Below, in pieces: positions 1 through 32,000 of a stretch of DNA of 32,000 nucleotides. The position numbers and the translations under genes are program-made. This DNA comes from Candidatus Hadarchaeales archaeon (lineage in GTDB: Archaea > Hadarchaeota > Hadarchaeia > Hadarchaeales > Hadarchaeaceae): assembly GCA_038823825.1 (NCBI GenBank), contig JAWBCC010000002.1:150001-182000 (forward strand). The letters run 5' to 3'. The notes under the pieces were generated by a model. It saw only the letters and a program-made list of their open reading frames with translations, was not told the DNA's origin and made no database searches. The number at the start of each line of letters is the position of its first letter. The stretch's first letter is position 1.

Positions 1-135
1 GCTCGCGACGTAGAATCGGGTTTTCAAGTATGTTTGTAGTTTCAGTCATTTCAATCAAGAGTTGTTGTAACATTTTCAAAAAACTTGTGGAGGTATTCTT
101 TTATTGCCAGAAGTTTTCGATTTGTGGGAGAATAA

Positions 136-1305
136 ATGAAAATAATGGTTTCGATCCCGATCCTATTGCTATTCCTACAGGCAGTTGTAGCCACCCCAGA
201 AATTGCTTGGAGATTTAGCAGCGATTCATGTCTCTCTCCTCCTTGTGTTTACGAAATGCTTGTCTTCACAGGTTCAGATGAGGGCCGCTTATTCGCGCTT
301 TACGCCCATAGCGGAAAAATCAGGTGGTCAAAGCAGATGGATGGAAAAATTTTGGCGTCTGCAGCATGTGAGGGAAGAGTATTTGTGAGCACATCCGAAG
401 GAATCGTTTGTCTTAGCGCAGATCACGGCGATCTTCTGTGGAGATTTGAAATGAAAGATCCCAGGAGACGAGCCCTAGTTGTTGGGGGTAATTCGATTTT
501 TATTATTTCTCACGAAGGCTACGTTGTTTCCTTAGGTTTTGATGGAATTCTCCGATGGGAAGAAAATCTCAATGAAATAGTCGTCACCCAGCCGATTTTG
601 CTTGGTGATTCTTTGGTTATAGCCACATTTGGAGGAAATCTCGTTTTCCTAGATATTTCAAATGGAGCTTGGCGTAAAACGATTTCCATTGGTAGGTTCT
701 GTCCGGTGATTTTCGACTTCACAATCGAAGAAAACGTGGCGTATCTATGTTCCGATAATTCTCTTTTTGCAGTTTCCACAAATTCAGGTGAAGTTCTCTG
801 GATGAGGGATCTGGGTTGCGTCACAAAGCCGCTGGTTTTTAAGGAAGGCATTTGCGTAGGCACTTCAAAAGGTCTCGTTTTTCTGAATAAAGAAACCGGT
901 GAGACCATTTGGTCAACGGAAACAAAGGGGAAACCGTTTTTCGTGATATCTGAAACAGAAACGCTCTTGGTCGGGACCAGGACAGGCTTCAAAAATTATG
1001 ATGCGAACGGAAACTTAATCTGGGAGATGAATGTTGGAGCAGCGGTCTATCCACCTGTTCTTCTATATGGGAAAATTTTTGCATTAGTTTCCCAAAAAGA
1101 AATTCTTTGCATAGGCAGCTGGGGAGAGGTTGGAGAAACAGGAAAGGGGATGGGATACGTTTATCTAGCAATTGCTGTTGCATGTAGCTTCTTGTTCGTG
1201 CTCTTAGATGTTTTGCTTCCGGAAAAGAGGATTATTAGAAAAAAGAGAGTTGTGAAAAAGGCGAAATGTGGCAAAAGAAAATCTGGTGGGGTCGCCGGGA
1301 TTTGA
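136..1305 (+). CDS. Secreted/membrane-anchored PQQ-like beta-propeller repeat protein
   Basis: N-terminal signal-like segment MKIMVSIPILLLFLQAVVA. Repeated G-x-hydrophobic-x-A-hydrophobic-D..tGe.lW blocks typical of PQQ/BamB-like propellers (GKIRWSK, GDLLWRF, GILRWEE, GEVLWMR, GETIWST, GNLIWEM). C-terminal TM helix followed by a Lys/Arg-rich tail. The last 22 nt overlap tRNA-Pro on the opposite strand. Confidence 0.75.
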   Translation: MKIMVSIPILLLFLQAVVATPEIAWRFSSDSCLSPPCVYEMLVFTGSDEGRLFALYAHSGKIRWSKQMDGKILASAACEGRVFVSTSEGIVCLSADHGDLLWRFEMKDPRRRALVVGGNSIFIISHEGYVVSLGFDGILRWEENLNEIVVTQPILLGDSLVIATFGGNLVFLDISNGAWRKTISIGRFCPVIFDFTIEENVAYLCSDNSLFAVSTNSGEVLWMRDLGCVTKPLVFKEGICVGTSKGLVFLNKETGETIWSTETKGKPFFVISETETLLVGTRTGFKNYDANGNLIWEMNVGAAVYPPVLLYGKIFALVSQKEILCIGSWGEVGETGKGMGYVYLAIAVACSFLFVLLDVLLPEKRIIRKKRVVKKAKCGKRKSGGVAGI

Positions 1306-1361
1306 ACCCAGGTCACCGGCTCCCAAAGCCGGCAGGATAGACCAGGCTACCCCACGACCCC
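1284..1361 (-). tRNA. tRNA-Pro (anticodon UGG), CCA encoded
   Basis: Reverse complement reads GGGGTCG TG GGGT..CCTG CCGGC TTTGGGA GCCGG .. CTGGG TTCAAAT CCCGG CGACCCC A CCA. This gives a 7-bp acceptor stem, a 5-bp anticodon stem with a 7-nt loop (UGG at 34-36, G37), and a T-arm with TTCAAAT. Confidence 0.9.
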
Positions 1362-1405
1362 TCAAATGAAAAATGAACGGTTGTAAGTAAAAAACAGTTC
1401 TCATC

Positions 1406-1678
1406 TCACAAAGCGGTTAAATCTTCAGTAGCCTTTATGGTTTCCAATATTTTTTTGCCATATTCAGTTAGTGAGTATTCTCCTTCTCTTTCTTCTACAA
1501 TTTTCTTTTCCTCGAGCATTTTCACATACAGTTTAACAGGCCACCAATCTCCGTTTTTCGAATAGCTCATCTTTATCTGTCGCAGGCTACAGGGCCCGCT
1601 CTTTGCTATGATTGCAAAAATAGTAAGCAAGCTGCCTTCATCCGATTTAAGCCACTGAATGTCTTCGGTTATGCCCAT
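1406..1678 (-). CDS. Small winged-helix (MarR/ArsR-like) DNA-binding protein, hypothetical
   Basis: ORF-track ORF is 1406..1705 (TTG start). I prefer the internal ATG at 1678 because TATA-like elements occupy 1694-1716. The product has an HTH-like core (SLRQIKMSY...WPVKLYVKMLEEKKIVEEREGEYSLTEYGKK) typical of wHTH wings. Confidence 0.5.
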   Translation of the reverse strand: MGITEDIQWLKSDEGSLLTIFAIIAKSGPCSLRQIKMSYSKNGDWWPVKLYVKMLEEKKIVEEREGEYSLTEYGKKILETIKATEDLTAL

Positions 1679-1693
1679 CGCTACTCGGAGAAG

Positions 1694-1716
1694 GTTTTTA
1701 TACAACCCTTTTATAG
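1694..1716. promoter_or_regulatory. Back-to-back TATA elements of a divergent promoter pair
   Basis: GTTTTTATAC (1694-1703) and CTTTTATAG (1708-1716) lie between ATG 1678 (minus) and ATG 1733 (plus). Each ATG is about 25-35 nt from a TATA element on its own strand, which is consistent with leaderless or very short-leader mRNAs. Confidence 0.45.
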
Positions 1717-1732
1717 ATTGTCGAAAATTAAA

Positions 1733-2014
1733 ATGGGGGATGAGCGCTTGAAGGTGTGGATGATAGCGGGGACATTGCTTGCCCTGCTTATTATCCTTCC
1801 AGCATTGGCAATATTCTTTGCTAGTGGCTGGGTGAAGCTCGCTGGGCAGATCGTCCTCTCGATAATCTTCGGTTTGATTGCAGCAGTCTTCCTTCTCTTT
1901 TCATACATCTGTATCAGGGCGCAGGCAAAAAAATGGGGCATGAGTCTACTTTTGGCTGCTATTGTTTTAGCATTTCTAATTTATGCCATCTGGATGGGTG
2001 TTCCTTTTGTCTAA
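1733..2014 (+). CDS. Small integral membrane protein (3 predicted TM helices), hypothetical
   Basis: Three long hydrophobic segments (WMIAGTLLALLIILPALAIFFA, IVLSIIFGLIAAVFLLFSYICI, LLLAAIVLAFLIYAIWMGV). The ORF track starts at TTG 1718; ATG 1733 fits the TATA spacing better. Confidence 0.5.
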   Translation: MGDERLKVWMIAGTLLALLIILPALAIFFASGWVKLAGQIVLSIIFGLIAAVFLLFSYICIRAQAKKWGMSLLLAAIVLAFLIYAIWMGVPFV

Positions 2015-2268
2015 ATTTTTTCACCAACTCCCCAATGTTGTGTGTTTAAAAGTTTAGCCCTTTCTCTGAGTTTCATCATTATGTAGTCTCTAGCTTCAGA
2101 TTCCTTGATTCTTCCAGAGAGACTACTCATAATATGGTCCATCCTGGGCTTAGCGAGAATTTCAAAGGCTATTTCAACATCTTTCTCTGAAAGAGGTCCT
2201 TCCTTTACCTTGTCTTCCAAAAGTTCGGCGGCTTTTTCAACGATCCAATTCAGCTGCGGAAACGACAT
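2011..2268 (-). CDS. Hypothetical small helical protein
   Basis: ORF 2011..2361 trimmed to the internal ATG at 2268 (MSFPQLNWIVEK...). The longer form would overlap the divergent nitroreductase start. No family recognised. Confidence 0.4.
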   Translation of the reverse strand: MSFPQLNWIVEKAAELLEDKVKEGPLSEKDVEIAFEILAKPRMDHIMSSLSGRIKESEARDYIMMKLRERAKLLNTQHWGVGEKI

Positions 2269-2307
2269 CCGAAAAGCTATTACATCAATATGATTAAATT
2301 GATTTCG

Positions 2308-2829
2308 ATGGATGTATTTGAAGCTATTCACAAAAGGAGGAGCATCCGGGCCTTCAAGCAAGATCCGGTATGTGAAGAGGATTTGAAAAAAATTCTAGAA
2401 GCAGCGATTGCAGCTCCAAGTGCAGGAAATAGACAACCATGGGAATTTATAGTGGTTAGAGATGCGGAGAGAAAGAGAGAGCTTGTAGAGGCAGCTCTTG
2501 GACAATCTTTCATAGAAGAAGCACCAGTTGTGATTATCGTCTGTGCAAACCTTGCAAGAAGTTCTCGGGTGTACGGTAAGCGTGGCGAGGAGCTTTATGC
2601 GATTCAAGATACAGCAGCGGCAATCCAAAACATGCTTTTAGCAGCGTTTGCCTTAGGCTATGGCACCTGCTGGATAGGCGCGTTTGATGAGCGTGAAGTT
2701 TCCAGAATTCTAAAGATTCCATCTGGTGTTAGGCCGGTAGCAATAATTCCGATTGGAAAGCCCGCAGAGAAACCATCAAAAACCCCTCGTTTGCCATTAG
2801 ACGAGGTTGTCCATAGGGAAACTTATTGA
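2308..2829 (+). CDS. Nitroreductase family protein (FMN-dependent)
   Basis: MDVFEAIHKRRSIRAF...APSAGNRQPWEFIVV....GYGTCWIG are classic nitroreductase-fold motifs. ATG 2308 aligns with the usual family N-terminus (the ORF track starts at 2290). Confidence 0.85.
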   Translation: MDVFEAIHKRRSIRAFKQDPVCEEDLKKILEAAIAAPSAGNRQPWEFIVVRDAERKRELVEAALGQSFIEEAPVVIIVCANLARSSRVYGKRGEELYAIQDTAAAIQNMLLAAFALGYGTCWIGAFDEREVSRILKIPSGVRPVAIIPIGKPAEKPSKTPRLPLDEVVHRETY

Positions 2830-3705
2830 GCTTGCTCCCCCTTTAGATATTCGCGTAATAAGGGTCTCTCCTCCAACTTCACGGAATAGATTTTCAATTG
2901 TTTTCGCATTTTTTTGGTTGCAAAATGCGAAAACAGTTTTTCCGAGCATAGCTTGGCTTGCGCCCAACGCTCCTTCTCTGACCGCCATATCGCACATCTC
3001 TCTCAGTTCTTTGCTCATTAGACCGAGCTTTTCTGCGAAATCTCTGGAAATCTGGAGAAAATTGGAGATCGTTGGGGATGCTAGGATTCTTCGCATAGCA
3101 TCCCCACCGAGTTCTTTTGCACGTTTTATGAATTCTTCTTCTCTTAGAATGGAGGAAGTTTTTATTTCTCCGAGAGTACAACAAACTATCAAAAAATTTC
3201 CATTCAGCTTCATTTTTCTTGTTTTACCGTATGGTGGGGCTCCGGGTTTAACTCCAATGACCAAACCTCCTGTGGACTGAGCGTTCACATCCCCAAGACC
3301 GGTTCTACAGATGACTTCCGCTACATGCGCATTTGCAATGATTTCTGATCTTCTCATCTTTAGTCCGAGGGCGCGAACTAAACCAATTGAAACACCAAGC
3401 GCTCCAGCGCCACTTACTCCAAATCCCGCCCCAACGGGAACTTCGGTTAGATGTTCAATGGTTGCGCTCCAGCCCTCCGGCAGAAGCTTTTCAGCCACCC
3501 ACCTGCTTGTTTTAGCCTCACAACGCTTACCGTTTATTTCGATTTCAATGTTTCTCTTCTCGGATTTTCTCAGGGTCACTTGGGTTTTCACACCTGCTTC
3601 GGTGCACGGTCCGCAATTTCTAGATCCACAACGCAAAGGATTCTCGTGTAGAAAAGGCTGGAAAAAGCCGGAAATGTGGCCGGGAACAAAAACTTTGGCT
3701 TTCAA
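2797..3705 (-). CDS. Pantoate kinase (archaeal CoA pathway, GHMP kinase superfamily, COG1829-like)
   Basis: N-terminus KAKVFVPGHISGFF and GHMP motif PVGAGFGVSGAGALG. It lies directly downstream of coaBC and PPAT. The ORF track starts at 3753, but TTG 3705 forms a TTGA overlap with the coaBC stop and gives about 302 aa with the family-typical N-terminus. Confidence 0.7.
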   Translation of the reverse strand: MKAKVFVPGHISGFFQPFLHENPLRCGSRNCGPCTEAGVKTQVTLRKSEKRNIEIEINGKRCEAKTSRWVAEKLLPEGWSATIEHLTEVPVGAGFGVSGAGALGVSIGLVRALGLKMRRSEIIANAHVAEVICRTGLGDVNAQSTGGLVIGVKPGAPPYGKTRKMKLNGNFLIVCCTLGEIKTSSILREEEFIKRAKELGGDAMRRILASPTISNFLQISRDFAEKLGLMSKELREMCDMAVREGALGASQAMLGKTVFAFCNQKNAKTIENLFREVGGETLITRISKGGASSISFPMDNLV

Positions 3706-4934
3706 GATTTCCTTTTCCGCAGCTCCTCCAGCGCAATGTTTAAGACCGTCCACGCTATTTCCTCTTTGCTTGCACTCATTTTACTTTTCATGTTTTTTGA
3801 GATGATGATAACCTCATTTCGATCCGCTCTGAAGCCTGCTCCCGGTCTTGCAACATCGTTAGCTACAACTAAATCTAGGCCTCCCTCCTCTAGTTTTCTT
3901 TTTCCTGAATTCTCTAACTCTTCATCGCTGACGAAATACTCGGCTTTAAAGCCCACGACGAACGCTTCCGGAACTTTTCTTTTAACATCGTCGAGAATTC
4001 TCGGCGCAGGTTTCAGTTTCAGTAAAACAGGTTGATCGTGTCTGAGTTTTCTTTCGAAAGGACTTTCAACCTCGAAATCAAGGGGAGCCGCAGCGGCAAC
4101 AACTATGTCCGGATGTTCTTCGAGCGCGCGATCAAAAGCATCCTTCATCTCTTTCGTAGTCCTAACCTGCACAACGTTTATGTCTTCAGGAATTGGTTCG
4201 GTTCCAGGTCCATATATTAAAGTGACCTCGGCCCCGCGAGCCGCCGCAATCTTGGCAAAGGCAATTCCCATCTTTCCGGAGCTCGGATTTGTAATAAATT
4301 TTATGGGATCTATCGGTTCCACAGTTGGACCTGCTGTGACAAGAACCTTTAAACCATCCATATCTTTTTTCGTCAGAACACAAAGAACATGCCAGAATAT
4401 TCTTTCTATCGGTGGAAATTTCGCCTTTTCTTCTTCAACAATCGGTTCTACAACTACCATTCCCATTTTTTTGATTTTCGCGAGGTTTTCCTTAACCGCA
4501 GGATGTTCGTACATAGAAGCATGCATGGCGGGAACCAATATTACCGGTTTCTTCAATCCTAGCGCAACGGAGACAAGAGATGTCACAGTTGTGTCATCTA
4601 TACCTTGAGAAATTTTTCCTATGGTGTTTGCCGTTGCAGGGGCTACCAGTATAACATCCGCCCACAGAGCCGTCTCTACATGCTCTATTTTTCCCGTGAG
4701 TTCTATTATGACCTCGTTGCCAGTTGCCCACTCCATCAGGTTGGGAGATATGATTTCTGTAGCACTTTTTGTCATCACCGCCCGGACCTCAGCACCGTGT
4801 CTCATCAAAAGTCTTGCGAGCTCTGGTGCCTTGAAGGCCGCCACGCTACCGCAAATTCCGAGAGCGATTTTCTTTCCCAAAAGCTCTTTTCCTTTGCTAC
4901 CTATGATATCCCTTGAAGGATGCATGCGATTCAC
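3702..4934 (-). CDS. coaBC: Bifunctional phosphopantothenoylcysteine decarboxylase / phosphopantothenate-cysteine ligase
   Basis: N-terminal flavoprotein domain (GKKIALGICGSVAAFKAPELARLLMRHGAEV, PAMHASMYEHP) and C-terminal DFP/CoaB domain (VLVTAGPTVEPIDPIKFITNPSSGKMG). Length is 410 aa. Confidence 0.9.
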   Translation of the reverse strand: MNRMHPSRDIIGSKGKELLGKKIALGICGSVAAFKAPELARLLMRHGAEVRAVMTKSATEIISPNLMEWATGNEVIIELTGKIEHVETALWADVILVAPATANTIGKISQGIDDTTVTSLVSVALGLKKPVILVPAMHASMYEHPAVKENLAKIKKMGMVVVEPIVEEEKAKFPPIERIFWHVLCVLTKKDMDGLKVLVTAGPTVEPIDPIKFITNPSSGKMGIAFAKIAAARGAEVTLIYGPGTEPIPEDINVVQVRTTKEMKDAFDRALEEHPDIVVAAAAPLDFEVESPFERKLRHDQPVLLKLKPAPRILDDVKRKVPEAFVVGFKAEYFVSDEELENSGKRKLEEGGLDLVVANDVARPGAGFRADRNEVIIISKNMKSKMSASKEEIAWTVLNIALEELRKRKS

Positions 4935-4937
4935 TTT

Positions 4938-5438
4938 TTATCCAACTCTCGTTTGTTTTATTAACTTTCCGTGTTCGTCGATTTCACCATATCTTATTCT
5001 TATCGAAGAAATAGGCTTACCATCCTCAGCAAGTACGAATGGGATCTCCACTATTTGGAGAGGAGGAAGATTATTCTTTTGTCTTTTTTCGTTTATTTCC
5101 TTCGCTCGACATTTGGTTTCAGGACTGACAACAATCGCTTCAGCTTCTGGATCGTCTACTGCCGGTCCAAACGGATCCTCAAGTATGGTTATCTCTGTTC
5201 TTCCCAGCCAGTCGTTCTCACGCAGGAAATGAAGGACAGCCAGCAATCTGACTGCCAGTGGTGCAACTCCCGCAGAGTCTTTTTGCAGAAGTTCTGCCAT
5301 TTTGTCTGAAGATATTCCTAAGCAAACGCGCTCCCCGATTTCGTACGCCTTTCTCAAAAGAGTTTTATGTCCGTCATGGAAGTAATCGAAAGTTCCGCCA
5401 ACCACAACCTTTTTGTACTTGATGTTGTTGTTCTTCAT
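4938..5438 (-). CDS. coaD: Phosphopantetheine adenylyltransferase, archaeal type
   Basis: Cytidylyltransferase-like fold with VVVGGTFDYFHDGH (the HxGH motif). At 166 aa it is the size of archaeal PPAT (COG1019), and it sits next to coaBC. Confidence 0.8.
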   Translation of the reverse strand: MKNNNIKYKKVVVGGTFDYFHDGHKTLLRKAYEIGERVCLGISSDKMAELLQKDSAGVAPLAVRLLAVLHFLRENDWLGRTEITILEDPFGPAVDDPEAEAIVVSPETKCRAKEINEKRQKNNLPPLQIVEIPFVLAEDGKPISSIRIRYGEIDEHGKLIKQTRVG

Positions 5439-6763
5439 ATTTTCAAGACTTCTTTCCAGTCAAGTTTTATTGGCTTATGCTTGAAAGGCCTAGCTCCAGC
5501 ACCGATGTAATCCTTAACTACATGACCGTTTCCTATGACCACGTACTTTGTTGTTGTGAGTCCCTCAAGTCCAACTGGGCCACGAGCGTGAATTTTACTC
5601 GTGCTTATCCCAACCTCGGCACCGAGTCCGTAGCGATAGCCGTCGCTGAATCTGGTAGACGCGTTTACCATTACGCTCGAAGAATCGACTTCTGAGACGA
5701 ATTTTAGAGCGTTCTTCATGTTTTCCGTAACTATTGCATCCGTGTGTTTAGATCCATAGATGTTTATGTGATTTATTGCCTCCTCGATCGAATCCACGAT
5801 TTTTATGGAAATTATGAGATCTAGGTATTCAGTTCTCCAGTCCTCCTCTGTGGCCAGTTTAACATCTGGCAATATCTCTTTGACACGTGGACATCCTCTG
5901 ATCTCTACACCAGCTTGTTTATAGAGCTCTGCAAGTTTTGGCAGAAATTCTTTAGCGATCTTCGAATGAACGAGCAAAGTTTCAGCAGCGTTGCAAACAG
6001 CGGGATATTGGACTTTTGCGTCAAAACAGATTTTCAGCGCTTTTTCCAGATCCGCATATTCGTCTACGTACACGTGACATATGCCTTCCGCATGTCCAAG
6101 GACAGGGATTTTCGTATTTTCTTGAATGTATTTCACAAAATCCTTGCCTCCGCGGGGGATGATGAGATCAATATATTCGTCGAGCTTTAGCAATTCTCTT
6201 ACTTCCCATCTCTCTTCCACAAGTTGAATCCACCCGGACGGAGCTCCGAGCTCCTCGCTTTTCTCTTTGAAAATGCTGAAGAAAACCCTGTTTGAATATT
6301 TTGCTTCTCTTCCCCCCTTTAAGATCACAGCATCCCCTGACTTTAGACAGAGTGAGGAAATCTGCGGAAGTACGTCGGGTCTCGCCTCAAATATACAGCA
6401 GATTACACCAATCGGACATGTTAGCTTATAGACATAGAGGTTGTCATCCATCTCCATGGCGTAAACAGTTTTCCCCAATGGATCCGGCAATTCTGCAACA
6501 CTTCGAATCATTTTTGTTATGTCAGCAATTTTCTCTTCGTTTAGTTTTAATCTTTGGAGCACGGGTTTTGTTATTTCCCCTCTTTCTAACATTGTCTCCG
6601 CTTCTCTGATATCCTTAGCATTCTCTTCCAGCACCCGTGCTTTTTGTGTTTCAATCTCTTTAGCTATCGCAAGCAATATTCGGTTTCTATCGTCTTTAGA
6701 GAGATTGGGAAGTCTCAATGAAGCTTCGCGCGCTTTTTTAGCTTTTTCGATTACTTCCATCAC
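5435..6763 (-). CDS. proA: Glutamate-5-semialdehyde dehydrogenase (gamma-glutamyl phosphate reductase)
   Basis: Aldehyde-dehydrogenase-like protein with ProA-typical segments (FEARPDVLPQISSLCLKSGDAVILKGGREA, CNAAETLLVH, HTDAIVTE). GTG 6763 or ATG 6760 are possible starts, overlapping the proB stop (GTGATG). Confidence 0.9.
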   Translation of the reverse strand: MMEVIEKAKKAREASLRLPNLSKDDRNRILLAIAKEIETQKARVLEENAKDIREAETMLERGEITKPVLQRLKLNEEKIADITKMIRSVAELPDPLGKTVYAMEMDDNLYVYKLTCPIGVICCIFEARPDVLPQISSLCLKSGDAVILKGGREAKYSNRVFFSIFKEKSEELGAPSGWIQLVEERWEVRELLKLDEYIDLIIPRGGKDFVKYIQENTKIPVLGHAEGICHVYVDEYADLEKALKICFDAKVQYPAVCNAAETLLVHSKIAKEFLPKLAELYKQAGVEIRGCPRVKEILPDVKLATEEDWRTEYLDLIISIKIVDSIEEAINHINIYGSKHTDAIVTENMKNALKFVSEVDSSSVMVNASTRFSDGYRYGLGAEVGISTSKIHARGPVGLEGLTTTKYVVIGNGHVVKDYIGAGARPFKHKPIKLDWKEVLKI

Positions 6764-7560
6764 TCCCGCCTCGGCAGGAAAAGGGTTCCTATCTCTTCTC
6801 CTTTCAGAATTCTTTCCAAAACATTTTTTTCTCTGCTGTTTGCGATAACCGCAGCTATCCCAGCCTCCGTGACTATTCTGGCCGCTTGAACTTTTGTGAA
6901 CATTCCGCCGAAGCCTTTCGAAGATTTTAAAACGGCTCTTTCAATTCTGGGTGTTACTCTCTCCACGAGCCCAATGATCTTACTTTCGGGTTTCTTGGGA
7001 TCTCCAAGATAAACGCCGTCTACATCGGAGAGCAGAACGAGCAAATCAGCCTTTACCCCCTTAGCAACATAGGCGGATAAAATATCGTTGTCTCCAACTT
7101 TTATTTCTTCGGTCGCCACCGTGTCGTTTTCGTTTATTATTGGTATCACTCCCCACTTCAGCAAAGTCGCTGCCGTGTTCCTAAAATTCTTATATCTTTC
7201 CGCATCTACGAAGTCTTCTGCTGACAGAAGGATTTGGGCTACAACTTGTTCGTGCTCTCCAAAATATTTTTCATAAGTTTGCATGAGTATTCCTTGGCCG
7301 ATCGCTGCAACGGCCTGAAGAGCCGAAAGCTTCCTCGGCCTGTTTGTTATTTTCATTCTCCCCATCCCGGCTCCTATCGCTCCAGACGACACAATTAAAA
7401 CTTCCTTGCCCATTTTTTTCACAGCCATGACGTCTTTTACAAACTTCCCGATCTTTTCTTCATCGAGTTTGTGGTTTTCTCCAGTCAGCGACTTTGTGCC
7501 TATTTTTACCACCATTCGTTTGACTTTCTTAAGGTCAGCTCTCGAATGTATTGTCCTCAT
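6760..7560 (-). CDS. proB: Glutamate 5-kinase (short form without PUA domain)
   Basis: VVKIGTKSLT, VSSGAIGAGM, NENDTVATEEIKVGDNDILSA are amino-acid-kinase / ProB motifs. The start forms an ATGA overlap with the pncB stop. Confidence 0.9.
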   Translation of the reverse strand: MRTIHSRADLKKVKRMVVKIGTKSLTGENHKLDEEKIGKFVKDVMAVKKMGKEVLIVSSGAIGAGMGRMKITNRPRKLSALQAVAAIGQGILMQTYEKYFGEHEQVVAQILLSAEDFVDAERYKNFRNTAATLLKWGVIPIINENDTVATEEIKVGDNDILSAYVAKGVKADLLVLLSDVDGVYLGDPKKPESKIIGLVERVTPRIERAVLKSSKGFGGMFTKVQAARIVTEAGIAAVIANSREKNVLERILKGEEIGTLFLPRRE

Positions 7561-8750
7561 ATCTCCTTCACCCGTTCAAGTTGTTTTAACACGTATCTCC
7601 TTATTTCTTTCGGTTTTGGAAGTTTTCCCACGATTTTTCCATCTTTAACTAGAGGCTGCAGCGCCTTTTCCATCTTTCCTCCGCATTTTGGGCACTTTCC
7701 AGGGGTCTCTCCCTCTCTAGTGAGGAGAAATGCGAGACAATGACGACATCTCCATACGTCTTTCCTACCTCCGAGTTTTCCGCGTTTTGCTGCAGGCTTT
7801 CCATTCAGTTCTACTATATCCATGGCAAAGTCGACGGTCGGAGCGTTCGTGATCGAAGTTCCAACCCCGAAGCCGTCCGCCCCAGCTTCGCAGAGCTCCT
7901 TTATGTTTTTTTCACTAATTCCTCCCGAAACAAAAATTTTCACCCATTTATATCCTCTGACGTCGAGTTCCCACCGAATTTCTTTCACTATCTCACTCAT
8001 ATTTCCCCTTCTCGAGCCGGGAGTATCTAGCCTTACGCCCGTAAGTTTTTTTCCGAGAGTCTCGGCAGCCATGATCGCCTCGGCCTTCTCATCATAATAA
8101 GTATCGACTAGGGCTATCCGAGGAATTTCAGCCGGCATGACATCGTCGAAGGCCTTCCAGGCACTTCTCTGATCTCCGAAGCATATTATCAACGAATGTG
8201 GCATAGTTCCCATTGGCTTTTCCCCAATCGTCTCGGCCCCGATTAAGCTGGAAACTCCATCAAATCCGCCGATGTAGGCTGCTCTGTCTAGCATTGGAGC
8301 GATTGCAGGATGTGCCCTGCGTATCCCGAATGCTATAAGAGTTTTCCCCCATGCGAGTTTCCTTATTCTTGCAGCTACCGTAGCAGCTCCGGTCGCTTGA
8401 CAGAGCATTCCTAGCATGGGAGTTTCGAATTCACAGTATTCCGCGTATTTTCCGTCAATAGTCAATACCGGAACTCTAAATCCTCGCAAATCATAGGGAT
8501 GAAAGATAGTTCCTTCAGGCATCGAGCTAACAGTCACTGGAACATCTTCGAAAAGCTGTGCTACCTCTTCTACGCCGGCCAGAACCGCCCAAGGCCAGTT
8601 GTTTGGCAAAGAGCTAGCCGTCACCTCCGCCAGGGCAGAAATTGATTTCATGCCTTTCTTTTCGAGGATCTGTCTGGTTCTGACGAAGTAGATGTCTGTG
8701 GTTTTTCCACTTTTGATTTCCTCAACCGTGGCAATATGGAACTTTCTCAT
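7557..8750 (-). CDS. pncB: Nicotinate phosphoribosyltransferase, archaeal type with C-terminal zinc-ribbon
   Basis: N-terminus ...ATVEEIKSGKTTDIYF and a type II PRTase barrel. C-terminal CRHC...CPKCGG matches the zinc-knuckle domain described for the Thermoplasma enzyme. ATG 8750 is preceded by GGGGTGA; the ORF track uses GTG 8756. Confidence 0.85.
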   Translation of the reverse strand: MRKFHIATVEEIKSGKTTDIYFVRTRQILEKKGMKSISALAEVTASSLPNNWPWAVLAGVEEVAQLFEDVPVTVSSMPEGTIFHPYDLRGFRVPVLTIDGKYAEYCEFETPMLGMLCQATGAATVAARIRKLAWGKTLIAFGIRRAHPAIAPMLDRAAYIGGFDGVSSLIGAETIGEKPMGTMPHSLIICFGDQRSAWKAFDDVMPAEIPRIALVDTYYDEKAEAIMAAETLGKKLTGVRLDTPGSRRGNMSEIVKEIRWELDVRGYKWVKIFVSGGISEKNIKELCEAGADGFGVGTSITNAPTVDFAMDIVELNGKPAAKRGKLGGRKDVWRCRHCLAFLLTREGETPGKCPKCGGKMEKALQPLVKDGKIVGKLPKPKEIRRYVLKQLERVKEI

Positions 8751-9288
8751 TTTCACCCCAACCAGAAATAATCTCTTCCGAGATGGTTATTTTAGCCCCA
8801 TATAGACTCCTCATCGTTTCGAGAGCCTGTTCGTGTTTTTCCTTTTTGACGGCGTTTGTGCAATCCGAAGGTATAACAATAAGATAGCCGCGGAAGAAAG
8901 CATCCGCGGCCGTATGTTGAACGCAGATATCTGTTACGACTCCGGTGAGAATAACTTCTTTCACGCCCAGTTTTTTCAAAAGGTCATCTAGTTCTGTTTG
9001 GAAAAAGGCACTGTAAGTTCTCTTCTTTATGATGAAATCTTCGGGTTTTGGAGCTAGTTCTGGAATTATTTCAGAACCTTTTGTCTCTAGCATTGCGTGC
9101 TCACCCCAAATAGAGATCTCAGGATCCCAACGGTTGTGAGCATCACAGACGTATATCACAGGTATTCCCCGTCTGCGTGCGGCTTCAGACAATCGTTTAA
9201 TGTTAGGGATTATTTTCTGAGCATGCTCGCCTCCGAATTTTCCAGTCACAAAATCAACTATCATATCGATTATGATGACTGCCTGCAT
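8722..9288 (-). CDS. pncA: Isochorismatase-family cysteine hydrolase, probable nicotinamidase
   Basis: AVIIIDMIVDF..., IPVIYVCDAH, LTGVVTDICVQHTA (catalytic D/K/C arrangement of the family). It lies directly upstream of, and overlapping, pncB. Confidence 0.75.
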   Translation of the reverse strand: MQAVIIIDMIVDFVTGKFGGEHAQKIIPNIKRLSEAARRRGIPVIYVCDAHNRWDPEISIWGEHAMLETKGSEIIPELAPKPEDFIIKKRTYSAFFQTELDDLLKKLGVKEVILTGVVTDICVQHTAADAFFRGYLIVIPSDCTNAVKKEKHEQALETMRSLYGAKITISEEIISGWGENEKVPYCHG

Positions 9289-9325
9289 TGCATCAAAACT
9301 AATTTTTATTCTTAATTAAGGTTTG

Positions 9326-9862
9326 CTACTTTTTCAGACATACGCAATAAACATCTTCCCCGATTTCCCCGCTTTTTTCAACGGAAAAACCAGCAGACTT
9401 GGCCCAAGAGACCAACATCTCTTCTTTATGTTTTTTCTTGAGGCTCGTTAGAATCACCAGGCCGCCAGGCCGCACCACACGGCATATTTCCTTTACTGTG
9501 GTTTCTGGATCTGGCATGTTCTGCAAAAGGGTGACAGAAACCACAAAATCGAAAGAATTGTCTTTGAATGGGAGAAAATCGGCGTCCGCGATCACAACAC
9601 ATACGTTTTTTACAGCATGTGGAATCCTTTTCACCATGCCTGGGGAAATGTCCATACCGATCGCTAGGTCAGCCTTTCTAGCGACTCTTAAAAGGAGTTC
9701 CCCTGTACCACACCCAACATCCAGAATTCTTCCGATCTTGGATGGCAATATGCTCAAAACCAACTCGTACTTCTCACGCTGAATTTCCCGATATCTTCTT
9801 CTGTATTTTTCAGCTGTTTCCGAATACAGCTTGGCTAGCTCAATTTTTCTTAAGGACATCAT
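9326..9862 (-). CDS. Class I SAM-dependent methyltransferase
   Basis: Motif I ILDVGCGTGELLL, post-I DISPGM, and motif II/III region FDFVVSVTLLQNMPDP (Methyltransf_11-like). Confidence 0.8.
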   Translation of the reverse strand: MMSLRKIELAKLYSETAEKYRRRYREIQREKYELVLSILPSKIGRILDVGCGTGELLLRVARKADLAIGMDISPGMVKRIPHAVKNVCVVIADADFLPFKDNSFDFVVSVTLLQNMPDPETTVKEICRVVRPGGLVILTSLKKKHKEEMLVSWAKSAGFSVEKSGEIGEDVYCVCLKK

Positions 9863-9906
9863 TTCATTTTATATGTATGCGGAAAAATGAATGGTGTTTC
9901 TACGTG

Positions 9907-10986
9907 ATGGAAAGAGTAAGAAAATTGCAGGAGAAAATGGAGGAATACGGACTCGATGTTTTCATCGCTTTTAAAAATCATAGATATCTCGCTGGAAGTG
10001 AGGCGGGAAAAGCCGTAATCGTTCCTTGTAAAGGTAAGCCAATTTTGATTTGCAGCAGGTTAGAGTTCGACAGAGTAAAAAGAGAGAGCTGGATAAAGGA
10101 CGTTCGGGCGTTTTCAGGATGGAAGTCTCCACTCAGGTCTGGAGAGAGCATCTTTTTTGGACAACCCTGGGAACTTGTCATAAATTGTTTAGAGGAGTTG
10201 GGAGCGAAAGTTGTAGGATATGATCAAGCCCCTCCTGAGTTCATCAGTAAGTTGCGAATGCTGTACCGAGCCGGTTACAAAAGACTTCCGAAAATTGTGG
10301 AGGAAATGCGAATGATGAAGGATTCAAAAGAAATCGAAATAATGAAGAAAGCGGCGAATCTCGCAATTTTGGGAATGAAGAGAATTCATGAACTCCTATC
10401 ACCTGGTGTCTCGGAACTGGAACTTGCGGCCGAAGCCGAGCATGTGATGAGAAAATCGGGAGGGGAGGGTACTCCTTTTCCAACGATAGTCGCATCTGGT
10501 GAAAACTCTTGGCTGCCTCATGCGGGAGCGACGGATAGAAGAATCAAAAAGGAGGATATAGTGGTTGTCGACCTAGGCTGTTATTTTGAGGGTTATGCGT
10601 CAGATATGACCAGAACTTTTGTCCTCGGACATTCACGGAAGTTCAGAAAACTAGTGCAGATAGTCAGAGAAGCGCAAGCGGAAGCCTTGAAAAGAGTCAG
10701 AGGAGGGATAAAAGCGAGCGATGTCGACCTCGCGGCCAGAGAATTCATCAGAAGAAAAGGGTTACTCCGGTTTTACCTTCACGGAACCGGCCATGGAGTA
10801 GGTCTGGATATTCATGAGCCACCTTCCCTTTCTCCGACATCTCAAGAAATTCTCCAGGAGGGAATGGTAATAACAGTGGAACCTGGGGTGTATGTTAAAG
10901 GAGTAGGAGGAGCAAGGTGGGAAGATATGGTAATAGTGAAAGAAGAAGGCTTTGAGAAACTAACGGAGGTAGATTTGGATGGCTGA
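9907..10986 (+). CDS. M24-family Xaa-Pro aminopeptidase/dipeptidase
   Basis: Creatinase-like N-domain plus pita-bread domain with metal ligands in [46 protein letters not shown]. The ORF-track start at 9742 overlaps the divergent methyltransferase and that extension is not protein-like; ATG 9907 ([11 protein letters not shown]) is used. Confidence 0.85.
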
Positions 10987-12406
10987 AAGAAATGCGTGGG
11001 AGAAAAACTTCAGTGAGTGGTTTGCTGAGATGCTCGAAAGAGCGGAAATAGTAGATCCCAGATATCCTGTCAAGGGGCTATACGTCTGGCTCCCATACGG
11101 ATTTAAGATAAGAAACAATGTTGTTTCTATCCTTAGATGGTTACTCGACGAGTCTGGACACAGTGAAATGCTCTTCCCCATCTTGATCCCGGAAGACCTT
11201 TTCAGAAAAGAGGCAGAACACATACGAGGATTCGAGGGGCAGGTTTATTGGGTGACTCACGGAGGAACGGAGCCCCTCGATGTCAGGCTAGTTTTGCGAC
11301 CGACGTCGGAAACAGCAATGTATCCGATGTTTTCTCTGTGGATAAAATCTCACGCCGATCTGCCACTCAAGATCTACCAAGTGGTTAGCGTTTTCAGATA
11401 TGAGACAAAAATGACCAAGCCCCTCGTAAGGGTTAGGGAGGTGACGACATTCAAAGAGGCCCATACCGCTCACGCGAGCTGGGAAGATGCAGAGAGGCAA
11501 GTTTTTGAAGCGATCGGGATTTACAAAAGGTTTTTTGATTTACTTGGAATTCCTTCTGTGATTTCGAAAAGACCGAAGTGGGATACATTCGCTGGGGCGG
11601 TTTACTCCATTGCTTTTGACACGCTTGCTCCTGACGGAAAAACTTTGCAGATAGGGACAATCCACAATCTAGGTCAGAACTTTTCAAAAGTCTATGATGT
11701 GAAGTATGAAAAGCCAGATGGTTCGCATGAATACGTCTATCAGACTTGTTACGGAATATCCGAGAGAGCAATTGCTGCAGTTTTGATGGTTCACGGTGAT
11801 GATATCGGTTTTTGTCTCCCCCCACTTGTGGCTCCAATCCAGATTGTTATTGTCCCTGTGATTTTCAAGGAAAAAAGCGAGGAGATCATGCAGACGGCCC
11901 GGAGAATTTTCGAGATTTTAAGGGGTGCCGGTTTTAGGGTTCATCTTGACGATCGAGATTTGAGACCTGGCAATAAGTATTACTACTGGGAGAGAAGAGG
12001 GGTCCCGCTTAGAGTAGAAATCGGGCCCTCAGAGGTTGAGAAATCTGAAGCGATGCTTGTCAGGAGAGACACAGGAGAGAGGTGTACGGTGAAAGCCGAT
12101 GATTTGGTGAGAGAGGTCAACAAAATCTTAGAAGAAATCTCTGAAAATCTCCGAGTGAGAGCTATGAAGTTCTTCGAGTCGAGGATACATCGTGCGGAAA
12201 GCGTCCAAGAAGCGGCACAGATCTTGGCCGAGAAAGGAGGAATAGTTAAACTTTGCTGGTGCGGCTCGGAGGAGTGTGGCATGTCGATAGAGGAAAAAAC
12301 AGGTGGAAGAATTCTCGGAGAGTCTCTTGACGAAAAAGCAACCGGGAAGTGTGTCAACTGTTGCGGAGATTCGGAAAAACTGATTTACTTAGCTAAAACT
12401 TACTGA
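10979..12406 (+). CDS. proS: Prolyl-tRNA synthetase (archaeal/eukaryal-type class II)
   Basis: Class II motifs ([21 protein letters not shown]; TCYGISER). The C-terminal zinc-containing domain (CWCGSEEC...CVNCCG) and the terminal Y are characteristic of archaeal-type ProRS. Confidence 0.92.
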
Positions 12407-13281
12407 AGCGATTTCATAGCCTGCAAAACTTCATCTTCACTCGGGAATCCGACGGGTCCGTGATATCTTATCTTCAAGCCTGCTGCAACAGACGCGAACC
12501 TTGCAGCCTCAATCACATCTTTTCTTTTCAAATATCTGCAGAGAAACGCAGTTCCGAAAACATCCCCGGCTCCAGTCATGCTTCTAGCGTCTACTTTCAG
12601 GCTTGGAACCTCGAAGAAGTTTCTCTCATGAAGAACGATGCTTGTTTTTTCTCCACGCGTAACGATCACAACCGAAGGGCCCGCTTCTGCCAGCTTTTTC
12701 ATTTCGGATTTTGGCTCAGGTCCAAGAATGACGCTTTCCTCCTTTCCTATTTTTAGGATGTCCACATATCGTAGATATTCGCGAAGATCCTTTTTCACAA
12801 TTTTGATATTGCCATTCTTTTCGATTTTTCTCAAAATCCCTTGAGGATCGAGGGCAACAACATTCTTTTCCGTCTTTAAACTGGCTAAAAGTTCTGCGGA
12901 AATTTCGCCCGCTATCGGAGAAACGTAAAACGCTTTTGCGTCCCTATAAGATCCCGGCACATCTTGGGGAAGGATTTCTGGAGCCACATATCTGCAGACC
13001 TGCTTCCTGTTTCCTTTCTCGTCGTAAATATTTTCGAACGTAGTGGTCTTCTTTCCGCTGACGAGAATCCCTTCCGTGTCCAAACCGAGCTTACTGAAGA
13101 GAGGCGGAAATCTTTCAACGAAGTCTCTTCCAACTTTTGAGACTATCCCAGTCTCGAAGCCCAGCGAAACAGCTGTGAGACCACCATAGATCGGTGCTCC
13201 GCCTAATGCGTTTTCTATCGTTCCCCAAGGGTAGGTGTTTATATCGATTGCGAAATGACCGACGATTACGACTTCGACCAT
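12400..13281 (-). CDS. PfkB/ribokinase-family carbohydrate kinase
   Basis: N-terminal GG dipeptide region ([10 protein letters not shown]) and C-terminal anion-hole motif ([13 protein letters not shown]). Substrate is not assignable from sequence. It abuts the myo-inositol-1-phosphate synthase gene with a 1-nt gap. Confidence 0.8.
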
Positions 13282-13282
13282 T

Positions 13283-14356
13283 CTATCTCTCCCTCTTGCC
13301 AGCTATGAACTCCTCCACCGCTTTACGCGCTTCCTCGTCAGACATCTGAACAGGTGGATGTTTGAAGAAATATGCCGAGACGCTTATGAGCGGTCCGCCT
13401 ATTTTCCTGTCTAGAGCGAGCTTCACAGCTCTTATCGCATCTATAACAACTCCAGCGCTGTTGGGGGAATCTTCAACGGAGAGCTTTACATCGATGTAAA
13501 GAGGAACATCGCCGAACTTCCTTCCTTTTATGTATATGTAGCATATTTTCCTGTCCTTCAGGAATGGGACATAATCACTTGGACCGATTCTAAGCGGGAC
13601 TTCATACGGCAACTGGCTGGAAACGGCCTCGGTTTTGCTTATTCTCTTCGAACTCAGACGTTCCTCCTCCAGCATGTTGAGAAAGTCCGTGTTTCCACCT
13701 ATGTTCAGCTGATAGCTTTCTTCGACCTTGACACCTCTGTCAACCAGCAGTTTAGTGAGTGTTCTGTGCAAGATCGTAGCTCCAACCTGCGACTTTATGT
13801 CGTCGCCGACACATGGAATCTTTTCCTGCTCAAACTTTTTTGCCCAGTTTTTGTCGGAAACGATGAACTCTGGGATGCAGTTTATAAAGCCGCAGCCTGC
13901 CTTTAGTGCCTCGTTTGCGTAAAATCTACTTCCTTCATAGCTTCCCACCGGCAGGTAGTTTATCAGTATATCGGCATCCGTTTCCTCGAGCACTTTGGCA
14001 ACGTTCACCGGCTTCTGCCTTTTATCTACGGGAATCACCGGCGTCAGATATTTTCCGAGTCCGTCAAGAACGGGACCTCTCATGACTTCAACCCCAAGCT
14101 TGGGAACATCGCAGAATTTGACAGTACAGTTTGGTGGAGTGAAGATAGCTTCTGAGAGATCTTTTCCAACTTTATTCGCGTCAACGTCGAAGGCTGCCAC
14201 AAATTTTATATCTCTTATGTGATATCCGCCGAAGTTAACATGCATGAGGCCCGGGACAAACTCGTCCTCTTTTGCATTTTTATAATACTCAACGCCCTGC
14301 ACAAGTGAGGACGCACAGTTTCCGACACCTGCTATGGCAACTTTTATCTTACTCAT
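13283..14356 (-). CDS. myo-Inositol-1-phosphate synthase
   Basis: N-terminal Rossmann segment [22 protein letters not shown] and core motifs ([37 protein letters not shown]) typical of archaeal/bacterial MIPS. Confidence 0.88.
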
Positions 14357-14400
14357 CCGTTTTCACCATATTTCATTTTCTGATATATCAATTTCGGAAA

Positions 14401-14410
14401 TATTTATAAA
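14401..14410 (+). promoter_or_regulatory. TATA box for the PadR-family gene
   Basis: TATTTATAAA lies about 25-30 nt upstream of the in-frame GTG at 14433, the spacing expected for an archaeal leaderless transcript. Confidence 0.45.
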
Positions 14411-14432
14411 GCTTGCGGATGAACGGTCGATT

Positions 14433-14834
14433 GTGAAAGAAGCGCCACTAGTCAGGCTGAAGAAGAAAACAACGGTGGAAATTCTGTGGATGTATTTTCT
14501 AAGGTTACTGAGCGAGCGACCTATGTGCGGTTATGAGTTGATGAAGGAGATTGAGCGGAGATTTGGATGGAAACCACCGATAGTCACATCATATCTCGTT
14601 TTGCAGGCTTTGAGGAGAGATGGATACATCACGGTGCGTAAAGTCACGGGGAGGAGGAGAAAAACATTGTACGAAATCACGGCACGGGGCAGAGATCTTT
14701 TCCAGAAAGGCAAGGATTATCTAAGAAATCTGTATAGAGGGTTCAGCGTCCGCTCAGCCTCTTCCTCGCAACTATCACCCTTTGGGAAGCCGTCAAGTTC
14801 GCCAAGAAAGCAACGATCACAACGGCATACTTGA
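14433..14834 (+). CDS. PadR-family transcriptional regulator
   Basis: ILWMYFLRLLSERPMCGYELMKEI....VTSYLVLQALRRDGYITV.....RRKTLYEITARGRDLF is a PadR wHTH signature. The ORF-track ATG 14334 overlaps the MIPS start and that extension looks non-coding; GTG 14433 is chosen from the TATA spacing. The C-terminal 30 codons overlap the convergent CDP-alcohol transferase gene. Confidence 0.7.
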   Translation: MKEAPLVRLKKKTTVEILWMYFLRLLSERPMCGYELMKEIERRFGWKPPIVTSYLVLQALRRDGYITVRKVTGRRRKTLYEITARGRDLFQKGKDYLRNLYRGFSVRSASSSQLSPFGKPSSSPRKQRSQRHT

Positions 14835-15327
14835 CGCATCCGACTAGGGCGCCTATTCCCAGGATGAGCATTCTTTCCGGTCTTTCTCCGAGTCCAACAT
14901 CCATCTCTTTAGCTCCTGCTGCTTCTGCTCTCGCTCTGATATAACTGACGAGAAAGCTCCCCTCTATCGCAAGGAAACACCAGAGCCAGCCGGGAAGCCA
15001 GCCAGCTTCTGCGAGCCCTCCATATGCCACCGCAGCCAAGACTGCGAAATCCACGAGTCTGTCTATCGTCGAGTCAAGAACGCCTCCGAAGGCCGTGACC
15101 ATCCCGCCGAATTTTGCAACGGCTCCGTCGAGTAAATCAAAGATTCCGCAGATCAGTAGGAAAATTCCTCCTAAAAATTCGTTCGAACGTGCGAAAAAGA
15201 AAACAGAAACCATTCCGACTAAGAGTCCGATTAGTGTGAGAGTGTTTGGTGTGATACCTCTGGCAGCGATGGAAGTGGCAATCGGAGCCACGATGTTGCG
15301 CACCTTCTCTTTCACGCGACTGAGCAT
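14743..15327 (-). CDS. CDP-alcohol phosphatidyltransferase, probable archaetidylinositol-phosphate synthase
   Basis: Signature D-x2-DG-x2-A-x8-G-x3-D-x3-D seen as DLLDGAVAKFGGMVTAFGGVLDSTIDRLVD. It is a multi-TM 194-aa protein. The inositol assignment is inferred from the neighbouring MIPS gene. Confidence 0.8.
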   Translation of the reverse strand: MLSRVKEKVRNIVAPIATSIAARGITPNTLTLIGLLVGMVSVFFFARSNEFLGGIFLLICGIFDLLDGAVAKFGGMVTAFGGVLDSTIDRLVDFAVLAAVAYGGLAEAGWLPGWLWCFLAIEGSFLVSYIRARAEAAGAKEMDVGLGERPERMLILGIGALVGCVKYAVVIVAFLANLTASQRVIVARKRLSGR

Positions 15328-15435
15328 TCTCTCGAAAAATCATTCTCCGTATTTTGAATAAAAGCATCAGGAAGAGGTGGCGCTCTTGAAATTAATTATA
15401 TGTCAACGGTCAGAGATTTTCTGGGGAGGTTCAGA

Positions 15436-16284
15436 GTGAAAGCAAAAATATGGCTGGGTCCGGCGGGAATTCCCGGAATGTGTAAGGAGAGGAGCACGCT
15501 TGCTGGAGTTCGCTGCGTTGCCGAAATCGGTCTGAACGCCATGGAGATAGAGTTCGTCAGGGGTATAACGCTCACGCAGAAAGCAGCGGAGGAGGTTGGA
15601 AAGATCGCTCAAGAGCTCGGCGTCAGACTCTCCGTCCATTGTCCATATTTCATAAACCTGTGCTCCCCAGACAAAAAGAAGGTTGAAGCCTCAAAGCAGA
15701 GAATTCTCGAATCTGCCAGAAGAGCTCATGCAATGGGTGCGGACATAGTAGTTTTTCATCCCGGCTATTATGGCGGAAGATCTCCGGAGGAGGCGTACCG
15801 AACGGTCAAGGAGGCGGACTCAGACATGATCGCCAAACTCGAGAAGGAGGGAATTGATGATGTCTTCTTGGGTCACGAGACGACGGGGAAACAGAGCGCT
15901 TTCGGAACCTTGGAAGAAATAGTCTCTCTGTGCAAGGAGCTTTCAAGGTGTAGACCTGTCGTGGATTTTGCGCACATCTACGCCAGGCAGGGTGGAAGGA
16001 TCGACTACGCGCAAATCTTAGATGCTCTAAAGCCTCTGAAGCTTGATCATCTTCACACGCACTTCACAGCAATGGAATGGACGCCTGCTAAGCAAGCCGG
16101 CGCCGGAAACGAAAAGCGACATCTACCAATGCGAGCTGGAGATCCGCCGTTTCGACCACTCGCCGAAGAAGTTTTGAAGAGAGGAATGAAGATAACAATA
16201 ATCTCTGAATCGCCAGTTCTGGAATTGGACTCTCTCGAGATGAAGAAAATTTTTGAGAAGCTAGGCTACAGATTTGAGCGCTGA
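15436..16284 (+). CDS. Endonuclease IV-like / xylose-isomerase-like TIM-barrel protein (AP endonuclease family 2)
   Basis: LSVHCPYFINLCSPD...ASKQRILESARRAHAMGADIVVFHPGYY resembles the HAPYxINLAS...HPG pattern of Endo IV-like proteins. GTG 15436 is preceded by GGAGGT (15425-15430) with a 5-nt spacer; the ORF track starts at ATG 15400, directly abutting a TATA-like ATTAATTATA. Confidence 0.65.
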   Translation: MKAKIWLGPAGIPGMCKERSTLAGVRCVAEIGLNAMEIEFVRGITLTQKAAEEVGKIAQELGVRLSVHCPYFINLCSPDKKKVEASKQRILESARRAHAMGADIVVFHPGYYGGRSPEEAYRTVKEADSDMIAKLEKEGIDDVFLGHETTGKQSAFGTLEEIVSLCKELSRCRPVVDFAHIYARQGGRIDYAQILDALKPLKLDHLHTHFTAMEWTPAKQAGAGNEKRHLPMRAGDPPFRPLAEEVLKRGMKITIISESPVLELDSLEMKKIFEKLGYRFER

Positions 16285-17520
16285 AACGAGCTCCTCGATC
16301 TTGACTGTCTCCTGCTTTTTTGTTTTCAAATCTCTCAGGGCGACTTGACCGGCAGAGACTTCTTTTCTTCCGACTATCACAGCAAATCTCATCCCCATCG
16401 AATCCGCATGACTCAGGGCCTTTTGTAGGCTTCTTTCCATAACCTCCATCTCCGTTACTATACCCTTTCTCCTCAACATGTTAGAGATTTCCAAAGCTTT
16501 GGGCAGGAGATCCCTCTCGAGTGGAACGACATAAACTAACGGTTTTATCGGCTTTTCCGCTTTGCCGTCTTTCAGGAGAAGAGAGGAAATCCTATCGACG
16601 CCGAAGCCGACTCCGGTCGCTGGTGTTTTGGGTCCTCCCAGTCTTTCAACGAGCGTGTCATACCTGCCGCCACCCGCGACCTGCACATCTCCGACATAGA
16701 CCTCAAAGACAGTCCCCGTGTAATAGTCGAGGCCCCTCGCTATTCCGAGATCTATCTCAAACTTCTCTCCAGCTTCGCGGAGAATTCTTAAAAGCTCCTT
16801 AGACCTTTCAAGCATGGATTCATCGATGTCGAACTCGCTTAACTTCTGAAACACTCTGAAATCTCCACGCAAGGAAAAAATCTTTAGGAGCCTTTCATAT
16901 TCTTCTTCAGGAACGCCAGCTTTCCGCAGTTCTTCAAGAATCCTATTCCTGTTTCCTGAATCAACCGCCCTGAGTATAGGGTCCTGCTTTTCTTCCTTTA
17001 CCCCAACCGAGGCGAGCACATTCCTTAAAATTCCAACATCACCAATCCTTAGCTTCCAGTCATTCATTCCAACTTCGCGCATAATTTCGCATGTTAGGGA
17101 GATCACTTCCGCGTCCGCCTGCGGGTTTGGGCTTCCGATTATCTCACAACCAGCTTGCGTGAATTCTCTCCATCTCCAAGCTTGCGGTTCTTCGTACCTG
17201 AAGCATTCTCCAAAATAGAAAAGTCTGACTGGGGGAGGATTTCTCTTAAGATGTTGGATGAAAAACCTTATCGCCGGTGCGGTTAGCTCTGGTCGAAGGG
17301 CAAGCTTTCTCCCAGACTTGTCTTCAAAATCATAGATCTGTTTGATTATCTCACTTCCGCTCTTGACGAGAAATAGTTCGAGATGTTCGAAAATTGGCGT
17401 CTGCACTTCTTGAAATCCGAATCTTTCGAAAACACTTCTCATTTTTGAGACCACAAACCTTGCAGTTGCCAGCTCGTCTCCCCAGAGATCTCTGGTTCCT
17501 CGCGGACACCGCAACTGCAT
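16261..17520 (-). CDS. hisS: Histidyl-tRNA synthetase
   Basis: PRGTRDL near the N-terminus, class II motifs (FRYEEPQ..RWREFTQAG, GGGRYD), and a C-terminal anticodon-binding domain. ATG 17520 overlaps the upstream gene's stop (TGATG); the ORF track uses TTG 17523. Confidence 0.92.
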   Translation of the reverse strand: MQLRCPRGTRDLWGDELATARFVVSKMRSVFERFGFQEVQTPIFEHLELFLVKSGSEIIKQIYDFEDKSGRKLALRPELTAPAIRFFIQHLKRNPPPVRLFYFGECFRYEEPQAWRWREFTQAGCEIIGSPNPQADAEVISLTCEIMREVGMNDWKLRIGDVGILRNVLASVGVKEEKQDPILRAVDSGNRNRILEELRKAGVPEEEYERLLKIFSLRGDFRVFQKLSEFDIDESMLERSKELLRILREAGEKFEIDLGIARGLDYYTGTVFEVYVGDVQVAGGGRYDTLVERLGGPKTPATGVGFGVDRISSLLLKDGKAEKPIKPLVYVVPLERDLLPKALEISNMLRRKGIVTEMEVMERSLQKALSHADSMGMRFAVIVGRKEVSAGQVALRDLKTKKQETVKIEELVSALKSVA

Positions 17521-19742
17521 CAATCGATCACCGAATGGTCAACTTGCAGAATTCTAACATATCCGTTTGAGCTTTTGAAGACCTGCGTTAGGAAATCGAC
17601 ATTCAACTTATCTTGGAAAGCTTGGATTCCGATAGGCTCCGGTCTGCTGGTTATTTGCTCGGACACTCCGCTGATCAACCATGCAGTTTCTATGTTCCCG
17701 GTCTGGTTGAGGAAAACCACGAGGGTTTCCGGAATTTCTGCTTCATTCTCGGGCGGGTAGAATCCTGCCATGTTTGTCGGTCTACCACTTTCGTCAATCA
17801 CAACGATTGCATATCCATCCATAGTTTTCTCCTCATTTTCGGTTCTCAGGAATACTCGCCCATTCTGGTGATCTAAGACAACTTCTCTCCTGTCGCCTCC
17901 GAAGTTGAAGACATACATGCTATCTTGCATGCTCGGTCTTAGGCCATATGGGCGATATCTGACATTTGCTTTAAATATTATTGTGAGAGGTTCGTAAACA
18001 CTGTAGTTCCACCATGCGTAATAGTACTCGTCATAAGTGAACAGTATGTAGTCGATTTTTATTCCGAAATTGTCTCTATAGGTTTTAAGATACCATTTGA
18101 GCTCGTTTTCACCAATCTGTGGAAAACGCTGAACGTCGGTTCTCCTTCCGTTGATGAAAAATGGTTTAGCAGGTTCGTTTACCCCGTAAAGTCTAGCTTC
18201 ATTATTCTTCACATAATAAACATAATCTGGTGGTTTCGGCCAGAAGTTTGGATCGTTTTCCCATTTTCCTTGCTCGCCTATCCCCTCCACACCATCGCAG
18301 ACGGTTTTTCTTTCCGTCGCTCCAGTCAGCAGGTGTCCGTATGACCATTGGATAGAAACTATTGCGTTTTCAGGAGTGTTCTCTCTTATCCATTTGAAAG
18401 CCTCCATAAGCGCCGCATCAAGTCCAGCTCCGAGTCGCCATTCCGTAGGCGGCGTTGTTGCTTCAGCGGCCCTTGTTGCGTTCACGACAAATGCAGATCC
18501 GAGAAGCACGATGATAGCAACGGCCAAAACCGGAGTCTGAAATCTTCTGAGCCAGCTCCAGTCAGGATGGAAGGAGAAATCCTTCAACCAGCTCAGAATA
18601 ACGCTGATCCCGACTCCAGCCATAACTGGTAAAAGCGGCCACCACTGTCTTTCAAATCTAGCCTGACCTGCTTTCGGCCACACCATCGCAAGCATTACAA
18701 TGAACCAGGCTAAAAGGAGAAAGTGATGGGGTTCTCTTTTCCAGATGCAATAGAGAACTGTTACGATACAACCGATGAGGGTTATGCCTAGGAGAAAATT
18801 GTTTTGATAGAACTTTGTGAAGATATCCGAGAAAGAAGCGGGCGCGACCATTTCGGAGGCGTAGCGTGGGAAGGATACCCTGCCACCCCCGCCAATTCCC
18901 ACATAGTCAAGTATAGACTGCGCAGTTCCCAGCCATCTGTCTGGACTAACACCTCCAGACCAGAAAACTACAGTTGACGTCACGATAGCTATCACAAACC
19001 CTATCAGCAAGGGCATATGAGAGTTCACAGTATTTTTGAACGCTAAATCGATGCTCCTCCTTTTCTTGAGAAGTTCTGTAAAGAAGTAAGCGGCGAGCGT
19101 GAACAGTATTCCGCCGATGAGGGCGACTGAGATAAACATTGACCCAGCCCAAGTCAGCACAAATAGTCCAAAAGTTATCCCGCTAAGGATTCCGTAGGGA
19201 ATGATCCCATCTTTTCCAGATTTCATAAGCTTGACAAAGAAGTAGACAGTCCAAGCGCACATGAACGTTATCGTGGGTTCTCTGTCGAAGGCCCCAACTT
19301 TGTTCCAATATATTGATGATACGAGGGTTGTGAAGAGGAAGGCCGCCACCGCTCCTGCAACATCCCCGTGAAGCTCCCGACCAAGCAGAAAAATCGGGAT
19401 TATGCTAAGACAGAAGAAAATTATTCCATAATATTTTGCTATGTCGTAGAGATCTACAGATGGTAAGACGGTCTTTACTCCGCGGTATATCATGACGGCC
19501 AGGAGGGGTTGCAACTGCTCTTTTTCGAACTCCCATCCATGCGGTGCATGTGACCATGGATTTTTCTCTGCAAATCCGTTGTTTCTTTCCAACAACTTGG
19601 CTTCTGCCCAGATCCATCCGCTGTCGGATGTTGTAAGAGTCTCGTATCTTTTACCCGGGATTAAGAGAATGGATGAAGCGATTACCATTAACGCTAGCAG
19701 ATATCCGGCTATCAGATATCTCCTGTAGTTCAGCGCCAACAC
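17520..19742 (-). CDS. GT-C fold membrane glycosyltransferase, STT3/AglB-like oligosaccharyltransferase homolog (divergent)
   Basis: About 13 hydrophobic segments in the first ~420 aa, then a soluble C-terminal domain. The junction AFKWIRENTPENAIVSIQWSYGHLLTGATERKTV mirrors the AglB pattern (W..enTp....v.sWWDYGy.i......R.t). An EL1-like segment (TTSDSGW...WSHAPHGW), DRE at about residues 153-155 and YASE at about 294-297 resemble the catalytic acidic motifs. Confidence 0.6.
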   Translation of the reverse strand: MLALNYRRYLIAGYLLALMVIASSILLIPGKRYETLTTSDSGWIWAEAKLLERNNGFAEKNPWSHAPHGWEFEKEQLQPLLAVMIYRGVKTVLPSVDLYDIAKYYGIIFFCLSIIPIFLLGRELHGDVAGAVAAFLFTTLVSSIYWNKVGAFDREPTITFMCAWTVYFFVKLMKSGKDGIIPYGILSGITFGLFVLTWAGSMFISVALIGGILFTLAAYFFTELLKKRRSIDLAFKNTVNSHMPLLIGFVIAIVTSTVVFWSGGVSPDRWLGTAQSILDYVGIGGGGRVSFPRYASEMVAPASFSDIFTKFYQNNFLLGITLIGCIVTVLYCIWKREPHHFLLLAWFIVMLAMVWPKAGQARFERQWWPLLPVMAGVGISVILSWLKDFSFHPDWSWLRRFQTPVLAVAIIVLLGSAFVVNATRAAEATTPPTEWRLGAGLDAALMEAFKWIRENTPENAIVSIQWSYGHLLTGATERKTVCDGVEGIGEQGKWENDPNFWPKPPDYVYYVKNNEARLYGVNEPAKPFFINGRRTDVQRFPQIGENELKWYLKTYRDNFGIKIDYILFTYDEYYYAWWNYSVYEPLTIIFKANVRYRPYGLRPSMQDSMYVFNFGGDRREVVLDHQNGRVFLRTENEEKTMDGYAIVVIDESGRPTNMAGFYPPENEAEIPETLVVFLNQTGNIETAWLISGVSEQITSRPEPIGIQAFQDKLNVDFLTQVFKSSNGYVRILQVDHSVID

Positions 19743-19766
19743 CCTGTTAAGTGTAGAACGGGAAAT

Positions 19767-20060
19767 TTAAGAGCTTGCTTTAGGAGCTTCCTCTTTCTTT
19801 TCAGGTTCGGGTGGCGGAGACGTCACTTCTTTTGTAGTTGCCATTATCCACCCAAGCCAGACACCCAGCGCCGAGACCACCCAGACTCCGATTGCTACCG
19901 GCAGTACAATGAACCACGAAGTAGTTCTAGCGTAGTCAAATAGACCGATTTCCAACCACCCTACTTTTGCTAATACAAAACCCACATAAAGGGCGAAAAC
20001 GATAGCGCCGACTATGCAGAGGAGAACTCCTAAGACCTTACCCTTTCCCACAGTGTTCAC
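19767..20060 (-). CDS. Small membrane protein (2-3 TM) with Pro/Glu/Lys-rich C-terminal tail, hypothetical
   Basis: Hydrophobic segments VLGVLLCIVGAIVFALYVGFVLA and WFIVLPVAIGVWVVSALGVWLGWIMA, with tail PPPEPEKKEEAPKASS. It lies 24 nt upstream of the STT3-like gene on the same strand. Confidence 0.5.
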   Translation of the reverse strand: MNTVGKGKVLGVLLCIVGAIVFALYVGFVLAKVGWLEIGLFDYARTTSWFIVLPVAIGVWVVSALGVWLGWIMATTKEVTSPPPEPEKKEEAPKASS

Positions 20061-20104
20061 CTCGTCATATCATTTATTTTCCTATTAAATACTTTTTTCA
20101 TGAT

Positions 20105-20179
20105 GGGCCCGTGGCCTAGCCAGGATATGGCGGCAGCCTCCTAAGCTGCAAGTCCCGGGTTCAAATCCCGGCGGGCCCG
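20105..20179 (+). tRNA. tRNA-Arg (anticodon CCU), no encoded CCA
   Basis: GGGCCCG acceptor stem pairs with CGGGCCC. Anticodon arm is GCAGC CTCCTAA GCTGC. T-arm is CCGGG TTCAAAT CCCGG. Discriminator is G, followed by CTA rather than CCA. Confidence 0.9.
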
Positions 20180-20192
20180 CTAGGAATTAAGG

Positions 20193-20492
20193 TTAGGTTC
20201 CAAAAAGCTCAAAAAGGGCGAACACACCCATAGCAAACGCCAAGAAGAACCACACCGGATTTTGAAGCAGTCCGAGTCCCGCGCAGACTCCACCGGCCAG
20301 CGAATAAAAAACAGTTTTGTTGTTTTCTTTCTTTTTTGTCTGAGGCGAGGACGGAACTCGAGAAATCCGAAGTCCGGGTGTCCTAAATCTCGATGTGATA
20401 TTTTTGTTGTGTTGATGTTTTTTGTTTACAAGCTCGATCCGAGGACTGCGGAAGTTTAAAAAATCGGGATTATTTTTCTTTTGTCTCTTCAT
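20193..20492 (-). CDS. Hypothetical tail-anchored membrane protein with basic disordered N-terminus
   Basis: The ATG directly abuts the upstream stop (TAAATG). The N-terminal 60 aa are K/R/N/H-rich and low in complexity; the C-terminal 40 aa form two hydrophobic helices. No family recognised, and coding status is uncertain. Confidence 0.35.
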   Translation of the reverse strand: MKRQKKNNPDFLNFRSPRIELVNKKHQHNKNITSRFRTPGLRISRVPSSPQTKKKENNKTVFYSLAGGVCAGLGLLQNPVWFFLAFAMGVFALFELFGT

Positions 20493-21116
20493 TTATATCC
20501 CCTGAAAAGAGCCTGTGGAAATAATGTATTTCTTGTATCTCTTTATAATATCGATTTTTGAATTTTCGGAAACAGAGAGGAGACTAAAAATCCTTATCTT
20601 TCTCAATTTTTCTAAAATCTCTTCTCTAGTACATTTCATAGAATACCTTTTATCGAGGTAGATTTGAAGGTCGTCTACTCCTATCGGTCCCGATCGCGCG
20701 ATTTCTTGTAGAATTCTAATAGCCACTTTGTCGTTGCTAAGTGTTTCCATGCACATTTCAACGTATTCCTGTGCAGGAGTTTTTTCAAGTCTGATCTCGA
20801 GTGCTTCTTCGAGAGTCTTCCTCACCTTCTCATTTTCAAAAGTTTCTTCGATGGTATCGACCAACTTGAGAAATGTTTCTCCCAAGCAGTCCCTTTTATA
20901 GTCAACCGTATCACGTAGTTCAATTCCGAAGAGCTCGATGAGCACTCGGAGGGGACCATATTTGAGCAACTCGGAGTGGTATGTTATCGCGTCTGCTATT
21001 GAAATATTTTTGAGACTCCGCAACCAGTAGCTCACGGGGTTATAGGCCGGACAGAGAGACACAAGTGAGTTGACGATGCTTCTGAGGTTGTCATTTATCT
21101 TCGATTTCTCCCTCAC
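20493..21116 (-). CDS. Hypothetical helical protein with possible C-terminal wHTH
   Basis: This is the only long ORF in this AT-rich segment. GTG start with a TATA-like CTTTAAAAAC about 25-30 nt upstream. The product is helical and E/K/L-rich. The segment VAIRILQEIARSGPIGVDDLQIYL...ILEKLRKIRIF resembles a winged helix. No family recognised. Confidence 0.55.
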   Translation of the reverse strand: MREKSKINDNLRSIVNSLVSLCPAYNPVSYWLRSLKNISIADAITYHSELLKYGPLRVLIELFGIELRDTVDYKRDCLGETFLKLVDTIEETFENEKVRKTLEEALEIRLEKTPAQEYVEMCMETLSNDKVAIRILQEIARSGPIGVDDLQIYLDKRYSMKCTREEILEKLRKIRIFSLLSVSENSKIDIIKRYKKYIISTGSFQGI

Positions 21117-21243
21117 GGATAAAAATTGATTTTCAATGTTTTTAAAGTCTCACACAATGAACAGAAAAGTTCAAAAGGTGGTTTTCGACTGAGTTTGAGA
21201 AGTTGATAAAGCTTATCTTACTTATTTTGTTAATTTTTCTTGA

Positions 21244-21321
21244 GCTCCGGTGGTGTAGCCCGGTCAAACATGCGAGCCTCTCGAGCTCGCGCCCCGGGTT
21301 CAAATCCCGGCCGGAGCACCA
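21244..21321 (+). tRNA. tRNA-Glu (anticodon CUC), CCA encoded
   Basis: GCTCCGG acceptor stem pairs with CCGGAGC. Anticodon arm is CGAGC CTCTCGA GCTCG. T-arm is CCGGG TTCAAAT CCCGG. Discriminator A is followed by CCA. Confidence 0.9.
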
Positions 21322-21444
21322 TTTTCGAATTAAAAACTTGCTTTCTTCAATTTCTTTTCAGAATTTTTCAACTTTTTCGTGTTTCTTCTCTATGTATTCC
21401 ATTAACTCATGCAAACTTCGAAGCTGTTCAACAAGATTCGTGGG

Positions 21445-21943
21445 TTATGAGATGCAAGAAGAACCGGACTCCTGAAGATTATCCTCTGAATCAGATAGCA
21501 GGAAATTCTTTGGTTTCTCCCACTCTGCTACCGGACCATCGACAATGTAGAAGACTGGGTTTGGTTCTACGTCCTCCAGACCTCTTATCCGATGCCACCA
21601 CTCAGGGTCTCTGGTCGAGAGCTTGTGTAGGAGTAGTTTGTACTCATACTTTATCTGTCCCGACGTCACAGGTATTAAGTCGATGCTAGAGATATTGTAC
21701 ACCTTGATCTTGCCGAGGTTAAATCTATATCCTCTGTCACGACCCTCGAGATAGACGTAGTAGAGATAGGTTCCAATAGCAAGCATGGGGTCGAACGCTT
21801 TTTTTAAATCTGATTAGCTGTGGGTGGTTCGTATAACCTTTAGTATGTCCGCTAAGAACCTTCTGAGCTAGAAGACCTTCTCTCCAGAGAGCAATTAAGC
21901 CTACTCTGTCCAGATACTTAGGGTGAATAGACCACAGTCTCAC
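21445..21943 (-). pseudogene. Pyrimidine-dimer DNA glycosylase / T4 endonuclease V-like (Pyr_excise family), disrupted by a 1-nt frameshift
   Basis: ORF 21737..21943 begins (V)RLWSIHPKYLDRVGLIALWREGLLAQKVLSGHTKGYTNHPQLIRFKK, the hallmark N-terminus of the family. ORF 21445..21786 continues it in another frame (AFDPMLAIGTYLYYVYLEGRDRGYRF...VTSGQIKYEYKLLLHKLSTRDPEWW...VDGPVAEWEK). The frames switch at an A7 run (T7 on the plus strand, 21799-21805). Confidence 0.7.
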
Positions 21944-22133
21944 TCACGTACCCCGCTATGCTAGAGCACACCTCCAAAATAAGTTTATCCCATGTCTGAA
22001 ATCTACATTTCACGACATCACCTTAACTTTAAAAGCATGTGGAAAAAATCTAGAATGTAATGAATGTTCAATTGCTGTGGCATGTGATGGCTGCAGAAGC
22101 CAATAATAGTCGGTATGGGGTGATTTTTATTTG

Positions 22134-22220
22134 GCGGGGGTGCCTGAGAGGCGAAAGGGCAGGACTTAAGATCCTGTGGCCGTAGGGCCCTCGAGGGTTC
22201 GAATCCCTCCCCCCGCACCA
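22134..22220 (+). tRNA. tRNA-Leu (anticodon UAA), CCA encoded
   Basis: GCGGGGG acceptor stem pairs with CCCCCGC. Anticodon arm is CAGGA CTTAAGA TCCTG. Long variable arm (TGGCCGTAGGGCCCT) as expected for class II tRNA-Leu. T-arm is GAGGG TTCGAAT CCCTC. Discriminator A is followed by CCA. Confidence 0.9.
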
Positions 22221-22318
22221 GCATTTGAGGAGGTTGGGACGATCACCAATGAACATTTTTTGAGTTTTCAGTTTTTTAGCATCAATCTGTTTTTGAGCCG
22301 TATGCCCTTTCCACAAGC

Positions 22319-22328
22319 TTAATTTAAG
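22319..22328 (+). promoter_or_regulatory. TATA-like box upstream of the CBS-domain gene
   Basis: TTAATTTAAG is centred about 26-27 nt upstream of ATG 22349. It is preceded by three oligo-T tracts (22255-22300) that would terminate the tRNA-Leu transcript. Confidence 0.4.
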
Positions 22329-22348
22329 AAACAATCAAGCCAGTAGTG

Positions 22349-22792
22349 ATGGCTCAAAAAAGAAAGTTGAACCAGTTGGACATTCTTAGGAAAACAAAGG
22401 TTGGAGACGTGATGGACAGATCGCCCATTCTAATCACACCAGAAACACCGCTTAAGAAAGTGATGGCTCATATCCGCAGGGGTAAGGAGTTTTTCCCCGT
22501 CGTCGATAAAGAGAAAAGATTGCTGGGGGTTCTTAGCGAAAGCGATATTTTTAGACTTTTCATGCCTCGACGCAGGATAGCTACAGTTGGCGCACCAGAA
22601 ATCAAAGAGATAAGCGTGGTGCAGACCGCTGATGATGTGATGACGAAAAAGCCAATCTCAATAGACCCAGAAAGCACACTACTTGAAGCGATACAGTTGA
22701 TGGCGTTTTATAAGTTCAGACATCTCCCCGTTGTTAAAAAAGGCAAGATCGTGGGTGTTCTCTCTCTCAGAGACATCCTAAAGAAGATTTAA
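22349..22792 (+). CDS. CBS-domain pair protein
   Basis: Two CBS repeats (VGDVMDRSPILITPETPLKKV...FPVVDKEKRLLGVLSESDI and ADDVMTKKPISIDPESTLLEAIQLM...HLPVVKKGKIVGVLSLRDI). Start is GTG 22346 or ATG 22349. Confidence 0.85.
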   Translation: MAQKRKLNQLDILRKTKVGDVMDRSPILITPETPLKKVMAHIRRGKEFFPVVDKEKRLLGVLSESDIFRLFMPRRRIATVGAPEIKEISVVQTADDVMTKKPISIDPESTLLEAIQLMAFYKFRHLPVVKKGKIVGVLSLRDILKKI

Positions 22793-22805
22793 AAGGTGAT
22801 GGATC

Positions 22806-24014
22806 TTGGATCTCTCCATCCTTTTGTTTTACTTAGCCATGTGTTTGCTCCTAGCTAGGATTGGAGGAATTCTAGCCACCAAATTGCGGCAACCTAGCCT
22901 CCTAGGAGAAATATGTGCAGGGATTATCGCTGGACCATCGGTCTCCGGTCTAATTTCTTCTCACCTCATCGGCACAAGACTATGTATAGATCTGCAAAGC
23001 CCGGCGGGCGAATGGATTTCTTCTCTGGCAGAAATAGGAGCCTTAATTCTTCTTTTTCTTGCAGGTCTTTCGCTTGAATTGAGGGAAATAAAGAAATACG
23101 CTAGGCCCTCTCTCACAACGGCTGTCTTTGGGGCTCTCTGGGCCTTTCTATTGGGTTTTGCAACGATCCACGTTTTGGGATGGTCATTTCTTACAGCTGC
23201 TTTTGCTGGAGGGATCTTGGTGGCAACGAGTGTCGGAATAACCGTCGAGACTCTAATGGAGCTGGGAAAACTACACTCACGCAGCGGCGTAACAATTTTG
23301 GGAGCAGCAGTCATAGACGATATCATCGGAATAATCTTCTTGAGCGTTCTTTCAGGGATCGCCTTGGGAACTCTGTCTGTCGTTGGGGTTTTCGAGACAC
23401 TTCTTCTAATGATTATATTTTTTGTTGCCGTTATCATTTTTGGTCTGAAAATCATTCCCAAAATTTTCTCGCGGGTTTCTCTGACGTATCAACCTGAAAT
23501 GTCTCTTTCTCTGGCACTAGTCCTCATCTTTCTGATATCGGGCATAGCACAAAAGGTCCAAATCGCAGCGATAACAGGGGCTTTTTTAACAGGCCTTTTC
23601 ATAGGCAGAACTCCAGTCTCCCGCCCGCTCAAAGATATAGTTTCCACCCTAGGTTACGGATTCCTCATCCCCCTGTTTTTCTTCGAAACAGGTCTCCGGA
23701 TGGACATATGGGTGCTGGGTAAAATAGGGCCAGCAGTTTTGCTTTTCTTGCTTGCGGCCTTTGTGAGCAAAATAGTCGGTTGTGGATTAGGTGCGATGGT
23801 GGGCGGTTTAGGCAAAAAGGACGGTCTGGGGATAGGAATCGGCATGTTGCCTAGAGCGGAGGTTGCTCTCATCATCGCCTCGATCGGTATAAAGATCGGA
23901 GCGGTTGGTCCGGACCTCTTCTCCATGACAATCGTGACGATTCTTGTGACAAGCCTTCTCACACCATTTTTCCTCAAAACGGTTTACGCGAAGAATTCTA
24001 ATCAACATGCTTGA
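22806..24014 (+). CDS. Cation:proton antiporter (CPA2 / Kef-type Na+/H+ exchanger membrane domain only)
   Basis: N-terminus LARIGGILATKLRQPSLLGEICAGIIAGPS and about 12 TM segments typical of the Na_H_Exchanger family. TTG start is preceded by AGGTGAT. At 402 aa there is no C-terminal RCK/KTN domain. Confidence 0.88.
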   Translation: MDLSILLFYLAMCLLLARIGGILATKLRQPSLLGEICAGIIAGPSVSGLISSHLIGTRLCIDLQSPAGEWISSLAEIGALILLFLAGLSLELREIKKYARPSLTTAVFGALWAFLLGFATIHVLGWSFLTAAFAGGILVATSVGITVETLMELGKLHSRSGVTILGAAVIDDIIGIIFLSVLSGIALGTLSVVGVFETLLLMIIFFVAVIIFGLKIIPKIFSRVSLTYQPEMSLSLALVLIFLISGIAQKVQIAAITGAFLTGLFIGRTPVSRPLKDIVSTLGYGFLIPLFFFETGLRMDIWVLGKIGPAVLLFLLAAFVSKIVGCGLGAMVGGLGKKDGLGIGIGMLPRAEVALIIASIGIKIGAVGPDLFSMTIVTILVTSLLTPFFLKTVYAKNSNQHA

Positions 24015-24177
24015 TTTTAAGAACGTAGTCGCAGCTATCGCAGCGATAAGCTATCCATGTTGCGTCTGAAGCGATTTCATCACCTTCCACCCATCTTTTG
24101 AGCCTACCTCTTCCGCACTTCGGACATTTCATACCACTGAGCTTCATTCCGATCTCCAACCAGATTGGAATCGGCAT
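23998..24177 (-). CDS. Small zinc-ribbon protein (59 aa), not in the supplied ORF track
   Basis: My manual translation of the minus strand: MPIPIWLEIGMKLSGMKCPKCGRGRLKRWVEGDEIASDATWIAYRCDSCDYVLKIKHVD*. It has two CxxC pairs (CPKC...CDSC) about 26 aa apart. An internal ATG (M11) is preceded by GGAG. It is one residue short of what appears to be a 60-aa cutoff in the track. Confidence 0.45.
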   Translation of the reverse strand: MPIPIWLEIGMKLSGMKCPKCGRGRLKRWVEGDEIASDATWIAYRCDSCDYVLKIKHVD

Positions 24178-24252
24178 CGGAAGGCTTTAATCCTCACCTA
24201 AACCATCACTTATTTGAGGCTAGACCCGAGGGGTAATCCCGAGGGTCGGAAG

Positions 24253-26472
24253 TTGGCGTACATAAAAGAAATTCAGATGAAAGGCTTCAAGTCCTTTGGC
24301 GTTAACAAGGTAGTTATTCCTCTTGCTCGTGGCCTCAATGTCATAGTCGGCAGGAATGGTCATGGCAAGAGCAACATCGCTGACGCCATCGTCTTCGCCT
24401 TCGGAGGAAGGAGCACAACGATGATGAGAGCGGAACGTTTTCAAGATTTCCTTTATATGAGGGATGGCAAGATAATCGCCCCATACGCTGAGGTCACACT
24501 GGTAATCGACAACTCCGACGGTGCGCTCCCCATAATGTCCAAGATGGTCGAAATATCCAGAAGGGTCGACAAATCCGGTAAATGTGTTTATCGGATAAAT
24601 GGAAAGCGAGCCGATCGCCATGAAATCGTGGATATTTTATCTCCAGTGATGGGATCCCCCGACGGGATGAACTTCGTCCTTCAAGACCAAGTTAAGAGGA
24701 TATTTTCTCTCACGCCGGAGGAGCGCAGGGAAATCATAGAAGATCTTGCCGGTGTAAAAGAGTACAACGAACGGAGGGAGAAGGCAGAGAAGGAACTCTT
24801 GGATGTTGAGAACAATATGCGCGTGCTTGATATTCGCATCAAGGAAATTCGATCTAGGGTGGAAACACTCAGAAAACAGGCTCAAGACTGCATAGCGGCA
24901 AAATCGATAGACCGCGAGCTTCAGCAGGTTCGTGGCGCGCTTCTGTTTAAAGAATTGAAAGAAAAGGAGAGGGAGTTAAAGAGGCTGGAATCCTCTCTGC
25001 GTAAAATATCCTCTGCAGACAGAGAAAGCAGAAACAAGCTAAACAAAATAAAGAAAAAATTGAGTGAGCTGGAGAGAGAAAAATCCAGAATTCAAGCGAA
25101 ACTCGATGAGCTCGAGCACCGTGGAGTACTTGCGAGGTTCAAGGAACTTGAGATAAAAATCGAAGAACAAAAGCGTCAGCTTGAGGAAATATCTAGAAAA
25201 AGTCGCAACGCAGAGGAGGAGTTACGCAGGCTGGAGGAAGAGTTAAACGCAAGGGCAGATTCATTTGCTTCCAGCATAAAAAATGTGCGCGAGTTGTACG
25301 ACAAATTCAAGCAACTCCTTTCAGAACTCTCCGGACAATCTGAGCTCACTTGTATCAAAGAGACCCTAAATCAGATTTCTAACGTGCTCAATCAAATTGA
25401 CAGATTGCTTGAAGAAGTTTTGTCGGAGATCCCCTCCGTCACTTCAGAAAGCTCCGAGTTGGCTAGACAAGTTCTTAACCTTCAGGGTAAGCTTTCCGCA
25501 TATAGGGGAGAGGAGGAGAGGATAAAAAGTGAGATAGACGGCAACATAAGAAAGCTCGAGTCGATGAAATCTGCTAAGGAGAAAACGGAAAAAACGATCG
25601 AGCGGCTGAAGAAGCGTTTAAGTGAGATTGAGGAAAAGATGAGGATACTAAACGCACAGAATGAAAACATCCGCGACAAGCAATCAGCGATTGCGGAAAA
25701 GAAAGGTACTCTCGAAAGTCGCAAGGTTTCCGCACAACAGGAGATAGTCAAGCTGCAGGAAGAACTATCAAAAATCAAGGTCGACTACAGTCACCTTCTC
25801 GTGAAAAAGCTTGAAACCCTTAGGAGGATGGAAGCAGAACTTTTTGAGCGTAAATCGCAGATAGGTGAGGTGAACCCAAAAGCACCGGAGGAACTCCAAC
25901 AGGAAGAGAAAAAGCTTTCTGAGGAGGAGGAAAAATACCGCAGACTCGAGGAGGAAAGACAACAGATACTCTCGTTCATGGCAGAACTCGATCAAAAGAA
26001 AAAAGACGCTTTCTTCAAAGTATTTAACGTCGCGTCGCAGGCTTTTTCAGAAATTTTCAGGGAAATTTCTGGAGGAGCGGATGGAAAACTCATCTTGACG
26101 AATCCCGAGAACCCATTTGAGGGTGGGCTAGATTTTGATGTAGACTTTGGCGAGAAGACGAGAATGCTTTCCGGCGGACAGAAAACATTAACCGCGGTCA
26201 CATTTTTGCTAGCTCTTCAAAGATGTCGTCCGTCAACCTTTTACGTCATGGATGAGATTGACGAAAGCTTGGATCCTTTTAACCGCCAAAGAGTCGCCCG
26301 ACTTCTGAAGAAGTTCTCAAGAGAATCTCAAATGATCGTCATCACGCTTCATACTTCTATGGCAGAGGTTGCGGACAGAATATTCGGAGTCGTCAAGGAA
26401 GATAAGGTTTCAAGGGTGTTTTCTGCAGACCTTTCAATGTTAAGGGAGGAGGTAGCAGATGAACCTCAGTGA
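24253..26472 (+). CDS. smc: SMC-family ATPase, unusually short (about 740 aa) and apparently hinge-less
   Basis: N-head: AYIKEIQMKGFKSFG, Walker A GRNGHGKSN, LQDQV..ERREIIEDLAGV. C-head: signature LSGGQKTLTAV, Walker B FYVMDEIDESLD, H-loop VITLH. About 410 aa of E/K/R/L heptad-rich sequence lies between them. The ORF track starts at TTG 24214; TTG 24253 aligns with the canonical SMC N-terminus, and ATG 24274 would remove the first beta-strand. Confidence 0.8.
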   Translation: MAYIKEIQMKGFKSFGVNKVVIPLARGLNVIVGRNGHGKSNIADAIVFAFGGRSTTMMRAERFQDFLYMRDGKIIAPYAEVTLVIDNSDGALPIMSKMVEISRRVDKSGKCVYRINGKRADRHEIVDILSPVMGSPDGMNFVLQDQVKRIFSLTPEERREIIEDLAGVKEYNERREKAEKELLDVENNMRVLDIRIKEIRSRVETLRKQAQDCIAAKSIDRELQQVRGALLFKELKEKERELKRLESSLRKISSADRESRNKLNKIKKKLSELEREKSRIQAKLDELEHRGVLARFKELEIKIEEQKRQLEEISRKSRNAEEELRRLEEELNARADSFASSIKNVRELYDKFKQLLSELSGQSELTCIKETLNQISNVLNQIDRLLEEVLSEIPSVTSESSELARQVLNLQGKLSAYRGEEERIKSEIDGNIRKLESMKSAKEKTEKTIERLKKRLSEIEEKMRILNAQNENIRDKQSAIAEKKGTLESRKVSAQQEIVKLQEELSKIKVDYSHLLVKKLETLRRMEAELFERKSQIGEVNPKAPEELQQEEKKLSEEEEKYRRLEEERQQILSFMAELDQKKKDAFFKVFNVASQAFSEIFREISGGADGKLILTNPENPFEGGLDFDVDFGEKTRMLSGGQKTLTAVTFLLALQRCRPSTFYVMDEIDESLDPFNRQRVARLLKKFSRESQMIVITLHTSMAEVADRIFGVVKEDKVSRVFSADLSMLREEVADEPQ

Positions 26473-27139
26473 CCAGCCAGTTCAGGAACTCGTGGAGCTC
26501 GTTCGATTGCACAAATTGAGTCCCTGGGATGTTGATATTTCAAAGCTCATATCAATCTACAGAGCAAAACTCAAGCAAACAAACGAAGTAGATCTTCGAG
26601 TTCCGAGCAGAGTAGTACATTCTTCGGCAACTCTTTTGAAAATAAAGTCGGAAATAGCAGTCCGTGGCGAGTCCGAGGTGACGAGCGAGGAAATCGAAGA
26701 GATGTTAAACATAGAGTTACCGGAGCTTGGCGAGCTCACGATAGAATTCTTTGCTCCCCAGAGGATAACCTTGGAAGACCTTTTGGGTAGTCTCCGCGAG
26801 GTTTTGGCAACCATCCCTGAGACCAAGGAAAAGAAACCGGTGAAAAGAGAGGAGCTCAAAGTTGATATTCAAAGGGACATAGATGCGATGCTTTTGAGGT
26901 GGATGGAAGATCTCTTACTCAAGATAAAAAAGATAGTCAATGAGGGAAAGACTCCCACCTTTTTCTCCCTACTCTCTGAGAAATCTCGCGTGGAGTTCGT
27001 TAGGGTTTTTCTAACCCTGATTTTTCTGAGTTCAGACGGAAAGATAAGATTGGAGCAGTCGGAACCTTTCACAGATATAAAGATCGAACTTCTGGATGGT
27101 GAAAAAGATGGGAATACGGGAGGATCTAGTGGTTCTTGA
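26459..27139 (+). CDS. scpA: Segregation and condensation protein A (kleisin)
   Basis: N-terminal LVELVRLHKLSPWDVDISKLISIY...ATLLKIKSE and C-terminal winged-helix FVRVFLTLIFLSSDGKIRLEQSEPFTDIKIEL match the ScpA pattern. It overlaps the smc stop by 14 nt. Confidence 0.75.
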   Translation: MNLSDQPVQELVELVRLHKLSPWDVDISKLISIYRAKLKQTNEVDLRVPSRVVHSSATLLKIKSEIAVRGESEVTSEEIEEMLNIELPELGELTIEFFAPQRITLEDLLGSLREVLATIPETKEKKPVKREELKVDIQRDIDAMLLRWMEDLLLKIKKIVNEGKTPTFFSLLSEKSRVEFVRVFLTLIFLSSDGKIRLEQSEPFTDIKIELLDGEKDGNTGGSSGS

Positions 27140-27614
27140 AGGCGCGCTTTATGCAAGCGATCATCCTCTTACAATCGATGAGATCAAAAAAATTCTGAGC
27201 ACAGAATCGGACACGTATGTTATACAGCTTTTGGAAAAGATAGAGCAGAAGCACAAAAAGGTGGATTCTCCCTTTGAGCTTCAGAAGTTGGGAAATGCTT
27301 ACGCTATAAAGCTGAAAGGAAGGGTTAAAGAAAAAGTTGCCCCTCTAATGCCAAAGATAAAGATCTCGACTGGTGCGCTGAGAACACTCGCGTTGATCGC
27401 ATATAAACAAAATATAACGCTTGCTAAACTCGCAGAAGTGAGGGGGAACAGAGCTTACGAACATGTGAGACAGCTCGTCGCGGCTGGCTTCGTCGAGTCC
27501 AAACCTCTTGGAAAGACACGCGTGCTTCGCACGACCAAAAAGTTTGCGAGTTATTTTGGCCTCGAGGATGACATGGATTTGATAAGAGAAAAACTAGAGG
27601 AACTGCTGAAATAG
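27096..27614 (+). CDS. scpB: Segregation and condensation protein B
   Basis: [21 protein letters not shown] and [24 protein letters not shown]...[11 protein letters not shown] are the tandem wHTH signature of ScpB. It overlaps the scpA 3' end; an alternative start is ATG 27108. Confidence 0.8.
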
Positions 27615-27625
27615 GTACCCAAGAC

Positions 27626-27633
27626 TTTTATAT
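27626..27633 (+). promoter_or_regulatory. TATA box upstream of the eS8 gene
   Basis: TTTTATAT ends 28 nt upstream of ATG 27662, which implies a leaderless or very short leader. Confidence 0.45.
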
Positions 27634-27661
27634 CCAGTGGATTCTTTCTTTTGGGAAGAAG

Positions 27662-28057
27662 ATGGTCGTTTGGCATGGAAGATCCTTAAAGAAGCCGACG
27701 GGCGGAATCCGCAGGATGAGCAGAAAGAAGAGAAAGAGAGAAATCGGCCGAGAGTTTTTAGAACCCACGATTGGTCCGAGAAAGCTCATAAAAGTAAGAG
27801 TTAGAGGAGGGAACTATAAACTCAGGCTTCTCTCTGCAGACTATGCCAACGTTTTTGATCCGAGGACGGGGAAGGCGAGTAAGGTCAAAATAATCTCCGT
27901 TGTAGAAAATCCTGCAAATCCGCACTTCTCCAGAAGAAACATCCTAACAAAAGGAGCTATAATAGAGACTGAAATAGGCAGGGCGAGGGTGACAAGCAGA
28001 CCAGGCCAGAATGGCGTTGTCAATGCGATTTTGATCGAGCAAGTCTCCGAGGCTTGA
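27662..28057 (+). CDS. rps8e: 30S ribosomal protein S8e (eS8)
   Basis: [12 protein letters not shown]....[11 protein letters not shown]...[13 protein letters not shown]....[43 protein letters not shown] matches the eS8 family end to end. Confidence 0.92.
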
Positions 28058-28448
28058 TGTGAATAACCTCCCATCCCTCTCGCTTGAGTTCTTTCGCTAT
28101 GTATCTTCTGTGGCACCAAGCTGGATTTTCCTCCACGCAAATTATGACGGAAGTCTTTCTCTCGGCCAGTTTCTTCAGTTTTCTCATACCCTTTTTGAAT
28201 TCTTCGCTTTTCATGTGGCGCTCGTAACCTCCTCGAAAACCTCCGAGTTCTTCGATGTGTGCGTATGCGATCCCAAACTCTTTCAGTTTTTCAGATAGGC
28301 GCTCTTTACAGAAATCTGGGATCTTAGAGGTTGGAAATCTTCTGACATCGATGACAATTTTGATTCCTTTCTCCTTCAAGATCTCCAGAAAATCTTCAAA
28401 GGAGAGTCTGCCGTAGCCAAGCGCGTATATTTTCATCTCTTTACTCAT
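28020..28448 (-). CDS. DUF488 family protein
   Basis: [38 protein letters not shown]......[12 protein letters not shown]...[15 protein letters not shown] matches the DUF488 pattern (iyTiGhs..s.eeF...L....I..lvDvR..P.S; C.E..p..CHR). It overlaps the eS8 3' end by 38 nt (convergent). Confidence 0.85.
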
Positions 28449-28482
28449 TCCATTAATAACTCCCTAGGCAGTTATTTCTTTG

Positions 28483-29292
28483 ATGGCGAAGGCTCAGATA
28501 ACCCTCACACCGCCCGAGTCCAAGCGCTTAATCGCAATGGCAGTTGTCAGATTGTCTGAGGTGAAAAAAGCGCTGAAAGAGGGGATTGTTGTTGTCTGTT
28601 TGGGCACGACGAACGCTTTTGTCGCTCAAGAGCTCTGCAAAAAATCCGTGGACCCGAGCAGGTTTGCAGCAGGAGTTATTCTCCCGCAAGGAACATGTGT
28701 TATCCCAAAAGAGCGAAGGATGAAAGAGTTCGTATTTGTCAAGGGAAAACTGACGGAAATGGGTTTGGACGATGTTCTTCCGAAACTTGGCCCATCAGAT
28801 GTTGTGATAAAGGGAGCGAATGCGCTGGACCCAAGCTGGACAGCTGGGATTTTTCTAGCTTCCGAGACGGGAGGAACCATCGGGAAGATCCTCGGAATCG
28901 TCAGCTCAAGAGGGGTGAAACTAATAATCCCAGTTGGTCTCGAGAAGTTCATACCAAGCTCGATAAAAGAAGTTGCTCCGGAGACAGGGATATTCGGATT
29001 CGACTACAGCACGGGAGTCCCCGTTGGTTTAATCCCCATATCCGGGCGCGTAGTTACGGAGATTGAGGCCGTGAAAATTCTGACGGGAGCGGATGCGAAA
29101 GTGATGGGCGCGGGTGGTTTGAGTGGCGCAGAGGGAAGTGTCACCTTGCTCGTTTCTGGCTCAGAGGAGCAAATCGTCAAACTTCAAAAGATTGTGGAGA
29201 ATATAAAAGGGAAGATTCGTTTCCCCGAGATAACGGTGAACTGTGAGGAATGCTGGCAGGAGAGGTGCGGAAAGAGGAAATCAATGAGATGA
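28483..29292 (+). CDS. Conserved-looking hypothetical protein (alpha/beta, Gly-rich), function unknown
   Basis: Long uninterrupted ORF with a protein-like composition and alternating beta-alpha pattern (IVVVCLGTTNAF, DVVIKGANALD, VKLIIPVGLEKF). C-terminal CEECWQERCGKRK. No family recognised by eye. ATG 28483 is one codon after the track's TTG 28480. Confidence 0.6.
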   Translation: MAKAQITLTPPESKRLIAMAVVRLSEVKKALKEGIVVVCLGTTNAFVAQELCKKSVDPSRFAAGVILPQGTCVIPKERRMKEFVFVKGKLTEMGLDDVLPKLGPSDVVIKGANALDPSWTAGIFLASETGGTIGKILGIVSSRGVKLIIPVGLEKFIPSSIKEVAPETGIFGFDYSTGVPVGLIPISGRVVTEIEAVKILTGADAKVMGAGGLSGAEGSVTLLVSGSEEQIVKLQKIVENIKGKIRFPEITVNCEECWQERCGKRKSMR

Positions 29293-29312
29293 TTTGTCAG
29301 ACCGATAGGAAG

Positions 29313-29335
29313 AAAAAAGGGGGAGAAATCCCCCC
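29313..29335 (-). terminator. G/C hairpin plus T6 (minus-strand orientation)
   Basis: The minus strand reads GGGGG(G)ATTTCTCCCCC followed by TTTTTT. On the plus strand the same hairpin is followed by an A-rich tract, so it is oriented to terminate a minus-strand transcript. Confidence 0.4.
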
Positions 29336-29522
29336 AAGAAAAATCAAAAAGCTTGCTCAAAGAATCTCTTCTGTTTCCTCTTTCTCCTTTTTCTTTTTCT
29401 TCGCCATGGTTTACCTCAGTGGATACAGAATTGAAAGCGATATAAAAGCATGATTTTTACCGACAAGTTGGGGAAAATCTTTTAAGAAGATCTGAGGATA
29501 TATTTCTCTCCAACCAAAAAGT

Positions 29523-29530
29523 ATTTATAC
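29523..29530 (+). promoter_or_regulatory. TATA box (with purine-rich BRE-like AAAAAG) upstream of gar1
   Basis: AAAAAG-TATTTATAC is centred about 30 nt upstream of ATG 29557, consistent with a leaderless gar1-tfb transcript. Confidence 0.5.
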
Positions 29531-29556
29531 TAGTGTTAAATCAACATTTTTATACC

Positions 29557-29805
29557 ATGAAGATTTTAGGAAAAGTTCTGCATAAGGGATCTAAAGGTCT
29601 GATAATCAAATGCACGTTCGTTCCAAAGCTCGGCAAACCGGTTTTCGATGGCAGAAAGAGGCGGGTAGGCGAGATTAGCGACATATTCGGACCTACCACA
29701 GAGCCATACGCCGTCATTAAAACAGCTTCAGAAATCGATCCTTCAAATCTTCTCGGTTCAACAATATATTATGAGGAAGAGGGGGTGGAAAAACGGAGGA
29801 AATAA
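29557..29805 (+). CDS. gar1: H/ACA ribonucleoprotein complex subunit Gar1
   Basis: [19 protein letters not shown]...[31 protein letters not shown] closely follows the archaeal Gar1 pattern (LGKVLH...G.i.DvFGPv..PY..iK). The ORF track starts at GTG 29533; ATG 29557 matches homolog N-termini. Confidence 0.85.
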
Positions 29806-30704
29806 TCCCATGCCCCGCCTGTGGTTCGAAAAAGAATATCCGGGATTATAATCGCGGGGAGATCGTCTGCGCAAATTGCGGTTGTGTGATAGAGGAAAAG
29901 CTCGTGGATCTCGGACCGGAGTGGAGGGCTTTCGATGAGGAGCAGAGGGAAAAGAGGGGGAGAACGGGGGCTCCAATGACTTTGACGATCCATGACAAGG
30001 GGCTTTCGACCATGATTGACTGGAGGGACAAAGATTCTCACGGGAAATCTTTAACACCGAAGAGAAGGGCCCAGATTTATCGTCTTAGGAAATGGCAGAG
30101 AAGAATAAGGGTTTCGGATGCAATGGAGCGTAACTTGGCTTTTGCTCTCTCGGAGATAGACAGGATGGCTTCCCAGCTAGCTCTGCCGAAGAACGTCCGT
30201 GAGACGGCTTCGCTAATCTACAGGAAGGCGGTTGAGGAGCGCCTCATAAGAGGGAGGTCTATCGAGGGCGTGGCCGCCGCCGCCCTATACGCCGCATGTA
30301 GAGAATGTAAGATTCCCAGAACTCTCGACGAAATCGCGGAAGTAGCCCGAGTGGGTAAAAAAGAGATCGGGCGCTGTTATAGATTCATAGCCAGGGAATT
30401 GCTTATCCATTTGAGACCGACAAGTCCGATCGACTATGTCCCACGTTTCGTTGCAGAGCTTGGTCTCAGCGGCGAGGTTCAGACGAAGGCGATAGAGATC
30501 CTAAAGGAAGCACAGGCGAAGGGAATAACGTCTGGAAGAGGTCCGACGGGGGTTGCAGCGGCAGCAGTTTACATAGCCAGCGTTCTTTGTGGTGAGAGAA
30601 GAACACAAAGGGATGTGGCAGAGGTTGCGAGGGTCACGGAAGTCACGGTGAGAAATAGGTACAAGGAATTAGCGGAGAAATTAAATCTCGACGTCGAATT
30701 GTAG
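29802..30704 (+). CDS. tfb: Transcription initiation factor TFB (TFIIB)
   Basis: Two cyclin-fold repeats and B-finger/linker ([33 protein letters not shown]). The in-frame upstream sequence encodes the Zn ribbon CPACGS...[10 protein letters not shown], so the true start must precede 29811. No ATG/GTG/TTG exists in that open stretch, so the start is set provisionally at ATA 29802 (ATAA overlap with the gar1 stop). The ORF-track GTG 29886 would delete the ribbon. Confidence 0.88.
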
Positions 30705-30778
30705 CGTTTGCAACATCGAGTTTTATTGGGAAACTCAAAAGCCGCAGGTTCGGATTAAAGTAGAAACACTTGTTCAGA

Positions 30779-30787
30779 TTTTTATAT
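30779..30787 (+). promoter_or_regulatory. TATA box upstream of radA
   Basis: TTTTTATAT ends 29 nt (30788-30816) upstream of ATG 30817. Confidence 0.45.
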
Positions 30788-30816
30788 GTGCTGCTTTCAA
30801 CAGTACATCGATTCAA

Positions 30817-31746
30817 ATGGAGATAGAAGAACTGCAAAGTTTAAGCCCTTCTGTGGCAGAAAAGCTTAGAGCGGCCGGTTTTTCAACAATATCCCAGCTT
30901 GCAACCGCAACCGCCACCGAGCTCATGCATGCAGCTGAGATAAGCATGCGTTCAGCGATTAAGATTATAAACTCGGCGAGGGATGCGATCAAGCTAGACT
31001 ACCAGCTGGCGAGCGAGCTATACGAGAGGAGAAAGAACATTGACAGGCTCACGACAGGGAGTACAGCTCTTGATAAAATCCTTGGAGGAGGACTAGAATC
31101 CGGCTCCGTTACAGAAGTCTTTGGAGAATTTGGTAGCGGAAAATCTCAACTTGCCCACCAGCTCTGTGTGAATGTTCAGCTTCCGCGCGAACGAGGAGGT
31201 CTCGAGGGTAACGCTATCTACATCGACACTGAGGGTACGTTTCGCCCGGAGAGAATTGCTCAGATGGCTTCAGCCCTCGGGCTGGATCCAGCGGGAGTCT
31301 TGGAGAAGATCCACGCAGCCAGAGCTCTCACGACAGACCACCAGATTCTTCTAGTTGAAAGAATCGGAGAAATCTGCAGAAAAGAACCCGTTAGACTCTT
31401 GGTTGTTGATTCGGTTTCTGCGCTCTTCCGAACGGAGTTTTGTGGGAGAGGCACTCTTGCTGAGCGACAGCAAAAGCTTGGACGCCATATCGCCGCACTC
31501 CACAACATCGCAGAAAGACACAATGTTGTTGTCTTTGTTACGAACCAAGTGCAGGCAAGACCTGACGTGATGTTCGGAGATCCGACTAGGCCAGTTGGTG
31601 GTCATGTTTTAGGTCATGCGGTCACTGTGAGAATATACCTCAAAAAAGCGAAAGACGACGCGAGGATAGCAAAACTTGTGGATCATCCCTGTCTTCCCCC
31701 AGAGTCTACAACGATAAGAATAACGCCAGAAGGAATAAGAGATTAG
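30817..31746 (+). CDS. radA: DNA repair and recombination protein RadA
   Basis: N-terminal HhH domain (LSPSVAEKLRAAGFSTISQLATATATEL), Walker A GEFGSGKSQ, IYIDTEGTFRPERI, Walker B LLVVDSV, VFVTNQV. Full RadA/Rad51 architecture. Confidence 0.93.
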   Translation: MEIEELQSLSPSVAEKLRAAGFSTISQLATATATELMHAAEISMRSAIKIINSARDAIKLDYQLASELYERRKNIDRLTTGSTALDKILGGGLESGSVTEVFGEFGSGKSQLAHQLCVNVQLPRERGGLEGNAIYIDTEGTFRPERIAQMASALGLDPAGVLEKIHAARALTTDHQILLVERIGEICRKEPVRLLVVDSVSALFRTEFCGRGTLAERQQKLGRHIAALHNIAERHNVVVFVTNQVQARPDVMFGDPTRPVGGHVLGHAVTVRIYLKKAKDDARIAKLVDHPCLPPESTTIRITPEGIRD

Positions 31747-31753
31747 TTTATCT

Positions 31754-31786
31754 TGCCTGCCCGAATGCTGGGCAGGCATCATTTTT
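31754..31786 (+). terminator. Hairpin plus oligo-T terminator after radA
   Basis: Perfect 9-bp stem TGCCTGCCC/GGGCAGGCA (31754-31762 and 31770-31778) with a 7-nt loop, followed by TTTTT (31782-31786). It begins 8 nt after the radA stop. Confidence 0.55.
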
Positions 31787-31850
31787 CATCAGGGGGTGTT
31801 GTTTAAATTACCCCCAAACAAAAAATTTAGAAGACGAAAGTGGTGGGCAA

Positions 31851-32000
31851 ATGAAGTACATTGTGATTGTCGGCGACGGGATGGCTGATTATCCGGTGGA
31901 AAAACACGGTGGAAAAACTCCGCTTGAAACAGCGAACAAACCGAATATAGACATGCTTGCGAAGCTCGGAAGACTTGGTATCATAAAAACAGTCCCCGAT
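31851..32000 (+). CDS. apgM: 2,3-bisphosphoglycerate-independent phosphoglycerate mutase, archaeal type (5' partial, runs off window)
   Basis: My manual translation: MKYIVIVGDGMADYPVEKHGGKTPLETANKPNIDMLAKLGRLGIIKTVPD. It matches the COG3635/ApgM N-terminus (i.i.DGmaD.p...l.GkTPLe.A.tPn.D.lA..G..G). ATG is preceded by GGTGG. Confidence 0.7.
   Translation, partial: MKYIVIVGDGMADYPVEKHGGKTPLETANKPNIDMLAKLGRLGIIKTVPD

Follow-up and report, generated by a model that had tools for sequence, protein, structure and literature searches.

The window, a 32,000-nucleotide stretch of a Candidatus Hadarchaeales genome (contig JAWBCC010000002.1, positions 150,001 to 182,000), carries on its forward strand an operon of smc, scpA and scpB. 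The operon is followed by the ribosomal protein gene rps8e, a conserved downstream neighbour that lies outside the complex and anchors the synteny argument made below. The three genes lie as the initial annotation had described them, with an overlap of 14 nt between smc and scpA and one of 44 nt between scpA and scpB, both read directly in the DNA; the scpA ATG is preceded by GGGAGGAGG. The 752-aa reading frame that had been given for smc is present, although translation probably starts further in, at the TTG at 24253, which would yield a product of 739 aa, because a GAGG is found ~9 nt upstream of this codon and the protein would then open with MAYIKE... as does the homolog P0002.

Table 1 Features of the smc–scpA–scpB locus, in positions of the window
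Feature	Position	Strand	Description
smc, mechanical reading frame	24214..26472	+	752 aa from TTG at 24214
Short hinge-less smc, probable start	24253..26472	+	739 aa from TTG at 24253
N-terminal head half, aa 14–184	24253..24765	+	Walker A, R-loop Arg, Q-loop Gln; invariant alignment columns
Walker A GRNGHGKSN, aa 46–54	24349–24375	+	
Ascending coiled-coil arm, aa 185–344	24766..25245	+	160 aa; AF2 helices
Tip module, aa 345–412	25246..25449	+	Helical hairpin in hinge position; paired breaks at both flanks
Apex turn SGQSE, aa 373–377	25330..25344	+	Sole mid-model non-helical stretch in AF2 (model residues 360–363)
Descending coiled-coil arm, aa 413–595	25450..25998	+	183 aa; AF2; joint-like breaks at ~aa 520–533 and 550–557
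C-terminal head half, aa 596–752	25999..26472	+	Signature, Walker B, D-loop, H-loop region VITLH
Signature LSGGQ, aa 652–656	26167–26181	+	
Walker B FYVMDE, aa 676–681	26239–26256	+	
scpA (kleisin)	26459..27139	+	226 aa
scpB (kite subunit)	27096..27614	+	172 aa
rps8e (ribosomal protein S8e)	27662..28057	+	Conserved downstream neighbour

The short protein has an archaeal-type SMC head

Judged from its sequence, the smc product has a bona fide and fully conserved SMC-type ABC ATPase head. The head motifs quoted in the initial annotation (KGFKSFG, GRNGHGKSN, LSGGQ, FYVMDE and VITLH) are all present, and the catalytic motifs are invariant in an alignment of 19 family members. Pfam SMC_N matches the product at 5e-55, and the Pyrococcus Smc head 5xei is its best match in the PDB (9e-101) as well as the top match in Foldseek (2.7e-31). 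The N-terminal half is 46% identical to the Thermococcus Smc N-head and the C-terminal half 42–44% identical to canonical Smc C-heads; identity of the head halves to Thermococcus Smc (42–47%) equals their closeness to distant members of their own family. The Walker A motif had been regarded as atypical; its R and H are indeed there, but they appear functionally insignificant, since they occupy variable x positions of GxxGxGKS and occur in only part of a family whose consensus reads GxNGSGKSN.

Among family models, TIGR02169 (archaeal-type SMC, SMC_prok_A) is the best for the short SMC by a wide margin (484 bits), and it scores above TIGR02168, which places the window protein with the archaeal type. 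The score remains below the curated equivalog cutoff of 729.4 bits because the middle third of the protein is missing; P0017 and P0013 reach 608–625 bits on the same model. With this cutoff not reached, the name given by NCBI is merely 'AAA family ATPase'.

Hinge and zinc hook are absent

No hinge and no zinc hook had been seen between the two head halves, and our searches bear this out. The hinge profile PF06470 has no match in the window SMC at E≤0.1 and none in any of 19 members of the short family at E≤1, while the hinge-bearing controls P0069 and P0023 match at 1e-36 and 1e-34. Likewise, a custom hinge HMM (run with --max) scores at most 0.4 bits on every short protein, compared with 160–240 bits on all hinge-bearing controls, and neither profile matches inside residues 185–595. 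A scan of the arms in 45 members of the family finds no CxxC. The estimate of about 410 residues between the head halves agrees with our ~411 aa, whereas the single cysteine counted in the segment 185–595 has to be corrected to two, C226 and C380. Profile searches and motif scans thus identify the short SMC as a true SMC that has neither a hinge nor a zinc hook.

Near-constant arms end in a variable tip hairpin

Two AF2 models (pLDDT 80 and 77) show a single long antiparallel coiled coil that forms one continuous hairpin, with a plain helical turn at the middle of the protein in place of the hinge. A coiled-coil hairpin had been anticipated correctly, but the arms proper span ~160 and 183 aa and are capped by a further tip hairpin. 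The apex, previously placed near residue 415, falls in the models at residues 373–377, and SEIPSVTSESSE (aa 404–415), which had suggested the earlier position, is the C-side break beside the tip module. In the P0013 model, the tip is a separate, loop-joined hairpin, whose turn at residues 378–380 occupies the homologous alignment column.

Arm lengths are close to fixed across the family, the N-arm measuring 160 aa in 41 of 45 members and the C-arm 181–184 aa in 43 of 45. The tip itself ranges in length from 57 to 103 aa (68 aa in the window SMC), and the flexible breaks on its flanks, at ~aa 345–350 and 407–415, are hot-spots for insertions and deletions. Sequence identity within the tip (0.36–0.40) does not exceed that of the remaining arm (0.42). 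The C-side tip helix carries, besides its a/d positions, an extra hydrophobic stripe at residues 384, 391 and 398. As alternatives to pairing tips, such an apolar stripe might be a binding site for a different partner or might fold back against the arm. A 21-aa stretch of this helix has 8 conserved hydrophobic residues, where the arm averages 4.1, a density seen elsewhere in the arm only at the head-proximal neck (aa 192–212). Because the two models share the column of the hairpin turn, and because conserved hydrophobic residues are so dense here, we regard the tip as a putative interface.

Short smc genes occupy the archaeal smc slot throughout Hadarchaeota

The same 706–773-aa architecture is found in ~25 Hadarchaeota species genomes. 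Complete short smc genes in Hadarchaeota species genomes number 21 (719–772 aa); the scan that gave these genes returned smc products of 1,129–1,194 aa from Bathyarchaeia, Asgard and Nanoarchaeia. A further 23 database proteins of 714–773 aa have no PF06470 match. In the 90% cluster of the window SMC, near-identical copies from separate Hadarchaeales MAGs account for more than 10 NCBI accessions (contigs of up to 250 kb), and identity across the family extends down to ~33% with heads, motifs and arm length kept.

The order smc–scpA–scpB–rps8e, with a short smc, is found in all Hadarchaeota loci of sufficient length. The same order, with a long smc, is seen in most of the loci inspected from Bathyarchaeia, other Thermoproteota and Asgard archaea, so that the slot held in other archaea by a hinge-bearing smc of ~1,180 aa is held in Hadarchaeota by the short gene. 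In a neighbour-joining tree of head domains, the short forms are monophyletic (87 of 100 bootstraps) and lie inside the archaeal SMCs. Together, the TIGR02169 assignment, the head identity, the shared synteny and the head tree argue that the short SMC represents archaeal Smc in Hadarchaeota as its ortholog and is not a paralog.

Partner proteins and a reported second SMC complex

Both partner genes are recognised by their family models. ScpA scores 42.0 bits on PF02616 (cutoff 24.6), NCBIfam ScpA models cover its aa 6–97 (the N-terminal domain) and 100–213, and its C-terminal winged helix is matched by Rad21_Rec8 at aa 165–210 (25.9 bits against 22.7, 6e-6). ScpB is matched by PF04079 over profile positions 3–157 of 160 (2.3e-33, 115.5 bits) and by TIGR00281 (97.1 bits, cutoff 89.2). 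ScpB may possibly not be a subunit of the complex, and its binding to ScpA is doubtful for archaea, because six archaeal ScpA/ScpB pairs failed to interact in vitro (PMC7055376).

Of five Hadarchaeota genomes in a survey of SMC complexes (bioRxiv 10.1101/2024.01.07.573240, Suppl. Table 3), four are listed with an Nse1/3-like kite and three with an SMC5/6-related SMC; in Hadesarchaeon WYZ-LMO6 the survey lists two separate SMC–kleisin–kite triplets, the second of them SMC5/6-related. The short Smc complex may therefore not be the only SMC complex of the cell, and the SMC5/6-related complex may relieve it of some functions.

A model for the hinge-less Smc complex

We propose that, in the ancestor of the phylum, an internal deletion removed the hinge together with the distal ~40–50% of both coiled-coil strands, and that the short smc has since been held under selection with ScpA and ScpB. 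Tip hairpins would pair two protomers at the far end, most simply as a four-helix bundle, the tip thereby doing the job of the hinge and replacing it as the dimerisation module. ScpA, attached to one head at the neck and to the other at the cap, would close a smaller ring, its arms measuring ~25–29 nm compared with ~47–50 nm. DNA would be captured and translocated as by canonical Smc–ScpAB, powered by the intact heads as they bind and hydrolyse ATP. Taken as a whole, from ancestral hinge loss through a selected Smc–ScpAB and tip-tip dimerisation to a smaller ring, this is the explanation that we consider probable, albeit by no means assured. In B. subtilis Smc, arm length is functionally tuned while the dimerisation domain need not have a particular fold, and the Rad50 zinc hook can even stand in for the hinge (PMC5344682); near-fixed arms bearing a variable tip fit these results.

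A functional Smc–ScpA might also dispense with tip dimerisation altogether, relying on ATP-dependent head engagement and the kleisin bridge, so that the arms stay free and DNA is held in a head-proximal clamp that consists of the kleisin compartment only. Such a clamp would agree with the finding that no dimerisation domain can be recognised, be it a hinge, a hook or another, with a tip that is no more conserved than the remaining arm, and with the loose constraint on tip length. Strict arm length is nevertheless hard to explain without a distal attachment, the conserved third hydrophobic stripe on the C-side tip helix would be superfluous in a two-stranded coil, and B. subtilis Smc requires some distal dimerisation module along with tuned arms (PMC5344682), all of which leads us to consider the clamp unlikely, if still a serious contender.

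We give somewhat less credence to a relaxed or re-purposed remnant that has given up organising the chromosome through loop extrusion and, with an SMC5/6-related complex present, has retreated to a narrower role, for example in DNA bridging or repair. The SMC5/6-related SMCs and Nse1/3-like kites of the surveyed Hadarchaeota, as well as the two triplets of Hadesarchaeon WYZ-LMO6, are what such a scenario would lead one to expect (bioRxiv 10.1101/2024.01.07.573240). However, the whole phylum has kept heads, motifs and arm length even at the lowest identities, the scpA–scpB operon is kept everywhere, and many TACK and Asgard archaea that have both complexes still keep a full-length, hinge-bearing smc. 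Moreover, hinge loss also occurred independently in Solirubrobacterales, whose smc stands in the classical rnc–smc–ftsY slot.

That the short SMC belongs to an already described family (ASRP/ClsN/Sph, Rad50/SbcC, RecN or Lamassu LmuB) and adjoins scpAB by coincidence is very improbable. Its length of ~740 aa and hairpin architecture are alike, and weak matches exist to models of each of these families, including the PADLOC LmuB/mad3 models, but the scores fall far short of the family cutoffs: 82.6 bits against 300 for ASRP (ClsN/Sph, NF045487), 62.8 against 700 for the best Rad50 model and 62.5 against 407.85 for RecN (TIGR00634), compared with 484 bits on TIGR02169. The CxxC zinc hook typical of ASRP and Rad50 (PMC9389158) is absent from all 45 members examined, the neighbours are scpA and scpB and not mre11, and the gene is positionally orthologous to canonical smc, in the ancestral slot beside scpAB; the possibility raised in the initial annotation that a known short SMC-like family might account for the protein is answered accordingly. 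Assembly collapse in the coiled-coil region, or a pseudogene, for which only the a priori risk of repetitive E/K-rich sequence can be adduced, deserves practically no weight, given more than 40 non-identical sequences (33–100% identity) from independent assemblies and projects, all with intact reading frames and with N- and C-arm lengths constant within a few residues. The collapse against which a check had been advised is excluded by equal length in ~25 species genomes and, independently assembled, in more than 10 MAGs.

Returning to tip-tip dimerisation, we tentatively suggest a more specific form of it, about which we are less sure than about the model as a whole: the tip hairpin could be a new minimal SMC dimerisation module, born from coiled coil after deletion of the hinge, with Smc–ScpA(B) still acting as a DNA-entrapping or loop-extruding motor on its ~25–29-nm arms. 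If this were true, nature would have repeated at least twice independently, in Hadarchaeota and in Solirubrobacterales (possibly also in marine Actinobacteria), a finding from the laboratory: the fold of the hinge is expendable, the length of the arms is not. In Hadarchaeota, a chromosome-organising Smc that lacks the hinge and about half of each arm, and that has kept its partner genes phylum-wide, offers a natural experiment on the purpose of the hinge.

Comparison with known SMC systems

Canonical archaeal Smc–ScpA(B), as known from Pyrococcus and Thermococcus (5xei, 5xns, 4i99; TIGR02169), shares with the short complex its head fold, ATPase motifs, neck and joint region and gene order. In contrast to canonical Smc, the short protein has no ~170-aa hinge (PF06470), and each arm strand is missing ~140–170 aa of its distal part (739 versus ~1,180 aa in total; strands of ~160–190 versus ~330–340 residues), ending instead in the 68-aa helical hairpin. 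Short SMCs of Aenigmarchaeota and other DPANN archaea (~800–840 aa, for example P0069) resemble it in overall length and in their ~160-aa arms, but their hinge is of the ordinary kind (PF06470 2.8e-36; custom hinge HMM 180–240 bits).

The ASRP proteins (ClsN/coalescin, Sph1/2; Front Microbiol 2022, PMC9389158) are likewise archaeal, hinge-less and ~600–800 aa long, with an SMC-superfamily head and a coiled coil; they differ in their apical zinc-hook CxxC and in having no ScpAB partners, and the window SMC, itself without CxxC, scores 83 bits on their model against the required 300. RecN, Rad50/SbcC and short Lamassu LmuB are further ATPases of the SMC superfamily that have no SMC hinge and form dimers through the distal end of a coiled coil; CxxC, too, is missing from some short LmuB proteins (PMC12663957). 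Their heads, however, belong to other subfamilies (50–63 bits against cutoffs of 400–1,087), and they work with Mre11/SbcD or LmuA/C and not from a kleisin or kite operon.

Engineered B. subtilis Mini-Smc and Smc(Zh), the latter with the Rad50 zinc hook in the hinge's place (Mol Cell 2017, PMC5344682), show that shortened arms of particular lengths work with an unrelated distal module, and natural Smc arm lengths fall into discrete classes that include minor modes near 163 aa (PMC5344682). These are laboratory constructs with a proven dimerisation domain, whereas the replacement in Hadarchaeota is natural and its dimeriser putative.

Hinge-less counterparts are also found in bacteria. A clade of hinge-less SMCs in marine Actinobacteria has been described in silico, from models only (Environ Microbiome 2025, PMC12153180), and we find a second bacterial case in a Solirubrobacterales Smc (L026, 5998..8424), which scores 622 bits on TIGR02168 and lies between rnc and ftsY. 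Both groups have true SMC heads, a coiled coil that turns back and no CxxC, and they apparently replace a regular smc and do not accompany one; unlike the Hadarchaeota proteins, they are bacterial, 790–830 aa long and placed in the rnc–smc–ftsY slot. For Solirubrobacterales, the bacterial forms compared, common descent with the Hadarchaeota SMCs is unlikely from the head tree, where the two group in just 9 of 100 bootstraps and the bacterial forms make a separate clade. The initial annotation had known of no characterised hinge-less SMC with ScpAB partners. The idea is not wholly without precedent, hinge-less SMCs as such having already been reported in bacteria, but the marine Actinobacteria paper describes neither a link to ScpA/ScpB nor an analysis of arm lengths nor an archaeal example (PMC12153180), and Hadarchaeota, with scpA and scpB alongside, provide a further, archaeal case.

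The smc-scpA-scpB operon and its surroundings

The linkage of smc, scpA and scpB proposed in the initial annotation is borne out by both the ORF listing and the DNA, in which the three genes are co-oriented and overlap by 14 nt and 44 nt. Translation of smc probably starts at the TTG at 24253, giving a product of 739 aa, since a GAGG motif lies ~9 nt upstream and the protein then begins MAYIKEIQMKGFKSFG, as does its homolog P0002; residue numbers here follow the 752-aa ORF. The 32 kb around the operon are ordinary archaeal chromosome, with ProRS, HisRS, STT3/AglB, RadA, TFB, ribosomal protein S8e and four tRNAs as neighbours. No second SMC-length ORF occurs elsewhere in this window, and no second SMC-like ORF was found in a search of 83 loci and the window.

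Coordinates of the short smc operon, the parts of its product, and features of the window and related loci
Feature	Position	Length	Remark
smc-like ORF	24214..26472	752 aa	ORF listing
scpA	26459..27139	226 aa	ORF listing
scpB	27096..27614	172 aa	ORF listing
Ascending arm	window aa 185-344	160 aa in 41/45 sequences	
Tip module	window aa 345-412	57-103 aa across 45 sequences	
Descending arm	window aa 413-595	181-184 aa in 43/45 sequences	
Conserved protein next to DUF488 gene	window 28480..29292 (+); L001 14252..15055	~270 aa	
TFB zinc ribbon	window 29775..29886		in frame, upstream of TFIIB ORF
TFIIB ORF	window 29886..30704		
TFB with intein	L001 15705..18122; L002 11292..13709	805 aa	related Hadesarchaeon
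Solirubrobacterales smc	L026 5998..8424		between rnc and ftsY/ffh; one locus examined

Two other features of this neighbourhood were observed. The zinc ribbon of TFB (CPACGS...CANCGC) is encoded in frame ahead of the TFIIB ORF, and the stretch from the stop codon at 29772-29774 to the first canonical start of that ORF lacks any ATG, GTG or TTG; it contains GGAGG at 29795-29799, followed by ATA ATC, and the pattern suggests that translation starts at a non-canonical codon or that a sequencing error is present. The syntenic TFB of a related Hadesarchaeon (archaeal loci L001 and L002) contains an intein with a LAGLIDADG domain, and the window's TFB has no intein. Downstream of rps8e, a conserved protein with no significant Pfam match adjoins a DUF488 gene, an arrangement shared with a 42%-identity relative in L001.

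The short protein has an Smc head and no hinge

The short Smc matches Pfam SMC_N over residues 16-732 (5e-55), and among NCBIfam families it scores highest against TIGR02169, the archaeal Smc equivalog (484 bits); its scores against ASRP (83 bits), Rad50 (63) and RecN (62) all fall far under the cutoffs. Pyrococcus/Thermococcus Smc heads are the closest solved structures (5xei, 9e-101), and are again closest in a Foldseek search with the AlphaFold2 model. All catalytic residues of the head are invariant in the family alignment. Of the partners, ScpA scores above the Pfam threshold, with N-terminal domain and C-terminal winged helix both present, and ScpB above the TIGR00281 equivalog cutoff. 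An identity as mad3 or LmuB, raised by PADLOC matches, was rejected, as the similarity is restricted to the head and the gene lies in a housekeeping operon.

The H-loop region of the window Smc reads VITLH (residues 711-715, nt ~26344-26358), and within its subclade the conserved T-L is followed by His; the corresponding residue is Arg in other short-family members, such as the homolog P0013, and in Thermococcus Smc. The short Smc and the members of its 90% cluster score under the curated SMC equivalog cutoffs and are for this reason named 'AAA family ATPase' by NCBI, so genome surveys may wrongly score Hadarchaeota as lacking Smc.

The initial annotation had also reported neither a hinge nor a zinc hook, and profile searches agree. 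PF06470, the SMC hinge model, has no match in the window protein at E<=0.1 and none in 19 aligned family members (0/19 at E<=1), with Thermococcus and Aenigmarchaeota Smc recovered as positive controls at 1e-34 and 1e-36. A custom hinge HMM, built from 65 full-length relatives and run with all filters off, gave 160-240 bits on every hinge-bearing control and <=0.4 bits on all short proteins, including the window's. The CxxC of a zinc hook is absent from the arm in 45 of 45 family members.

Orthology with canonical smc

Gene order and head sequences indicate that the short smc is the ortholog of canonical smc. It is followed by scpA, scpB and rps8e in every Hadarchaeota locus that reaches far enough, and of the Bathyarchaeia, other Thermoproteota and Asgard loci examined, most have this scpA-scpB-rps8e string behind an smc of ~1,180 aa that carries a hinge. 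Both halves of the head share 42-47% identity with Thermococcus Smc, a level like that seen with the most distant short-family members, and a head-domain neighbour-joining tree places the short archaeal forms as a monophyletic group (87/100) among archaeal SMCs. The simplest history would be a single internal deletion in the ancestor of the phylum. Mapping the deleted arm residues from TIGR02169 or BLAST alignment boundaries was abandoned, as coiled-coil segments align promiscuously, in overlapping stretches. Proteins of 810-838 aa that match the family profile in one stretch were rejected as further hinge-less forms; their sequences hold a normal hinge, and they are therefore short-armed, hinge-bearing DPANN-type SMCs. 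We consider it very probable that the window protein is a functional, orthologous, hinge-less Smc.

The short form is conserved across Hadarchaeota

The short smc is no artefact, nor is it an isolated case. Searching the protein database gave 23 hinge-less proteins of 714-773 aa, with identities spanning ~33-100%; several carry the labels Hadarchaeales or Hadesarchaea. The 90%-identity cluster of the window Smc comprises >10 NCBI accessions, drawn from separate Hadarchaeales MAGs and each 739 or 752 aa long. In a scan that covered each GTDB species by one genome, short smc was detected in ~25 Hadarchaeota species, with 21 complete copies of 719-772 aa; in the same scan, the smc genes of Bathyarchaeia, Odin, Thor and Nanoarchaeia encoded 1,129-1,194 aa. 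The agreement of these species and MAGs excludes the assembly collapse considered in the initial annotation. A profile search run exhaustively over 1.84 billion representatives yielded no more than about a dozen clusters (50% identity) of the short-Smc type, one of which includes a fragment from an MSBL1 archaeon.

Locus L015 (JASEGJ010000002.1) bears the title 'Candidatus Hodarchaeaceae', the name of an Asgard family, yet carries a short, Hadarchaeota-type smc. Its ScpB is 52% and its S8e 63% identical to the window's, compared with 42-48% for S8e from genuine Asgard loci, and the title probably reflects a slip in naming or binning between Hadarchaeaceae and Hodarchaeaceae. The best canonical match, P0245, was considered as a hinge-bearing Hadarchaeon and rejected: its ScpA (27%) and ScpB (37%) fall outside the Hadarchaeota ranges of identity to the window's proteins (32-47% and 44-62%), so it probably comes from a different lineage.

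Arms of near-fixed length carry a variable tip

AlphaFold2 models of the window Smc (pLDDT 80) and of P0013 (35% identical, pLDDT 77) both consist of a head and a single antiparallel coiled coil. The coiled coil reverses only at window residues 373-377 (SGQSE), with the turn of P0013 falling in the corresponding alignment column; the apex earlier placed at SEIPSVTSESSE, near residue 415, was not borne out. Paired discontinuities at about 345-350 and 407-415, one of which is SEIPSVTSESSE (404-415), bracket a distal hairpin. In the P0013 model they take the form of loops, 8 and 16 residues long and of low confidence, and the hairpin is therefore a separate module. Given the near-fixed arms and the wide range of tip sizes across the family (Table), arm length is tightly constrained and the tip free to vary.

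The sequence pattern of the tip inclines us, slightly, to the view that it replaces the hinge as the dimerisation site. Its N-side helix has a regular a/d pattern, and its C-side helix adds to the a/d positions (385, 388, 392, 395, 399, 402, 406) a third conserved apolar stripe at 384, 391 and 398, reaching 8 conserved hydrophobic positions per 21 residues versus a mean of 4.1 along the arm. Elsewhere in the arm this density is equalled only in the head-proximal neck, the segment that in canonical Smc binds the kleisin N-domain. In the simplest reading, two tip hairpins would pair as a four-helix bundle, and the ring closed by ScpA would be smaller, its arms measuring roughly 25-29 nm. Since six archaeal ScpA-ScpB pairs showed no binding in vitro (PMC7055376), the membership of ScpB in the complex is uncertain, though the genes overlap.

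Hinge-less SMCs elsewhere and a second SMC complex

Our genome scan also recovered 14 end-to-end matches of 789-829 aa from Solirubrobacterales, in the Actinomycetota (loci L025, L026, L029-L032, L035, L036, L038-L040, L043, L045 and L048). The L026 gene lies in the classical bacterial smc position, flanked by rnc and ftsY/ffh, and its product scores above the bacterial equivalog cutoff (TIGR02168, 622 bits versus 567), with no hinge found by PF06470 or the custom HMM. The Solirubrobacterales Smc belongs to a family that is very abundant in soil metagenomes. These and the archaeal short forms grouped in only 9/100 bootstraps of the head-domain tree, which indicates that hinge loss in Solirubrobacterales is independent of that in Hadarchaeota; the hinge has thus been lost at least twice.

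There is some precedent for hinge-less SMCs. From AlphaFold models, a metagenomic study of 2025, with a scope outside partner genes, arm geometry and archaea, described an abundant clade in marine Actinobacteria that lacks CxxC and does not occur alongside a regular smc (PMC12153180). The Solirubrobacterales proteins may or may not belong to that clade.

Among five Hadarchaeota genomes, an ScpB-like kite has been listed in 5/5, an Nse1/3-like kite in 4/5 and an SMC5/6-related SMC in 3/5, and the Hadesarchaeon WYZ-LMO6 is entered with two separate SMC-kleisin-kite triplets, on contigs QNVD01000244.1 and QNVD01000245.1 (bioRxiv 10.1101/2024.01.07.573240, Suppl. Table 3). The second set, scored as an SMC5/6-related SMC, an Nse4-like kleisin and an Nse1/3-like kite, is listed in an operon apart from the condensin-like one; the same study leaves the missing hinge of Hadarchaeota Smc unmentioned. 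From the two triplets listed, a second SMC complex may be present in the cell beside the hinge-less one.

Discussion

A phylum-wide, positional smc ortholog that is conserved without a hinge, with intact ATPase motifs in invariant heads, an arm length fixed within a few residues, and kleisin and kite genes kept, represents a natural minimal SMC. The hinge is taken to define SMC proteins and to be essential to them; it is regarded as their constitutive dimer interface and a DNA-binding site, and has been proposed as a DNA entry gate and, more recently, as an obstacle-bypass gate. The Hadarchaeota protein makes it testable which SMC activities truly depend on the hinge, whether arm length is a conserved mechanical parameter, and how a coiled-coil tip can stand in as dimeriser. 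At 739 aa, and with Thermococcales as its nearest full-length relatives here, it may suit structural work.

The hinge-less Smc is an altered form of a known machine and does not amount to a new type of system. In arm length it is close to the SMCs of Aenigmarchaeota and other DPANN archaea (P0069, P0085, P0287, P0305, P0322, P0332, P0352), whose arms are similarly short (~160 aa) but which, at ~800-840 aa, have kept a normal hinge. Experiments on B. subtilis Smc concluded that arm length is functionally tuned, the particular fold of the dimeriser at the far end being non-critical (PMC5344682), and the fixed arms and variable tip of the Hadarchaeota family agree with that conclusion.
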